Source: Candidatus Hermodarchaeota archaeon (lineage in GTDB: Archaea; Asgardarchaeota; Lokiarchaeia; Sigyniarchaeales; SOKP01). From it: DNA of 64,000 bases. This document shows, in pieces, positions 1 to 64,000 of this stretch. The notes under the pieces were generated by a model that was given only the letters and a program-made list of their open reading frames with translations, searched no databases and had not been told where the DNA came from. The DNA is taken from the NCBI GenBank assembly GCA_048885525.1, contig JBHLLP010000007.1:32001-96000 (forward strand). The letters run 5' to 3'. Every line of letters starts with the position of its first letter. The stretch's first letter is position 1. The position numbers and the translations under genes are program-made.

Positions 1-406
1 GTAAACGAAACGTTGATTTTAAAAAACTTCCATTAGGGATTGATTTATATTCGTGTAATATCCAGCTCATAGGTTTATCTTTACTATTTAGAACACTTCC
101 TGCATTTTTGTGGTTAAACTCAGCCTTTATAGGTATTGAATTAGGATCTTCCCATCGAATTCTTAACGTTGTTGGTCTTCCTTGGATTGTTTCAACCACG
201 CGATGTATTGCGCCTACATGACCATTCACGTCCCTAGGAGCGATTTCCCATTCGAATGATTTGTGGTCCTTAGGATGCCATAATTTATAGCGTTCTGAAT
301 TATCAATATGATCCCACCACCAATCAATCATCTCAGGTGAAACTTTATAGATTTCATGTTCTACGATTAAATAAATAGTTTCATTATTTAATTTTTTATA
401 AATCAT
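1..406 (-). CDS. DAPG hydrolase PhlG-family protein (3' end runs off the window)
   Basis: Not in the ORF track. Manual translation from ATG at 406 gives MIYKKLNNETIYLIVEHEIYKVSPEMIDWWWDHIDNSERYKLWHPKDH..., open to position 1. MIDWW..YKLWHP..H is the PhlG/DAPG-hydrolase signature. Confidence 0.7.
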   Translation of the reverse strand, partial: MIYKKLNNETIYLIVEHEIYKVSPEMIDWWWDHIDNSERYKLWHPKDHKSFEWEIAPRDVNGHVGAIHRVVETIQGRPTTLRIRWEDPNSIPIKAEFNHKNAGSVLNSKDKPMSWILHEYKSIPNGSFLKSTFRL

Positions 407-557
407 CTTTATGTTTCGATTAACGATTTTAGAAGTTGAAATAATTCTTAATTTATGAAAAATTAGCTTTATTTATAAAATCTAATGAAAAGAATTAATA
501 TTTTAAGTATGATAAATATTTAATTAGAAAAATCTAAAATTTCTTAGATGATGAATT

Positions 558-1790
558 ATGAATGACTCAAAATACGTATATCTTGATAATGCCGCAACAA
601 CACCAATGGATCCCCTTGTAATCGAGGAAGTTAATAAACAATTTAAAGAAAACTACGGAAATTCTATGAGTTTACATTCTATAGGACAAAAAGCAGCTCA
701 AGTCTTAGTGAAATCACGTGAGATGATTGCATCTCTCATCAATGCTGAAAGAGATGAAATTTTTTTTACTTCTTCTGGAACTGAGGCTGATAATATTGCT
801 ATATTTGGTGTTACTTCTAAAAATAAAAATCGAGGCAATCATATTATAATTTCTGCTATTGAACACCATGCTATAGGTCATCCAAGTGAACAAATGGAAA
901 AAAGAGATTTTAAAATCACAGTTTTGCCTGTTGATAAATATGGTTTAATTAATATCAATGAGTTAGAAGAATCAATAACAAATAAAACAATTCTTATTAG
1001 CATCATGTTTGCTAATAATGAAATTGGAACAATACAACCAATCAAAGAGATCGGAGAAATTGCAAAAAAATATGACATTATATTTCATACAGACGCAGTA
1101 CAAGCTTTTGGAAAAATTCCGATAGATGTTAAAGAAATGAATATTGATCTTCTAACTGCCTCAGCACACAAATTATATGGACCAAAAGGAGTAGGAATGT
1201 TATATATAAGAAATAAAGGTGTGAAAGAAGGGTGGGGCAAATTTATTGAACCAATAATGTATGGTGGAGGTCATGAAAGAGATATGAGACCGAGTACAGT
1301 GAATGTTCCTGGCATTGCGGGATTTGCGAAAGCAGTTGAGATTGCAAAGAAAGAAATGCTAAAAGAGATAGAAAAACATACTGAATTACGTGATAAAATT
1401 ATAAGATGGGTTACAGAAAATATTGAAGATAGTTATTTGAATGGACATCCTACTCAAAGGCTTCCCAATAATGTCAATTTAGGATTTAGATATATAGAAG
1501 GAGAATCTATTGTATTAGATTTAGATATGGAAGGGATAGCAACATCAACCGGCTCCGCTTGTTCATCAAAATCACTAGAGCCCTCACATGTATTGCTAGC
1601 AATTGGATTAAAGCCAGAAGAAGCTCATGGTTCTTTAAGAGTTTCTTTGGGTCGATTCACAACAGAAGAAGATATAGATTATTTCTTACAAAAATTACCA
1701 ATTGTGATTGAAAGGTTGAGAAAAATGTCTCCACTCAAAAAGGGCGTAAAATATATGTTTGATGAAAGTGCTACTAATCATCACCATTAA
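558..1790 (+). CDS. iscS: Cysteine desulfurase (IscS/NifS, group I)
   Basis: YLDNAATT, TSSGTEADN, HTDAVQ, PLP lysine in SAHKLYGPKG, catalytic Cys loop STGSACSS. Confidence 0.95.
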   Translation: MNDSKYVYLDNAATTPMDPLVIEEVNKQFKENYGNSMSLHSIGQKAAQVLVKSREMIASLINAERDEIFFTSSGTEADNIAIFGVTSKNKNRGNHIIISAIEHHAIGHPSEQMEKRDFKITVLPVDKYGLININELEESITNKTILISIMFANNEIGTIQPIKEIGEIAKKYDIIFHTDAVQAFGKIPIDVKEMNIDLLTASAHKLYGPKGVGMLYIRNKGVKEGWGKFIEPIMYGGGHERDMRPSTVNVPGIAGFAKAVEIAKKEMLKEIEKHTELRDKIIRWVTENIEDSYLNGHPTQRLPNNVNLGFRYIEGESIVLDLDMEGIATSTGSACSSKSLEPSHVLLAIGLKPEEAHGSLRVSLGRFTTEEDIDYFLQKLPIVIERLRKMSPLKKGVKYMFDESATNHHH

Positions 1791-1825
1791 CAAAAATATT
1801 AAGAAAGACTTTAAAGATTAATCTT

Positions 1826-2572
1826 TTAGCGAAATATTTTATCTGGAGGTTCAATTTCTATTATTATGTGGTTTCCACTACTCCAGGAATTTATGGTCCC
1901 AGACCAATTTGGAAATAAACTAAATCTTGGTCTTAAGCAGATCGTAACCCCGTCATATGGAGCAATCATGACATGTCTCGCTAACTCCATCTCCCAAAAT
2001 GCTGATTTGAATAGAAAATGTTCAACAATTAAGATTTGAGGTGAATTTCCAAATCCATCCCAACTTGTATTTTCATTTATTTCAAAATGTGGATGATTGA
2101 TAGATAAATAACTAACAAAAGCATCTCTCATAGACTCGATTAAAGGTGAAATAGTAGATGTCCAATTTATTACTTGTACTATTGCATAATCTTTCTGGGC
2201 TATATTTTTACTTGAAGCAATTGCTTCAACGTGAATTAAGTTATCAAGATGCGAAACATTTGGATATAAAAAAACCTCAGCAATTTTTCTTAAGGGTTTG
2301 TTATTCCATATTTTATATTCTAAATTTATTGTAATATTCGTTTTAATCGATAAAGATAGATTACTTATTATATCCTTCTTATTAGTATTTATATCTATAA
2401 GAAGTCAACCAGTATGATTTGGATAAGATTTCATTTGACTTGGAATAAATTCAACATTAATAATTGCTTGTTCTTGATTAAAGGAAATTATAATATACAT
2501 AATTGGAATTGAAGCTAAAATTATACCAAATCCTAATATAATTACAATAAGAAATTTTTTATTAAAATACAT
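1826..2572 (-). pseudogene. Membrane-anchored/secreted hypothetical protein with one in-frame TGA (codon 56)
   Basis: The frame of track ORF 1826..2131 extends to ATG at 2572 (MYFNKKFLIVIILGFGIILASIPIMYIIISF..., an N-terminal hydrophobic helix). The only interruption is TGA at 2407-2405 (..PNHTG*LLIDIN..). 248 codons in total, starting 6 nt after the upstream permease stop. Confidence 0.7.
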
Positions 2573-2578
2573 ATGAGT

Positions 2579-3892
2579 TTAACCATAAAATAACGTTAAT
2601 AAAGATAAATAACCAATCGACAAAATTATATGTATTATGGCGAAAGTTGCACCAACTCTTAATAATCTCTTAAAACTAAAATTTTCCACGTCGTTATTTT
2701 GAGCAATTTTTAAAGTCATTACGTCACATGCTGCACCCTGAGGTATTAAATTTCCTCCAATATTTACTGCTATAATTAATGAATAATATAATGGGATTGA
2801 AGGGAATCCAAACCCAAAAGGTTCTGGTGCTACCAACAGATTTACAATAGGAATAAAAACTAAAGCTGTAGGTGTATTAGCTACGAAACCAGACACAAAA
2901 CTAACTAATATCAAGATAAAAAAACTTACTACAAACGGATTTAAAGTTTCAAAAGGAATGCCTCTAAAAAGGTTTTCAAATCCAGCAACTCCCAAACAAC
3001 CAACAACAACATATAATGAAATGAAGAAAAATATGATTTCCCACTCAACATCTTTTAAAAATTCACCCATTTTTTTATTAGTAAATTTTTTATTAATTAA
3101 TACCAATAAAAATGCAGAAAATGCTGCTGTCAAATAAAGAAATGGTAAAATAGCAAAAAGAGCGATGGTAATAACAATTGCTATACTATTAAAATAAAAC
3201 ATTCTTTTGTCTGATATCATTACTTTAGCATCTACTAGGTCCAAAACATATTTTTTTTGAAGATCTTCTATTTGTGGTTCCTTACTCAATTGAAACTTAT
3301 CTATTAAAAAAGCTGTTATGAATAAAAGGAAGAAGGAAAAAACCCAATAATAGGTTATGAAATAAACAGTATCTAGGTTAAAAGCTGCGGAGATAATAAT
3401 ATTTTCTCCACTAGAAAATGGAGTAATGATTGACCCAATATTTATACAAATTGTCATTCCTAATAAATAAGTTCCTGCTCTTATTCTTAAAAAACGACAT
3501 AAACGTATCACAACTGGGGCTAATATCAATACAACAACTACATCACTAATAATTGCTGCTAAAATTGTAGTTATAAAGCATAATAAATAAAAAAATATTT
3601 TCCTGTTTCCTTTTGAAACTTTAAAAAGTTTTACAGCCAAAAATTCTAAAATATTCGAATCTTGTGCGATTTTAGTAATAATACTCATACATAAAATAAC
3701 AATAATGGCTTCAAATTCAATAAATGATATAAAAGTAGATATAGTTAGACCTTTCGTTATACCAGTAATAGTACCAGCTGTAAAACAACACAATAAAGAA
3801 ATAGACACAAAATCTAATTTCTTTGATGAATAACTAATTAATATAATTATAAAAATAACAAAAATTACTATTAGAAGCCAAAGATCCTCCAA
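2579..3892 (-). CDS. ArsB/NhaD/SLC13-type (IT superfamily) permease
   Basis: Polytopic hydrophobic protein with INIGSIITPFSSGENII and SGFVANTP / NIGGNLIPQGAAC repeats typical of the IT superfamily. Confidence 0.8.
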   Translation of the reverse strand: MEDLWLLIVIFVIFIIILISYSSKKLDFVSISLLCCFTAGTITGITKGLTISTFISFIEFEAIIVILCMSIITKIAQDSNILEFLAVKLFKVSKGNRKIFFYLLCFITTILAAIISDVVVVLILAPVVIRLCRFLRIRAGTYLLGMTICINIGSIITPFSSGENIIISAAFNLDTVYFITYYWVFSFFLLFITAFLIDKFQLSKEPQIEDLQKKYVLDLVDAKVMISDKRMFYFNSIAIVITIALFAILPFLYLTAAFSAFLLVLINKKFTNKKMGEFLKDVEWEIIFFFISLYVVVGCLGVAGFENLFRGIPFETLNPFVVSFFILILVSFVSGFVANTPTALVFIPIVNLLVAPEPFGFGFPSIPLYYSLIIAVNIGGNLIPQGAACDVMTLKIAQNNDVENFSFKRLLRVGATFAIIHIILSIGYLSLLTLFYG

Positions 3893-4064
3893 TAAAATAA
3901 TCCTCGAATAAAATAATTTTAATTAAAGCTAATTAATAATTTAAATTTGACCAAATGTATATTGTTTATTTTTAACTGCAAATTGTAAAATAAAAATTAT
4001 TTAAATTAAATGAATTGCATATGATAGATTAATCTCGAATTTTATTATAGAGTTAATATCTATC

Positions 4065-5174
4065 ATGAATGGTGAAGTGATTTTTTTACGTTTAACAGAT
4101 GTAGGGCGTAGCATTGATTTGAAAAAAGCAACTACTATGATTCCTGCTATCCAAGATAAAAAAATTATAAAGACAAAAGATACTCCCTCGTACGTTGATT
4201 TTCCTGAACCTTTAAATTTGGAGGTTACTCAGAACATAACCTCTGAATTAAAAAACATTCTAAGTATAACTTTACAAGTGAAGCTATATGCTGAAGGCGT
4301 AATTTCTTTAATCTCTAGACTTGTTTTTCGTGATTTACCTTTAAATGAATTACACAAATTGAAAAAAATTACATTTAGGACTTCTGATGGTGAATTTCAA
4401 ATAAATCATTTTCTAAAACATCATCATAATAAAATTTTTAAACAAATAAGAAATTGTATCAGTGAAGAGAGCTTTTTATTTGGTAAATCTAGTCATGAAA
4501 AATATACATTATATTGCTTAATTGATAATTTAGAAAACCCCAAAGAATTTATTGAGAAAGAAAAAGATTATATTTCTGCTTTACTTATTGGAGAGAATCC
4601 TGAACTAAATCTTAGTAAAAAAAGAATTAATAAAATTATTGAAAAGACATTTTCATATTTAAATAATGATTTAATAATATTTGATTTTGATAGTTGTTTA
4701 ATTATTGATCCAAATTTAGATTATGAGGATGTATTACTTGTTGTTGAAATTGCAAACTATCAATTACTTGAATTACGTATATTAGATAAACTTTTAGATA
4801 AAAGATTGGCAATAGCAGAAGAAGACATTCGTAAAATTTATTTTAAGAGTCGAAGTTTATTCAGAAGATTAAAAAAGAAAGTTGGACGTTTGATTCGATT
4901 AAGATATGATTTATTGTTTTTGTTAGAAAATATTGAAAATGTGTCAAAATTAATTGGAGATTATTATTTAGCTGAAATTTATACATATCTATCTAACATA
5001 TTTCAATTAGAACAATGGAGTAGGAGCATACGAGTCCGTGTAGAATCTCTAGAAAATATTTATAATGTATCACAAACCAGTATTAATGAAAAATTCTTAG
5101 TTATTGTTGAAATTTTACTTTCCTTTATTTTTACAATGGAATTTGTACTCCTTCTATTTGATTTCTTTTTGTGA
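4065..5174 (+). CDS. Hypothetical protein, possibly RMD1/DUF155-like, with a C-terminal TM helix
   Basis: 369-aa ORF. Helical C-terminal part (YYLAEIYTYLSNIFQLEQW..RVESL) followed by one hydrophobic helix, as in RMD1-like proteins. The family call is tentative. Confidence 0.5.
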   Translation: MNGEVIFLRLTDVGRSIDLKKATTMIPAIQDKKIIKTKDTPSYVDFPEPLNLEVTQNITSELKNILSITLQVKLYAEGVISLISRLVFRDLPLNELHKLKKITFRTSDGEFQINHFLKHHHNKIFKQIRNCISEESFLFGKSSHEKYTLYCLIDNLENPKEFIEKEKDYISALLIGENPELNLSKKRINKIIEKTFSYLNNDLIIFDFDSCLIIDPNLDYEDVLLVVEIANYQLLELRILDKLLDKRLAIAEEDIRKIYFKSRSLFRRLKKKVGRLIRLRYDLLFLLENIENVSKLIGDYYLAEIYTYLSNIFQLEQWSRSIRVRVESLENIYNVSQTSINEKFLVIVEILLSFIFTMEFVLLLFDFFL

Positions 5175-5204
5175 AACCAAAATATCATTTATTTAACACT
5201 CATA

Positions 5205-6416
5205 TTAAATGAAAAGATCGGATATTTGAATATCCTCTTCTTTTTTTGACAAAACTTTATCTATAGCTATAATAAAATCTTCATTCGAAATAATTTCAGA
5301 ATTTCTTCTAATAGCATACATTCCAGCTTCAGTACAAATACCTTTTATATCAGAACCTGTTGCACCCTGAGTAAGATTACTTAACTCTTTTATCTCAATG
5401 TTCTCTTCAAAATGTAAATTTCTCATATGAACTCTAAAGATTGCTTCTCTTGCTTTTTCATTGGGAACTGGGAATTCCACTAAGCGATCAAATCGACCTG
5501 GTCTTAATAAAGCAGGATCCAATATATCAGATCGATTTGTTGCTCCAATAAATTTTATATCACCTCTTTGATCAAATCCGTCTAATTCGCTTAATAATTG
5601 CATTAATGTTCTATTTACTTCTCTATCACCTGAAGTATCATCTTGCATTCTAATAGCTCCAATTGCATCTAATTCATCTATAAACAAAATAGTTGGCGCT
5701 TTTTGTCTTGCTAAACTAAAAATTTCTCTTACGTATTGAGAACCTTCACCAATGAATTTCTGAACCAATTCTGTAGCAACTACTTTAATAAATGTTGCAT
5801 TTGATTCATGAGCAACAGCTTTAGCTAATAGAGTTTTTCCTGTTCCTGGTAAACCATAAAAAAGAACACCTTTCGGGGGTTCTATCCCAATCCTATCGAA
5901 TAGATCTGGTCTTTTTAATGGTAATTCTATTATCTCTTTAACTTCTTGAATTTGATTTTCTAAACCTCCTACATCCTCATATGAAACATCAATAGGGCTA
6001 TCTATTATTTCCATACCTCTCACAAATGGGCTAAAATTGGAAGGTAATATCTCCATTACAGCATAATTTCTTTGATTTAATCCTACATGTAGTCCTGTTA
6101 CAATCTTCTCATTTTGCAATCTATTACTAATTCTAACAATAAAGCTAGAGCTCGGTGGACTATCAACAATAGCACGGTCATTATTATCATCTAAAATATC
6201 AGTTATATATCCTGATAATAACGGAAGTTCACTTAATCGATCAATTTCTCCTCGCAAACTTTTTATTTCAAATTCCTCTTTTGTAATACTATTTCTTAAT
6301 AAGTTTACTTCCATTTCATAATTCTTTATTTTTTTCTCAAGATGTCGTATATATGAAACTATTTTCTCAACGTTCTCTGGATCTTTTTTACCATTTTCGA
6401 AATCTATCGCACTCAT
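5205..6416 (-). CDS. pan: Proteasome-activating nucleotidase (AAA+)
   Basis: N-terminal coiled coil plus OB region, YEDVGGL, Walker A GLPGTGKT, Walker B FIDELD, pore loop KFIGEG, SRH DPALLRPGRFDR, hydrophobic C-terminal tail LFI. Confidence 0.93.
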   Translation of the reverse strand: MSAIDFENGKKDPENVEKIVSYIRHLEKKIKNYEMEVNLLRNSITKEEFEIKSLRGEIDRLSELPLLSGYITDILDDNNDRAIVDSPPSSSFIVRISNRLQNEKIVTGLHVGLNQRNYAVMEILPSNFSPFVRGMEIIDSPIDVSYEDVGGLENQIQEVKEIIELPLKRPDLFDRIGIEPPKGVLFYGLPGTGKTLLAKAVAHESNATFIKVVATELVQKFIGEGSQYVREIFSLARQKAPTILFIDELDAIGAIRMQDDTSGDREVNRTLMQLLSELDGFDQRGDIKFIGATNRSDILDPALLRPGRFDRLVEFPVPNEKAREAIFRVHMRNLHFEENIEIKELSNLTQGATGSDIKGICTEAGMYAIRRNSEIISNEDFIIAIDKVLSKKEEDIQISDLFI

Positions 6417-6448
6417 TTTTTTGGCGGAATTTATTATTAGAATTATAT

Positions 6449-8383
6449 TTAAATTAATCCGATTCTTTTCATAACAACTTCTAAAATTTTGTCTAACATG
6501 TCTTTATAAGATATATTGGCAAAATTACACATTTTTGCTAGATGACCATCCCAACACCAACCAGGATTAGGATTTACTTCTAAAAGCTTAGGATTTCCTT
6601 GGGCATCTAAACGCCAATCAAATCTTGCATAATCTTGACATTCTAAACGTTCAAATAATTTAACAGAACAATGTTCAATGATTTCACTGGTTTCTTGTGG
6701 AAGATCTGCTGGAATTGATTTTAAATTCCAATAAGGAGACTCGGGTAGCCATTTTGCCTCATACCCACAGATTTTTGGTAATTCTGGAGGTAAATTTGAA
6801 TAATCTTCTTCAATTATTGGAAGTATTATAAAATCATTTGGTGGATTTCCAATAATACCGACTGTGAGATCTTTACCAGTTAGAAATTGTTCAACTAATA
6901 CTGGTTTATCATAACCAAATCTTTCGCGAATCTCAGAAATTGCATTCAATAATTCTTCTCCATTTTTAACTACACTTCTCTGAGTAATTCCAAAACTAGA
7001 GTCTCCAAAATTTGGTTTTACAATTGCAGGAAAATATAAAGGTAAATCTATTATTTTTTCTCCAGGTTTAATCAGAATAGCTTCGGGAACGGGAATTTCT
7101 AATTCTTTTGCGATACCTCTCACTAAAGACTTATCATAACAAAAAGCCAAACATTGAGGTCCAGATCCTGAATATGGAATTTTTAAGATATCTAGTAAAG
7201 CGGGAATATGTAATTCCTTTCTAGCGTCGTTGTAATAACCCTCATCACACAAATTAAAAACAAAATCAATCTTTCCTCTTAAATCTTCTAAATCTTTAAG
7301 AAGAGTATTGTGATTATCTAAATACGAGAAGCTATATTCATTAAGCTCGTTTAGTGTTGCCTTTAATTGATTTATAGTAAAGAAATCATCATCATCAAAT
7401 TTATTTAATGGTTTGAGCACATCGGGTTTATTAGGGTCTCCAAAAATAACAACACTATTTCTTCTAGTTATTTTTTCTTTCTTTTTAATTACGGTCCATT
7501 CTTTTTTAACTCGAGCACTAACAATAATCCTTTTTTCCATCATACCTAAATCTTGGTCCCTTTCAGACTCAGTTGTGATTGAGCCATGGAAAATTATATC
7601 ACTAAATCCTATCTTTTTTAATAAGTCTGAAATACTGGTTTTGGAGTATAATCTTTCTGAATAAAACTGATCAACTAAAACACCTTTATTCACATGATTT
7701 ATTACTTCACGTGAAATCAATTTTTGTTTATCAAAGGATAAGGATCTTTCTCGACATACAAAAAAATTCTTATCAATCCATTCCCACGAACGTGGTTGAA
7801 AATTATCTTTAATATACTCTCCATCAGTAATGTCTATTAGTATTTTCCCCCAAGGCTTTAAAACACGTAGAGTTTCTTTTAATACAAGAAGATCATCATT
7901 TATTGATTCAAAATATCCAAAACTATTTCCTAAAATCAAGACAAAATCAAACGTATCTGGATTATATGGTAATTTTCTCGCATCACCTTCTCGAAATTTA
8001 CATATAAAACCAAATTTTTTTGCGTTGCTTTTGGCTTTTTGAATCAAAAATCTAGAACGATCTAATCCATGTACATTATTAAAGCCTCTATTGGCTAATT
8101 CAATAGAATGTCTTCCTTGACCACAACAAAGATCAAGAATATGATGATCGGGATGAAATTGCATAACTTTTGAAAAAAAATCTATTTCAAAGTTGGTTAT
8201 TTTTTGATCTTCTACCACATCACCATCTGTCTTTAAATAATAAGCATTAAATATCTTTTTCCACCAGTCTTTTTTGACATATTCCTCTAAGTCCATAACA
8301 GGACCTAAGCATACGGTTGGACTTTTTTCTTTATTATCAGAAATTCTTTTTTTATTAATTATACTTTCAGTTTGGCTTGTCAT
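6449..8383 (-). CDS. Class I SAM-dependent methyltransferase fused to a D-Ala-D-Ala-ligase-like ATP-grasp domain
   Basis: N-terminal half has ILDLCCGQGRH, GLD, GDARKLP, GNSFGYF. C-terminal half has IPYSGS, VKP..SSFGI, LVEQF, RFDWRLD..LLEVNPNPG. Confidence 0.88.
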   Translation of the reverse strand: MTSQTESIINKKRISDNKEKSPTVCLGPVMDLEEYVKKDWWKKIFNAYYLKTDGDVVEDQKITNFEIDFFSKVMQFHPDHHILDLCCGQGRHSIELANRGFNNVHGLDRSRFLIQKAKSNAKKFGFICKFREGDARKLPYNPDTFDFVLILGNSFGYFESINDDLLVLKETLRVLKPWGKILIDITDGEYIKDNFQPRSWEWIDKNFFVCRERSLSFDKQKLISREVINHVNKGVLVDQFYSERLYSKTSISDLLKKIGFSDIIFHGSITTESERDQDLGMMEKRIIVSARVKKEWTVIKKKEKITRRNSVVIFGDPNKPDVLKPLNKFDDDDFFTINQLKATLNELNEYSFSYLDNHNTLLKDLEDLRGKIDFVFNLCDEGYYNDARKELHIPALLDILKIPYSGSGPQCLAFCYDKSLVRGIAKELEIPVPEAILIKPGEKIIDLPLYFPAIVKPNFGDSSFGITQRSVVKNGEELLNAISEIRERFGYDKPVLVEQFLTGKDLTVGIIGNPPNDFIILPIIEEDYSNLPPELPKICGYEAKWLPESPYWNLKSIPADLPQETSEIIEHCSVKLFERLECQDYARFDWRLDAQGNPKLLEVNPNPGWCWDGHLAKMCNFANISYKDMLDKILEVVMKRIGLI

Positions 8384-9214
8384 TTTAATTTTATATTAAT
8401 AATTTTAATTTTGATAAATTCTCAAGAAAATTAAGGATTTTTAACTTGAATGAAGTATTTAAGAATTTTACTATATCACTAAAAATTTTTACATATAGTT
8501 TAATCCCTCTTAACTTTTCAAATATAATATTATATTTCATCTATTTCCTAATCGGATACCCTTAATATGTTGTTAAGATTTAATTTTACTTCATTCTATT
8601 AAAAATTTATATTTGAAATTATATATAAATAAACTAATTAAAAAACTTTTCTTTTATATTTTTACCCTCTATAATGAATTTTAATAAGATTAAATATCTT
8701 GGAATAAGTCATATAATTCTTCAATCTTAGTAATAGAATATAAACTTATCCTAATGAAATAAATGAGGGCTTAATTTAATATTCTCTCCTCTTTTTATAG
8801 GCATTTTAGAATATTGGGTGATTTCTAATCATACTTTCATATTTGTTTACTAAATTGATTTTTCTGTACAAGAGATCCTATTAAATTATGGATTTATATA
8901 ATGAAACGATAAAATACTCAATTTTATTATAGATTCTAAAAAAATACTAAATTTTTAGAACTTAATCAAATATAAAACTAACTTCTTAATTAAAGTAAAA
9001 AGCATTAATTAACGTATGATCAAGGTTAACTCTTCTAATTTATAAAAGTACCCATAATGTTCTTTCACTCTTAAATAATTTTAATTAATTTTATTTATTA
9101 GAAGTGTTATTATTAAAATGGGAAACATTTAAATATTATATAAGTCTTTTATCATAATTGAAAATATTTCATAATTCTAATCTATTATAAATAACAAAAA
9201 AAGAGGTCAAAAAT

Positions 9215-9352
9215 GTGAACATAAAGCGAAATAAAGAGAAGAAAGAATTCGTGGAAGAAGAGGATTGGGATGAAATCGTAAAATACGATGATGATGAAGA
9301 CTGGGATGAAGATTGGGAAGATTTTGAAGACTTAAAAGAAGATTTTTACTAA
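9215..9352 (+). CDS. 45-aa acidic Trp-containing microprotein (Sem1/DSS1-like pattern)
   Basis: Below the track cut-off. GTG start preceded by an SD-like AGAGGT (9202-9207). Translation MNIKRNKEKKEFVEEEDWDEIVKYDDDEDWDEDWEDFEDLKEDFY*. Strong GAN codon periodicity inside an otherwise very AT-rich spacer. Confidence 0.75.
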   Translation: MNIKRNKEKKEFVEEEDWDEIVKYDDDEDWDEDWEDFEDLKEDFY

Positions 9353-9447
9353 TTGATTTCAGTATGACTTCAATTCTAAATCTATTCATTTATAACTCAA
9401 AGAAGGCTTAATTTAATTAACTTTTTTAATAAATAATTTAATAAATT

Positions 9448-10131
9448 GTGATATTAAATTTAAACAAGAAAATGGAAAATCAAACTTATTTAGCAATCCT
9501 AATATTAATCGGTGGAAAAAGCACTCGTTTTGGTCTTGAAAAAGCTATCATTGAATTTTATGGAAAGCCATTAATTTTACATCAAATAGAAATCTTAACA
9601 AAATTTGACCAAGATATATATCTAGTTGCTCATTCTGAAGAACAAATATTTAATTATCGAAAGCAAATAGAATTTCCAAAAGATATTAATTTTATTGTAG
9701 ATGATAGAGATATTTTTGAACATCCTAAAATCTATAAACCAATGTTAGGTATCTATTCTGGTTTTAAAGAACTAAGTAAATTAGGTTTTGAAAAAGTATT
9801 TCTATTATCATGTGATATGCCCCTTATTAATCCAGAAGTAATTAATTTAATGATTAATGAATCCCAAGGATATGATTGTTGTATTCCAAGATGGAAAAAT
9901 GGTTTTTTAGAACCTTTTTTTGCAATTTATCCTGTTGAAAAAGGATTTCAAAAAGCTAAAGAAATTTTAATTAATGAAAATTATGGACTAATAAATTTTA
10001 TAGATACGAATTGGAAAATAAACTATATTTCAGTAGAAAATTCTATTCAACCTTTAGATAAGAATTTATCAAGTTTAATAAATATTAATGGACCAATAGA
10101 TCTGGTTAAATTAATAAAATTATATAAATAA
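9448..10131 (+). CDS. mobA: Molybdenum cofactor guanylyltransferase
   Basis: ILIGGKSTRFG..KA, PMLGIYSG, LSCDMP, EPFFAIY, NINGP motifs. Confidence 0.85.
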   Translation: MILNLNKKMENQTYLAILILIGGKSTRFGLEKAIIEFYGKPLILHQIEILTKFDQDIYLVAHSEEQIFNYRKQIEFPKDINFIVDDRDIFEHPKIYKPMLGIYSGFKELSKLGFEKVFLLSCDMPLINPEVINLMINESQGYDCCIPRWKNGFLEPFFAIYPVEKGFQKAKEILINENYGLINFIDTNWKINYISVENSIQPLDKNLSSLININGPIDLVKLIKLYK

Positions 10132-10171
10132 AATTTGTTATAAAAAGAAATTTAAAAATTCGGTTAATAGA

Positions 10172-10582
10172 ATGAATGGAAATGATAATAAATACAATAA
10201 GTTGGAAAATAACATTATATATATAAAAGAGAATTTTAAGAAAAAAGGAAAAGAATATGGTATTATGAAATTAAATAAAAGACAAATTAACGCACTAGTA
10301 GAATGCATAGATTTACAATCTGTATCTCCTTTAATTTCTCCAAAATTTAGTCAAAGAATTGAACAATTTCTATTACCTCGAATTGATGAGATAAGTAGTA
10401 TAATATATTCATTAAAACCATTTCCAGAGGAGTTAGGAATTGAAATATCAAAAGAAAATTATACCGATATTCTTAAAGGTCTTACTTTTAGTAATGTTCT
10501 GATTGGATTAAAGGATAGGGGTTATAATGCTGAAGAATTAAATGCAGCACTTAAAAAAATAATATTTTATAAATATAAATAA
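10172..10582 (+). CDS. Hypothetical protein
   Basis: 136-aa ORF downstream of mobA on the same strand; no recognisable motif. Confidence 0.6.
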   Translation: MNGNDNKYNKLENNIIYIKENFKKKGKEYGIMKLNKRQINALVECIDLQSVSPLISPKFSQRIEQFLLPRIDEISSIIYSLKPFPEELGIEISKENYTDILKGLTFSNVLIGLKDRGYNAEELNAALKKIIFYKYK

Positions 10583-10852
10583 ATTTTTTAAATCTTCAAA
10601 AATTTTTTTCAAATCAAATCTCTACTTCTCTAATAATATATGTTTTTGTTATCTAAGTATTGTAAAATATTAAAAAATAAAAGATATTCAATATTTTTGG
10701 TACATTAATAAACTAAATTATTTGAAGCTATTTTTTAATATTTCCATATACAAATTATATAAGTTAAATTTATATAGCTGATACTACAATTAGAATATTC
10801 AAGATAGTTACTTATTTTTAGTAATTATATTCCGTGAAAAGTGATATTGTAA

Positions 10853-11770
10853 ATGAAAGATTATAGAGAAAAATTGAATCCGAAAGAAAAAACAGAAGAT
10901 AAATGTTGTGAGGACCCTTGTATCGCTCTTAAAGGAGGTAATAAAGTCTGTTTGAATTGTGGATTGGTATTAGATATTCATTTAGTTGAAAATGAAAGAA
11001 GGGCTTATAACAAAGAAGAAATTGAACATAGAAAACAGAATGAGCCTAGATGGAGAGAATTTGGATCCAGAACTGTGCTTCCTAATCACAAATTAGATTA
11101 TAAAGGACATTATCTTAATGCTGAAAAGAAGACTATGTTTTTGCGTTTATCCAAAATTCAAAACTCTTTAATTTCAAGCATAGAAAGAAATTTTTGGGAA
11201 GCAAAACCAAAAATGAACCAACTTACTTCAAAATTAAATATTCCTGAATATATTAATGAAACTGCATGGAAAATTTATTCTCTCGCAGCTAAAAAAAAAT
11301 TAACAATGGGACGCTCAATTGAGGCATTTATTTCTGCTTCTTTATATGTTGCTATTAGGTTCCATGAATTTCCAAAGGTATTAGAAGAAATTAGTGATGC
11401 TGCTTTGGTTCCCCGAAAATCTATAATACATTCATTAAGTTTACTTCTTAAAGAGATTTTACCTGAATTAAACCTTAGTTATAAACCGATTAGTATTAAA
11501 CAATTAATATTCAAATTTGGAAATGAACTAGGGCTTCCAATAGAAATCCAGAAGAATGCTTTACATTTAGTTTCTATTACATCCAAGAAGGGACTCCCGC
11601 TAATAGGTAAAGATCCAAAGGGACTTGCTGCTTCAGCTATTTATTTAGCAGCAAAATCGACTAATAAAAAGATGACCCAAATTGAAGTTGCCAAAGCTGC
11701 TAAAATAACAGAAGTTACCTTAAGATCACGAATAAAAGATTTTAAAAACAAACTTGCTTTAGTTGAGTAA
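10853..11770 (+). CDS. tfb: Transcription initiation factor IIB (TFB paralog)
   Basis: N-terminal Zn ribbon (CCEDPC..VCLNCGLV) and two cyclin repeats with MGRSIEAFISASLY and GKDPKGLAASAIY..TQIEVAKAAKITEVTLRSR. Confidence 0.92.
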   Translation: MKDYREKLNPKEKTEDKCCEDPCIALKGGNKVCLNCGLVLDIHLVENERRAYNKEEIEHRKQNEPRWREFGSRTVLPNHKLDYKGHYLNAEKKTMFLRLSKIQNSLISSIERNFWEAKPKMNQLTSKLNIPEYINETAWKIYSLAAKKKLTMGRSIEAFISASLYVAIRFHEFPKVLEEISDAALVPRKSIIHSLSLLLKEILPELNLSYKPISIKQLIFKFGNELGLPIEIQKNALHLVSITSKKGLPLIGKDPKGLAASAIYLAAKSTNKKMTQIEVAKAAKITEVTLRSRIKDFKNKLALVE

Positions 11771-11877
11771 GCAGATAACTCTTGATTTAAAAATTTTTAT
11801 AGACTTATTTTCCTTAAAAAAATCAACTTACTAGTAGTTTAAAAATTGAAAACAAAATAATAAAATAGGTTGAAAAG

Positions 11878-12465
11878 ATGACTATTTTTATTGCTTTGAT
11901 GGAAAATCCATTTTTTTCTCTTATTATTTTACCTTTTTTGATATTTATTGCTCGCGTTTTTGATGTTACACTTGGAACTTTAAGAATAGTTTTTATATCC
12001 CAAGGTAGAAGCAAATTAGCCCCAATTGTTGGTTTTTTTGAAATATTCATTTGGTTATTAGCAATGGGTCAAATTTTCAGTAACTTAACAAATTTTATTT
12101 ATTATTTTGCCTATGCTGCAGGCTTTGCCATGGGTAACTATGTGGGATTAAAAGTCGAAAGTAAAATATCTTTAGGTCTATTAAGTCTACAATTGATCAT
12201 TAGAGATAATCCCGAAAAATTAATAGGCTTATTAAAAGATAATGGTTATAGCTTAACCACAATGTCTGCCGAAGGACCAAAAGGTATAGTTAAATTAGTA
12301 TTACTAATTATTAAACGTAAAAATCTACCAAAAATCCTAGAACTTATACGACAAAATAATCCTAAAGCATTTATTTCAATTGAACAAGTAAAATCTGTAA
12401 GGGGGGGTAACTTTCCTTCACGTTCAAAAACTAGATGGGAACTTTTTAGTAGAAGAAAAAGATAA
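11878..12465 (+). CDS. UPF0316 / DUF5698-DUF2179 membrane protein
   Basis: ARVFDVTLGTLR, GFFEIFIW, YAAGFAMGNYVG, and a C-terminal soluble domain ending in PKAFI. Confidence 0.85.
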   Translation: MTIFIALMENPFFSLIILPFLIFIARVFDVTLGTLRIVFISQGRSKLAPIVGFFEIFIWLLAMGQIFSNLTNFIYYFAYAAGFAMGNYVGLKVESKISLGLLSLQLIIRDNPEKLIGLLKDNGYSLTTMSAEGPKGIVKLVLLIIKRKNLPKILELIRQNNPKAFISIEQVKSVRGGNFPSRSKTRWELFSRRKR

Positions 12466-12722
12466 TGGATTTAATAATTAAAATATACCAATCTAATCTT
12501 CTTAAATATTGATGAAATTAGATTGATGTCATTAAAAACCATTTAATATCGGTTACTGTACAAAAATAATAAATAGTGTTAATAGGTTTTTTCTATTATT
12601 ACCTCTAATTTAAATCCATGAAGAATTGGCTAGTCTTCATTTTTTTGATGTAAAAATATTATTTACAGAATCGATGATAAAAATAGTAATTGTTAATTTA
12701 CTTGACAAATATCATTAAATAA

Positions 12723-15023
12723 ATGATAATTGAGGAATTTAGATTTTCAGATAAAAAAATTTCTCTTGAAAAAAGAGATCAAATTAGCTCTTCCTATAAA
12801 ATTACTTCATATAAAAAAAAATTAACATACATGGAAGAAAAGAAAATTCCTCAAAGAAATTTAAATGATGTTCTTACTCATTTTTTCAATATTAATAAAA
12901 ATATCTCGAATAAAACAAAAAATTCAATATCTAAAATTATTTATTCTCAAAATGATAGAATCTTAATTTTAATTACTCATTTTGGAAAAGAAATTATCTT
13001 AAATCGAGATAGATTGATTAAAGACTATGGATGGTTTTTCTTCATAGAAAAATCTGATAAAAAAGAAAAAAAATTAAAAAAAAAGAAACCAAAAGAAAAA
13101 AAAGAAGCGCGAAAAGAAGAAATTACTATTAGTAAAGAAGAATTTCATTTTGAAGATTTAAAAGTTTCTGTAAAACAAAAAGAGAATATGAGGGCATTAT
13201 ATCGTACAAAAGAATATAATCATTACTTAAAATTAATTAAATCCAAAGAATTGTCACAAATTCCTATAAAAGATTTTCTTAATGACTTTTTCTTTAAAGA
13301 TGAGCTAGTACCCGCTGAAGAAAAAAGGGGAATTAGGAAAATTATCTATTATCAAAAAGAAAAGATTATTGTCATTAAATCTTTAGTAGGAGATGAGATG
13401 TATGAAAATTTAAAAAATTTAGTCAAGAAATATGGGTGGTATTTTTATATCACTGGAGTTACTGTAGGAGATAGTGAACTTTGTATGGCAATTGATAAGA
13501 TAGAAAAAAGATTTGATGTTGAATACTTTTCTAATATCTCTCTTAAAATTGCTACTGATAGAGATATTAGAGTAACAATCTATCCCATTGTTCTTAAACC
13601 GAATCATAATTGTCATATTTTAGGATTAGGAAATCTTAACATCATATTAGATTGCGGTCTTTCAGAGAAAGATGAAGAAAATGAAATTGAAGGAGATCTT
13701 CGTCATATAGAAGATTATCTTAAAAATTTACCACTTTATCTCTTAGAAGAAGAAAAAGTCAGAAAAAATATTACAGCAGATGATCAAGATGATATAATTT
13801 TAGAAACAATTCCAAAAAATCCTAAAATAGATGCTATATATCTTTCACATAGTCATTATGATCATGTTTCTGGGTTAAAGGAATTAATTAAATTATATCC
13901 AGATACTCCTATTTTATGTTCTCGAATAACCCTTGATTTATATCTCCTTAGAGATTCAGGCTTTTTAAAACAAGAAAATCATGAGGAAATTGAAGATGAA
14001 GAATATCGAAATATTATTCGAAATATAATTTATGTTGAAAATGGTACTAAAATAGACTTTAAAGAAAAAAATTGTTTTCTTTCATTTTTCCATGGGGGTC
14101 ATATGCCAGGGGCGTTGATGTTATTAGCAAAAACAGACAATTTTAGATTTCTATATACTGGAGATTATACTTACATCGATATTACACCATTTGCAGGTAC
14201 AAGACGTTTTTTAGAACAAATATCCCGTCCTATAGACTATTTACTTATTGATGGTACTGCTGCTCAGGAAGATTTTGGAAACATATCTGATCAATTTCAT
14301 AGTTTAATTTTATTTTTAGAGCAAAAGGCAGAATATGGAGATAATTCTCTAATTGGGGCAGATCCATCAAGTTTGGCTATAAGTTTCATGTTAATCTTTT
14401 GGCGATATTTTAGAAAACTTCAATTACGGCGTGGTTTCAAGAAACGCCCTAATATTTATGTAGATATGATGGTCAGGAGAAATATCCAAGTTATAAATCA
14501 TCGATATGAGTACATTTATGGTCCAATTTCAAGATTAATAAGAGAAAAGGCTAATCCCTTCAATAGTATAAAATTCAGATGGTTTGATCATACTAATTTG
14601 AATTTTCTACGGAAAAAAAATAATATAATTATTTCGCATCCTCCTGATCTTTCATATGGACTAATAAGAAGTATAATTAATGTAGTAGGACGCAATCCTC
14701 ATAATTTTGTGTTTTTAGCAGGTTCGATTCATGAACAACCAGGATTAGATCTAGTAGAAGGGGCTGAAGAAATAGAATTTTCTGAAACATGGAAAATGCC
14801 ATTTAGAGCTTTATTATTAAATAAATTTGCCCCTCACATAAAAATCAAACTCCATGCTGATAAAAATCAATTACGGGAGATGATAAAAGCACTAGAACCA
14901 AAAGAAGTTTGTTTTTTTCATCAATCTGCCAAAAAATTAATTGAAGTTGCAGAATATGTAAAAGAATTGGGTGTAGAAAAAGTATCATTACCAAGAAAAC
15001 GAAAACTTTTGATATTGAATTAA
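12723..15023 (+). CDS. Metallo-beta-lactamase/beta-CASP ribonuclease with a duplicated N-terminal (KH-like) module
   Basis: LDCG, HSHYDH, GHMPG, YTGD and C-terminal HAD..FH motifs. Two related N-terminal segments (KIIY.Q..I.I......L.K.YGW.F.I). Confidence 0.8.
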   Translation: MIIEEFRFSDKKISLEKRDQISSSYKITSYKKKLTYMEEKKIPQRNLNDVLTHFFNINKNISNKTKNSISKIIYSQNDRILILITHFGKEIILNRDRLIKDYGWFFFIEKSDKKEKKLKKKKPKEKKEARKEEITISKEEFHFEDLKVSVKQKENMRALYRTKEYNHYLKLIKSKELSQIPIKDFLNDFFFKDELVPAEEKRGIRKIIYYQKEKIIVIKSLVGDEMYENLKNLVKKYGWYFYITGVTVGDSELCMAIDKIEKRFDVEYFSNISLKIATDRDIRVTIYPIVLKPNHNCHILGLGNLNIILDCGLSEKDEENEIEGDLRHIEDYLKNLPLYLLEEEKVRKNITADDQDDIILETIPKNPKIDAIYLSHSHYDHVSGLKELIKLYPDTPILCSRITLDLYLLRDSGFLKQENHEEIEDEEYRNIIRNIIYVENGTKIDFKEKNCFLSFFHGGHMPGALMLLAKTDNFRFLYTGDYTYIDITPFAGTRRFLEQISRPIDYLLIDGTAAQEDFGNISDQFHSLILFLEQKAEYGDNSLIGADPSSLAISFMLIFWRYFRKLQLRRGFKKRPNIYVDMMVRRNIQVINHRYEYIYGPISRLIREKANPFNSIKFRWFDHTNLNFLRKKNNIIISHPPDLSYGLIRSIINVVGRNPHNFVFLAGSIHEQPGLDLVEGAEEIEFSETWKMPFRALLLNKFAPHIKIKLHADKNQLREMIKALEPKEVCFFHQSAKKLIEVAEYVKELGVEKVSLPRKRKLLILN

Positions 15024-15079
15024 ACAAAAAAACTTTTAGTTAATATTATACTTTTATGCTATAGAGATACAGTATCAAT

Positions 15080-15472
15080 GTGGTGAATAGTATTTATTCT
15101 GAAAAAGTAATGGAACACTTTAGAAATCCCCGAAATATGGGAGAAATGAAAGATGCAGATGCAATTGGGGAGGTAGGTAATCCTGTATGCGGAGATTTAA
15201 TGTATATCTATATAAAAGTTAAAGAAGAAAATGGAAAAGAAATTATTGATGACATCTCCTTTCAAACATTTGGTTGCGCAGCAGCAATTGCGACTTCATC
15301 GATGATAACCGAACTAGCGAAAGGAAAAACTTTGGATGAAGCAATTGAGATTACTCGAGGTGATGTAGCGGATTCTCTGGATGGTTTACCACCTATCAAG
15401 ATGCACTGCAGCAATCTAGCCGCTGATGGATTGCATGACGCGATAAAAAAGTATCGAGAGAAAAAAAAATGA
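15080..15472 (+). CDS. iscU: Fe-S cluster scaffold IscU/NifU
   Basis: YSEKVMEHFRNPRN, GNPVCGD, FGCAAAIA, LPPIKMHCS. Confidence 0.95.
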   Translation: MVNSIYSEKVMEHFRNPRNMGEMKDADAIGEVGNPVCGDLMYIYIKVKEENGKEIIDDISFQTFGCAAAIATSSMITELAKGKTLDEAIEITRGDVADSLDGLPPIKMHCSNLAADGLHDAIKKYREKKK

Positions 15473-15575
15473 AAATTTCAAAAAGCCTATTTTGTTTATT
15501 TTAAGTGGATTTTTTCCAGCATTTTAATCTTCAACATTATACCAGATCATTATATCGATATCAACAAAATTAGTA

Positions 15576-16436
15576 GTGAATAGCTATATGAATTTTAATA
15601 AACCAATTATGGATATAATTCGAGAGCGAACTTCTCGTAGAACCTATTCCGGACAACCACTCGAGAAAGAATTGAAGGAAAAAGTATTCACAATATTGGA
15701 AAATCTTGATTATAGTAGTCCATTCAGTAATTATGCTGGAAATTCGAGATTTGAACTAGTTAGTGTTCCAGAATTTGATCCAGGTGAAAAGAAAAAATTG
15801 GGGACCTATGGACTGATTAAGGGAGCGCAAGACTTTATTGTAGGTGCTGTTGAAAAATCCAAGTTTGAACGTGAGCATTTTGGATACCAAATGGAAACAA
15901 TCATATTAAAAGCTACAGATCTAGGTTTAGGGACTTGTTGGTTGGGAGGTTTCTTTAATAAAAGTCTTTTTTCAGCAAAAATAAATATTAGTTCGAATGA
16001 AATTGTTCCTGCTATTACACCTATTGGTTATCCTATTCAAAGAACAATAAAAGAAAAAGTAGTCCGTTCATTCGTTAAAGCCAATAAGCGATTCTCTTGG
16101 GATCGTTTATTTTTTGATGGGAATTTAAATACTCCACTTTCTAGTGGAGAATTAGGAAAATATTCAGAAATGCTTGAAATGGTTAGGCTTGGTCCTTCTG
16201 CCGCTAATAAACAACCTTGGAGAATTATAAAAGGATTAAACAAGAATATATTTCACTTTTATATAGTGAAAACTAAGTCAAGTTATAGTAAATTCCCACC
16301 TTTGGATATCGGAATAGCGGTATGCCACTTTGATCTTACAGCAAAAGAATTAGGAATCAATGGAACCTGGTTGTTTAAGAATCCTCAAATCTTAGGAACA
16401 GAAGATCTTTCTTACGTTATATCCTGGTCAGGATAG
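15576..16436 (+). CDS. Nitroreductase family protein
   Basis: RTSRRTY, LGLGTCWLGG, PSAANKQPW, LDIGIAVCHF (two-domain nitroreductase). Confidence 0.88.
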   Translation: MNSYMNFNKPIMDIIRERTSRRTYSGQPLEKELKEKVFTILENLDYSSPFSNYAGNSRFELVSVPEFDPGEKKKLGTYGLIKGAQDFIVGAVEKSKFEREHFGYQMETIILKATDLGLGTCWLGGFFNKSLFSAKINISSNEIVPAITPIGYPIQRTIKEKVVRSFVKANKRFSWDRLFFDGNLNTPLSSGELGKYSEMLEMVRLGPSAANKQPWRIIKGLNKNIFHFYIVKTKSSYSKFPPLDIGIAVCHFDLTAKELGINGTWLFKNPQILGTEDLSYVISWSG

Positions 16437-16457
16437 ATTCATGTAGGATCATTAAAT

Positions 16458-16901
16458 CTATTCTTTCAATTGAGAAGATTTATATGCTTTTGCGCAATGT
16501 TTACAACAAAAATGCAACTTCTTTCCATTGATCGTTTCTGTATAATAATCTTCATAAAGTTTCACTCCACAACTAGCACAAATTTCTAATTTTGATTGTA
16601 TTGCTACTTCAATTAGATTATCAAATCTTGTGAAAATTCTATCTATAAATTCTATTCCTTCCAAAGTTAATTTATATCCTTTTGACCTTTTCGATTGTTT
16701 TGTTCTGATTTCTTCAATATATCCCTCTTCTTTAAGCTTTTTTAAAAAATCATAGACATATGTTGGACTAGCAGTTTTTTCTAAATCTTTTTTTAATCTA
16801 TCAAGAATGTAATAACCAGTAACTTGTTCTTTTGATTTTAACAAAACTAATGCATATAATTTTGTTAGGTTTTGAACTTTTAAGTCTCCATCTTTGGGCA
16901 T
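16458..16901 (-). CDS. PadR-like wHTH regulator with a C-terminal TRASH/YHS metal-binding domain
   Basis: TGYYIL..YVYDFLKKLKEEGYI..YKLT winged helix, then CASCG...HFCCKHC. Divergent from the copA locus. Confidence 0.82.
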   Translation of the reverse strand: MPKDGDLKVQNLTKLYALVLLKSKEQVTGYYILDRLKKDLEKTASPTYVYDFLKKLKEEGYIEEIRTKQSKRSKGYKLTLEGIEFIDRIFTRFDNLIEVAIQSKLEICASCGVKLYEDYYTETINGKKLHFCCKHCAKAYKSSQLKE

Positions 16902-16981
16902 TTCAGATCATTTATACCAATTTTTATATTTAATTTATAAAAAAAAATACTAATATTTAAATATATATCTTTTAGTATATA

Positions 16982-16993
16982 TACTCAAGAGTA
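16982..16993. promoter_or_regulatory. Palindromic candidate operator TACTC-aa-GAGTA
   Basis: Perfect 5-2-5 inverted repeat in the 121-bp spacer between the divergent regulator and the cop genes, next to TATA-like TATATA tracts. Confidence 0.45.
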
Positions 16994-17022
16994 ATATATT
17001 TATAGAATTTCGAGTTGATGAA

Positions 17023-17352
17023 ATGTTATTTGATGAAAACCATTTTGGACACTACATGATGGATTGGGAATTTGGTAATTGGTTTTATTTGATTTTAAGC
17101 GTGGGTGTAATATTTTTACTTATACTAATTGTGTTATATCTAATTATTAAAAAGAATTTCGATGTTAATCCAGTTAAGAATTCAGCATTTAAGAGTATTG
17201 AATCAAGCGATAGTAAAACTTATTTAGAATATAATGATCAAACAAAAAATCAAAAATTTTCATATTGTTACAATTGTGGAAAAAAACTTGGGACTGATTC
17301 ATCAAAATTTTGTCCATATTGCGGGATGGGACTGCAAAGTGAAATTTTATAA
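17023..17352 (+). CDS. Single-pass membrane protein with a C-terminal double zinc-ribbon
   Basis: His/Met N-terminus (HFGHYMM), one TM helix, CYNCG...FCPYCG. Confidence 0.75.
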   Translation: MLFDENHFGHYMMDWEFGNWFYLILSVGVIFLLILIVLYLIIKKNFDVNPVKNSAFKSIESSDSKTYLEYNDQTKNQKFSYCYNCGKKLGTDSSKFCPYCGMGLQSEIL

Positions 17353-17471
17353 AATAATTGAATAAAAATGAATTAATACGAAACCAAAAGAAGGAAATAA
17401 TTTACAATCTATAAACAAAAGGTATATTTATCAAATTTATAATAAAAAATATAGTAGATTGGTGATAATAA

Positions 17472-20375
17472 ATGACAGAAACTAAAGAAAATGTGAATAT
17501 AAAACTTGGTGGAATGACATGTGCAAACTGTGCATTAAAAATCGAAACAAAGTTGAATACTCTTGAGGGTGTTAACACTGCAGTGGTCAACTTTGCTAAT
17601 GAGGAAGCAACAGTAGAATATGATCCAAAAACAACTGATTTCACAGCTTTTAAAGAAGCAATTCGAGATCTTGGATATAAAGCTACCTTAGCTAAAATTG
17701 ACTTGAAAATAATGGATGCAGTCACAGAAAGTGATTTTGAGGAATTTATCGATAAAATAAAGAATATCAAGGGAATTTATGATGTAAGAGGCAATTATAA
17801 AGCTTCTAAGATGTTTATTGAATTCAATGAATTGATAATTGATGAAAATGGAGTTTATTCAAAAATAAAGCAATTGGGTTATCATATCGAAAAATCTGCT
17901 GGGGTAATGGATATGGAGATCATAAAACATAAAAAAGAAATGCGCTATCGCTTACGTATAATGTTAATCTCCCTTATGTTTTCATTGATAATCACACCAA
18001 TTAGTTGGTTTTTAGTAGAATCTTCTGAAAAAAATTTGATTCTTTTCTTTTTTGCCATGGGTAACTACCTTATTTGTAGCTCATTTTTTATCAAAGGGGC
18101 CTATAAATCAATAAAAAATAAATCTACAAATATGGATGTATTAGTTACATTAGGAACAACTACAGCTTTGGTTTATTCAATTTTAGCAACCTTTTTCATT
18201 CAAGGAAAGACATTTTATGAGGCAATGAGTATGATTACTACTTTTTTACTAATAGGGAAGTATCTTGAGCACAAAACTAAAGGTCAAACCTCTGAAGCTA
18301 TAAAAAAATTAATAGGTTTACAACCAAAAACTGCTACTTTGTTGAAAGATGGTACCGAAATTGAAATTCCTATTGAAGAAATAGAAGTTGGCGATGTTAT
18401 TGTAGTGAGACCAGGTGAAAAAATACCGGTTGATGGCAAAGTCATCGATGGTAAAACTAAAGTTGATGAATCAATGATTACTGGTGAGAGTAAATATGTT
18501 AAGAAAGGAGTAAATAGTGAAGTAATTGGCGCTACAGTGAATCAAACAGGACTTATTCATATAGAAACCGAAAAAATCGGAAAAGATACATTACTTTTTC
18601 AAATCATTGATTTTGTAAAACAAGCTCAAGGTCGAAAAGCTGCCAAACAAAAATTAGCTGATACAGTAAGTAATTATTTTGTACCTGCTGTGATTCTTAT
18701 AGCAATTTCTGCATTTATATATTGGTTCTTTATTGGTACTACTATATATCCTCCACCAATGGGGATGACAACACTTGAGTTTTCACTTCAAGTGTTTACC
18801 GCAATAGTTGTTATTGCTTGTCCATGTGCTCTCGGATTAGCTATCCCTACAGCTGTAATGGTTGGAACTGGTAAGGGTGCTGAAAATGGACTGCTTATCA
18901 AAGGAGGAGACTCATTAGAATCAATTAACAATGTGAATACCATTGTATTTGATAAGACTGGAACATTAACAGTAGGAAAACCAAAAGTATCAATAATTTT
19001 TTCTGAATCTGAATTGAAAGGATTAGGATATAATGAAGAACAAATGTTATTTTTTGCTGGAAGTGCTGAACTAGGTTCTGAACACCCTCTTGGTAGAGCT
19101 ATTATTGAGGAAGCAAACCAAAGAGGAATTTCACTCAAAACTCCTATAGAATTTGATGCAGTTCCAGGTAAAGGTCTAAAATCTTTAATAGAAGGGACAC
19201 AGATTCTAATCGGAAACGAAAAATTAATGGATGAATATAAATTAATCATTGAGGAAGATTATCAGAATAAATTTCACGAACTTCAGAAACAAGGAATTAC
19301 AACAATACTCGTGGGTATTGAAAATCAAGTTAAGGGTATTATAGGTATCTCAGATAAAGTTAAAGAACAAGCACCTTACGCGCTAAATAAGTTAAGAGAA
19401 AATGGAATTGATATATATATGATTACTGGAGATAATATGCAAACTGCCCTTAGCATTGGAAACCAATTAAAAATCGATAAAGAACACATATTAGCCGAAG
19501 TATTACCAAATGATAAGGCATTAAACGTAGAAAAACTTCAACATTCTGGAAAAAATAGAATAGTTGCAATGGTTGGTGATGGAATTAATGATGCTCCTGC
19601 TTTAGCCCAAGCTGATGTTGGAATAGCAATTGGTTCGGGCACTGATGTTGCAATAGAAACTGCAGATATAGTCTTAATGCGAGGAGATTTAAGAAATGTT
19701 GTATCAGCAATCAATCTTTCGAAAAAAACATATAAAAAAATGATAACAAATCTATTTTGGGCATTTATTTATAATTTGTTAGGGATTCCTCTTGCAGCTG
19801 GTGTTATATATGGATTTACTGGATTTCTATTACCCCCATATATGGCGGCAGTATTTATGGCAACTAGTTCTGTATCCGTAGTAACTAACGCTTTATTCCT
19901 TAAAAGATATGAACCAAAAACTCCTCAACAAATTGAGGAAGAAAGATTATTAATCTCTCAAGAAAAAGTAAGAGATCCAGTATGTGGAATGGAAATTGAT
20001 CCTAGAAAGGCAATTGAATATGAATATAAAGGTAAAATTTATCACTTTTGCAGTCCAAATTGTGAAATTCATTTTAAACGAGATCCTGAAAGATTTAAAA
20101 ATTATGATGCAATGAATCCCAAACTTATGCAATTAAAAAGTCCTGAAGAAGGTAAAAAAGAAGAAATTGAAAATAACAAAATACAGAAAAAAGAGGAGGT
20201 AAAAAAAATGGGAAAATTAAAATGTGTGGAATGTGGATTAGAGCAAGATCTTCCAATGCATTGTGGTCAAGCAATGCATAAAGAAGGTAATCAATTAGTT
20301 TGTTGGATGGGAGCTAGTTGTGGAGCTCAACCAATTCCAGAACATCATGGTAAACAAATGGAAGTTATAGAATAA
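17472..20375 (+). CDS. copA: Cu(I)-translocating P1B-type ATPase with C-terminal YHS and Cys/His-rich extension
   Basis: GMTCANC heavy-metal domain, [26 protein letters not shown] and M..SS TM motifs, DPVCGM..FCSPNC YHS domain. Confidence 0.95.
20208..20375 (+). CDS. Putative independently translated 55-aa Cys/His metalloprotein nested in frame at the 3' end of copA
   Basis: Strong SD GAGGAGGT (20193-20200) 7 nt before an in-frame ATG. Product [55 protein letters not shown]. Confidence 0.55.
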
Positions 20376-20394
20376 AACCGTAATAAAAAACGGA

Positions 20395-20586
20395 GTGAAT
20401 ATTGATAAATTGAAATTGAATTGTTGTATTTGCGGGAATTTAATGCAAACACTTCCCAATAGTAGCCAAGATATTATTATTGATGATGAGACGGGTGAAA
20501 TATTATATTGGAACGGAGAAAAATGTGGTTACAGACCAATTGATTGTTTTGTCTGTGAGAAGTGTCAAGCAAAAGAGTGTTTATAA
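20395..20586 (+). CDS. Small Cys-rich metal-binding protein
   Basis: CCICG...LP...YWNGEKCG..PI..CEKC; shares its pattern with the copA C-terminal 55 aa. Confidence 0.7.
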   Translation: MNIDKLKLNCCICGNLMQTLPNSSQDIIIDDETGEILYWNGEKCGYRPIDCFVCEKCQAKECL

Positions 20587-20679
20587 ATTTTTTTTTAATT
20601 TTTTTTTTCATAAATAACAATTATTAAAGCAAACTCTACTTATTTAAGCTCAAGTATATAATGAATAACTTGATGCATA

Positions 20680-21678
20680 ATGAAATATTATTCAAATATT
20701 TTAAAATTAATTGGTAGGACCCCTTTAGTTAGGATTAATAAAAGTAATCCGAATCCAAATGTGTTAATGTTAGCAAAATTAGAGAAATATAATCCCTCTG
20801 GGTCTGTTAAAGACAGAATAGCAATTTCAATGATAGAAGAAGCCGAGAAAGAGGGAATATTAACACCAGAAAAAGTTATAATTGAACCAACTAGTGGAAA
20901 TACGGGAATAGGGTTATCTTTAGTTTGTGCAGCAAAAGGTTACCCATTAGAAATAGTTATGCCTGAAACAATGTCAGTAGAAAGGCGTAAAATTATGACT
21001 GCTTATGGTGCGAAAATAACATTAACTCCAGGAGATAAAGGAATGGATGGAACTCAAGATTATGTGGAAGAAGTGGTAAAAAAAAATTCAGATAGATATT
21101 TCTTTCCTAATCAATATGCCAATAAGAATAATCCTTTAGCCCATTATAGATATACAGCTGAAGAAATTATAGACGATACAGATGGAGAAATAGATGTGTT
21201 TATAGCAGGATTAGGTACTTCAGGTACATTAATGGGTGTATCTAAAAGATTAAAGGAATATAACCCTAAGGTTAAAATTATTGCAGTCGAACCTGAGAGT
21301 GAGACACCTATTCAAGGATTAAAGAATTTAGAGGTTTCATATGTACCCAAAATTTATGATGAATCTCTAATAGATGAGAAAGTTTATGTGAAAGAGGAAG
21401 ATGCTGAACATGCTTCTCGGATGCTTTCTCTGCAAGAAGGTATTTTTACAGGAATAAGTTCTGGTGCAGCAATGCATGTAGCAATAAACACTGCTATTAA
21501 GATGAAATCTGGAACCCTCGTTGTTCTTTTACCAGATGGAGGAGAAAAATATATTAGCCACCCAATTTTCTATCCAGAGAAATGTCTTGAATGTACAAAA
21601 AAATGTAAGATTATGACCTTATGGGATGATAAATATATTGCTTCGATTTCGGAATGGTGGCAAAGTAGAGATAAATAA
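20680..21678 (+). CDS. Cysteine synthase (CysK/CysM family, PLP-dependent)
   Basis: IGRTPLV, NPSGSVKDR (PLP Lys), EPTSGNTG, GLGTSGT, GISSGA, PDGGEKY. Confidence 0.92.
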   Translation: MKYYSNILKLIGRTPLVRINKSNPNPNVLMLAKLEKYNPSGSVKDRIAISMIEEAEKEGILTPEKVIIEPTSGNTGIGLSLVCAAKGYPLEIVMPETMSVERRKIMTAYGAKITLTPGDKGMDGTQDYVEEVVKKNSDRYFFPNQYANKNNPLAHYRYTAEEIIDDTDGEIDVFIAGLGTSGTLMGVSKRLKEYNPKVKIIAVEPESETPIQGLKNLEVSYVPKIYDESLIDEKVYVKEEDAEHASRMLSLQEGIFTGISSGAAMHVAINTAIKMKSGTLVVLLPDGGEKYISHPIFYPEKCLECTKKCKIMTLWDDKYIASISEWWQSRDK

Positions 21679-21697
21679 ATCTATTATATTAGGTTTT

Positions 21698-22996
21698 TTA
21701 TTCTCCTTTTTTTTTCAATTTCAGCCATAATTCTAAAAATACAAAAATTAATAGACCAATTAGACATAATAAAGCACCAATTAAGAAAGATATTTGATAT
21801 GCAAATACTTTACTCTTACCTTGACTTATTAAGAAATCAATCAATGGTCCAGATATAAGTGTTGAAGCTGTTCCCCATGATAGAAAGAAAGTTGTATTAT
21901 ATACAGCAAATAGTTTTGCTCGTATTTTTACTGGGATAAGTATCGATGCAATAGCATAAGAAGCAGCATATATTATAACTTCAGCTGCACCTAATAAAAA
22001 ACCTCCAAGAAACATAAAGCCTAAGACGTCTGCTAATGCTGTTATTATTAAGGCAATAATCCCTATAGAAGTTCCTAATATTAGCGCCCTAGCATATCCT
22101 ATTTTTTTACTCAAAAATCCTGCTGTAAATCCTATCATCATTAATGCAACTGAGCGTGTATTAGTTATAAAACTCAACATAATACTATCTACATTAAATC
22201 CTGAATCTAAAGAAAGGTATTGAGAATAGGGTACAGCTATGCTATTTCTCCCAAAATTAATAAAAATTAATGCTATAATAAATACAATAAATTTTATTAT
22301 GTTATCTCCATTTTTTGTTTCTACTTTTGATAAGTTCTCCTTATTCTGTAAATCTGTATCAATTCCACCTTCTGGTGTAAAAAACATTGGTATCGTTGAA
22401 ATAAACATTACAAAAGAAGCTACAATAAAAAGGGGTCCGTTTCTAAATCCATAACCTGAATCATATAAAAATCCACCAATGAAAATCCCAATAATACGCC
22501 CTAAACCACCAAGACTAGTTAATTGTCCCATAATTTTACTTCTTTTTTCAGAGGGATATAAATCACTAATCAAGGCACTCCAACCTATATTAGACATCGA
22601 CCAAAACATTTCAATGAGACTAAGGCCTATTATAATCACCCATCCAGCTATTAGAAAATTATTAAAAATAGAATGAACACCCCAAACAGTAATAGTACCT
22701 ATTCCCGCTAAAATTTCTCCACAAATTATTAGAGTTCTTCGACGCTGGAATTTATCACTTATCGGTCCCCAAACAAAATTCTGAAATATGACACTTATAA
22801 ACATGGGAATACTGGCATAGAGTGATGTCATTGTAACAGATAAATTTAAGAATTCTCTCATATAGATCGATAAAAAGGTATAGAAAAGTCCTCTTCTAAA
22901 CATGGCTAACATTTGAAATGATGACAATCCAGAAAAGATTCTTAATGATGTTTTAGACGATTCGTTTTCAAGCAATTTTACCATAATAACGGTCAA
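21698..22996 (-). CDS. MFS transporter
   Basis: About 12 TM helices; MFS motif A WGPISDKFQRR and its second-half copy GFLSKKIG. Confidence 0.88.
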   Translation of the reverse strand: MTVIMVKLLENESSKTSLRIFSGLSSFQMLAMFRRGLFYTFLSIYMREFLNLSVTMTSLYASIPMFISVIFQNFVWGPISDKFQRRRTLIICGEILAGIGTITVWGVHSIFNNFLIAGWVIIIGLSLIEMFWSMSNIGWSALISDLYPSEKRSKIMGQLTSLGGLGRIIGIFIGGFLYDSGYGFRNGPLFIVASFVMFISTIPMFFTPEGGIDTDLQNKENLSKVETKNGDNIIKFIVFIIALIFINFGRNSIAVPYSQYLSLDSGFNVDSIMLSFITNTRSVALMMIGFTAGFLSKKIGYARALILGTSIGIIALIITALADVLGFMFLGGFLLGAAEVIIYAASYAIASILIPVKIRAKLFAVYNTTFFLSWGTASTLISGPLIDFLISQGKSKVFAYQISFLIGALLCLIGLLIFVFLELWLKLKKKGE

Positions 22997-23131
22997 TATA
23001 TATTTATATGTAATTAAAAGAAATGCTTTTTCTAAACTTTTCTAAAGATTTAAACTTAGAGTAAATTTTTTTGGCAATTCAGATGAAATATTTTAAAAAG
23101 TAAAGGAATAAAGCAATGCATTTAGGATTTT

Positions 23132-25609
23132 TTAGGGTTTTAAAGAATTAGGTTTTTCGATTGCCTTAATCCAAGTATCTAACTGCTTTAATAATTTCTG
23201 TGTATTAGGTATCTGACTTACCTGTTCGGAATATAAGGGATAATATTTGTATAAGTTATTTAACATTTCTAGTAAAGATTTTTGACTTTTTGTGTGATTT
23301 GGCATGTCTTTTTTTAATTGAAAGAGATTTCTTTTTTCTCTCTTCGATTTTAGGGCTTTTATTAAGTTTTTAACAACAATTATTCTAAAAGTGGAATATT
23401 CCTCAGGTCTAAAATGTGCTAAGGAAAAATTCATACTGTCATCAGAAAAAGGAAAAAATATAATTTTCTTATCCTCCGGTTCCTCTGGATTGTCAATTAA
23501 TGAAAATTCTAGGTCTGAATTACTTATTTTTTCTAAAATTAGATAGAATTCACCAGGAGTAACTTTAGTAACACGTTCAATTTGATTTGAAATTTCAGAA
23601 ATAGGAAAATTAAATTCTGGTGTTTTTTCAGGATTCTCTAATCTATAAAGATATTCTTTTTTAATTATTTGCATAATTTGGTTTTCTATATCTTTAGCAC
23701 GTCCTTCTGAAGTAAAAGAAATTTGAGTTTCCTTTAATTTTTTTTTAAGTTTTTCTTTATCTCTTTGTTTTTTATTATAATCAGAAGCTAAAGATGAAAT
23801 AAAACTATCAGTAGGTCGATCAGTTGTTTCACCTTTAATTAATCTACTAGTTTTACTCTTCTTCTCTACAGCTGTTTCATATAATCTTTCACTTAAGTAC
23901 CTCCTAGCTTTCTGTTGAGCCACATATTTTTTCTCAAAACGTTCAGTTACCGAAACAAAATCAATTATTTTCACACGCTTGCCTAGATCTTGTTTTTCTT
24001 CCCTTATTACAATATCCATGTCTTTCTTTACTAATTTATCCAACCTATCATAAACATTTCTTTTTGATAATTGAGTTGCTTTTATAAGCTCCCGTTCAAT
24101 TATGTTAATTGGGTAAGCTTCACCCCTTCTGATATATTCATTCCTTATTATTTTATAAATCTTATCCATGTTTCTCTCTTCTTCACTAACGGTCTCTTTC
24201 TGTAATCTCATAAACATCGAGGTTTCGTGAGGCTTTATATAATATACTAATAATGTGCTGCCTAGGAAAAAGATCATAAGCACTGATATAATATATTTAT
24301 CCCACATTAAAATTACACCAATATCAGATATTATCTGATTTGGTATTTCACTTGCTAGAGAGAAACGTGTCAATGTTTGAGCAAATACACAAGCTAGACA
24401 TAATAAAATTAAGCCATCTTTTTTGAAGATAAAAATACGCCAACCAAGGGTTTTACCTAATTTCTTAACTATTCGATACAAAAAATACATTGATATGATG
24501 AATTCGAATACAAAAATGTATGAAACACCGGAGACTGTTGCGCCAGTTTTTGATTTGAAAGCAGAAATAGTCTCATCTTGAAGCAGCATATAAATACTAA
24601 TTTGCAAAATTTGAAAGAAAAAAATAAAGAAAATAATCAACGCAAAAGTTAAATTATCAAAAGTACCTGCTCTTTTAGTTTCAGCTCTTCTTCTTGTAGA
24701 CACATATTCAAAGATAATGAATACTAATGTCATTACTAAACTAAAATATATTAAAGGCATGATCCTTCTCATTTCTAAATTATATACTGCAACAGCACTG
24801 CTCGGATCACTATCTCCAAAAAAATCTAAAGATAACCATACCAAGAAACTCCTATAAAATAAAGAAATTACTACAAGCACACCAAGTATTATAAAAGGAA
24901 TTATAATTGCCAAAAGATATCTAGGAATTGAATACTTTTTAATAAATCTTGCTTCTATTTTAGTTGAGAATTTTCTTGAATAAATATAAAATCTACTACT
25001 CAATAAGACCAACCAAATCATCGCTAGAGTCAATAAATAGCTTATTAAGTTGAAAGTTGTGCCAATATATAGAAAGAGAATAAAAATTAATACGATAAGC
25101 CCACAATATATTACCAATTGTTTAATAGCATGATTTTTTTCAAAAATGAAGATTCTAACTTTATCAATACTGAGTAATATGGATAAAATTAGAAAAAAAG
25201 CCACTAACGTATTTGAAAATGCAAAAGGATTTCCAAACGTTATGAAATTAACCCATTGCCCTGGAAAGTTAATTGCTACAATTAAAACTAAAGAATATAT
25301 AATAAATAGTGCATATAATCCAAAAAACCTTTTTTCGAAACTATATGATTTTGGTTCGTTTCCATCAATATAAACTTCTTGATGGACTATCTTATCATAA
25401 AAACTAGTTTTAAGTTTGGATTTTAAAGCATTGAGTTTCATTCCTTGTCTTGAGGAAAACTTATTAACCTTATGCTTAACACCTCTTTTTCCCAGTTTTG
25501 AGGTTTTCGGAAGTTTTAATGATTTAAATTTATCTTTCTTTTTCTTAGTTACTGTTTTATCTTCAGACATGTTTGACTTTTTTGAAGAATTAGAATGCTC
25601 GTCAGACAT
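23132..25609 (-). CDS. Large polytopic membrane protein with a Lys-rich N-terminus and a C-terminal cytosolic domain
   Basis: 825-aa ORF with about 10-11 hydrophobic helices followed by ~360 soluble residues containing two related wHTH-like segments. Confidence 0.75.
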   Translation of the reverse strand: MSDEHSNSSKKSNMSEDKTVTKKKKDKFKSLKLPKTSKLGKRGVKHKVNKFSSRQGMKLNALKSKLKTSFYDKIVHQEVYIDGNEPKSYSFEKRFFGLYALFIIYSLVLIVAINFPGQWVNFITFGNPFAFSNTLVAFFLILSILLSIDKVRIFIFEKNHAIKQLVIYCGLIVLIFILFLYIGTTFNLISYLLTLAMIWLVLLSSRFYIYSRKFSTKIEARFIKKYSIPRYLLAIIIPFIILGVLVVISLFYRSFLVWLSLDFFGDSDPSSAVAVYNLEMRRIMPLIYFSLVMTLVFIIFEYVSTRRRAETKRAGTFDNLTFALIIFFIFFFQILQISIYMLLQDETISAFKSKTGATVSGVSYIFVFEFIISMYFLYRIVKKLGKTLGWRIFIFKKDGLILLCLACVFAQTLTRFSLASEIPNQIISDIGVILMWDKYIISVLMIFFLGSTLLVYYIKPHETSMFMRLQKETVSEEERNMDKIYKIIRNEYIRRGEAYPINIIERELIKATQLSKRNVYDRLDKLVKKDMDIVIREEKQDLGKRVKIIDFVSVTERFEKKYVAQQKARRYLSERLYETAVEKKSKTSRLIKGETTDRPTDSFISSLASDYNKKQRDKEKLKKKLKETQISFTSEGRAKDIENQIMQIIKKEYLYRLENPEKTPEFNFPISEISNQIERVTKVTPGEFYLILEKISNSDLEFSLIDNPEEPEDKKIIFFPFSDDSMNFSLAHFRPEEYSTFRIIVVKNLIKALKSKREKRNLFQLKKDMPNHTKSQKSLLEMLNNLYKYYPLYSEQVSQIPNTQKLLKQLDTWIKAIEKPNSLKP

Positions 25610-25686
25610 TTTTTTAATAAAAAATTATTATAATTATATGTGTATATGAGAACTTTTAAAATTTCATAAAAGAAGAGGTTGTATTT

Positions 25687-25899
25687 ATAACAACAATTAA
25701 ACTTAACATAATATCTCCAGTTTGTAGAACCGATAAAATATTGATATTTCCAACATCTCCTATTTTAGAAGGAAAAGAAAAATTAACATCCATTTTTATT
25801 CATAAAGGCTTGGTATTTAATCATCAATTTCAATTTTTAATAGATAAGGAATTTAAAATTCAAAGATATCAGATTATAGACCAAAATGAAATTGATTAA
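25687..25899 (+). pseudogene. Small ORF with an ATA start or lost ATG (degenerate Zn-binding-type domain)
   Basis: Stop-free frame ITTIKLNIISPVCRTDKILIFPTSPILEGKEKLTSIFIHKGLVFNHQFQFLIDKEFKIQRYQIIDQNEID*. SD-like GAGGT at 25675-25679 lies 7 nt before ATA; there is no ATG or GTG in frame. Confidence 0.5.
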
Positions 25900-25987
25900 A
25901 TTAATATTTATTATAATTCAATTTCTAAATGTAAATTTTAAAAATATTCGGATATAAAATTAAATATAGTCATTACACTTTGTTACT

Positions 25988-26272
25988 TTGAATATGGAAA
26001 ATAAACAATTAGAAAGCAGAGAAAGTCTGATTAGGTTAGTAAAGAAAGCTATTGAATTACTTTGTGAAAAAAATATCTCAAATGTTGTTATTCTCTCATC
26101 TTATAAAATTAATTCTGTTTTGAAAGAAAGTTACGGAGTCGATATCAAGGTTGACAAAATCGGTCGAATTTTAAGCAAAGTTGCTAAATTAAATGAATTG
26201 AAAAGGCTCAGTACGAATATTCCTAAATATAAGTTACAAATTTCAAAAGTTTCGAGTTTGCAGTTCTTTTAA
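25988..26272 (+). CDS. Small basic hypothetical protein (possible winged helix)
   Basis: 94-aa ORF; helix pattern SSYKINSVLKE..KIGRILSKVA followed by a beta-hairpin-like PKYKL. Confidence 0.6.
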   Translation: MNMENKQLESRESLIRLVKKAIELLCEKNISNVVILSSYKINSVLKESYGVDIKVDKIGRILSKVAKLNELKRLSTNIPKYKLQISKVSSLQFF

Positions 26273-26274
26273 AC

Positions 26275-27654
26275 TTATTTTTGAGTTAAATTTCGAAATT
26301 CAGTAATAGTCTTTTGGAGCTTTTCTAATAAATCCTTTACTTGACTGTTGAATTCTTTTAATGGAATCATTTCAGTGTTCAATTTTTCAATCTTCTCATC
26401 AATTTTTGACTGGAATGGTGCTATTGAATTCTTTATCTTCTTTTCTATACCTTGAGATAAATAATTTAGTCGATCATCCATATTTGTTATATAAGATTTG
26501 AGATTTTCCATTTTTTCTTCGAATTCTGAATTTACTTGAAAACTGTTTTCAACTTTTCCCTTCAATAAATATATTAAATTTTCAAGTTTAGTTTTAATTT
26601 CTAGGAAATTATCACCAATGAGATTTTTTAAATTACTTAAAAGTTCATTTTTGGTATCGGAAACACTTTTTGTGAGTTCTTTATTGCGAAGAACACGTGA
26701 GTTGACATAATTAAAAACACTCTTTTTAAACTCATTTGCTGTATCATTCAAAGTCTTATTAAACCAATTATCTACTTTAATTAGCCCCAATGATATCGCT
26801 TCATTCATTTTATTCACTGCTTTATTTATATATTCAGATCCTTTAGAAGTTCCTTGATCTATGTCTTTAATCCATTCTCCCATTTGATTTTTGGTTATCG
26901 CTATAAGCATTTCGGAGAGTTTCTCTGTTCCATCTTGAAAACCTGAATCTAGGGATGTCAAATCTAGAATTTTATCAAGTTCTCCTTCAATAGTCTGGGT
27001 ATCTTCAGAGATTGGGATTTCTTGTAAATCACTTGGAATTGGTTCAACAAATTCATTTATTTCTTTAATAAGAATTGGATTCCTTTTCTGAAAGTCTTCT
27101 GAGAATTTTTGAATCCATTTAAAATACTCTAATGAATTAGGTATTTCAACTTCAAAAGGTACAATATGATATTCGTCAGGTTTCATATAGGCATCTAATC
27201 TAAAAGCTTCAAATCCCAGACCTCCATCTTTGCCCATTAGTGTATGATCAAATACTATACAAAAACCATTTGGAAAATTTTCATTTTGAAAGTATTGAAT
27301 ATTCTTTAAATCACTTTCTGAGAGATATAACCCCCAGGAAGGATGAGAATGGTAATATCCTATTAACTCTGTTGAGTATTTTTTCCCAATCTGAGTAAGT
27401 AATTCATATATATCTTTATCGAATCCAATTTCTACTTTATCTCCATGAATTAGGGGTATCGCATTTTCCATAATGAGTTTATCAGTAGATGAATCATATT
27501 TTCCAATGCAGACTCCCAATACTTCGATACTTTTTTCTAATGCGTTATTACCAAAACGTAAAACATGAGTAAGCATATTTCTGAAAGCTTCTTTTTTAAT
27601 GAAAATATCTTTTTCTTTCTGATTTGATTTTTCCTTTGGTTGATTTTCATTCAA
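26275..27654 (-). CDS. MPN+/JAMM metalloprotease domain with a long C-terminal coiled coil
   Basis: EVLGVCIG ... GYYHSHPSWGLYLSESD (H-x-H-x7-S-x2-D intact); heptad-rich C-terminal ~230 aa. Confidence 0.88.
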   Translation of the reverse strand: MNENQPKEKSNQKEKDIFIKKEAFRNMLTHVLRFGNNALEKSIEVLGVCIGKYDSSTDKLIMENAIPLIHGDKVEIGFDKDIYELLTQIGKKYSTELIGYYHSHPSWGLYLSESDLKNIQYFQNENFPNGFCIVFDHTLMGKDGGLGFEAFRLDAYMKPDEYHIVPFEVEIPNSLEYFKWIQKFSEDFQKRNPILIKEINEFVEPIPSDLQEIPISEDTQTIEGELDKILDLTSLDSGFQDGTEKLSEMLIAITKNQMGEWIKDIDQGTSKGSEYINKAVNKMNEAISLGLIKVDNWFNKTLNDTANEFKKSVFNYVNSRVLRNKELTKSVSDTKNELLSNLKNLIGDNFLEIKTKLENLIYLLKGKVENSFQVNSEFEEKMENLKSYITNMDDRLNYLSQGIEKKIKNSIAPFQSKIDEKIEKLNTEMIPLKEFNSQVKDLLEKLQKTITEFRNLTQK

Positions 27655-27660
27655 TTATTC

Positions 27661-29127
27661 TTATCCCTCTTTTTTATCTAATTTTTCTATCTTATCTAAT
27701 AGCTCTTGATTTTTGCTTTTTAATTCTGCAATGGTTTTTTGAAGATTTTTAATTTCAATTTCTTGTGTGTCTAATTTATGCTTCAGCGGTGTTTTTGAGT
27801 TCTCTAATAAAATTATAGCAGCCTTTAAATCTGATAGAAAATTTTTAGCTTCTTTATTTTGATTGATAAAATTTCCAATAACCTTATTGGTATTTTTTAT
27901 AAAATTACTGGACATTCCTTCCATACCGTTATTTAAAATCTCTATAATTTCGTTTTCCATTAAATTAAAATTCTCTACTAAACTTTTTAAAATAAGTTTT
28001 TGCTCATCCAAACTTTCAGAGAATTTTAGGGCTGTAGAATTTACTTCTGATAATTTAGTTATTTGTTCATTAAATTGAAGCACAAAATTATTAATACTTT
28101 TCAGTAGTTCTTCTTTTAGAATTAATTTGAATTGTTGATTGAGTTCAGACTCGATATCTTTAAAGATGCTTTTAAAAGATTCTTGATCTGAATCAAATTC
28201 CTCGAATTTATCATCAATGTACATATCTAATTCATTTAATTTTTCTTTTAATGAAAATTTATAATCTTTTTGTAGCTTAGAAATCCCTTCACTTAGTTTG
28301 TTTTTTATAGCAATCAAATCTTTTCTCAATAGTAAATTTTTCTCAACAATATTCCGGATCATATTTTCACTCCACGAATTAAGTAATAAGATTAGCGGTG
28401 CGACGGATAACTCCAAGAATTTTGTTAAGGCAGTATTGATTGTAGAGAGAATTCTAGTAGAGTCTAAATCAGGCTTCTTTGCTAAAATCTGACTTTCACT
28501 TGGAAATGTGATATCTCCAAACAAATCGGGCATTTCATTTATTTCTAATATGGGGGGTTCTTTAGAGTGAACACAATTTATTAATTCAATTAATTTTAAA
28601 TAATATTCAATACTATCTGGGGGCTCAATAATTGTTTTTACTTCATGATAACCAGACATTTGTCCTTTTGCTGGATTATCTAATCTAAAGGTACGAAATC
28701 CTAAATCCCCGGGAGTTTCTAGATGTGCGTGGTCGAAAACAATTCCAACCGCACTTGGATTAGGAGTTTGCCACCCTAATTGGTTTCTTATATCCGTAGA
28801 TGAGAAGAATATATCTAATCCGGGGTGAGAATGATACCATCCACAACTAAACCAACCTTTTTCTGAATACTCAGCATCCACCATAGAAAATGTTACATAA
28901 TCCTCTGGGGCAAAAGCAACTTCAATTGCACCCCCATGTGAAATAGGAATAGCATCTTCGATTATAACATCTCTAATTCCTTTCTTATCTGGTTCACCCT
29001 CTAGATGACCAATGATTATTCCCATTACTTCTTTATACTGCTTTCGATCTCTTGCTTTATTTCCAAACCGGAGGACATGTATAAGCATTTTATAATAAGC
29101 TTCTGATTTAATAATAACAAAGCTCAA
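27661..29127 (-). CDS. MPN+/JAMM (Rpn11/CSN5-like) domain with a long C-terminal coiled coil
   Basis: AYYKMLIH, EVMGIIIG, GWYHSHPGLDIFFSSTDIRNQ, VGIVFD, FRTFRL; coiled-coil tail. Confidence 0.9.
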   Translation of the reverse strand: MSFVIIKSEAYYKMLIHVLRFGNKARDRKQYKEVMGIIIGHLEGEPDKKGIRDVIIEDAIPISHGGAIEVAFAPEDYVTFSMVDAEYSEKGWFSCGWYHSHPGLDIFFSSTDIRNQLGWQTPNPSAVGIVFDHAHLETPGDLGFRTFRLDNPAKGQMSGYHEVKTIIEPPDSIEYYLKLIELINCVHSKEPPILEINEMPDLFGDITFPSESQILAKKPDLDSTRILSTINTALTKFLELSVAPLILLLNSWSENMIRNIVEKNLLLRKDLIAIKNKLSEGISKLQKDYKFSLKEKLNELDMYIDDKFEEFDSDQESFKSIFKDIESELNQQFKLILKEELLKSINNFVLQFNEQITKLSEVNSTALKFSESLDEQKLILKSLVENFNLMENEIIEILNNGMEGMSSNFIKNTNKVIGNFINQNKEAKNFLSDLKAAIILLENSKTPLKHKLDTQEIEIKNLQKTIAELKSKNQELLDKIEKLDKKEG

Positions 29128-29352
29128 TTAGAATCACCATTTATATATTAGATTTAGTTTGTTAATGATCTATATATAGTTTAATTGGTTTTAAATATTT
29201 GAATAAAAATTGAAAATTAAATCTATTCTTTTAATTTATTCTCTGTTCTATTTTCTTTTTCAGAATAGACTTTAATTATACTTTCTTATTCTCTTAGTAT
29301 TTTTAAATCAAATAATAAATAAAGCCAGAAACAGAAATTTTTCTTTAAATTA

Positions 29353-30012
29353 TCATTCATGTGGTAATGGTTTTCCACAATAAGGACAGAATTTAAATCC
29401 TAAATCTTTACCACAATGTGGGCAAAAAGAACCTTCTGAGCTCACTGGGGCTTTTTCTTCAACACCTTCTTTTGGTATTGAAGGTAATTGTCGTGATGTC
29501 TTTAAGGTTGATACTGATGAGTCTGTATTGGTAGTTGGTACTTGTTTAGCTCTTACTCTCTCTTTAAAAGCTTGTCTTCTCTCTTCTTCACGTTCTTCTT
29601 GAGATTTCGTTCCTTCTGTCTTTACCCACCCTTGCGCTTGAGGTCTTTTTAATTCACTTTGAGGAACTTTTGCTAACTCTACTTCTTTTGTTTCTGAAAT
29701 AGGTGCTACTACTTTTCTTTCTTCCTTCTTCTTTAATGCTTGTTTAACAAGAGCCTGAGTTGTTTTCATTACTTGATGGGGATTAATATTAGGGATTGCC
29801 ACGGTTCTAAGAACCCAGCCTACAATAATATTCTGGTTTGGGAAATCGCCATCGACATCTTCATCCTTGAAAATATAGGAATCTATTACATCTCTTCCTT
29901 TTATTAAGCGCACTGCCCATTTTTCGTTTATTTCTCCTAATTGGATTCTATATGAGGTACCAGGTACTCCTAACTCGCTTGTAAGCGGAATAAAGCCTTT
30001 TTCAGTCAACAT
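29353..30012 (-). CDS. Hypothetical protein with a C-terminal double zinc ribbon
   Basis: Globular N-terminus, charged low-complexity linker, FCPHCG...FCPYCG. Confidence 0.8.
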   Translation of the reverse strand: MLTEKGFIPLTSELGVPGTSYRIQLGEINEKWAVRLIKGRDVIDSYIFKDEDVDGDFPNQNIIVGWVLRTVAIPNINPHQVMKTTQALVKQALKKKEERKVVAPISETKEVELAKVPQSELKRPQAQGWVKTEGTKSQEEREEERRQAFKERVRAKQVPTTNTDSSVSTLKTSRQLPSIPKEGVEEKAPVSSEGSFCPHCGKDLGFKFCPYCGKPLPHE

Positions 30013-30237
30013 TATTCACTTTTTGTATATAAGTAATATGATTTAAGTAATATATTAATGATAAATTTCGAATTTAAAATATTATTTATTTATAGTAAAA
30101 ATTTATGCGAATGTTATAAATTTTTTCTGAAGGATTAACTTGATAGGCTAAAAATTGGTTGAATTCTAAAATTTTGATCATAAGATTAAAAACACATAAA
30201 TACAAATTTTTCTATTACTTTGTAAAAAACCATTAAA

Positions 30238-31237
30238 GTGAAAAAAATGGGAAAAGTAATAATCCCAAAAAAAGTATATTTATGTTTAGTAGGAGCGTCA
30301 GTTAGGTTTGCTAACGTACGTATACCTAAAGATGATTGGTTAGAAGTGAGTGGTATATTTACAGGAAGAAATCAAGGAGAAGATGTCATCATCACAGAAT
30401 GTTACCCCATAATGCATCAAGAATTAGATAAAGATGCAGTTATCGATCAATATAAATGGAGTGATGAAGACTATGAAGCTTTATACATTATCGACGAATT
30501 AGCCTTCTCAAGAGATCCCCCAGAGTTTGTAGTTGGATGGTGGCACAGTCATCCAGGCTTTCAGAGCATTGGAGTTCCCACGCTCTAGCTAAAAGGTAAT
30601 GATGAGCCATATTGATATCCAAACTACTCTATCATACCAGCAAAATAATCCTTTAGCAATATCACTGGTTTTCAACCCTACAAGACTCATACGTCAGATC
30701 GAAGTAGCATATAAAAAAGGAGATCCCGATATACAATTAAAAAATGATCCTGGGTTTGAGATATTTAGGTTAGATGATATTAATCGAGGACTTGAAGCAT
30801 CTTATCATCCGGTAGATTATAAAATTGAAGGATATGATAGTATGGAACAATTAGTCAATTTAACTCAGAAGTTTACAATAGATATTACTAATTTCTTTCC
30901 TAAAACTAATGTTCCTAAAATGTATGATAAATTTGTTAATGATAGAATTACTGAATTAAATTCAAGATTTCAGGGAACTGAAGAATATCTGACCACTTTA
31001 ACCATCCGTGGGGAAAAAGAGCGAATTCCAGATGTCTTAAAGAATCAAAGTGAAGAAATCAGTAAATTTGTAGCAGAAACTTCGATTAAGATAGATCGTA
31101 TTAAGGAATTTATGGATTATTTAGAATATAAAGAAAGAGACACCATAGTACCTCAGATTGAGACAATTATACACAAATGGGATGATATGGTTGCGGGAGT
31201 AGATAAGAGAATAAAACAGCTAAAGAAGAAATTTTAA
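30238..31237 (+). CDS. Intron-containing MPN+/JAMM protein, join(30238..30561,30593..31237), 322 aa
   Basis: The two track ORFs are halves of one JAMM protein. Joining them gives EVSGIFTG...GWWHSHPGF|KVMMSHIDIQT...SLVFNP...FEIFRL, with canonical H-x-H-x7-S-x2-D spacing as in the two neighbouring paralogs. Confidence 0.88.
30562..30592 (+). other. 31-nt bulge-helix-bulge (BHB) intron in mRNA
   Basis: Central 4-bp helix GGCU(30556-59)/AGCU(30587-90), 3-nt bulges UU^C (30560-62) and AA^A (30591-93), intron stem AGAGC(30563-67)/GCUCU(30582-86). Cutting after the second nucleotide of each bulge removes exactly 31 nt and restores the frame. Confidence 0.85.
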
Positions 31238-31357
31238 ATTTAATAATTTTCATCTTATTTTTCATTTTGATAAATTTTTATTTGATTACACTTTTTTTTG
31301 ATTAAATATCAATTATTTAAAATAAAATCAGAGAATTTTTAGAATATAATCATTATC

Positions 31358-33562
31358 ATGAAAAAAATTAATTTTCCTTTTACAGCGATTCTTGGCCAAG
31401 AAAAAATGAAGATGGGGCTAATTTTAAACGTTATTGACCCTCAAATAGGTGGTATCTTATTAACTGGTCAACAAGGTACAGGAAAAAGCACAGCTGTAAG
31501 ATCTCTCGTGGAATTGATGCCCCAAATTGAAGTAGTTAAAGATTGTGAGTTTTCTTGTGATCCTCATTCTGATATAGATGATTTATGTCAAAATTGTATA
31601 GAAAGAAAGGAAAAAAAGCAAATAAAAACAAAGTTCCGGGATATGTGGCTTGTAAATTTGCCTTTAGGAGTCACAGAAGATATGGTTTGTGGAAGTTTAT
31701 CTATAGATAAGGTATTAACCGAAGGAATAAGAGCTTTACATCCTGGGCTACTTGCTAAAGCAAACAGAGGTATTCTATATGTAGATGAGATTAATCTACT
31801 CCAAGATCATATTGTTGATGTACTTTTAGATTCTGCAGCTTCAGGTGTAAATATAATAGAAAGAGAAGGAATATCTATATCACATCCTTCAAGATTCGTG
31901 TTAGTTGGTTCAATGAACCCAGAAGAAGGTGATTTAAGACCACAAATTGCTGATCGTCTTGGTTTAGAGGTAAGAATAAAAGCACCAAGAGATTCAGAAT
32001 TAAGAGCTGAAATCACAAAAAGAGTAATAGAATTTGATGATCATCCAAAAGAATTTATTAAAAATTTTGAAGAAAAACAAGAAAAATTAAGAGAACAAAT
32101 CCTTAATGCTCGTAATATACTAAAGGAAGTTCAAATCCCAAGTTCAGTATATGAATTTGTATCTAGAATTGTAAATGAATTAGAGATCTTTTCTCAAAGG
32201 GCAGATATAACTTTTATTAGATGCGCCAGAGCTTATGCTGCTTTAAATGGTCGAAAGATTATTGTAGAGGATGATCTAAATATAGCAATGGACTTAGTAT
32301 TCGAGCATAGAATTCAATCGCTCCATTATGAAATGACACCAGAAGAAATAAAATCTAAGATTGCTGAAGTCTACGGAAAAATAAAAGAAGCCTATGAAGA
32401 CACAAAACTACTTCAACCAAATAGAGAGACAGAAGGCCCATTAAAACATGATAATAGTTCTCAAAAAGAATTTAAACGCCAATCTGTCGATCCTGATAAA
32501 ATAGAGATCCCAGAGTCACAAGAACAGAAATTACCTCCTCCAAAATATCCAGACAATAAAAAAAGAAATCCTAAACCAGCAGGAGGTTGGAAAGTAAAGA
32601 ATATTCCTTTTGATGATGATCTTAGATTTTTTGACGATAAACCTGCTTCATTACCATTTATTTATAAGATGGAAAAGAAAATGACATCCATCTTAGATAA
32701 CATCAGAAAAGACAGGAAGATTTCTGATTATGGTGGAAGAGGGATTGGAAGAAGAATAAAAATATCTTCATCCCAAAAAGGGAGATATGTATCTTATCAA
32801 TCGCCTATACGTGAACAGCCAAAAAGTATTGCTTTAGACGCCACAATTAGGAACTATTTAAAAAATATTGTATATAATAAAACTGAAATTGATTTCCCAA
32901 TACACTTTAATAAATATGATTTAATGGATAAAATCTATGAATATCGAGCACCATTAGCTCTTTTTTTTGTTTTGGATAGTTCAGCATCAATGTATTATGT
33001 AATAAAACAGATGACCGATGTAATATTATCATTACATCGAGAAGGATACAGGAAAAGAGATAAAATAGCTTTAATTGTTTTTCGTGGTAAAGATGCTGTC
33101 GTACTCCAGAAACCTACAGTAAACTTTAAGGCAGCTGTTAGTAAATTGAAAAAAATTGAAGGCAAATCTTATACTCCAATGGCAGCAGCATTAAAAAAAG
33201 TATCTGAACTAATAAAAGTTGAAAAATTGAAGGATCGAAATATTATTCCTATCGTATTTATATGCAGTGATTGTGGAGCAAATATTTCAGTGAAATACCC
33301 AGATCTAATAGCGCAAATTGAAACTGATTATACTTTAATTACAAATGAACTAAAGGAACTGACAAAAAAATTGTCAAAACAAAACATACATATGGTTGTC
33401 CTTCAACCAAAAAAATCTTATGCAACACACGCTTTGGGGGTGCATACATATTCGGCAGATCATATTAAAAAAAATTTTAAAAAATATGCTAATGCTCAAA
33501 TTTATAAATTTAATAAATATAATCCCAACTCTTTAATACTAGAATTGAAAAAGATTCTTTAA
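31358..33562 (+). CDS. ChlI/ChlD (Mg/Co-chelatase-like) AAA+ ATPase fused to a VWA domain
   Basis: FPFTAILGQE, Walker A GQQGTGKS, PGLLAKANRGILYVDEINLL, MNPEEGDLRPQ, Pro-rich linker, VWA MIDAS DSSASM and TPMA. Confidence 0.88.
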   Translation: MKKINFPFTAILGQEKMKMGLILNVIDPQIGGILLTGQQGTGKSTAVRSLVELMPQIEVVKDCEFSCDPHSDIDDLCQNCIERKEKKQIKTKFRDMWLVNLPLGVTEDMVCGSLSIDKVLTEGIRALHPGLLAKANRGILYVDEINLLQDHIVDVLLDSAASGVNIIEREGISISHPSRFVLVGSMNPEEGDLRPQIADRLGLEVRIKAPRDSELRAEITKRVIEFDDHPKEFIKNFEEKQEKLREQILNARNILKEVQIPSSVYEFVSRIVNELEIFSQRADITFIRCARAYAALNGRKIIVEDDLNIAMDLVFEHRIQSLHYEMTPEEIKSKIAEVYGKIKEAYEDTKLLQPNRETEGPLKHDNSSQKEFKRQSVDPDKIEIPESQEQKLPPPKYPDNKKRNPKPAGGWKVKNIPFDDDLRFFDDKPASLPFIYKMEKKMTSILDNIRKDRKISDYGGRGIGRRIKISSSQKGRYVSYQSPIREQPKSIALDATIRNYLKNIVYNKTEIDFPIHFNKYDLMDKIYEYRAPLALFFVLDSSASMYYVIKQMTDVILSLHREGYRKRDKIALIVFRGKDAVVLQKPTVNFKAAVSKLKKIEGKSYTPMAAALKKVSELIKVEKLKDRNIIPIVFICSDCGANISVKYPDLIAQIETDYTLITNELKELTKKLSKQNIHMVVLQPKKSYATHALGVHTYSADHIKKNFKKYANAQIYKFNKYNPNSLILELKKIL

Positions 33563-33592
33563 TTCTACTTTTCATTTTCATTTTTTAATAAA

Positions 33593-34834
33593 ATGACTAA
33601 CAAATCAAATTCCATACTTGTTGTTGGATTTAATACAAGACCTTTGGCCTATTCACTGAAAAGAGCTGGTTATAATGTATATACTGTAGATTTCTTCGGA
33701 GATTTAGATCTCTATCCTTATATCGATGACTATATTATTGTAATGAAAACTTTGAAAAGTAATTATAACTCTCTGAAATATAAATATAATAAGTTTTTAG
33801 CTCAATTTGCAATAGAATTGCATCGTAAACATAGAGATGTAAATTTTTTCTTAATAGGTAGCGGCTTAGATGATGCTTATGAAGAGAGAGGGCTCATCTC
33901 AGAAGAAATAAAGAGTTTTAATACAATTTTCGTTAATAATAATTTACAAGTAATTAAAAAATCAAGAGATATTATGGATATTCTTGAACTTCTTAAATCA
34001 AATGGTTATAAGTGTCCTAAATCGTATTCCTATGAAAAATTTCGAATGTTAAATTTAAGACTTGAATTTCCTTTTATTTTAAAGAAAATTAGAAGTGCGG
34101 GTGGAATAAATGTTTTTAAAATTGAAGATGAAAAGGATATAACTTTATTGATAAGTAATTTAGGAAAGAAAAAATTTATTCCGAGAGAATGGATAATTCA
34201 AGAATATATTCGCGGTATCCCAATTAGTTGTACAGTGATTTCAGATGGAAATGAGTGTGAAGTTATTACTATAAATCGTCAAATCATCGGAGAAAATTTT
34301 CTTAATGCTCCTAAAGATTTTATATATTGTGGTAATATTGTACCGGCAGGGGTATCTATTAATGAAGAAAAAATTATATCTGAAATTTCGTTATTTTTGA
34401 CAAAAAAATTAGGTCTGAAAGGAATTAATGGGTTTGATTTTGTATTAAAAGATCATCATCCTTATTTTATGGAATGTAATCCAAGGATCCCTGGTTCAAT
34501 TAGAGCTTCAGAATTAGTTTTGAATTTGAATCTATTAGATCTTCATGTAAAATGCTTTATACCTAATGAATGGAAAAATATTAAGAAATTGATTAAATCT
34601 GTGATCCCTAAAAAATTTGCTACAAAACTAATACTTTTTGCTCCAAAAGATGTTGAGAAAAGCATTTTACAAAAAATAAATAATCTTGAATTTGTTCATG
34701 ATAAAAGTGAACCAATTAAAAATGTTTTAAGAGGTGAACCTTTATGCTCTGTTTTATATGAAGCAGAAAGCATTCATGAATCTTTCAATGGAGCAAAAAG
34801 CATTATAAGTCAAATTAATAGAATTATTGGATAA
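33593..34834 (+). CDS. ATP-grasp domain protein (archaeal C1-cofactor-related ligase family)
   Basis: DFFGDLD, SAGGINV, IIQEYIRG, YCGNIVP, GINGFDF, MECNPR. Confidence 0.8.
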   Translation: MTNKSNSILVVGFNTRPLAYSLKRAGYNVYTVDFFGDLDLYPYIDDYIIVMKTLKSNYNSLKYKYNKFLAQFAIELHRKHRDVNFFLIGSGLDDAYEERGLISEEIKSFNTIFVNNNLQVIKKSRDIMDILELLKSNGYKCPKSYSYEKFRMLNLRLEFPFILKKIRSAGGINVFKIEDEKDITLLISNLGKKKFIPREWIIQEYIRGIPISCTVISDGNECEVITINRQIIGENFLNAPKDFIYCGNIVPAGVSINEEKIISEISLFLTKKLGLKGINGFDFVLKDHHPYFMECNPRIPGSIRASELVLNLNLLDLHVKCFIPNEWKNIKKLIKSVIPKKFATKLILFAPKDVEKSILQKINNLEFVHDKSEPIKNVLRGEPLCSVLYEAESIHESFNGAKSIISQINRIIG

Positions 34835-34855
34835 CCAATTTTTCCCTATATCATA

Positions 34856-35593
34856 TTACTGGATTATTGCTTTTATTTTAGCAATGTAAGTACCCAATTT
34901 TCTTCCATCTGATTCAGGAACCGCAATTGCTAAAACCCTATTTTCATCTAAATCATGTATTATTACAGAACCATTTTCTCCACCAATAATCGAGTATTCC
35001 ATATGACTTTCTAACAAGACTCCAGATAAATTATATAATGCTGCAACCATTGCTGAAAGAATTGGTTCAGGCATTGTAGACTGAATCTTAATAGGCAATC
35101 CATCTTTTGTAATAATTGCTAAAACTAGAGTATTTGGTATTGCTCTCTTAAGACCTTTAAAGATTTCTTCTTTAAGAATATCAGATGTTTCAATTATAGC
35201 AGATATTTGTAGGCTTAATTTTTGTAGTTTATCTATATAAGAATCTAATCCTTCGAGTTCTGCTAACTCTCGATTCAAATATGTAATCATGGTAATATTT
35301 TCTGTTAAAATTGAAAGAACAATTTTTTCCTTACCAAAAATAAGGTTATAGGAAACTTCTTGATTAAGAGAATCACGCAACATCTTAGATGACAGAAAAA
35401 CTAGGCTACTATTTGCTGCTGTAACTTCCCCTGTAGTCATTTTAATCTCTTTTTTGAAGATATTTGCAATTTTAGTACCCTCAGGAGTCCCCACATTAAT
35501 ACCTAATATTGCAGAAGAGGATTCTAGCTCTTTTTCTATTCGTTCACACACATCTGTTTTTAATTCTTCAAGTATTTTTTCTTGTTTTTCCAT
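34856..35593 (-). CDS. Tandem Roadblock/LC7 domain protein
   Basis: Two ~120-aa repeats: GINVGTPEG..VTAANSSL and LAIITKDGLPI..LSAMVAAL..IIGGENGSVII. Confidence 0.8.
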   Translation of the reverse strand: MEKQEKILEELKTDVCERIEKELESSSAILGINVGTPEGTKIANIFKKEIKMTTGEVTAANSSLVFLSSKMLRDSLNQEVSYNLIFGKEKIVLSILTENITMITYLNRELAELEGLDSYIDKLQKLSLQISAIIETSDILKEEIFKGLKRAIPNTLVLAIITKDGLPIKIQSTMPEPILSAMVAALYNLSGVLLESHMEYSIIGGENGSVIIHDLDENRVLAIAVPESDGRKLGTYIAKIKAIIQ

Positions 35594-35798
35594 GGAAGAA
35601 TATTGGATATCTGCAAATAAAAAGATATTCTAATAATTTAGTAATAATTTATATAAAAAACTTAAAGCAATATCATTGAAATGAGATGGTTTTAACGTTA
35701 AAGAACATTTTATTAGTAAACATGATATAAAACAGTATTAGTAATAATAAATTTTTAAATTATAGTCTTTATAGTAAAAATTATAAATAAAAAATATT

Positions 35799-36611
35799 GT
35801 GATTTTGTTAATGGATTATGAAATAAAAAAAAAATTAGAATCAAAAGATAACCTTATCAAATTAAAAGATGAACAAGTCAAAACACTGGAGAATTCCCTA
35901 CAATTAAAAGATGAACAAATTAAGACTCTTGAGAAGACATTAAAAACAAAGGATGAAGAAACTAAAACCTTAGAAAAAACTATAGCTCTAAAGGATGAAG
36001 AAATTCAAAAGTTAAATTCTTCCAAAATTGATTTAAATATCTTAAAAGAAAAAGATGATTTAATCACTCAACTTCAGAAAGAGATTGAAATTTTAAATGA
36101 TGAATTAGCTAAAGCAGATGAAGATTTAGAAAGTTTGGAATTACAGAATGAGAAATTGAGAAATGTTCAAACTAGTTCTAAAGATGAAAAAATCTTGGAT
36201 TTTACAAATAGACAGATACAGAAATTAAAGATTCTTGAAAAAATGAGAGAAATATTAAATAGCGCTATCTCAAATGTAACTATAGTTGTTCCTAGCATTG
36301 AAGATTTGCAAGAGCTTTATTTATATGAATTAAGATCATCTGTTAGCATGAAGATTGCATGTTCAATTAATCCAGCTATTACTGAGCATTCTGAATTGCT
36401 AGAAGAGTTCGAAAGTTTAGATAATATAAGTTTACGTAATTATGAACGAGCAGACAGATATGTGCTTACTAAGGATGGAGAAGAACTTTTGTTTGCTGTG
36501 ATTGGTAATTCTGAAAATAATAATTTAGTAATTCATACAAAAGATCCAAAACATTTCAAATTATTTAGTTCTTTAGCTACTGAGGGTTGGATTCAGAGCA
36601 GAAAAATCTGA
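35799..36611 (+). CDS. Coiled-coil protein with 14-aa repeats and a C-terminal globular (TrmB/PLD-like) domain
   Basis: N-terminal heptad repeats; C-terminal AISNVTIVVP..DGEELLFA pattern. The fold call is tentative. Confidence 0.7.
   Translation: MILLMDYEIKKKLESKDNLIKLKDEQVKTLENSLQLKDEQIKTLEKTLKTKDEETKTLEKTIALKDEEIQKLNSSKIDLNILKEKDDLITQLQKEIEILNDELAKADEDLESLELQNEKLRNVQTSSKDEKILDFTNRQIQKLKILEKMREILNSAISNVTIVVPSIEDLQELYLYELRSSVSMKIACSINPAITEHSELLEEFESLDNISLRNYERADRYVLTKDGEELLFAVIGNSENNNLVIHTKDPKHFKLFSSLATEGWIQSRKI
35862..36014 (+). repeat. Intragenic degenerate 42-nt (14-aa) tandem repeat, about 3.6 copies
   Basis: LKDEQVKTLENSLQ / LKDEQIKTLEKTLK / TKDEETKTLEKTIA / LKDEEIQKL; units start at 35862, 35904, 35946 and 35988. 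Confidence 0.8.
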
Positions 36612-36614
36612 AAT

Positions 36615-37328
36615 TTAGAATATTGGACATTTATTCTTTACACATTTATCATTTATTTTTGAAAAACTACACTTTTTAAAATTATAGTCTAATTCCACTT
36701 TGAACTTTTCTTTTAAGAATTTTAAAGTTTCGATAATTGATAACCGTACTGATCTTTTACAACAATGTTCTAAATTATCAGCAATTTTATTTAATGATCT
36801 TGATGTTATTTGATTTGCTAATGTCCTTGGATAATCTGTAGAGGGTGTTGCCCCTGTAAAAATACTTATTGTGATACCAGAACCTATTCCAGCACCACAT
36901 GAACCGTAAAAACCGCACCAACCTCCTGGAATTTTAGATGCCCTCCTTATCGATTCTTTAATATCAAATAGAGTTATCTCACTTCCATTAGGCTTTTTTA
37001 TGTTATTATTTTTAAGAGCAGTCAAAATCACAGCTGGTGTCAATATATGATGTTCAGGGCCATATTTTTTAAAATTTGGATGCTTCATTATTAGATCTGC
37101 TAATTCAAAAGGATCTTTAATTTTAGTTTCTTCATATACTCTTTCAATTATATCAAGTGGTCCTTTTGAATGGCATCTATCACAAATATAGTGTCCATCT
37201 TCACAATAAATATTAGAATGAAATATATTTCCACAATATTCACAAATAAGATCTCGATAATCTTGGGGCTTTGTTGCATAAATCAGCGAATTGCCACAAA
37301 TTTCACATTTATCGCTTTTTTTTGTCAC
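36615..37328 (-). CDS. DUF5714-like Cys-rich protein
   Basis: CEICG, CEYCG, C..GHYICDRCH, GPEHH, PGGWCGFYGSCGAG, CCKR, CPIF. Confidence 0.8.
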   Translation of the reverse strand: MTKKSDKCEICGNSLIYATKPQDYRDLICEYCGNIFHSNIYCEDGHYICDRCHSKGPLDIIERVYEETKIKDPFELADLIMKHPNFKKYGPEHHILTPAVILTALKNNNIKKPNGSEITLFDIKESIRRASKIPGGWCGFYGSCGAGIGSGITISIFTGATPSTDYPRTLANQITSRSLNKIADNLEHCCKRSVRLSIIETLKFLKEKFKVELDYNFKKCSFSKINDKCVKNKCPIF

Positions 37329-37352
37329 TTTTTATCATTAAATTAAAGTTTA

Positions 37353-38228
37353 TTATATTTCTACATAAGTTCTTTTTCTATTTTGAAAATGAGCTAATTG
37401 ATTATAACCAACTTCCTTCAATAGTTTTAATATTTTATTAAACTTATATGCCAAGTCATTAGGGTGATGCGCATCTGATCCTAAGAGAATTGGGATATCT
37501 AATTCATACATTTTATCAATAATTTCAAAACTAGGATATTGTTCTTTTACTTCTTTCCTTAGACCACCAGTATTAATTTCAATTGTTAAATCTGCTTTCT
37601 TTGCTAACTCAAGCGTTTTAATCGCTGTATCCATAACTAATTCTTTGTTTTTAGCTCTTTTATTATACTTCTTTGGCAAATCGAAATGACATATTATATC
37701 AAAATTAAATTTATCTGAATTTATCATATGTTGTAGTTTATAATAATATTCTAAATAGATATTATCGATACTATCATATTCTTTATACATGTTTAAGAAT
37801 CTTTTATCATCTAGAGCAAATAATCTTGATTTTCCATGCAATATATGAACTGATCCTAACATATAATCTAATTTATCCACTCTACTAAAAAATTCTTTTT
37901 CCAAATTTATTTCATGGCTCTTAAAATAATCAATTTCAAAAGCAGTCCTAATTTGAATCTCGCTTTTATATTTTTCTTTTAATGCTTTAATAGATGAGAG
38001 GTATAAATCAACCTCATTTAATCTCATTGCATATTCTTGATAAGGGATTTCTTTTATTGAACTAAAACTCTTCTCAAGATACTCATATGGGAAATGATCG
38101 CTAATTCCAATAAGGTCTAAATTTAACTTAATAGCTTTTTTAACGTAATCTTCAATAGTGCCCTTTGCATGGCGACATAGTATATTGTGAGTATGCCAAT
38201 CTTCTAAAAGGCTTTTTCTTTCTTTCAA
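37353..38228 (-). CDS. PHP-family histidinol-phosphatase (HisJ/HisK family)
   Basis: DWHTH..CRHA.G, ISDH, GSVH, CHFDL, EINT.G, GSDAH. Confidence 0.88.
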   Translation of the reverse strand: MKERKSLLEDWHTHNILCRHAKGTIEDYVKKAIKLNLDLIGISDHFPYEYLEKSFSSIKEIPYQEYAMRLNEVDLYLSSIKALKEKYKSEIQIRTAFEIDYFKSHEINLEKEFFSRVDKLDYMLGSVHILHGKSRLFALDDKRFLNMYKEYDSIDNIYLEYYYKLQHMINSDKFNFDIICHFDLPKKYNKRAKNKELVMDTAIKTLELAKKADLTIEINTGGLRKEVKEQYPSFEIIDKMYELDIPILLGSDAHHPNDLAYKFNKILKLLKEVGYNQLAHFQNRKRTYVEI

Positions 38229-38323
38229 ATATCTAAGTATCTAATATATTATATTCTGTTATCTACTATTAATACTAGAAGTTAGTTAAAATTTGTGATA
38301 AATTAATATAAGCTGATAAGTTC

Positions 38324-39133
38324 TTGGAATTTAAAAATAAGCAATTTGATGGGTCATATGAAGTTGCTACGATTGACATTTATAATAATAATGAGTTATT
38401 TAAGGGAATACTATATTATCCTCCCGTTTCTTTTCCAAAACCTTATCCAGTAATAATCTATTTTCATGGTTTTCCACAATTATTTACATTACAAGAACTT
38501 GTTAAGAGATATCAATATTTATTGGATTATGGCTATGCATTCATAACATTTAATTTTAGGGGATATAGATACAGTGAGGGTAAAGTTTCGATAAAATCTC
38601 AAGTTTCAGATGCTCTTAAAATTACTGAGTTTATTGAAACTATGGCTTCTGATAATGTATTTAATCCTACTAATATTAATATAATTGCTCATGATTTTGG
38701 TGCCTATATCGCCTTAATTCTTAGTTCAAAAATAGGAATTGTCAATAAATTAATATTAATTAGCCCAATTTTAGATTTAAAGAAGCATATCTATAGTAAT
38801 GATTTCCCAAAAACATTGAGTTATATTAATAGGTTCCTTCCAGGAAATATTAATGGAATTCAAAATATAAATGATTTTATTGAGTATACAAAAGCAGAGT
38901 TAGACAATGATGAATATCAAATTGAGAGATTTATTAAAAATTTGAAGTATAAAAAATTGAAGATTCTAATAGGAGAAAATGATAAACTAACTCCTATTTC
39001 CGAGGTAAAGAAGATGATTAATCAAATAGAAATAGGATCTGAACTTTTCATAATTGAAAATATGGATCATGATTGTGTGAATGAAAATAAATTGGAAATC
39101 TTAAACCAAGAAATATTAGATTTTTTCAAATAA
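38324..39133 (+). CDS. Alpha/beta hydrolase
   Basis: HGFP oxyanion motif, FRG..SEG, nucleophile elbow AHDFG, GEND, DH. Confidence 0.8.
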   Translation: MEFKNKQFDGSYEVATIDIYNNNELFKGILYYPPVSFPKPYPVIIYFHGFPQLFTLQELVKRYQYLLDYGYAFITFNFRGYRYSEGKVSIKSQVSDALKITEFIETMASDNVFNPTNINIIAHDFGAYIALILSSKIGIVNKLILISPILDLKKHIYSNDFPKTLSYINRFLPGNINGIQNINDFIEYTKAELDNDEYQIERFIKNLKYKKLKILIGENDKLTPISEVKKMINQIEIGSELFIIENMDHDCVNENKLEILNQEILDFFK

Positions 39134-39166
39134 ATTACTTTTTTCATCTTAATTAAATATTAATGG

Positions 39167-39817
39167 CTAATCAATATACTTCTTAATATATTGCTCAACC
39201 TTATCTGCTGGTTGATAAATCCCGAAATGACCCTCACAGAGTATATCTGCCTTTAAATCTAAAAGCTTTTTCAGGGATTTTTGGTAATCCTCGTAATCAC
39301 TTACACCTGGAATAATTGGACCATGTAAATCCTGACCAAATAAGATTTTTGTATTATCTTCAGTTTCTACTAGGATTGAGATAGAACCTGGAGTATGACC
39401 TGGTGTGTGAATACATTGAAATTCATAATTTCCGAATTTTAAGATTTCTATGTCCCTTATCAATCTCCTTGTGAGTTTAATTGGTTTATAGTTTACTCCA
39501 TACCAAATAGCTGCTGTTTCTTTATCATGACCTCTTTCTTCTATTGCGTTTGCATCTAATTCATGAGCATAGTAATTTATTATTTTATTAAGCTGTTTAA
39601 GATCATAAGCAGCACCAATGTGATCTATATGAAAATGAGTTATAATACAATGTTTTATATCCATTGGATTCAAATTAACTTTAGTGATTTTTTTTATCAT
39701 CTCAAGGCTCATTCCGCAATCAATTAAAACAAGACCTTCTTCACTTTGAGTTTGTATTAAATAAACAGAACACCCAGAATCTCCTACATGATATATATCC
39801 TTAAAAATTTCTTTCAA
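39167..39817 (-). CDS. Metallo-beta-lactamase-fold hydrolase
   Basis: THFHIDH, TPGHTPGS, GQD, EGH. Confidence 0.88.
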   Translation of the reverse strand: MKEIFKDIYHVGDSGCSVYLIQTQSEEGLVLIDCGMSLEMIKKITKVNLNPMDIKHCIITHFHIDHIGAAYDLKQLNKIINYYAHELDANAIEERGHDKETAAIWYGVNYKPIKLTRRLIRDIEILKFGNYEFQCIHTPGHTPGSISILVETEDNTKILFGQDLHGPIIPGVSDYEDYQKSLKKLLDLKADILCEGHFGIYQPADKVEQYIKKYID

Positions 39818-39937
39818 ATTTAGTTCTCCTTATTAATAATAATCAATCATTATGTTTGATTATTTAAAAAATAATAGTTTTATATCAATATCCAGATTCA
39901 AACCAAATTGTTTTTATCAAATCTATAATATATCATT

Positions 39938-41389
39938 TTGATAATAATGGAAGATTTTATCGCTTTATCGTTAAAAAAAGCAGAATCGAAGAGTGTAGAT
40001 TTTGCTGAATGTAGATTCTTTGGATCTGAAACAGAAGAAATTACTGTTAGGAATGGACAAATCGAGACACTTAAAAGGGCTAAAGACATTGGGTATGGAA
40101 TCCGTGTATTGAAAAATGGAGCTTGGGGCTTTGCTAGTACTGCCATAATAGATAAATCTACTTTAGATGATATCCTTGGAACAGCTATAAAAGAAGCTGA
40201 GGCAACTAGTAGAACAATAAAGAAACCAGTTGAATTAACTGAGGAACCAATAATTAAAGATAAGTATGAAACTCCTTTTAAAATCGATCCTTTTACAGTT
40301 GATGTAAAAGATAAAATAGAGATTTTGAAGAAAGCGGATTCTATAATGGCTGAAAAAGGGGATTCCATTAAAGTAAGAGAGAATACAATGTACTTTGCTA
40401 AAATTAATCTCGACTATGGAAATACTGAAGGTACTTTAATATCTGAACAAGAGCTATTTTCTGGTGCGGGTTGTTCAGCCACAGCTATTGAAAACGATAA
40501 CCAGAATCGGAATGTTTTACTATTCGAAATGAGAGGATATGAGTATATTGATATGTTTGATTTTGAAAAAACTTCAAATCTTGTTGCTTCAGATGCACTT
40601 ATTCTTGCAACAGAAGCTATTGCTCCTAAACCTCGAAAAACAACCTTTATCTTAGAACCCTTTCAACTTGGGCTTACTATTCATGAATCCTGTGGTCATC
40701 CTTCAGAACTGGACAGGGTTTTGGGATGGGAAGCAGATTTTGCAGGAACTAGCTTTCTAACTCTAGACAAACTTGGAGCTAATTATCAATACGGTTCAGA
40801 GAAAGTAAACTTAGTTTGTGATCCAACAATGCCAAATGTTCTAGGGCATGAAAAATACGACCATGAAGGAGTAGAAACTAAAAAATTCTATGTTGTTAAA
40901 GAGGGGATCTTCAACGATTATCAATCAGATAGGCAAACGGCTAAAATTATAGGTCAAGAACATAGTAATGGAAATGCTCGAATTGATGGCTATAATCGAA
41001 TTCCTCTCGTACGTATGAGTAATTTATATTTAGAACCAGATTTTGAAGGACCTAAAAACATTGATGAACTTATCGCTGAAACAAAAGAAGGGGTCTATGG
41101 GATTCATTGGAAATCGCATAGTATTGATGATAAAAGATTAAATTTTCAATTTGCTGTTCAAATTGCCTACGAAATCAAAAATGGAGAACTTAGTAGACCT
41201 TTGAAAAATACCATCTATCAAGCAGCTACTCCCGAGTTCTGGGGAGGATTAGACATGATGACCAAAGATTGGAAAATTGAGGGACATGGTCCCATTTGTG
41301 GTAAAGGGGCACCTCATATGCAATCTATTTGGATTTCGCATGGTGGACCCTGGTCAAGATTTCAAGGTGTAAACATTTTTAGTGGATAA
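39938..41389 (+). CDS. tldD: TldD family metalloprotease
   Basis: GYGIRVL..GAWGFA, HESCGHPSE metal motif, RMSNL, CGKG. Confidence 0.92.
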   Translation: MIIMEDFIALSLKKAESKSVDFAECRFFGSETEEITVRNGQIETLKRAKDIGYGIRVLKNGAWGFASTAIIDKSTLDDILGTAIKEAEATSRTIKKPVELTEEPIIKDKYETPFKIDPFTVDVKDKIEILKKADSIMAEKGDSIKVRENTMYFAKINLDYGNTEGTLISEQELFSGAGCSATAIENDNQNRNVLLFEMRGYEYIDMFDFEKTSNLVASDALILATEAIAPKPRKTTFILEPFQLGLTIHESCGHPSELDRVLGWEADFAGTSFLTLDKLGANYQYGSEKVNLVCDPTMPNVLGHEKYDHEGVETKKFYVVKEGIFNDYQSDRQTAKIIGQEHSNGNARIDGYNRIPLVRMSNLYLEPDFEGPKNIDELIAETKEGVYGIHWKSHSIDDKRLNFQFAVQIAYEIKNGELSRPLKNTIYQAATPEFWGGLDMMTKDWKIEGHGPICGKGAPHMQSIWISHGGPWSRFQGVNIFSG

Positions 41390-41392
41390 GAG

Positions 41393-42778
41393 GTGGAAAA
41401 AATGAATTTAGATAACCAAAAAGAACTGATTATAGAACTTTCAGAACTATCATTAAAACGAGCACAAGATTCTGGATGTGAAGCGTTTATAAATGCTTCT
41501 ATAGCAAAGGAATATGTCACCCGGTTTTCCAATTCAGAAATATTACAAAATTATACAGATTTAAATAGAAACATTGCTATTACTGTTATTTATAAAGATA
41601 AGCAAAGAACCAATTCAATTACAAATGATTTAACAAAGAAAAGTATCATCAACCTTGTAGATTTTCTTGCAACAACAGCAAAATTGGTTCCTCCTGATCC
41701 GCAGTACCCCGGACTTATTAAACAGAAACAACAATACCCCAGATTACTTCTTAACGATCCTAAAGTTTCAAATGTAGAACCCGATCATATTGTTGATAAA
41801 ATAGAAGAAGCTATTGTTGCAGGGGAAGCTGTTGATAAACGAATTGAAGGAGTTTCAGGTAACTTATTACTTTCTGATGGTTTTAATTATTATGTATCTT
41901 CGATAGGTCAAGATTTGATGTACCCTAATACGAAAATAACCTCAAAGATTAATATAAAAGCCTTAGAACATGGTGAAGAAAGTCGTTCTAATAGTACATT
42001 TGGATCTAGAATATTTTCAAAACTTGGAATGGAACGAGAAGCAAAAGAAACAGCAGAAAGAGCTATTCAGAGTTTAGGAGCTAAAGCAATTGAACCCGAC
42101 GAATATGAAGTGATCTTAGATCATCAAGCCGTTAATGAACTTCTTTTCTATATTAATTATGCTACTTCCTCAAGATTAATAATAGATAAACATAGTTTCT
42201 TAACTGATAAACTAGAACAGCAAGTTTTTAATGAAAAATTTACATTAACTAATGATCCTCATAATCCTGAACATCTAGATTCCAGACCAATAGATGACGA
42301 AGGTTTAGCTACTCAACCTTTCCCCATTGTAGAAAATGGAATTTTGAAAAATTATTCATGCTCTCGTATAGATGCCGCACGATTAGGAACAAAAGCATTA
42401 GGAACTTGTTATACGATTTTAGGGACAACTTTAGGTTTTCCATTTGCTGAAACAATGAAACCCGGCACATACAGTAAAGAAGAAATGATTTCAGAAACAA
42501 AAAATGGTTTACTGATAACTAATTTTCATTATATTAATTTTGTTAATCCACCTACGGGATCAATTACCGGGATGACCAAAGACGGATTACTCATCATCAA
42601 GAATGGAGAAATCATAGGATCAGCTAAAAATATGAGGTTTACTGATGAAATTCCAAGATTTCTTAAAGAAATAGAAATTGGAAAAGAACTTAGACAACAT
42701 ATTAAGTTTGCTTATGACACTAAAAGCATAGTAGCGCCAATAAAAGTTAAAAACTTTAGATTCACTAGCAAAACTTAA
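41393..42778 (+). CDS. pmbA: TldE/PmbA family protein
   Basis: Starts 3 nt after tldD; TRFSNSEI, DDEG, GSITGMTKDG, KNMRF; lacks the HExxH motif. Confidence 0.85.
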   Translation: MEKMNLDNQKELIIELSELSLKRAQDSGCEAFINASIAKEYVTRFSNSEILQNYTDLNRNIAITVIYKDKQRTNSITNDLTKKSIINLVDFLATTAKLVPPDPQYPGLIKQKQQYPRLLLNDPKVSNVEPDHIVDKIEEAIVAGEAVDKRIEGVSGNLLLSDGFNYYVSSIGQDLMYPNTKITSKINIKALEHGEESRSNSTFGSRIFSKLGMEREAKETAERAIQSLGAKAIEPDEYEVILDHQAVNELLFYINYATSSRLIIDKHSFLTDKLEQQVFNEKFTLTNDPHNPEHLDSRPIDDEGLATQPFPIVENGILKNYSCSRIDAARLGTKALGTCYTILGTTLGFPFAETMKPGTYSKEEMISETKNGLLITNFHYINFVNPPTGSITGMTKDGLLIIKNGEIIGSAKNMRFTDEIPRFLKEIEIGKELRQHIKFAYDTKSIVAPIKVKNFRFTSKT

Positions 42779-42836
42779 TTTTTTTTATTGAGAACTACTT
42801 CGATTTTTTTCTTTTTTTTTTACGTTTTTAGTAATA

Positions 42837-43628
42837 TCATGATGTCTTGACATAAAGCCTTTTATAAAGCAGAATTGTAATAATTGTTGCCATGATAGAT
42901 GAAAACAAGACGTCTGAAGAGTAGTGTGCTCCAACAACTATACGAGACAGTCCTACAAAAAGACCCCATCCAATTATAAGTGTCGTTCCTACAATTCTAA
43001 TTATGCTTTTCCATTGCCATTTCCTTAATGTTATTAATAAAGGTAGGAACATCCATCCCATAGCTGTATGCCCTGAGGGAAAACTCTGATTTCCTGTTAT
43101 CCCTTGTGGGATAAACCATGGAGTAAAATCAATGAAGCCAGGAGAGAGATCTCTAAATCTAATGCGTCCCCAAAATAATTTTATAAGTTGAACAAATATT
43201 AGAGGATTTAACACTGCTAGGATTATAATAACCGCAGAGATCTTCCTATAATTCTGCCATTCTTTATTAAACGTGAAAATGAGAAATATGGTTACGCAAA
43301 TAGATATAATTCCTCCATCAAGAATTAAATCTTGTTCATCAAAAGCAAATCCCAGAATAAATAGGAGAAACCCAATAGCTATTATAACATATGCGGGAAT
43401 TTTTTGCTTCTTTATATTCTTATTATAACTTCCTATTAGAGTAGATATAGCAATACCTATTAAACCATATCCTGGCGCCTCTCCATAATCAGCTCCAAAA
43501 ATACCCCAATTGGAATTCTCATCAACCACAGCAATTGATATATTAAGATCATAAAATCCAAAAAGGACAGCTAAAATAATCCAAACAACAATAACAAAAA
43601 TTAATAGTTTATTAATTGGTTTTAACAT
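42837..43628 (-). CDS. PAP2-family membrane phosphatase
   Basis: K..WGR.R, SFPSGH, SRIVVGAHYSSD. Confidence 0.9.
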   Translation of the reverse strand: MLKPINKLLIFVIVVWIILAVLFGFYDLNISIAVVDENSNWGIFGADYGEAPGYGLIGIAISTLIGSYNKNIKKQKIPAYVIIAIGFLLFILGFAFDEQDLILDGGIISICVTIFLIFTFNKEWQNYRKISAVIIILAVLNPLIFVQLIKLFWGRIRFRDLSPGFIDFTPWFIPQGITGNQSFPSGHTAMGWMFLPLLITLRKWQWKSIIRIVGTTLIIGWGLFVGLSRIVVGAHYSSDVLFSSIMATIITILLYKRLYVKTS

Positions 43629-43687
43629 AGGTCAAATCTATTTTTTTGATATATAGCAATATCTTTTATTTTTTGTATATATATAAT

Positions 43688-44416
43688 TTATCCTTTAATA
43701 CGATCCCTTAGATTAATAAGAATATCTGGATAGTCAGTATAAATCGCATGAACACCTTCATTTCTATATTTAAGATTTAAAACCTTTTTCATACGTGATA
43801 TAGAATTAACTCCCCAAACATAACATTTAAAACCATTATCAATAATTTCTTTAAAGTTAATAAAAGTTAACCTCAAAAACATTAAGTTAATTGCATAGAC
43901 TTCTGCTTCTTTTAAGAATTCAAAGTTAACAGTTTTATTATTCACTTCTGAAATTGTTTCAGATAGTGTATGATCAATTCTTAATTTTCTATTGTATTTT
44001 CTTAAATATAAAATATTGTTTAACTGACGCTCCGTTATTTCGATCTTATCAAGTAGATTAAAATTCTTTGCTATCTCAATGAGTCTTAATCCTACAAATT
44101 TATCTCGAATATCAAAACTATATCTCAATGAATGATTCTGATTATGAAAAGTTTTAAATAAATCTTGAACAGTTGGGATTTCTCGATTATCTGTAAACCT
44201 AATAAGTTCTTTCAGTGTTATTTCTTTTAGATTATATTTTTTTGAATTTGCTTCAATATAATAATCATGAAAGCAAACTAATTTCTTATCTTTAGTCTCT
44301 TGTATATCTGATTCAATTCCCGCACCCATTCTTACTGCTTTTTGGAAAGAAGGAATTGTATTTTCAATTTCATATCCTGATGCTCCTCGGTGACCAAAGA
44401 TATAAGGTTTAGACAT
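43688..44416 (-). CDS. Glycerophosphodiester phosphodiesterase
   Basis: GHRGASG..ENT, IESDIQETKD..VCFHD, WGVN, IYTDYP. Confidence 0.9.
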   Translation of the reverse strand: MSKPYIFGHRGASGYEIENTIPSFQKAVRMGAGIESDIQETKDKKLVCFHDYYIEANSKKYNLKEITLKELIRFTDNREIPTVQDLFKTFHNQNHSLRYSFDIRDKFVGLRLIEIAKNFNLLDKIEITERQLNNILYLRKYNRKLRIDHTLSETISEVNNKTVNFEFLKEAEVYAINLMFLRLTFINFKEIIDNGFKCYVWGVNSISRMKKVLNLKYRNEGVHAIYTDYPDILINLRDRIKG

Positions 44417-44496
44417 AAGAAAAGTTGAAAATAATAGTTTTTATAGAAATCTAAATTACATTTATTACTTAAAATTTACCTTATATTTGTATTGTT

Positions 44497-45321
44497 ATGG
44501 CATATAATAATAATAATGAAAAAACAGACAAATCTAAATCATTTTCAGTTAAATTAAAAAAATATTTCAAAAATCTAATTGATTTCTCTCAAATCGATAA
44601 AAAAACAATTCTATATATTATAGTATTTATTATTTTAGTAATTTTTTCGTTATTCTTGCTATATTATAATTATTTTGTTGATAGAACCTTTATTTATACT
44701 ATTGTTGCTGAATGGTTTGTAAATCCGATTTGGAAATTAGGATATATTGGTATCCTTCTATTTATTGGAATAATGGCAGTTCAAGGGCTTATAGTACCCA
44801 TCCCCTCAGAAATAGTACTATTAGCAACAGGGATGATTTGGGGATGGGTTTTAGGAGGCTTTTTAGGTGTTATAGGTTCTATGGCAGCAGCATTATTATG
44901 TTTTTATGTGAGTAGAAAAGGAGGAAGACCCTTAGCTAAAAAATTTGTTGGAGAAAACGCTATTGATATGGCTGATGATTTAATTCAAAAATATGGTATT
45001 AAGGTAATTATTCTTTCAAGATTTATTCCTTTTATTTCCTTTGATGTTATTTCATATGCATCTGGTCTAGTTGACATAGACATAAAAAAATATTCAATAG
45101 GAACATTGATTGGAAGTATTTTTCGAGCTTTCTTTTATTCTATTTGGGGAGCTCTCTTAGGATTTACTCCCCCCATTGATACGACAGACGTGGCGTTAAT
45201 CGAATCTCAAGCTAATGTGTTTAATGTGATATTATTAGTAGTATTAGCCGTTTTAATAGGAATGTTCCTAGCTTATTACTTTATAGCGAAATTTTATGAG
45301 AAGAAAAAACAAGCTCAGTAA
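44497..45321 (+). CDS. TVP38/TMEM64 (DedA/VTT) family membrane protein
   Basis: QGLIVPIPSE, GG, RFIPFISFDVISYASG. Confidence 0.88.
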   Translation: MAYNNNNEKTDKSKSFSVKLKKYFKNLIDFSQIDKKTILYIIVFIILVIFSLFLLYYNYFVDRTFIYTIVAEWFVNPIWKLGYIGILLFIGIMAVQGLIVPIPSEIVLLATGMIWGWVLGGFLGVIGSMAAALLCFYVSRKGGRPLAKKFVGENAIDMADDLIQKYGIKVIILSRFIPFISFDVISYASGLVDIDIKKYSIGTLIGSIFRAFFYSIWGALLGFTPPIDTTDVALIESQANVFNVILLVVLAVLIGMFLAYYFIAKFYEKKKQAQ

Positions 45322-45387
45322 GGATATTATTGAATATTATTGGGATATTATTTCTTTTTTTATATCTTCCTTTAAATAAATTACCAC

Positions 45388-45561
45388 ATGAATAAAAAGG
45401 AAAAACCATCTCAAGAAATAGGATTTAAAGATTTTAACGAATTGAATTTAAATGAATTCTTTAAAGCGCTCAATAAAGCAATAAGTACTAACAATTTACA
45501 ATCAATTTATGAACTATCTAAAATCTTTACTAGATATTGCTTCAAAAACTTAGATAATTAA
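45388..45561 (+). CDS. Possible 57-aa hypothetical protein
   Basis: ATG..TAA frame MNKKEKPSQEIGFKDFNELNLNEFFKALNKAISTNNLQSIYELSKIFTRYCFKNLDN with an amphipathic-helix pattern; below the track cut-off. Confidence 0.4.
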   Translation: MNKKEKPSQEIGFKDFNELNLNEFFKALNKAISTNNLQSIYELSKIFTRYCFKNLDN

Positions 45562-45720
45562 AAATATCAGTTTGAAAATGTAAATTGTTAAATTGTTAAA
45601 TTCTTTGATTGAAATCTACTAAATGAATTTCACCATCGTAATGTGAATAATTTGACATGAAATTCAATATTTCCACTAAGAATGAATGAGTTTCTTTCAA
45701 TTTTCTTGTAATAGAATGAA

Positions 45721-45773
45721 GAACGATAGTGTACGACAATTTGAACGATGTGAACAAAACATAGGTTTATAAA
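45721..45773 (+). promoter_or_regulatory. Phased GAACGA-like direct repeats followed by a TATA box
   Basis: GAACGA (45721), GTACGA (45731), GAACGA (45743), GAACAA (45752), then TTTATAAA (45766-73), about 50 nt before the ATG at 45821. Confidence 0.45.
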
Positions 45774-45820
45774 TTAGAAGAAGAATAAATTAAACAAATC
45801 TACTTAGTGGAGAGAATTTT

Positions 45821-46825
45821 ATGAGAAAATTTATAAAGATTATTCTTGTCTTTCTCATACCAATAATCCTAATTGGTGGAGGAATAGGATCTTTATATAT
45901 CATAGGTTTTTTAACTTATGCAGTAATTGAAGAATCTTATACATTTTATTATAATCCAATAATAATTAATGAACCTGAGAAACTTATAATATCTGTCCCA
46001 GGAAAAATAAATATTAAATGTAATACAACCACAGTTCCCTATTACATAAAAGCAGATGTTTATACTAAAGCTGAAGGGATATATTTGAGATATTGGGATT
46101 ATAATTATATTGATACGCAATGGTACAATTCCTCTTCAGACTCAATAAGATTATATGTTTACTACAGTTTACCGACACTTGGACCTGGCTACCATCCCAC
46201 CCACACAGTCAAATATGATGATGCTATTATTAATATTACTCTTAGGACAGACATTTTGTATGATTTACAACTATTTGGTAAAGAAGTAGATATTTCTGGA
46301 AACTTATCAATAAATAAATTAAGTTTTGAAGGAAAATTAAAATCAAAGGAGGCAAATATTAGTAAAATAGAAGTTCAAGAATTCGGAGCGGGAAGTTTAA
46401 CATTAGAACTAATTAATTGCAATATCAATGAACATATACATATTCAAACTACTTCAGCTAATATTAATCTTATATCGAATAATACTCTATGTAGTAAAAA
46501 TGTTGAATGGGTTCTAGCTTCACAAGATGGTTCCATTGATATTAAAATTTACCAAAGTGAAGACTTAGGAGCAAATGTATCTGGTGCTTTTTCAACAACC
46601 TTTGGAAATATTAATATTGAATATGCTGATAGTTTATCACAGGTTGGGGCGTTATTCTCCACGACAGGTTCTGGTAGTTCTTTTCTAACCACAATTTTAG
46701 GTGGATTTGAGAGGATAGGGCTCAATATATTCCATTCTACAGATTATAATACTGCCCTTAACATCTTCACGTTCGCTCTGACTACAATTACAGGCATATT
46801 AGAAGTTGAGGGTCTAAGTGGTTAG
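45821..46825 (+). CDS. Membrane-anchored beta-rich surface protein (DUF4097/adhesin-like)
   Basis: N-terminal TM helix; repeated beta-solenoid-like units (TTSANINL, SQDGSIDI, TTFGNINI, TITGILEV). Confidence 0.65.
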   Translation: MRKFIKIILVFLIPIILIGGGIGSLYIIGFLTYAVIEESYTFYYNPIIINEPEKLIISVPGKINIKCNTTTVPYYIKADVYTKAEGIYLRYWDYNYIDTQWYNSSSDSIRLYVYYSLPTLGPGYHPTHTVKYDDAIINITLRTDILYDLQLFGKEVDISGNLSINKLSFEGKLKSKEANISKIEVQEFGAGSLTLELINCNINEHIHIQTTSANINLISNNTLCSKNVEWVLASQDGSIDIKIYQSEDLGANVSGAFSTTFGNINIEYADSLSQVGALFSTTGSGSSFLTTILGGFERIGLNIFHSTDYNTALNIFTFALTTITGILEVEGLSG

Positions 46826-47045
46826 AGATATTTATCAAAGACTAAAATCCCTTTATTGATTGTTTATAAACTGTCCAAATTTGTTTACATATTTTAATTT
46901 TTTTTTATACACAAAAATCATTTTGTCCGTATCGATAGTATAAAAGATTTTCGTTTTGAGCAATTTTATTAATTGGAATTTTCATTAGAAAATTAAGTAA
47001 AAGTAATTAGCAAAAATTATTAAGATTTGGAATTTAGGAGGTTAT

Positions 47046-47312
47046 ATGATGACAATTAGCGGCCAAGATTATGATAGGATTCTACAGGATAACTTAAAAG
47101 ATGAGCTTGAATGGTTATTAGATGAATTCGAAGCACTCTTTAAAAGTAAGAAAGATAAATATTCACAAGAAGATATAAAGATTGGACACAAAATTTTAGA
47201 TCAGATTATCGATGGGATTAAGGCAAATAAGAGTGAAGAGCTGCTCAATCTACTGGCAATTACTCTCAATAAGATTGAATCGACTTATCCAGAGTTTTTT
47301 TCAAACTCTTAA
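47046..47312 (+). CDS. Small helical hypothetical protein
   Basis: 88-aa ORF with a strong SD AGGAGGT just upstream. Confidence 0.75.
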   Translation: MMTISGQDYDRILQDNLKDELEWLLDEFEALFKSKKDKYSQEDIKIGHKILDQIIDGIKANKSEELLNLLAITLNKIESTYPEFFSNS

Positions 47313-47511
47313 CAATTTATTGTAAGTTTCTTTTTCTAATTTAGTGATTTCAGCTACAATTTTAATTATGGCTCTCTCTATTCAATTTATAATACATAAA
47401 TATAATTATTCGTTTAGGTGTTCTTTTCTTAAAAAAAAATAAATTATTATAAAACAAAAACCATCATCAAAAAAGAGAAATTAAATAAAAAAGCATAATT
47501 AAATTTTAATT

Positions 47512-48597
47512 ATGGAAAGAATCATTTTAGTTCATTGGAATTTACAGACTGGCCCAATTCCGCTTATCCAGTACCCCCCAGAGAAACTTTTTCCTCCAAA
47601 AGAATTATTTATGAAAATCTGGGCTCAACATGAGCTAAATAAAGAAGATTCTGTAATTGAATTTACTCATGAGGCTGAAGATAATAATTATGTTTCAATA
47701 ATGCAGAAATTTGAGGGAGAGATCTATTTTTTCATTATAGTCTATAGCCAAAAAGATACTCATGAAGATATCATAAAAGAGTCACCAGAAATCTTAGGAC
47801 TCATTAGCAAGAATTTAATTGAACTAATAAATACGAATAAAATTACACGAGCATTATCTGAGGCATATAATACAATACAAAACTATTCTAAATTGGATGA
47901 AGAAGAAAACCTCATTAATTTCTTTCAAGATAGAATTAAAAATACTATTTTACATATTCTTAGACATGGAGTAATCTCTAAGTCAAGACTTATAAATATA
48001 TTAAAACACGAACATGGGTTCTCCACAGTAAATATTGATTTAATACTTATATCGTTCCTTCATGAAAATTTAATAGTAAAAAAGAATGTACCTGGAAGTA
48101 AAGAGTGTTATTTTCTAATAAAAGATCTTTCATGCACTAGAATTCCTCCAAAAAGTCTACCAACAGAAGAAATGGAAGAAAGTTCCTTGAAAAAGTACAG
48201 AGATTCTTTAAAAAATTTTTATTTTGATTCCTATCACGTCTCAGAGTTTGAAAATAAAACATTAATTCAGACAGTTCTTTTCAATAAAGATGTATTTTTT
48301 CTTTTAAAAACTCTGAGAGAAAAGTGCTTGAGTGTTAATGATTGCCTAAATATAATAAATAATAAACAAGAACTGTTTAATGAGCTCTTGGATAAAAAAT
48401 TTATTTATGAAGCAAGGGGATTTGTTTATCTTTTTTCTGATGTTCGTTTTATTAAGTTTAGTCCATCGTATATTATCGAAAAATTAGTAGAAAGATATAA
48501 AAATCAAGAAATTTCTTTAAATGAATATATAGCACATTTAGAGTTGTTATCAAAGCAGATAGAGGAACCGATAAAAAGTACTTATGAAATAGTATGA
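47512..48597 (+). CDS. Longin/uDENN-like N-terminal domain protein
   Basis: N-terminus IILVHWNLQTGPIPLIQYP matches the beta1-GP-beta2-P start of uDENN/longin modules; downstream wHTH-like segments. Confidence 0.6.
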   Translation: MERIILVHWNLQTGPIPLIQYPPEKLFPPKELFMKIWAQHELNKEDSVIEFTHEAEDNNYVSIMQKFEGEIYFFIIVYSQKDTHEDIIKESPEILGLISKNLIELINTNKITRALSEAYNTIQNYSKLDEEENLINFFQDRIKNTILHILRHGVISKSRLINILKHEHGFSTVNIDLILISFLHENLIVKKNVPGSKECYFLIKDLSCTRIPPKSLPTEEMEESSLKKYRDSLKNFYFDSYHVSEFENKTLIQTVLFNKDVFFLLKTLREKCLSVNDCLNIINNKQELFNELLDKKFIYEARGFVYLFSDVRFIKFSPSYIIEKLVERYKNQEISLNEYIAHLELLSKQIEEPIKSTYEIV

Positions 48598-48720
48598 CTA
48601 ACCTGATTTCTTAATTATTTTCTTCATATAGATCTTGAGAAAATAAAATTATATATAATAAATCATCTAATTTTATACCATTTAATACCTTATATATTTT
48701 AAAAAAAAGCGTGATTATAT

Positions 48721-49479
48721 ATGGAACTTGAATTAGTAGATTATTTGCAAGGTTCATTTTCTCTAGTCTTTGTAATTATTTCTCTTATAATAGGAATCAC
48801 AATCTTAACTAAATATCCTAAATTCAAAAATAGATTGTATATATTAGTAGGAATATCTTGGATTGGTGTAGCAAATCCTTGGATGCCAGATTCAATCTCA
48901 TTTCTAATGAATCTTATTATTCAACAATCCTTAGATATAGGATGGTATTTTATAATAGGAAATTGTTTTATACCTATTGCTCTTATCGCTTGGCTGACAG
49001 CTTTTACTGACATGATATATAGGGATGCACAGAAAAAAATTTTGATAGTTACTATTATCCTTTCGATTATTTTCGAAATAATATTTTTCACTTTATTCTT
49101 TATAGATATAGATTTAATTGGAGTTATTAATCTTAGTAGGCCTTTTACAGTAGAATTTGATCTATTTATTACCATTTATTTATTACTCGTCATCTTAGTT
49201 ATGGTAGTTACTGGCGTTATTTTTGCTCAAAAATCAGTTAAGTTAGAAGATCGAGAAGTTAGATTGAAAGGAAAACTACTCCGAGCAGCATTTATTACAT
49301 TTACTGTTGCTGCTATATTGGATTCCTTATTAGGATCGATTTTTGAAGATCCTACCGATCCAATATTATCACTATTGGTTGTAGCTGTCCGTATTTTACT
49401 AATATTTAGTGCTTTAGAATTTTACGGTGGGTTTCTGTTACCAAAATGGATGAAAGAAATTTTTTTGAAAAAGGAATAA
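48721..49479 (+). CDS. Seven-TM membrane protein without a catalytic domain
   Basis: About 7 hydrophobic helices, a basic loop between TM5 and TM6 (KSVKLEDREVRLKGK), and a short tail. Confidence 0.75.
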   Translation: MELELVDYLQGSFSLVFVIISLIIGITILTKYPKFKNRLYILVGISWIGVANPWMPDSISFLMNLIIQQSLDIGWYFIIGNCFIPIALIAWLTAFTDMIYRDAQKKILIVTIILSIIFEIIFFTLFFIDIDLIGVINLSRPFTVEFDLFITIYLLLVILVMVVTGVIFAQKSVKLEDREVRLKGKLLRAAFITFTVAAILDSLLGSIFEDPTDPILSLLVVAVRILLIFSALEFYGGFLLPKWMKEIFLKKE

Positions 49480-49515
49480 ATTTTTTTTCTTTTTTTTAGT
49501 AATTCATTACCATAG

Positions 49516-50208
49516 TTAGGGATTTAAGCTCGAGGGATCTGCAATCTTTTTGTCAATAGGAGCTTCACCATCCCCATATATATGATATAATCCGATTCTT
49601 CTTGCTATCTCATAAAAACTGCGATAAATATCTTTCTCTTTGTCTAATAATGCACAAGTTTTATAGATTAAAGGATTCCATATATATAAATCATGTCCAG
49701 GTTCATACCACAAATCTTCTTGTTTTAGTATTTGGATAAAATCATTCTCGTCAATTACATTTTTAAGATCTTGTTTATTTAGCATAACTATAATCGGGAT
49801 TTCTTTAATGAGCTTATCGTTTGTTATTTTTTTTAATTCTAATAGGAATTCAATATTATCTTCAAAAAATTTTATTTGAGAATCAACTACAAAAATAACT
49901 GCATCTGTTTCGGCATCAAGTTTACCAAACACTTTAATACGCAACGGAGCGAATGCCTTTTGCCCTGCAACTGTATATACTCTATAAAATACTGTCGTCT
50001 TCTTCTTTGATTGAAAAAGCCCTCTATCAAAATAAAGCGTGGCACCGCTTGCTCTATCAATTTTTTGTAGTTCATGTACCGGCATAATTTCTCTTTTGCC
50101 CTCTTTTGTTAGTTGGTAGAGAGTTTCCAATATAGTAGTTTTTCCTGATTTTGCCATACCATAATACACAATTTTCAGATAAATATTTCCATCTTTATAT
50201 TGAACCAT
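49516..50208 (-). CDS. MglA-like small GTPase (Ras/Arf superfamily)
   Basis: LKIVYYGMAKSGKTT (G1), TLYFD (G2), YTVAGQ (G3), NKQD (G4), TCA (G5). Confidence 0.88.
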   Translation of the reverse strand: MVQYKDGNIYLKIVYYGMAKSGKTTILETLYQLTKEGKREIMPVHELQKIDRASGATLYFDRGLFQSKKKTTVFYRVYTVAGQKAFAPLRIKVFGKLDAETDAVIFVVDSQIKFFEDNIEFLLELKKITNDKLIKEIPIIVMLNKQDLKNVIDENDFIQILKQEDLWYEPGHDLYIWNPLIYKTCALLDKEKDIYRSFYEIARRIGLYHIYGDGEAPIDKKIADPSSLNP

Positions 50209-50401
50209 AGAAGTATCTCCAGAGTATGAATGAAATTCTTTTTCAAATAAATATGATTAATATAAAATAAAATAATTTTCAGAATTAAAGATATTGCATC
50301 TAAAAAATTATTTTTAAGAATACAATCATTTTTTTACAATGAATAATGATTCTCTCTTAGGAAAAGAAGTTCAGTAATAAAACGCTAAAAAACAAGAAAT
50401 C

Positions 50402-50920
50402 ATGGATGAATACACGGATACAGATTGGAATTGGGAATTTTATCAAGAATTGGTTGATGACGTAGATGAAAATAAAAATATCATTCAATGTTTCAATTGT
50501 GGCAAGTGTGTAGGAGATTGTCCCGCTACAAAAGTTTCTGATTTCAACATAAGAAAAATTATTACAAAAGTCCTTCGAGGAGATAAAAGTGTTTTGAAGG
50601 ATTCAGATATTTGGCATTGTTATCTATGCGAAAGATGTAAAAGAGTTTGCCCAAAAGACAATATTAATATCCCCCTACTTATCATTAATTTAAGAAATGA
50701 AAGTTTTAAAAAAGGTTATGGCCCTCGTTATAATGATCTACGAAAATACGTAGAGATGTCAGAGAGATTTTTAACAAACGGAACTGTGTTGGAAGATCCA
50801 TTGGATGGTGGGTTACCTCCAGAACGTATGGAAGAATTAAATGAAATTTGTAATTTTGCTCGAATAAAATATGTATTCAAAGCAAGTAAAAATAAAAGTA
50901 AAGGAAAAAAGAAAAAATAA
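50402..50920 (+). CDS. hdrC: Heterodisulfide reductase subunit C-like
   Basis: CFNCGKCVGDCP and IWHCYLCERCKRVCP; directly upstream of hdrB. Confidence 0.85.
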   Translation: MDEYTDTDWNWEFYQELVDDVDENKNIIQCFNCGKCVGDCPATKVSDFNIRKIITKVLRGDKSVLKDSDIWHCYLCERCKRVCPKDNINIPLLIINLRNESFKKGYGPRYNDLRKYVEMSERFLTNGTVLEDPLDGGLPPERMEELNEICNFARIKYVFKASKNKSKGKKKK

Positions 50921-50941
50921 TAATAATTACTCTTCAGATCA

Positions 50942-51955
50942 ATGGATTCAGTCAATTTAACATTAAATTTAGATGAAATAGAAAGGAGTTATCCAGAAAA
51001 TCCTTTAGATTATTTTAAAGATAAAAAATTATGCCTTTTCAAAGCTTGTCTTGAAAAATATTTTCCTGGAGTAAGATGGGGAATTCAGGACCTTCTAGAA
51101 GAACTACAATTAAATGTAACATTGTGTATGAATCAATCATGCTGTTCTGGTACTTTTTTCCAAAGAAATTTGATTACTAGGGCTCAGTTTGCTGCTATTA
51201 ATGAAAGGAATTTAAGTGAAATGAATCAATTAGCTGATATCGTGTTTTTTAGTTGTAATGGGTGTTATAATAGTCTTTTAAGGGGACGAGAATTTTTAAA
51301 AATCCCTGAAGTGAAGCAAAAAACTAATGAAATCCTAAAAAACCTAGAAAAGAAAAAAATTGGTAAAAATTATCCAAATAAATATAAAATTCTTGAAGAT
51401 TTTAATCTCAAGTTAATCCATGACTTAGATTTTTTATATCTAATTCGAAATGATGTTCTTAATTCTTTAAAATTTGATTTGAAAGATCTCAAAGTTGCTA
51501 TTCATTATGGATGTCATTATCTAAATCTATCAAGAGATAAAAGATATATTGAAGATTATATAAGAGATAAAACTAAATTAGATGAACTAATCACTCTTTT
51601 TGGTGGTATTCCTGTTGATTATCAAGAAAGAGAAAGCTGTTGTGGGTGGGGTGCTTCACAATTATTAATTAACCCTAAAGAAGCACTTAAAATTACATAT
51701 AATAAATTGAAAAGCGCTGAATCTGTTGGTGCTGATTTTTTAGTGACTCCATGCCCAACATGTCTATATACTCTAAGCAAACCTGAATATAGGGAGAAAA
51801 TGTATAAATGGTATGGTAATAAGCTAGATCTTCCTACTATTCATTTAAATGAATTAATTGCTATACTACGTGGATGTGAAGAAGAACGATGTATTACTCT
51901 TCGACGAAAAACTCCTCGTTTAGATGAGATTTTTGAAATCATAACAAAAGAGTAA
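50942..51955 (+). CDS. hdrB: Heterodisulfide reductase subunit B-like (CCG domains)
   Basis: QSCCSG..CNGC and HYGCH..CCGWG..PCPTC. Confidence 0.87.
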   Translation: MDSVNLTLNLDEIERSYPENPLDYFKDKKLCLFKACLEKYFPGVRWGIQDLLEELQLNVTLCMNQSCCSGTFFQRNLITRAQFAAINERNLSEMNQLADIVFFSCNGCYNSLLRGREFLKIPEVKQKTNEILKNLEKKKIGKNYPNKYKILEDFNLKLIHDLDFLYLIRNDVLNSLKFDLKDLKVAIHYGCHYLNLSRDKRYIEDYIRDKTKLDELITLFGGIPVDYQERESCCGWGASQLLINPKEALKITYNKLKSAESVGADFLVTPCPTCLYTLSKPEYREKMYKWYGNKLDLPTIHLNELIAILRGCEEERCITLRRKTPRLDEIFEIITKE

Positions 51956-51989
51956 TTAATATAAAAATTATCTTAACTTCTTAAAATTT

Positions 51990-52391
51990 TTACATCTCTT
52001 CAATTGCACATCTAGGACAAGAGTCCAAACATAACAAACAACCGATACATTTTTCATAATAAAACTTTAGTCTTTCTTCTTGATCCAAGGATAAAGCATC
52101 AGTAGGACATAATGAAATGCAAGCGCCACAGTCAATGCATTTATCATCATCAATAAATACTCGACCCTTCTTATTAACTATAATATTGTTTTTCCTTAAA
52201 GACTCAGTAATTGTTTTTATTTTGTCTTCTGGAATATCTATTAATAAATTAATTCCATTAGTTCCCGTTGAAAATTTGAGAATGTTTAATGTGATATCAT
52301 ATTTTAATATTTCATTTATGAATCTTGAATAATCACTAATATCTTTTATTACACCAAAAGGCAATGTAACATTAATTATTGTCACTTTCAC
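51990..52391 (-). CDS. NIL-domain ferredoxin (iron-sulfur partner of aspartate-semialdehyde sulfurtransferase)
   Basis: N-terminal NIL-like domain plus CIDCGACISLCP and CIGCLLCLDSCP; overlaps the upstream gene by 4 nt. Confidence 0.85.
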   Translation of the reverse strand: MKVTIINVTLPFGVIKDISDYSRFINEILKYDITLNILKFSTGTNGINLLIDIPEDKIKTITESLRKNNIIVNKKGRVFIDDDKCIDCGACISLCPTDALSLDQEERLKFYYEKCIGCLLCLDSCPRCAIEEM

Positions 52392-53860
52392 ATCAACTCC
52401 TCACTAGTTATTATCCCTACTACTTTATTATTCTCATCAACCACAGGTAAAGCTGAAATTTCATTTAATTTCATTTTTCGGGCTGCAACATCAATAGGTT
52501 CATTATCAGTAGTTAAGATAACTTTTTTGGTGATAATTTCGTTTAAATCAGTTTTATCTTCTGCTATTGCTTTTGTAACATCAAAGCTAGTCACAATTCC
52601 TTTAAGATTCTTTTCTCTGTCTGTTATTATGATATGATTCATATTTTGATTAATTATTTGTTTTGCGACTGTTTTTAAATCAGAATCATCAAAACAAATT
52701 ACTGCATCTCTTTTTAATTCTTTCACAAACTGTAATTTCGAAGTTTGTTTCATTGGTTTAAAAATTGTATCAGTAGGTAATGTTTCAGCTGGAGGATTTA
52801 ATAAAAATTCACCATCCATAATCCATTTTTTAAGTAGTTTTGCAACTTTACGTGCATAAAATACAGAAGAAAGTGAGGAACATTTTATTTTTTTACCTTC
52901 TAATTCGATATATCCACTCTTCAATTCCTTATAACTTACTTGTTTAAGTTTTGGTTTATCTCTTCTAGGGATTCCATAATCTATTACATCAGTTAAAATC
53001 TCTTCGTCTCTAATCGCAGTTTTTCTTACTAAACCTTCATTTAATATTGGAATTGGAATACCTATACCCACGAACATTGAGGTACCATATTTTTCATAAA
53101 TTACACCACGTAAAAACTCTGGATTCATTTGCTTCAAATCTCCTTTCACAAAAAGTGTTCCAAATCTGTTCTTAGGGTTGTGTTGAGTCCCTTCTCCCAT
53201 AATATATCCAATGCCTCCACCCAAAAAGATTCTTGTACCGATTCCGATGGTTTCATAATCGGGGTCATTACTTAAAGGATTTAAACACCCAGATCCAGCA
53301 TAATGTGCATTTCCATAATGAGGTAATAACTTTCCCATATATGTATATAACGTTTTGTCAGAACTGTTTACGGCACATATATACCTCTGATATGCATTCC
53401 TAGGATTACATAATATTGCTTGGTTTATGTCATCAATTGTAAATTCAGTATCAATTTCTGCTAATGGATAACAATCTGTTGTATAAGAATTACCTTTCAT
53501 TCTTATGGGTTTCCAAGAAACAAGATCCTCGATAATATGTCCTCCACCATATTCATATGGGCGTACATCAGACATTCTGGTGCAACCTATATAACAATCC
53601 ACAGCAGCATTCCCATGGTATGCTTTAACATCATTTAACCACAAATGTTCAAATTTTATTGGAGGATCAGAGTGACCAAAATTCAAGAATGCTCCACTTG
53701 AACACATAGGACCAAAAGTACCAGTAGTGACAACATCAACCTCTTCAGCTGCTACAGTGATCCCTTTATCCTCCACAATCTTTATCATTTCTTCTGCTGT
53801 AACCACCACACAATTACCATTCTTTATTTTTTCATTAATCTCTTCATAATTTTTCGTCAA
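52388..53860 (-). CDS. L-aspartate semialdehyde sulfurtransferase (homocysteine biosynthesis; DUF39 + CBS pair)
   Basis: VDVVTTGTFGPMCSSGAFLNFGHSDPP, GGGHIIEDL, TDCYP, NPRNAYQ, IGIGTRIFLGG; C-terminal CBS pair. Confidence 0.9.
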   Translation of the reverse strand: MTKNYEEINEKIKNGNCVVVTAEEMIKIVEDKGITVAAEEVDVVTTGTFGPMCSSGAFLNFGHSDPPIKFEHLWLNDVKAYHGNAAVDCYIGCTRMSDVRPYEYGGGHIIEDLVSWKPIRMKGNSYTTDCYPLAEIDTEFTIDDINQAILCNPRNAYQRYICAVNSSDKTLYTYMGKLLPHYGNAHYAGSGCLNPLSNDPDYETIGIGTRIFLGGGIGYIMGEGTQHNPKNRFGTLFVKGDLKQMNPEFLRGVIYEKYGTSMFVGIGIPIPILNEGLVRKTAIRDEEILTDVIDYGIPRRDKPKLKQVSYKELKSGYIELEGKKIKCSSLSSVFYARKVAKLLKKWIMDGEFLLNPPAETLPTDTIFKPMKQTSKLQFVKELKRDAVICFDDSDLKTVAKQIINQNMNHIIITDREKNLKGIVTSFDVTKAIAEDKTDLNEIITKKVILTTDNEPIDVAARKMKLNEISALPVVDENNKVVGIITSEELM

Positions 53861-54045
53861 ATTAACACCTATAGTTTGCTTTTAACGGTTATTATTCCTT
53901 ATTAATAAGTAAAAAATATGCACAATTTATAATATTTAACCCATCAAATATTCATTAAATGCATATTATATGCACTTAAATAATAACCCGCTTTTATCAA
54001 AAATTAAGAATAGAAATTAGAAAGAATTTATTTTATCTCTCAATT

Positions 54046-56019
54046 TTATGAATTTAATGGAATGGTTTTATCCATAAATATCTCTTTTATTAAAGGTTTA
54101 AGTAATGGGATATCCTTAAATTGGATCTCCTTATTAACCTGATTAAAGTTATTAAAAGTTTGCCAAATATCCTCATCGTTCTGTATTTTATCTAGAAAAC
54201 AACTAATCCTCTTCTGAGCTAGATATGACTGCCCCTTGAATACATAACACATATAAAAGGGTGACACGGAGTTCATCAAGAGCGTATGTTCACCAAAAAT
54301 CGCACGATCCAATCCTTCAGAGAATTTTTCATTAATAAAAGAATTAATAGCAGTAAAAAATCCTCCAAAAAGATGGTCTTCAAATGATTGATCCTCGATG
54401 AATGATTGTGAGAATATTGGTCTCCCCCCCTCTGTTACGATTAAAAGAAGCACAGGTTCTTCATCTGAAAGTTCAGGGACTTCTACTGCTCTATTTTGGA
54501 TCATATTCTCTATTTGTTCATTTAATTGAGCAAATTCCATACGTTCTTTTAATGAAGAACTTGAATCTTTTAAGTTCTCCCATATAGTTACCTGTTTAAG
54601 AAGTACATCATGTTCATGGGAAATTTTCCTTGCTATTAGGGTAAGGCCATATTTTTCAGCAATTTTCTGTCCTTGAGCCAAAAATCGCTGAGCCTTCTTA
54701 ATATCAAAGCTTAATAGTGATAGTCTGGCTTGCAATAGGTAAGTTTCGCATAGAATCGAGTATGAGTTAGATTTTTCGGCAATATCTAATAATCGAGTAA
54801 TAAGAGGGTTGATCTCTTCCAACACTTTTAAGTCATTAGTCATCCGTAACTCAATTAAGAGCAATTCACACAAGTTAGGCAGTGCTTTTAAAATAAGTTC
54901 AAAATCTGAATCCTCATCTTCGAGGAGTTGCTTTAATATTCCTTCAGCTTCAGCCTTATTATGGATTCGCGAACTCTTTTTCAATATCAAAGCTTTATTT
55001 AAAAGATACATTGAATTAAGTTTTTTATCTTTCAATTGATTGTTTAATTGCTCCAAATCGTATAGATATTGCTGAGCCCGTTCAAGATCTCCCCTTTCTA
55101 TTAATATTTGAATTAAAAAATCGTGAACATTAGCTATATATCTTAAATTTCCTGATTCTTCATGTAGTGCCAAAGCTTGTTCTATGCACTCTAAAGCACG
55201 ATCTAATTCTCCTCTCTGTCTATAAGCTTCCCCCAAAGAGTTAAGAATCCGTGCTACCATATGTTTATTGTTAAGGCCATTGAAAATTGTCAAGCCCTGC
55301 TCATAAAGCATAATACCACGATCTAAATCACCTTTAACAAGAGGTACAACTGCCATACCACCAAAACAATTTCCAATACACCATTTATTACCACTTTCAT
55401 TGGCAAGAGCTATACCTTGCTCCACATATTTTAAAGCACTGTCAAAATCGACTTTTAAAAAAACAAGAACCCAGACAATTCCTATAAGGGAAAGGACAAT
55501 TTCCCGTTTAGCACCAAACTCTTCTTGCAATGATATACTATGCTTAAAGTTCTTTAATGCCCGATCTGCATCCCTTACATTGAAGTAATCCCATCCTTTA
55601 AGATAAGCTATATAAGCCTCTCTTTGCTTGTAATCTGCCGGTAATTCTCGTGTTAAGTTTTTTAACAGTTCTTCCCCCTGCTTAATTATATCGTGAATTT
55701 TATCTAATTGACCAAGCCATATTAATGCCCAAGCCTTCCATATTAAAGCATCAACAGATAGGAGGTTTTTTCCTAATCCTAAACTCTCTTTATATGTTTG
55801 TTCGGCAAGCTTGACAACATTTTCATGTAAACCTCTCAAATGTAAGAGTTCACACTCTAGAAGATGGCATAAAACTATATCATGAAGAGTATGTCTTCCC
55901 CTTTCCTCAAAATTCTTAATTAATTGGTCCGCTTCATCATACTTACATTCGTCAATGAGTTGTTTTGCTCGAATTAATTCCTCAGGTTTGTCTTTTGTTA
56001 AGACTATTTTTTCGTTCAT
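54046..56019 (-). CDS. TPR-repeat protein with a C-terminal longin-like domain
   Basis: Multiple TPRs (e.g. ARILNSLGEAYRQRGELDRALECIEQAL); C-terminal PVLLLIVTEGGRPIFSQSF..LFGGFFTAINSF. Confidence 0.82.
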   Translation of the reverse strand: MNEKIVLTKDKPEELIRAKQLIDECKYDEADQLIKNFEERGRHTLHDIVLCHLLECELLHLRGLHENVVKLAEQTYKESLGLGKNLLSVDALIWKAWALIWLGQLDKIHDIIKQGEELLKNLTRELPADYKQREAYIAYLKGWDYFNVRDADRALKNFKHSISLQEEFGAKREIVLSLIGIVWVLVFLKVDFDSALKYVEQGIALANESGNKWCIGNCFGGMAVVPLVKGDLDRGIMLYEQGLTIFNGLNNKHMVARILNSLGEAYRQRGELDRALECIEQALALHEESGNLRYIANVHDFLIQILIERGDLERAQQYLYDLEQLNNQLKDKKLNSMYLLNKALILKKSSRIHNKAEAEGILKQLLEDEDSDFELILKALPNLCELLLIELRMTNDLKVLEEINPLITRLLDIAEKSNSYSILCETYLLQARLSLLSFDIKKAQRFLAQGQKIAEKYGLTLIARKISHEHDVLLKQVTIWENLKDSSSSLKERMEFAQLNEQIENMIQNRAVEVPELSDEEPVLLLIVTEGGRPIFSQSFIEDQSFEDHLFGGFFTAINSFINEKFSEGLDRAIFGEHTLLMNSVSPFYMCYVFKGQSYLAQKRISCFLDKIQNDEDIWQTFNNFNQVNKEIQFKDIPLLKPLIKEIFMDKTIPLNS

Positions 56020-56207
56020 GGAAAATATTAGGTCTAGAATACCATTATTCGAATATAATATACAATATGATAAAATATTATATTAATCTACTTAGACAGT
56101 AATGATACAACAAGAATCAAAGAAATGATTTAAAAAGAAACAATAGAAGTTTGGAATGATTTAAATTCTTATTATGTTTTCTACAATTACATGATTTAGA
56201 AATTGAA

Positions 56208-57131
56208 TTGACTATGGTACAAAAAAATCCTAAGAACGCCTCATCCAATCGGAGTTTAATTGCCATATTCCTATTGATTCTTACCACAGTCCTCTGGGGG
56301 ACATCTTTCATTCTCACAAAAAATATAACTCAAGATGTACCAATTTTTATTTATATAGGGTTAAGATTCGCAATTGCATTATTAGGATTTGCACCATGCT
56401 ACCCTTATTTAAGAAAACTTAACAAAAAGATATGTTTAATGAGTCTTGTGACTGGAATGCTTTACTATATCGGTTTAGCTGTTCAAACATATGGACTTCA
56501 AACAACAACAGCAGGAAAAGCAGGTTTCATTACCGGATTAAGTGCTATTGTTGTCCCCTTTATTGCATGGATTGGCTTTAAAAAACCTTTAAGTAAAAGA
56601 ATTTGGGTCGCTGTAATCTTATCTGTATTAGGAATGGCTTTTTTATTATTAGAGGGTGAATCAGGAATAATTGTTGGGGATTTAATAGTACTAATCAGTG
56701 CTTTTATTTGGGCTTTTTATATCATTTATAATGACAAATTTGTTCGACTTACAGATATTTATTCTTATTCAATTATTCAAATTATTGTGGTTTCCTCTGC
56801 AAGTTTTATCACTTCATTTATAATACAAGAATCTTATGTATTATTATCATTTCCTCCAACTTTTTGGTATATAATGATTTATCTGGGAATTGGCGTTATG
56901 ACATTAACGATTTTTTTTCAAAATTGGAGTCAACAATATCAAGGACCTACTCAAACTGCAATAATTTTTACTCTTGAACCTGTTTTCGCAGCATTATTTG
57001 GATTTCTCATTGGCAAAGAAATCCTTTCAGTATATGCCTGGATTGGTTGTGGATTAATATTTATTGCAATTCTTTTAACAGTTATAAAATCTACAAATAA
57101 TAAGGAACAAAATAATTTAAATCTACATTAA
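56208..57131 (+). CDS. EamA/DMT family transporter
   Basis: LWGTSF, RF, GLQTTTAGKAGFITG, GD, TLEPVFAALFG; ten TM helices. Confidence 0.9.
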   Translation: MTMVQKNPKNASSNRSLIAIFLLILTTVLWGTSFILTKNITQDVPIFIYIGLRFAIALLGFAPCYPYLRKLNKKICLMSLVTGMLYYIGLAVQTYGLQTTTAGKAGFITGLSAIVVPFIAWIGFKKPLSKRIWVAVILSVLGMAFLLLEGESGIIVGDLIVLISAFIWAFYIIYNDKFVRLTDIYSYSIIQIIVVSSASFITSFIIQESYVLLSFPPTFWYIMIYLGIGVMTLTIFFQNWSQQYQGPTQTAIIFTLEPVFAALFGFLIGKEILSVYAWIGCGLIFIAILLTVIKSTNNKEQNNLNLH

Positions 57132-57141
57132 GTATTCTATA

Positions 57142-57165
57142 GGGTGTAAATTTTCATAAACACCC
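57142..57165 (+). terminator. Short GC-rich hairpin after the EamA gene
   Basis: GGGTGT (57142-47) / ACACCC (57160-65), 10 nt after the stop and followed by cattttt-like T tract. Confidence 0.3.
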
Positions 57166-57338
57166 CATTTTGAGATATCTTAGACTTAATTCGTACTCAA
57201 TTCCATAAAATTTTTACTTAACGATTTATTTAAATAAATATATCTTTATATTATAAATAAGGGTTGTTTTATTAGCTAAGTGCTAAATTTGTCATTTGAA
57301 CCTTTAGATAGAAAAGTTATACATAAGTGAGATAATAC

Positions 57339-57497
57339 ATGTCCGCACATAAATTAAAACCAAAAGATTTAACTTTATGTGAAAAGTGCGGGAATGTTAT
57401 GGTAAACAGAAGGATACGGAACAATAACTCAAGTGAAGTTACATTTCAAAAGGTTTTGCAATGTATCGTATGCCGATATTGGATTGCTCAAGATTAA
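57339..57497 (+). CDS. 52-aa zinc-finger microprotein
   Basis: Not in the track. MSAHKLKPKDLTLCEKCGNVMVNRRIRNNNSSEVTFQKVLQCIVCRYWIAQD*, with two CxxC pairs. Confidence 0.75.
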   Translation: MSAHKLKPKDLTLCEKCGNVMVNRRIRNNNSSEVTFQKVLQCIVCRYWIAQD

Positions 57498-57547
57498 GCT
57501 TTTTATTAATTATGATGTCCTCTAATATTATAAATATTATTAATCCT

Positions 57548-57711
57548 CTCTTTAACTTATTTCAATTTTCCTTAAAATTAAGTTAAAGGGAAGGTAAGGG
57601 AAAAGAAATTTGCGTCAAATTTTAAAATCAGGGAGAGAATTAAACTCTAATGAGTCTAATAGAGGGCGAAATCCAATGTTTACACAAATTTTCTTATAGA
57701 TTCCCTTACTT
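57548..57711. ncRNA. Candidate structured non-coding element (two adjacent hairpins)
   Basis: CTCTTTAACTTA(57548-59)/TAAGTTAAAGGG(57579-90) and GTAAGGGAA(57594-602)/TTCCCTTAC(57701-09), the latter extended by AAGAAATTTG/CAAATTTTCTT. I found no convincing ORF here. TATA-like TTTATATAAA at 57730-39. Confidence 0.4.
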
Positions 57712-57883
57712 ACATAATTACTAGACTTCTTTATATAAAAACAATCGTATTATAATTTATTTATGTTATGATAGCCAGTACAAGTTTTAATAATACAATT
57801 GGGTAACAAATTGAAATTTTTGTCCAAAATCTTTAATACTATTTTTTATAACTAGGTAAAAACATTTAAGCATAAAAATTATT

Positions 57884-58699
57884 TTATTTCAAAAGTTCTG
57901 TAATCTTTAATTTTAGTCCATCTTCAGCAGCAATGATATTCCTAATATTAGTACTTTCTTGAAGTTTTTTTACTTGGCTAGGGACATGATTTTTTGTCGA
58001 CTTAGGGCTATCCATAAATGACCCAAAATGAGTAATAATAAGACTATCTAAAGGAGGCTCAAACTTATTTAGATAGGGTATAACTTCATCAGTACAGAGA
58101 TGTCTTCTACATACGATTGAGTCTGGTCGTAGAAGGTTAAGAATTAAAATATTACAACCAGAAAATTGTTCAGAAAAACCATTATATACTAATGTATCAC
58201 TTGTAAAAGCCAGTTGATAATCATTAAGCTTAAATTTTATACCAAATCCTTCATTTTTAGAAGAATGAACGGTTTTGGTTCCAAATATTCCTACACCTTT
58301 ATAATTAAATGAATCTCCCGCTCTAAATTTTACAATTTCATCGAGCATGTTTAGATGATACTCAGAAATGTATTTCAAGACTTCATTTGAAGTGATTAAT
58401 GTACCTTTTTTATAGTAATTATAGTTTCTATCATGGAGGATTTCTCGTGAACTTTCAATTATAGCACTTAAATCACTATAATGATCAACATGTGCATGAG
58501 TTACAATAAATAATTCTGTTTTTACAGGGTCTTCTTCAAATTGGTTAATTCGTACAATTGCTCCTGGTCCTGGATCTATATGAGATTGAATGCCATTGAA
58601 TTTATAAATAATTCCTCCTGTAGCTCTATATTGAGTTCTAATATGGTGTCGTCCACCTCCAGATCCGAGGATTACCAGTTCATCAGTTCTATTAACCAT
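57884..58699 (-). CDS. Metallo-beta-lactamase-fold hydrolase (PhnP/RNase Z-like, archaeal type)
   Basis: ILGSGGGR, RATGG, HIDPGPGA, THAHVDH, TSDT, RHL, THFG. Confidence 0.85.
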   Translation of the reverse strand: MVNRTDELVILGSGGGRHHIRTQYRATGGIIYKFNGIQSHIDPGPGAIVRINQFEEDPVKTELFIVTHAHVDHYSDLSAIIESSREILHDRNYNYYKKGTLITSNEVLKYISEYHLNMLDEIVKFRAGDSFNYKGVGIFGTKTVHSSKNEGFGIKFKLNDYQLAFTSDTLVYNGFSEQFSGCNILILNLLRPDSIVCRRHLCTDEVIPYLNKFEPPLDSLIITHFGSFMDSPKSTKNHVPSQVKKLQESTNIRNIIAAEDGLKLKITELLK

Positions 58700-58805
58700 T
58701 TTTATAATAAAAGAATTTTAAGATATAATTTTTCATGTTTGAATGGGTATATATTAAGTGATAAATATAAGAACACTTATTTATTTTAATACGATAATGT
58801 AGATC

Positions 58806-61076
58806 TTATTTCAAATTTTTACCTTCTTGTAATTCATGAATTAAAATTTCATCAATTTGAGAAAAAATAGATTCGAGTTTTTCATTAATTATACTTTGAA
58901 TTTTTTTTTTAGTATAATTAGTTTTCCTATTATTATTTAGTGCTTGAATTGCTTGTTTCGTAATCAATTGTCCTTTTTTACCTAATTCAGCTAGTTTCTG
59001 ATGCGCTGGCTTTTTATTATTAAACTTTTCAATTGGAAATTCTAATGGAAGCTTGAATATATGTCTTGAGCTTCTAATGATATCTACTTGTTTAGTCATC
59101 AGATTGGAATTTAAAATGGCTGATAAATAAAAAGCTTCCTCGAGATCGTTAGTATCATAGAAAGATAAATCTCCAGTAATTAAAAAATCTCCTTGTACAA
59201 CTGCAGAATAAAGTATGGATCCAGAATTATTATATACTACCTTAATTTTTGATAATTGCCTTTGATTAATCAACTTAGACCATCGGTCTATATTTTCTAT
59301 TAAAGATTCATGCTTTGTTGTTTCTTTTTTGTATTTAATATACAAATGATTAATTTTATCATAAAATAGTTTGCCAAATTTATCTAATTTATCATATTTG
59401 AAGTGCAAATCTGATTTACTAAGTGGTAAAAACACGTGGTAACTATTAAAAATAAAAAATTTAACTAATTCTGTACTTTTAACTACTTTAAATATATACT
59501 TTTCTTCAATTATTTCACTTTCAAATTCTTTTTTATTCCATGGAGTTTTAGCTCTTTTGAATATTCTATCATCGGGTTTAATTTTTGCTAAAGTGTTATT
59601 AACTCGATCAAATTTTATAAATATTAGATTTCGTGGGTTTAAATCTGCTCCTTTATGGAATAATGGTTTATAATGGCTTTCTTCTAATGGATAGAGGTGT
59701 TTTAAATTCTCTTGTGAGACAAATTTCTTTATATATTTCTTTCCTGCTTTCTCTTCAATTAAATAAGGTATTAATAGTTCTACTTTTTCCAATTCCAATT
59801 CGATGTCTTTAAAATAGTCAATGGTTTCAAAGTCATTCTTCAGAGTAAAATGATAAGCTTTGATTTGCCTTTTATTTTTTTGATTTACTATTTTCATTTT
59901 TTGTCCGAATAAGCAGATAAAATCGATATTAAATAATGATTCGATTTTTCTTTCAAAAGTCCAAATTATTAAATTAAATAAACCTTTAAAATTACGGAAT
60001 CTAGAAGCATGTGAACCTGTAATGACTCCTTTCGTCATTACAAAAAAAATCTTCGCCCTTTCTTTCATAAATATATTGTGAGCTTTAACAAAAAATAAAG
60101 TAGATATTTCTAGATTTAGTAAATTTTTAGGAAGCGGTTTCAATTCTAATTGTTCAGAAAGTTTTTTAACTTTTTCTTGATACTCCACAGTTTCTATATC
60201 ACGATAGGTATACCACGGTGGATTCCCTATTATTAAATCAAATTTTTTATCAATATCTTTCTCCTTTTGAAATAAAAAGTCGAAAACATATAGATTCAAC
60301 TTAATATCAATGAAAAATTCTTTTAGTATATAGAACAGGTTAACTTTTGATAAATAAATTGAGATGGGATTTATATCATAACCATATATATTATTTATTG
60401 CTGTTATTTTTCTCTCTAATGGCTCATCATGAGAAAGTATATGTTTTACAACTTCAGTTAGAAAATTTCCTGAACCGCAACAAGGATCAAGTACAACATC
60501 TCCAAAAGAATAGGCATCTCTGATCATTCTTTTTACCAAGAAGGGAGGAGTATAATATTCACCAGATTTATGTCTAATAAGAGGAGAGATTATAGTTTGA
60601 ATTAAATGATCAAAAAAGTATTCTGGTTCAATATTTAATTTAAAAAGATTCCTAGAAATCTTTAAAATAAGATCATTAAAAATTGACAGATCTTCTTTTT
60701 CCGAAAGAGAAATTAACGGATTAAAATATTTAATCTCAAAAATCTTGAGGTTCTCATAATTGTTTTTTATATCATCTTCTAAAATTATAAAATTTTTTAA
60801 TGATGTACTATGTGTAATTACCTTTTTTTTATAGTTTAAAATAAATTTTGAGATAAATATATGGCCTATAAAATAAATTAAACCAAAAACAATATATAAT
60901 TGTAGATTTGCTTGTTTCTTTCCATATATATTTTCAAAATCTTTTATCCATCGCTTATACTCACTCTTACTATGAATCTCATATTTTCTTAAGATCTTTT
61001 CTAATTTTATTATGGTCTCATTTATATACAGAGAATCCAATTCTTCAATTTTATTTGGATTTAGTACTTTGACCAA
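58806..61076 (-). CDS. N6-adenine DNA methyltransferase (type IIG/Eco57I-like architecture)
   Basis: GEYYTP, VLDPCCGSGNF (motif I), GYDINP, IIGNPPW (motif IV), C-terminal TRD-like YLSAILNS. Confidence 0.85.
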   Translation of the reverse strand: MVKVLNPNKIEELDSLYINETIIKLEKILRKYEIHSKSEYKRWIKDFENIYGKKQANLQLYIVFGLIYFIGHIFISKFILNYKKKVITHSTSLKNFIILEDDIKNNYENLKIFEIKYFNPLISLSEKEDLSIFNDLILKISRNLFKLNIEPEYFFDHLIQTIISPLIRHKSGEYYTPPFLVKRMIRDAYSFGDVVLDPCCGSGNFLTEVVKHILSHDEPLERKITAINNIYGYDINPISIYLSKVNLFYILKEFFIDIKLNLYVFDFLFQKEKDIDKKFDLIIGNPPWYTYRDIETVEYQEKVKKLSEQLELKPLPKNLLNLEISTLFFVKAHNIFMKERAKIFFVMTKGVITGSHASRFRNFKGLFNLIIWTFERKIESLFNIDFICLFGQKMKIVNQKNKRQIKAYHFTLKNDFETIDYFKDIELELEKVELLIPYLIEEKAGKKYIKKFVSQENLKHLYPLEESHYKPLFHKGADLNPRNLIFIKFDRVNNTLAKIKPDDRIFKRAKTPWNKKEFESEIIEEKYIFKVVKSTELVKFFIFNSYHVFLPLSKSDLHFKYDKLDKFGKLFYDKINHLYIKYKKETTKHESLIENIDRWSKLINQRQLSKIKVVYNNSGSILYSAVVQGDFLITGDLSFYDTNDLEEAFYLSAILNSNLMTKQVDIIRSSRHIFKLPLEFPIEKFNNKKPAHQKLAELGKKGQLITKQAIQALNNNRKTNYTKKKIQSIINEKLESIFSQIDEILIHELQEGKNLK

Positions 61077-61192
61077 AAGTTTAAACTCCTTTTTATTTAT
61101 TGTCTAATATATTCAATGAGCTAACACTTAAATATTAATTAAATACATGTATAATATTTATTAATCTAAACATTAAAAGACATTTTTTAGTT

Positions 61193-61786
61193 TTGACATC
61201 AACAGAGATTAAAATATCTAGAACTCTCGAAAATGGAATTGAATTTTCATGCCAAATGTGTGGGAAATGTTGTACGGGTTTTAACGAAGGAGAAGTTTAC
61301 TTATATAAAGAGGATATAATTAGGTTAGCGAATTTTATAAATCTTAAAGGAAAATCAGGATTGAGAGAATTTGCTAAAAAATATCTTAAAATTATTAATG
61401 ATAGCTTTTCATGGAAAGAACCAGATGCTGAAAGAGCTAAAACTTATCGATTTAAAACCCTTGGATTTAAATTTACCGGAGAAGATGAACGTTGTCATTT
61501 TTTAAAAGAAAACAAATGTACAGTTCATATAGCTCGACCATTTCAATGTAGATCATTTCCTTTTTGGCAAATGATGGTCTCCAGTAAAAAGAATTTTGAA
61601 AACTACACTAAAAAATGCAAGGGTTTACAGGTATTAACGGGAAAATTTTATCCGAAGGAAGAAATCTTAGATTGGGCAAAAAAAGAATATGAAATTGAAA
61701 AGAAATACTTTTTACAAATGAAAAAACATAAATTTAATATTATGAAAGTATATCCTTTCATCCCTAAAGAAATGCTACAAGACTAG
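61193..61786 (+). CDS. YkgJ family cysteine-cluster (CxxCxxCC) protein
   Basis: FSCQMCGKCC, CHFL..CTVH.ARP.QCRSFPFW, CKG. Confidence 0.88.
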   Translation: MTSTEIKISRTLENGIEFSCQMCGKCCTGFNEGEVYLYKEDIIRLANFINLKGKSGLREFAKKYLKIINDSFSWKEPDAERAKTYRFKTLGFKFTGEDERCHFLKENKCTVHIARPFQCRSFPFWQMMVSSKKNFENYTKKCKGLQVLTGKFYPKEEILDWAKKEYEIEKKYFLQMKKHKFNIMKVYPFIPKEMLQD

Positions 61787-61895
61787 AAAAATTCATCTAG
61801 ATGGAATAATTTTTGCTTTTCTTTTTAATTTATTTTATACTTGCCCGTTAAAATTGGTAAGGTAAAAGAAAAAAAAAAGTTAAAATTTAGATTAT

Positions 61896-62651
61896 TTAAA
61901 AGTCTAAAAGTAGTAAGACAAATGCAATTAAAAGCAACCAACCACTCCAACCAACGATTACTAGTGCTGTTCCCGTTATAAGGGTATATGAAGCTGCCAT
62001 TAATGTTGCTGTTGACGTTACCCACCAAAAAAATACAAAGCCAAATATTAAGAGAACCCACCATTCATAGGGTATTTTTATATCCACAAAATCAAAAATG
62101 ATTATAATTAACAAGATTGCTACGATTAGTCCAAAAACACCATTTAAGACCACACCCGTAGATACAGTCCCACCAGCGCCAGTAACCTCTGCCATACCCA
62201 TAAATATTATAATACAATCGTAGATTCCGAAAGCAGCACCTAGGAGTGCCATCATTTTAGATGCTTTCCATCCTCTCTTTTCGGCGAATAGATCTATTAA
62301 AGCTGCCATTGTGACGATTGTTCCAGTAAACCATGATTGTTCACTACCTACAAATCCGATTATAATTGTAACTACACCGAAGATAAGAAGAATCCACCAA
62401 TTAAATGGAAGTTTAATTGGCATTAACTCCCAGTAATTTAAACCAAGAAAAATTATTATGGCAAATGCAAGTTCTAATATACCCCAAAGAGCATTTATTT
62501 CAGTACCTGTCCCAGTATTGTAGAAATATGTTATAGCATCTAAACCTAAATAGAGCATTCCTATAAAAGCAAGTAATTTTACTGCTGTGAGTTTTTCACC
62601 TTCACTCATATTTATCACTAAAATTTTTTTTATATTTTTTTTTAATTCCAA
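61896..62651 (-). CDS. Polytopic membrane protein made of two internal repeats
   Basis: IKLPFNWWILLIFG and IKIPYEWWVLLIFG; AVKLLAFIG and ASKMMALLG. The true start may be the internal MSEGEK. Confidence 0.75.
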   Translation of the reverse strand: MELKKNIKKILVINMSEGEKLTAVKLLAFIGMLYLGLDAITYFYNTGTGTEINALWGILELAFAIIIFLGLNYWELMPIKLPFNWWILLIFGVVTIIIGFVGSEQSWFTGTIVTMAALIDLFAEKRGWKASKMMALLGAAFGIYDCIIIFMGMAEVTGAGGTVSTGVVLNGVFGLIVAILLIIIIFDFVDIKIPYEWWVLLIFGFVFFWWVTSTATLMAASYTLITGTALVIVGWSGWLLLIAFVLLLLDF

Positions 62652-62958
62652 ATTGGAATCAGAATTAGATTATTTTGCCCAATTTAAAAGCTTTTACATA
62701 TTTCTTATTATATGCTTAATAGCATTATCCTTCTTAAAATGAAAAATAGATTGACAATTATCAATATATTTAAAATTTGGAACTTTTTATTCTAATTTGA
62801 ACTGGAGTTTTTCACAGAACCCTAAAAAAAGATATCTATTTAATTAGATGTTTATTTATATTTTAAATTTAAAATTATAATTTCTTGTTTCCAAAAATAA
62901 TATCAATAGTTATTAAAAAAACGACTTTATATTAATTAGAGTTAAATAAGAATGTTTA

Positions 62959-64000
62959 ATGATTCGTGGTTTAAAATTGAAAATTGGCCTATTTTTATGT
63001 GATTGTGGTAAGAACATTAGTGGTGTAATTGATAATAACACGTTAGTCAATCATTTTGAGAAATATCCTGATTTACATGTATTTAGAGACCAGTATTTAT
63101 GTTCTGAATTAGGTTTAAATAAAATTATTGATGAGATCAAAGAAAAAAAAGTTGATCGTGTGGTTATTGCTGCTTGTTCATTTAAATTACATGGTTTACT
63201 TTTTCGTAAAACTATTGAAAAAGCAGGTATTAATCGATTTTTAATATCATTTGCTAACATACGAGAACAGAATTCATGGGTTCATTATGATGAACCAAAA
63301 AAGGCAACAAGAAAGGCAATAGATCAAATAAATATGGCAATAGAACGTGTTAAACTTTTAGAGCCATTAGAAGTTCAATATTCGGATATCTCACCATCTG
63401 TTTTAATCATTGGAGGTGGTATTGCTGGAATCAAAGCTGCTCTTATAATTGCTGATACAGGGAATAAAGTATATTTAGTCGAAAAAGAGCCTACAATTGG
63501 GGGTCATATGGCGTTATTTGATAAGACATTCCCCACTTTGGATTGCTCAATTTGTATACTAGGTCCATTAATGACGGAGGTAAAAGATCATCCAAATATT
63601 GAATTATTAACTTACTCTACAATTGAGAGTGTTGACGGTTATATTGGAAATTTTGATGTGAAAATCAAAAAAAAACCGCGATTTATTAAAGAAGATGATT
63701 GTGTAGGATGTTTTGATATTTGTCGAGAAGTTTGTCCAATAGATGTAGAAGAAACATTCTTTCCCAGAAAAGCGATAGATGTTCCTTATCCTCAAGCAAT
63801 ACCCTTATTTCCAAATATCTTAGAAGAAACCTGTATTGGTTGTAAAGCATGTGCTCAAGCTTGCGACAGAGATGCTATTGATTTTGACCAAAAAGCCGAA
63901 ATTGTCAATATAACAGTAGGATCGATTATAGTAGCAACAGGTTTGAAACCATTTGATCCCTCAGTATTGGGAGAATATAGTTATGAGAAATATCCCGATG
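62959..64000 (+). CDS. hdrA: Heterodisulfide reductase subunit A (5' part; runs off the window)
   Basis: Not in the track because it has no stop in the window. KIGLFLCDCG.NI, YLCS, VVIAACS, ANIREQNSWVH, VLIIGGGIAG, DKTFPTLDCSICIL, and two ferredoxin motifs (CVGCFDICREVCP, CIGCKACAQAC). Confidence 0.93.
   Translation, partial: MIRGLKLKIGLFLCDCGKNISGVIDNNTLVNHFEKYPDLHVFRDQYLCSELGLNKIIDEIKEKKVDRVVIAACSFKLHGLLFRKTIEKAGINRFLISFANIREQNSWVHYDEPKKATRKAIDQINMAIERVKLLEPLEVQYSDISPSVLIIGGGIAGIKAALIIADTGNKVYLVEKEPTIGGHMALFDKTFPTLDCSICILGPLMTEVKDHPNIELLTYSTIESVDGYIGNFDVKIKKKPRFIKEDDCVGCFDICREVCPIDVEETFFPRKAIDVPYPQAIPLFPNILEETCIGCKACAQACDRDAIDFDQKAEIVNITVGSIIVATGLKPFDPSVLGEYSYEKYPD

What the first reader, a model, noticed from the sequence alone, without database searches (positions are those of the whole stretch)
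30541..30610. Bulge-helix-bulge intron inside the catalytic motif of a protein-coding JAMM gene
Seen in sequence: the JAMM gene is broken by a 31-nt insert CAGAGCATTGGAGTTCCCACGCTCTAGCTAA (30562-30592; 16/31 GC in a very AT-rich window). The RNA folds into an archaeal splicing-endonuclease substrate. The 4-bp central helix is GGCU(30556-59):AGCU(30587-90), the 3-nt bulges are UUC (30560-62) and AAA (30591-93), and the intron stem is AGAGC:GCUCU. There is also an imperfect exon-exon stem (CC:GG, UCAU:AUGA, UGGC:GCCA) that begins with an A-A mismatch, so the exon side is slightly relaxed. Established: EndA cuts after the second nucleotide of each bulge and RtcB ligates. Applying that rule with no free parameter gives GGC TTT|AAG GTA ATG ATG AGC CAT ATT GAT = HSHPGF|KVMMSHID, the exact H-x-H-x7-S-x2-D spacing of both neighbouring paralogs. 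BHB introns are normally in tRNA and rRNA; the well-documented mRNA case I know of is crenarchaeal cbf5. Inference: this is mRNA splicing by the tRNA-splicing machinery in an Asgard archaeon, in a Rpn11/CSN5-like gene that automated pipelines would call two genes or a frameshift.
Basis: partly seen in the sequence, partly recalled or inferred. Interest (0 to 1): 0.97.

Follow-up and report, generated by a model that had tools for sequence, protein, structure and literature searches.

The report
tRNA-type intron splits Asgard JAMM gene
A 31-base insert breaks the zinc-binding site of a protease gene in an Asgard (Lokiarchaeia) archaeon, and it has the RNA shape that tRNA-splicing enzymes cut, so the message is very probably spliced, which the papers I could search document inside an archaeal coding sequence for only one gene family (cbf5).

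Summary
Confirmed. A 31-nt insert (30562-30592) splits a Rpn11/CSN5/BRCC36-like JAMM gene of a Promethearchaeota (Lokiarchaeia) genome inside its zinc motif. Two other assemblies carry it identically. Of 14 deletion registers that restore the motif spacing, the bulge-helix-bulge (BHB) rule picks F|K, which is what intronless orthologues encode (96 of 120 proteins match the motif exactly). Twelve of 50 scorable genomes of the genus carry an insert at this site. All 15 insert variants (29-32 nt) keep the 4-bp helix, some through compensatory changes, and all break the reading frame. Both exons stay under purifying selection. The genome encodes RtcB and a two-subunit EndA with the broad-specificity loop. 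Best reading (about 0.9): an EndA/RtcB-spliced mRNA intron. The intron is patchy (at least 11 changes on the gene tree), and one subtype recurs in distant clades without shared flanks, hinting at lateral movement. Six other genes of this genome carry similar 30-31-nt inserts. The scan has noted this phenomenon before, on other DNA and in this gene family. Papers I could search report only cbf5 and one Haloferax 5' UTR.

The parts
30247..30561 (+). Exon 1 of the JAMM/MPN+ gene (codons 1-105 from ATG 30247; an in-frame GTG lies at 30238). Carries the putative catalytic Glu33 (30343-45) and the Zn ligands His100 (30544-46) and His102 (30550-52).
   Evidence: Pfam JAB match at model positions 5-97 of 117; residue roles from established JAMM chemistry and alignment to CSN5
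30562..30592 (+). 31-nt BHB-type intron (phase 0). It carries the stop of the unspliced frame (TAG 30586-88) and a TAA (30590-92) that closes the exon-2 frame.
30556..30562 (+). 5' strand of the 4-bp central helix (30556-59, exonic) and the 3-nt bulge with the 5' splice site (cut predicted after 30561)
30587..30593 (+). 3' strand of the central helix (30587-90, intronic) and the 3-nt bulge with the 3' splice site (cut predicted after 30592)
30563..30586 (+). Intron hairpin: outer 5-bp stem (30563-67 with 30582-86) and inner 3-bp stem (30570-72 with 30578-80) closing a 5-nt loop (30573-77)
   Evidence: five of eight intron pairs show changes on both sides
30593..31237 (+). Exon 2 (codons 106-319 and stop). 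Carries Ser110 (30605-07), the third Zn ligand Asp113 (30614-16), the rest of the MPN fold and a C-terminal helical bundle. Annotated in databases as a separate 212-aa hypothetical protein from ATG 30599.
   Evidence: model of the closest intronless orthologue
27661..29127 (-). Intact JAMM paralogue (488 aa) with the full H-x-H-x7-S-x2-D motif and no insert
26275..27654 (-). Second intact JAMM paralogue (459 aa), no insert

Best explanation
The insert is a tRNA-type (BHB-like) intron in a protein-coding mRNA. The pre-mRNA folds so that the last exon-1 bases pair with the intron's 3' end. The host's two-subunit splicing endonuclease EndA cuts after the second base of each bulge, RtcB joins the exons (and probably circularises the intron), and the 319-codon message encodes a complete JAMM metalloprotease. 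Shown here: the insert, its boundaries, conservation of the fold, selection on both exons, and presence of the enzymes. Inferred: cleavage, ligation, intron circles and production of the full protein.
For: (1) The BHB rule predicts the junction found in intronless orthologues: 96 of 120 proteins read exactly HSHPGFKVMMSHID and the rest are close variants. (2) 12 of 50 scorable genomes of the genus plus metagenome contigs have an insert at the identical site; 15 variants of 29-32 nt all keep 4/4 helix pairs, with G-C to A-U and C-G to U-A double changes. On a 14-row alignment the helix is 100% paired; 7 of 15 pairs change on both sides, 0 of 500 shuffles reach this, and slid registers fall to 19-54% paired. 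(3) The exon base inside the helix, a third codon position, is C or T in 15/15 intron-bearing variants against 48/99 intronless genes. (4) All 15 inserts break the frame, and all end with a stop in the exon-2 frame, yet dN/dS is 0.03-0.19 in both exons in the informative pairs, like intronless pairs. (5) The genome has two EndA subunits and RtcB. The catalytic subunit is closest to Aeropyrum pernix EndA and aligns with its Lys44, Arg46 and His133; Lys44 lies in the loop that confers cleavage of relaxed motifs (PMC3241643). (6) purA, selD, rnhB, AMP phosphorylase, a response regulator and mevalonate kinase (relaxed helix, 3 of 4 pairs) of this genome have 30-31-nt inserts whose BHB register restores the protein; the purA and rnhB inserts recur in relatives.
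Against: The window's motif is relaxed on the exon side (A.A mismatch). In 5 of 13 variants folded, the BHB fold is not dominant at 37 C (helix probability 0.12 or less). The structure counted was derived from these sequences and kin are not independent, so its significance and the Fisher test overstate.
Confidence: 0.9

Rival explanations
1. Split gene: the two halves are translated as separate polypeptides (113 aa, and 212 aa from ATG 30599) that reassemble into one JAMM domain; no splicing.
For: An ATG ATG follows six bases into exon 2, with a purine-rich stretch in front of it; annotators call both ORFs; both halves are under purifying selection.
Against: It does not explain why 15/15 inserts keep an exon-intron helix with compensatory changes, or why their length stays at 29-32 nt. 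The break falls inside the 14-residue Zn motif, and the junk tail of the first product differs in every lineage. The purine-rich stretch is simply the Lys-Val codons, which intronless genes also have.
Confidence: 0.03
2. Translational recoding (programmed frameshift, stop read-through or ribosomal bypass of the hairpin) gives the full protein from unspliced mRNA.
For: A stable small hairpin follows the last exon-1 codon; in several variants the first intron codon after Phe is a Lys codon resembling the landing codon.
Against: Insert lengths fall in all three frames (29, 30, 31, 32 nt), and each has a stop just before exon 2 in the exon-2 frame, so no single shift works; read-through would add about 10 residues inside the Zn motif. 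In the window the codon after Phe is Gln, so there is no matching take-off and landing codon. The pairing with exon 1 would be unnecessary.
Confidence: 0.03
3. Inactivated gene: a small insertion knocked out a dispensable paralogue.
For: Two intact JAMM paralogues sit next door and others elsewhere in the genome.
Against: dN/dS well below 1 on both exons between intron-bearing lineages whose synonymous sites have diverged strongly; no other break in the genes aligned; compensatory pairing in the insert.
Confidence: 0.02
4. The intron is removed from the RNA, but by an enzyme or ribozyme other than EndA/RtcB.
For: The motif is relaxed, and a 5-nt loop of the type A-N-N-U-Y recurs in several of these inserts, which could be a separate recognition signal.
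Against: The geometry (4-bp helix, two 3-nt bulges, cut after the second base) is the EndA rule and gives the right protein in seven genes of this genome; 31 nt is too short for a group I or II ribozyme (own knowledge); no Rfam match.
Confidence: 0.02

Closest known systems
cbf5 (pseudouridine synthase) pre-mRNA intron of Crenarchaeota (Watanabe 2002; Yokobori 2009, PMC2738675)
   Same: Short (16-44 nt there, 29-32 nt here) BHB or relaxed-BHB intron in a coding sequence; interrupts the catalytic motif; host has a two-subunit EndA; the intron is present in some lineages and precisely absent in others.
   Different: Different phylum (Promethearchaeota) and gene (JAMM protease, not an RNA-modifying enzyme). 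Here at least seven genes in one genome carry such inserts, and presence varies between species of one genus and gene by gene. cbf5 splicing was confirmed by cDNA; this one is not.
BHB-processed 5' UTR of Haloferax volcanii HVO_1309 (PMC7714728)
   Same: An mRNA substrate of the splicing endonuclease.
   Different: Lies in the 5' UTR, so the protein does not depend on exact joining; cleavage was shown in vitro.
Non-canonical tRNA introns of Asgard archaea (bioRxiv 10.64898/2026.10.13.758758; PMC11291895)
   Same: BHB introns gained repeatedly in Asgard lineages, with a two-paralogue EndA in most genomes.
   Different: Those papers treat tRNA genes only (the preprint has no occurrence of 'mRNA'), and the heavy burden is in Jordiarchaeia and Atabeyarchaeia, not in coding genes of Lokiarchaeia.
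JAMM/MPN+ isopeptidases Rpn11, CSN5, BRCC36 and Caldiarchaeum Rpn11 (host gene)
   Same: Full Glu plus H-x-H-x7-S-x2-D motif after splicing; best sequence and fold matches are CSN5, Rpn11 and BRCC36, with an MPN domain followed by a helical tail.
   Different: Identity to solved structures is only about 13-21% in the fold search; orthology to any one eukaryotic family, substrate and partners were not tested.

Membership tests
Archaeal BHB (EndA-spliced) intron | 4-bp central helix between two 3-nt bulges on opposite strands | tested here: met
   Window fold; 15/15 variants with 4/4 pairs; 100% paired with double changes
Archaeal BHB (EndA-spliced) intron | Flanking helices on both sides (strict form) or on one side (relaxed form) | tested here: met
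   Relaxed form only in the window: intron stem 5/5, exon side begins with an A.A mismatch. Subtype B variants have the reverse (exon side 3/3, internal loop on the intron side). One variant (L194) is strict on both sides.
Archaeal BHB (EndA-spliced) intron | Cuts after the second base of each bulge regenerate the uninterrupted sequence | tested here: met
   Gives Phe-Lys as in intronless orthologues; the 13 other registers that keep the spacing give other residues
Archaeal BHB (EndA-spliced) intron | Host encodes EndA able to cut relaxed motifs, and an RNA ligase | tested here: met
   Two EndA paralogues and RtcB; catalytic subunit aligns with A. pernix Lys44, Arg46, His133; the second lacks the catalytic His. 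Presence only; activity not tested.
Archaeal BHB (EndA-spliced) intron | Spliced RNA, excised or circular intron, or cleavage by EndA observed | not testable with these tools
JAMM/MPN+ metalloprotease (spliced product) | Glu plus H-x-H-x7-S-x2-D motif in an MPN fold | tested here: met
JAMM/MPN+ metalloprotease (spliced product) | Zn-dependent isopeptidase activity on ubiquitin-like conjugates | not testable with these tools
   Needs a biochemical assay
Group I or II intron, or homing-endonuclease intron | Catalytic RNA core or intron-encoded ORF | tested here: not met
   31 nt, no ORF, no Rfam match at useful score
Insertion-sequence or MITE footprint | Other copies in the genome, terminal repeats or target-site duplication | tested here: not met
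   No second copy beyond 12-13-nt chance matches; no duplication at the junction

The most novel reading that the evidence does not exclude
In Lokiarchaeia, splicing of messenger RNA by the tRNA machinery is a routine step for many core genes. The roughly 30-nt introns sit in active-site codons, are lost or gained precisely gene by gene, and can pass between lineages at the same site without carrying flanking DNA, so they behave as minimal mobile introns in close relatives of eukaryotes.
Probability: 0.45. Interest if true: 0.93.

Novelty: new variant of a known kind. Interest (0 to 1): 0.85.

Why it matters
Endonuclease-type splicing inside an archaeal coding sequence is documented, in the papers I could search, for one gene family only (cbf5). 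Here it appears in a ubiquitin-system protease and at least six other genes of one Asgard genome. If real, intron-interrupted protein genes exist at some scale in a lineage close to eukaryotes, by a non-spliceosomal route, which bears on how cells came to tolerate mRNA introns. In practice, Lokiarchaeia annotations contain falsely split or missing genes (this one is deposited as two proteins of 113 and 212 aa), which affects metabolic and eukaryote-signature inventories. The claim is cheap to test with a synthetic 110-nt RNA and the recombinant EndA pair, or with existing sediment metatranscriptomes.

Tried and rejected
A search for a cDNA-like contig (full-length protein nearly identical to a spliced product) found nothing above 94%. 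Ab initio BHB census of the genome: four versions (timed out) showed no enrichment at 29-32 nt over control lengths, so I give no genome-wide count; the JAMM site ranked at or near the top, and purA and rnhB were recovered. A new candidate from that scan (G000 C58, near 7784) was rejected: relatives show an ordinary zinc-ribbon ORF in another frame. My motif search did not locate the cdhA candidate noted by another reader. Co-conversion of flanks with the intron: not seen; synonymous identity next to the site is the same for intron-bearing and intronless pairs. Intron load as a whole-genome trait: not supported; six genomes with the JAMM intron lack the purA intron. Open-frame length alone could not score purA, rnhB or mevalonate kinase introns. 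One search used a structure string off by one column and is superseded. The single-sequence fold was poor and was replaced. One search failed on wrong coordinates. A kink-turn reading of subtype B was considered by eye and does not fit.

Full report
Observation. The window has a JAMM/MPN gene in two ORFs, 30238/30247-30588 and 30599-31237. Removing 30562-30592 (31 nt, 16 G+C) joins them into a 319-aa protein with the motif H-x-H-x7-S-x2-D. The predicted fold has a 4-bp helix (30556-59 with 30587-90), 3-nt bulges at 30560-62 and 30591-93, a 5-bp intron stem, and an exon-exon stem that starts with an A.A mismatch. The overall folding energy is not unusual (z -1.38), but the specific geometry is: a random genomic 31-mer at this site gives helix plus intron stem in 0.02% of draws. 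Two other NCBI assemblies carry the locus with 100% identity over 3039 nt, so it is not an assembly error.

Boundaries. Motif spacing alone leaves 14 possible 31-nt deletions. The endonuclease rule (cut after the second base of each bulge; established) selects one, which gives Gly-Phe|Lys-Val. That is the sequence of intronless orthologues: 96 of 120 full-length proteins match the 14-residue motif exactly and the others are close variants (DNA). RNA shape and protein homology therefore agree independently.

Relatives. Named relatives are mostly Promethearchaeota (Lokiarchaeia) MAGs. Among GTDB genomes of the family, 12 of 50 scorable members of the window's genus have an insert at the same position; the 69 genomes of other genera with a strong match all have long open frames of 281 aa or more. 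With metagenome and assembly contigs there are 15 distinct variants of 29, 30, 31 or 32 nt. All keep four pairs in the central helix. Two pairs change on both sides (G-C to A-U together with a Gly to Asp change in the exon, with a G-U form in another lineage; C-G to U-A). On a 14-row alignment the helix is 100% paired, 7 of 15 pairs show double changes, and no shuffle or slid register matches the paired fraction (the structure came from these sequences, so this overstates). The third codon position inside the helix is C or T in 15/15 intron-bearing variants but 48/99 intronless genes, and real intron ends would pair fully with only 41% of intronless exons. Every insert destroys the frame, including the 30-nt ones, which hold in-frame stops, and every one ends in a stop in the exon-2 frame. 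Yet both exons evolve under purifying selection like intronless genes (dN/dS 0.03-0.19 in informative pairs). A gene that is broken, selected, and broken by a structure conserved at the level of base pairs is best explained by RNA splicing.

Two structural subtypes. Subtype A (window) has a full intron stem and mostly a relaxed exon side. Subtype B has a full exon side and an internal loop on the intron side. Both are relaxed motifs of the kind that two-subunit endonucleases cut (PMC3241643). The genome has two EndA paralogues and RtcB. The 198-aa subunit is closest to Aeropyrum pernix EndA (E 8e-36) and aligns with its His133 and with Lys44 and Arg46 of the specificity loop; the 205-aa subunit lacks the His. 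This shows capability by homology, not activity.

Mechanism. Shown: insert, boundaries, conserved fold, selection, enzymes present. Inferred: the pre-mRNA folds, EndA cuts after 30561 and 30592, RtcB ligates the exons, and the intron leaves, probably as a circle. Unspliced message would stop at 30586-88 and give a 113-aa fragment with Glu33, His100 and His102 but without Ser110 and Asp113, so it would be inactive. Whether this is used for regulation is unknown; the many precise absences in close relatives suggest the intron is dispensable.

History. On a tree of 67 genes the intron needs at least 11 changes of state; counts cannot separate gain from loss. Sister pairs differ only by the clean presence or absence of the insert. 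All inserts align to each other, which points to one origin at this site followed by many precise losses, as proposed for cbf5, or by repeated spread. Subtype B occurs in two distant clades (one-clade test rejected, p-AU 1e-63). Its introns are about 90% identical while synonymous sites are 54-58% identical, and the flanks follow the intronless sisters, not the other B clade. At least one lateral transfer of the intron alone is the simplest reading. Strong sequence constraint with convergence, or a mosaic gene tree, is not excluded: some subtype A pairs also reach 87%.

Not an isolated case. Following leads from earlier notes of this scan, I checked other genes of the same genome. purA, selD, rnhB, AMP phosphorylase and a response regulator have 30-31-nt inserts with 4/4 helices, and mevalonate kinase has one with 3/4; in each the BHB register restores the protein motif. 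In 20 hand-picked relatives each, the purA insert was present in 10 and absent in 10, and the rnhB insert was present in 19. Presence is gene-specific, not a property of the genome. My ab initio scans were too noisy for a census. Earlier agents of this scan reported the same kind of intron in other Lokiarchaeia genes and in this JAMM family; these notes are leads, not independent support.

Host gene. A model of the closest intronless orthologue (pLDDT 86) is an MPN domain with a C-terminal helical bundle. Best matches are BRCC36, Rpn11 and CSN5 by fold and CSN5 and Rpn11 by sequence. Two intact JAMM paralogues lie 1-4 kb away on the other strand. Substrate and partners were not tested.

Literature. 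The papers I could search report endonuclease-type introns in one archaeal coding sequence, cbf5, plus a Haloferax 5' UTR; the 2009 paper says other cases were only predicted. Recent Asgard intron papers cover tRNAs only. Further searches found no report for Asgard mRNAs; subscription journals are largely missing from the library.

Verdict. Confidence in EndA/RtcB splicing is about 0.9; it is a new variant of a known kind; interest 0.85.

Noticed in passing
G000 C54 8745-8775 (-), locus L195; relatives L200-L219: purA has a 31-nt BHB insert splitting the Asp codon of its WGDEGKG motif; present in 10 and cleanly absent in 10 of 20 hand-picked relatives.
   Followed up: yes
G000 C4 36149-36178 (+), locus L197; relatives L220-L239: rnhB (RNase HII) has a 30-nt insert in its DEAGRG motif; present in 19 of 20 relatives checked, some with only 3 of 4 helix pairs.
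   Followed up: yes
G000 C16 19010-19040 (+); C52 11536-11566 (-); C10 11482-11512 (-); C6 109044-109073 (+): selD, a response regulator, mevalonate kinase and AMP phosphorylase each carry a 30-31-nt insert whose BHB register restores the protein motif.
   Followed up: partly
window 30573-30577 and the matching loops in the purA, rnhB, mevalonate kinase and response-regulator inserts: A 5-nt loop of the type A-N-N-U-Y sits at intron positions 11-16 in five of seven inserts of unrelated genes (not in selD or AMP phosphorylase); it may reflect common origin or a recognition signal. As a scan filter it gave no enrichment.
   Followed up: partly
window 26275-33562: Three JAMM/MPN+ genes with helical tails cluster around a zinc-ribbon gene (29353-30012) and are followed by a ChlI-type AAA+/vWA gene (31358-33562); an oppositely oriented JAMM paralogue lies just upstream in many relatives. 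Possibly a proteasome-lid- or BRCC36-like assembly.
   Followed up: no
L035 (G083 C2 near 12.6 kb): The orthologue matches only from about residue 128; the DNA upstream is unrelated, so the gene is disrupted or misassembled.
   Followed up: no
L036 (G124 C11 near 62.9 kb): The orthologue has a frameshift near residue 38 with a short deletion and no obvious insert; an error or a true lesion.
   Followed up: no
G000 C37 near 29.3-29.4 kb (-): A 22-codon stretch is 64% identical to the JAMM motif region; it may be part of a further, divergent or split JAMM gene.
   Followed up: no
G000 tRNA genes: ARAGORN finds only about 23 tRNAs; many appear to have introns at unusual positions or several introns, and anticodons are often miscalled. 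A tRNA-Sec is present on C8.
   Followed up: no
L054-L117 record titles: Several near-identical Lokiarchaeia loci are deposited under other names (Thorarchaeota, Hodarchaeota, Odinarchaeota, one Nanopelagicaceae bacterium), suggesting mislabelled or contaminated bins.
   Followed up: no
G000 C58 7784-7814 (+), locus L240: A hairpin with perfect BHB geometry that is not an intron: it lies in an ordinary zinc-ribbon ORF. It shows that geometry alone gives false positives.
   Followed up: yes

Follow-up and report, generated by a model that had tools for sequence, protein, structure and literature searches.

A JAMM/MPN+ gene in an Asgard archaeal genome is interrupted within its catalytic motif by a 31-nt insert that, with a probability of roughly 0.78, represents a routinely spliced, near-neutral BHB mini-intron of the kind previously described in the cbf5 mRNA. 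Because the same genome carries like introns in purA, aIF2-gamma and other genes, the comparative data indicate that this Asgard genus routinely splices mRNAs via the tRNA machinery.

A JAMM/MPN+ gene split by a short insert

The window analyzed here, that is, the whole stretch of 64,000 nt, covers positions 32,001-96,000 of the forward strand of contig JBHLLP010000007.1 (assembly GCA_048885525.1), and all positions are given within this stretch. Two ORFs on the plus strand, 30238-30588 and 30599-31237, are the two parts of one JAMM/MPN+ gene. The orthologues from Promethearchaeota are 317-319 aa long, and because of these lengths, the ATG at 30247 is favored as the start, with the upstream GTG at 30238 appearing less likely; from this ATG, the predicted protein is 319 aa long after splicing, compared with 113 aa from the unspliced frame. 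Exon 1 (30247-30561, plus strand, 105 codons), which is supported by the Pfam JAB model (E = 6.5e-10) and the orthologue lengths, encodes the catalytic Glu33 (WLEVSG, 30343-30345), aligned with the Glu of CSN5 NLEVMG, and the zinc ligands His100-x-His102 (30544-30552), identified by motif and alignment. Exon 2 (30593-31237, plus strand, 214 codons and the stop) encodes the remainder of the MPN domain, including Ser110-x-x-Asp113 (the oxyanion Ser and the third zinc ligand, 30605-30616), and a long tail predicted to be helical; the structure prediction, made from the single sequence of an intronless orthologue, is poor (mean pLDDT 44.7) and was used for this tail only. The insert (30562-30592) breaks the HxH-x7-S-x2-D motif. 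In a search of the orthologue profile against solved structures, the best match is CSN5 (E = 3e-10), with no gaps over the catalytic motif, and it is this alignment that places the Ser and the Asp. The gene is a typical representative of a JAMM/MPN+ family of Promethearchaeota (Loki-type) whose proteins have a helical tail, and from the motif, isopeptidase action on a ubiquitin-like substrate can be inferred.

The original prediction was that an unspliced mRNA would be read to TAG 30586-88, giving a 116-aa product with the Glu and both His but without the Ser and the Asp, and that the exon-2 frame, closed by TAA 30590-92, would leave no clean route by frameshifting. All of this holds. Both stops, as well as ATG 30599, are found at these positions, and from GTG 30238, the unspliced frame encodes 116 aa with the C-terminal end HSHPGF-QSIGVPTL* (the 113-aa product mentioned above corresponds to the likelier ATG). 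The exon-2 frame, read through the insert, ends as RALEFPRSS* and the third frame stops just past the insert, so that no single frameshift yields a clean product, and frameshifting to a full-length protein is rejected as a candidate mechanism for the same reason.

Upstream of the gene and divergent from it, on the minus strand, two tandem JAMM paralogues with intact motifs and long coiled-coil tails (26275-29127) are located upstream of a zinc-ribbon gene (29353-30012), a layout that recurs in relatives. A promoter scan with a sigma-70 model, which is unsuited to archaea, gave results at the chance level.

Fold and covariation of the insert

When all excisions of 10-59 nt were tried, removal of 30562-30592 alone regenerated the orthologue motif HSHPGFKVMMSHID, and this sole motif-restoring excision coincides with the cuts predicted from a BHB fold, after base 2 of each bulge. 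In this fold, the exon strand of the central helix, GGCU (30556-30559), which comprises a Gly codon and the first base of a Phe codon, pairs with the intron strand AGCU (30587-30590), an assignment based on fold and covariation. The helix is flanked by the 5' three-base bulge UUC (30560-30562), with the predicted cut after 30561, and the 3' three-base bulge AAA (30591-30593), with the predicted cut after 30592. The intron itself, which is lacking from the intronless orthologues, contains a 5-bp inner helix (30563-67 with 30582-86), the in-frame TAG and, at its end, the TAA. The fold has a z-score of -2.1 against shuffles, and the outer helix is relaxed, an A-A mismatch being followed by no more than 2 bp; relaxed motifs are reported to be accepted by two-subunit EndAs (PMC2738675, PMC5829648). 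In genome-wide BHB scans, the insert had the lowest energy of 153 candidates in the second scan and ranked 2 of 668 in the first one, these de novo scans being noisy: the JAMM intron came out at or near the top and the purA intron was recovered, with the relaxed aIF2-gamma and RNase HII introns missed.

The comparison of copies from different genomes provides additional support for the central helix. All cells of the helix are paired in the 11 aligned copies (11/11), with two-sided changes at two of the four pairs, in a test in which the sequences are related to each other and the structure was derived from one of them. The variants are GGCU/AGCU, GGUU/AACU, GGCU/AGUU and GACU/AGUU, and in the last of these, a Gly-to-Asp change in the exon (GGCU to GACU) is answered by a change in the intron. 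None of 500 shuffles matches the pairing or the covariation score, and slid registers pair at 20-54% compared with 86%. Position 3 of the helix is a Watson-Crick pair in all 12 introns, a condition that would hold in only 16% of the intronless exons. The first pair is G-U in all copies and never G-C, which keeps a TAA or TAG stop of the exon-2 frame at the end of the intron; this constancy is attributable either to ancestry or to selection against frameshifted read-through.

The BHB fold competes with an alternative exon-exon fold. The modeled probability of the central helix is 0.55-0.8 in the studied gene and below 0.15 in 4 of the 12 copies, where the BHB costs 1.3-4 kcal/mol, and because of this competition, splicing may be incomplete. 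The copies of G004 and G027 are examples with a weak BHB.

Other origins of the insert were considered as well. The Rfam covariance models have no match within the 64-kb window, and 31 nt is too short for a group I or group II intron. Assembly error is rejected because DNA contigs from two studies are identical across the insert and inserts are present at the same place in 11 other genomes. Joined forms detected in the DNA run X4 were rejected as evidence of splicing, their source being diverged intronless relatives. Two metatranscriptome runs yielded nothing that matches the stretch and thus bear neither way on splicing.

Splicing machinery and like introns in other genes

The genome encodes two EndA paralogues (C2:50632 and C9:105848) and a single RtcB. 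Of its 31 tRNA genes, about 18, or over half, are called as intron-containing by ARAGORN. Given these enzymes, and with the insert separating two catalytic residues from the other three, the active JAMM enzyme in this genome almost certainly needs splicing, as judged from the sequence. Similar inserts are present in at least three other genes of this genome (G000): a 30-nt insert with an in-frame stop in the P-loop Lys codon of the single-copy aIF2-gamma (GHVDHG^K; C19:33145, minus strand), a 31-nt insert in an Asp codon of the single-copy purA (WG^DEGKGK; C54:8775, minus strand) and a 30-nt insert in the DEAGRG motif of RNase HII (DEAGR^G; C4:36129, plus strand). The archaeal aIF2-gamma is essential, and because it carries a like intron, mRNA splicing by EndA and RtcB must run during growth.

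Among the genomes checked, the insert is present in 11 of 27 for purA and in 5 of 30 for aIF2-gamma, with no association with the JAMM intron (Fisher p = 0.71 and p = 0.36, respectively, in 27-30 genomes that include non-independent kin). The aIF2-gamma inserts of different carriers occupy one site and come in two versions whose sequences look unrelated, and the purA introns (loci L081-L107) have an internal GCA..TCGCA in common between distant genomes, more than the pairing requires. The genome scans also picked up further BHB candidates of 30-32 nt, the removal of which joins the frames at recognizable motifs; five such candidates in G000 are located in a small GTPase (WD^IGGQ; C39:27861, plus strand), a thymidine/AMP-phosphorylase-like gene (DKHS^TGG; C6:109044, plus strand), a gene with the motif WD^WGSGD (C7:104009, minus strand), a receiver-domain gene (DDEP^D; C52:11566, minus strand) and a gene adjoining rtcB (C56:16270, minus strand).

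Patchy distribution and possible movement of the intron

Within the genus, 12 of 54 genomes have the JAMM intron, compared with none of the 100 other genomes of the order, as found by a pattern search that requires conserved flanks. In other genera, the best matches are mostly open frames of at least 310 aa, and those that were read are intronless; in metagenomes, 4 of the 79 readable loci contain the intron. About 75% of the genus has an intronless orthologue, and the protein encoded there is the same and similarly constrained. The gene tree requires at least nine changes between presence and absence of the intron, and the monophyly of the carriers is rejected (p-AU = 5e-60); an independent tree of purA and aIF2-gamma for 28 genomes requires at least six changes and agrees with the gene tree in that the carriers are scattered, such counts being compatible with both gain and loss. 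On the purA and aIF2-gamma tree, the distance between the intronless genome G031 and three carriers (G027, G005 and G046) amounts to about 0.03 substitutions per site. On the JAMM gene, the distance between the same genomes (locus L051 versus L006, L008 and L009) is about 0.28, which suggests replacement of the whole allele at the G031 locus, coinciding with the absence of the intron.

The introns are 29, 30, 31 or 32 nt long, so that the phase is not conserved, and the unspliced tails, of 1-12 residues, have no common sequence; the sole constant is the early stop, which lies within 12 codons in every copy. Each of the 12 distinct introns has a stop of the exon-2 frame at its end (11 TAA, 1 TAG). 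The intron sequence is more conserved than the fourfold-degenerate sites, which could reflect function rather than neutrality. The introns have a shared core and fall into two sequence subtypes, defined by eye. As an addition to the best reading, it is conceivable, if somewhat short of an even chance, that the intron, in addition to being inherited and lost, spreads laterally to the unoccupied site in orthologous genes, with no homing endonuclease involved. Both subtypes are found in distant clades, with introns 87-90% identical where the fourfold sites of the host genes are saturated at 35-46%; on the marker tree, a single clade of subtype B relative to subtype A is rejected (p-AU = 1.5e-4); and beyond about five flanking codons, no synonymous sites are shared. 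However, the units compared are only 31 nt long, partly under structural constraint and classified by eye; recombination of whole alleles also occurs, as in the case of G031, which is near G027 on the markers and far from it on the JAMM gene; and gain is indistinguishable from loss by change counts. Either the intron moves or its sequence is constrained for some other reason. In the tRNA genes of Thermoproteales, movement of introns between sites has been proposed (PMC4090602).

Routine maturation versus alternatives

Under the reading that we favor, the transcript would fold into the BHB, EndA would cleave it after 30561 and after 30592, and RtcB would ligate the exons, to give the 319-aa enzyme, with a dead 113-aa fragment produced from unspliced mRNA as a by-product. 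The same always-needed machinery that presumably processes the tRNAs, which are rich in introns, and the mRNAs of aIF2-gamma and purA would mature the JAMM mRNA as well, which would make its splicing a routine step and not a gene-specific switch. The intron would be a near-neutral passenger that was lost and/or moved among lineages many times inside one genus, and its persistence at the catalytic motif would be explained by selection against imprecise loss. The original prediction went further, with splicing as an on/off switch, withheld or induced depending on the condition as in HAC1/XBP1, that gates the isopeptidase and could couple deconjugation to EndA/RtcB activity. Its premise, that activity depends on splicing, almost certainly stands for this genome, where the catalytic residues are split, and does not extend to the genus, about three-quarters of which have the same protein encoded by an intronless gene. 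The switch itself appears improbable. It is compatible with the separation of the catalytic residues, the termination of the unspliced frame within 12 codons in all copies and the conservation of the intron beyond that of synonymous sites, and it is the competing fold and the exon-2-frame stop at the end of all 12 introns that keep this reading from falling further. Against it, very close relatives of the carriers are among the genomes that lack the intron, its length and phase vary, the tails have no common sequence, and the essential aIF2-gamma relies on the same machinery. Besides, IRE1 is a signal-activated nuclease whereas EndA is a housekeeping one. The proposed coupling is not supported either: six further JAMM genes in the genome have intact motifs, including one on C47 that adjoins ubiquitin-domain and E2 genes and one on C37 near an E2, so that the intron does not control deconjugation in general. 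A broader version, in which the EndA/RtcB capacity of the genus is either limiting or under regulation and the spliced fraction of the entire set of BHB-bearing mRNAs, JAMM included, shifts with the condition in a HAC1/XBP1-like manner, seems just as doubtful. Knock-down of EndA is known to cause a growth defect (PMC7714728).

Readings that dispense with splicing explain considerably less. The two halves could be translated separately, with a restart at ATG 30599, and then reassembled, or the ribosome could hop over the hairpin; indeed, this in-frame ATG lies 7 nt past the intron, and the unspliced frame of the 29-nt and 32-nt copies terminates at this ATG or adjacent to it. However, the ATG encodes Met108, a conserved internal Met of KVMMSHID, and the ATG pair occurs in the intronless genes as well, the distance from the stop to the ATG varies among the copies, and neither the exon-intron covariation of the central helix nor the like inserts within codons of purA (Asp) and aIF2-gamma (Lys) would be accounted for, which makes this explanation very unlikely. 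The chances that the gene is a pseudogene, a dispensable paralogue disabled by the insert, are slimmer still. The six intact JAMM genes might make such a loss tolerable, but all 12 carriers retain the E, H, H, S and D residues and a full-length frame after removal of the insert, and the ratios of amino acid to synonymous differences from sister genes (0.36-0.79) are within the range of those between intronless pairs (0.38-0.96). Routine splicing of a near-neutral intron thus remains the preferred reading.

Implications and comparison with known systems

In the literature searched, splicing of coding sequences in archaea is documented for cbf5 alone, and no mRNA introns are reported in Asgard, in a search that reached few of the subscription papers. 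What makes the present case of interest is an Asgard genus in which the splicing of mRNAs appears to be a matter of routine and, at the same time, fluid in evolution; this is relevant to the question of where in the eukaryotic lineage mRNA splicing could have started. A regulatory switch, if true, would be of greater importance, but the comparative data speak against it. In practical terms, gene callers split or miss genes interrupted by BHB introns, and the presence and absence of the intron inside one genus provide natural pairs in which the gain, loss and movement of introns can be studied; the preprint on Asgard tRNA introns leaves this question open.

The spliced protein resembles CSN5, Rpn11 and the Caldiarchaeum Rpn11 (PMC6043591) in the complete E...HxH-x7-S-x2-D motif and differs from them in the tail of about 150 aa, which matches no known family, and in the location of the gene outside any ubiquitin operon. 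In the HAC1/XBP1 system, stress-activated IRE1 acts on two stem-loops, and the splicing is deeply conserved. The similarity to this system would consist in the non-spliceosomal excision, joining by a tRNA ligase (RtcB in the case of XBP1) and a protein that is active only after splicing; unlike it, the JAMM intron presents a BHB to the housekeeping EndA, is missing in most relatives and is conserved in neither length nor phase. The intron is not conserved lineage-wide (12/54 genomes of its genus, 0/100 from the remainder of the order), and with lengths of 29-32 nt and unrelated tails of 1-12 residues, there is no conserved frameshifting length or unspliced product, so that the suggested parallel via a frameshifting intron does not hold up.

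The archaeal tRNA introns, including those of Asgard, share with the JAMM intron the motif, the enzymes, the length of about 30 nt, the repeated gains and the occurrence of similar introns at unrelated positions in the tree, and the difference is that the substrate here is an mRNA. The preprint on Asgard introns deals with tRNA genes only and does not contain the word 'mRNA' (bioRxiv 10.64898/2026.10.13.758758), and transposition of tRNA introns in Thermoproteales has been reviewed (PMC4090602).

The closest counterpart is the BHB intron in the cbf5 pre-mRNA of Desulfurococcales and Sulfolobales (Watanabe 2002; Yokobori 2009, PMC2738675), which was named as the only earlier mRNA case in a 2020 study that added a site in the 5' UTR of Haloferax HVO_1309 (PMC7714728). 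The splicing of cbf5 was demonstrated with cDNA whereas that of the JAMM mRNA is deduced from sequence, and the JAMM intron differs also in its Asgard host, in being one of several such introns per genome and in its far patchier distribution (12 of 54 genomes in the genus). Common to both are a short intron within an archaeal coding sequence, a BHB at the junction, cuts between bulge bases 2 and 3, and lineage-specific absence, and by every feature that can be assessed from the sequence, the JAMM intron belongs with the cbf5 mRNA intron.
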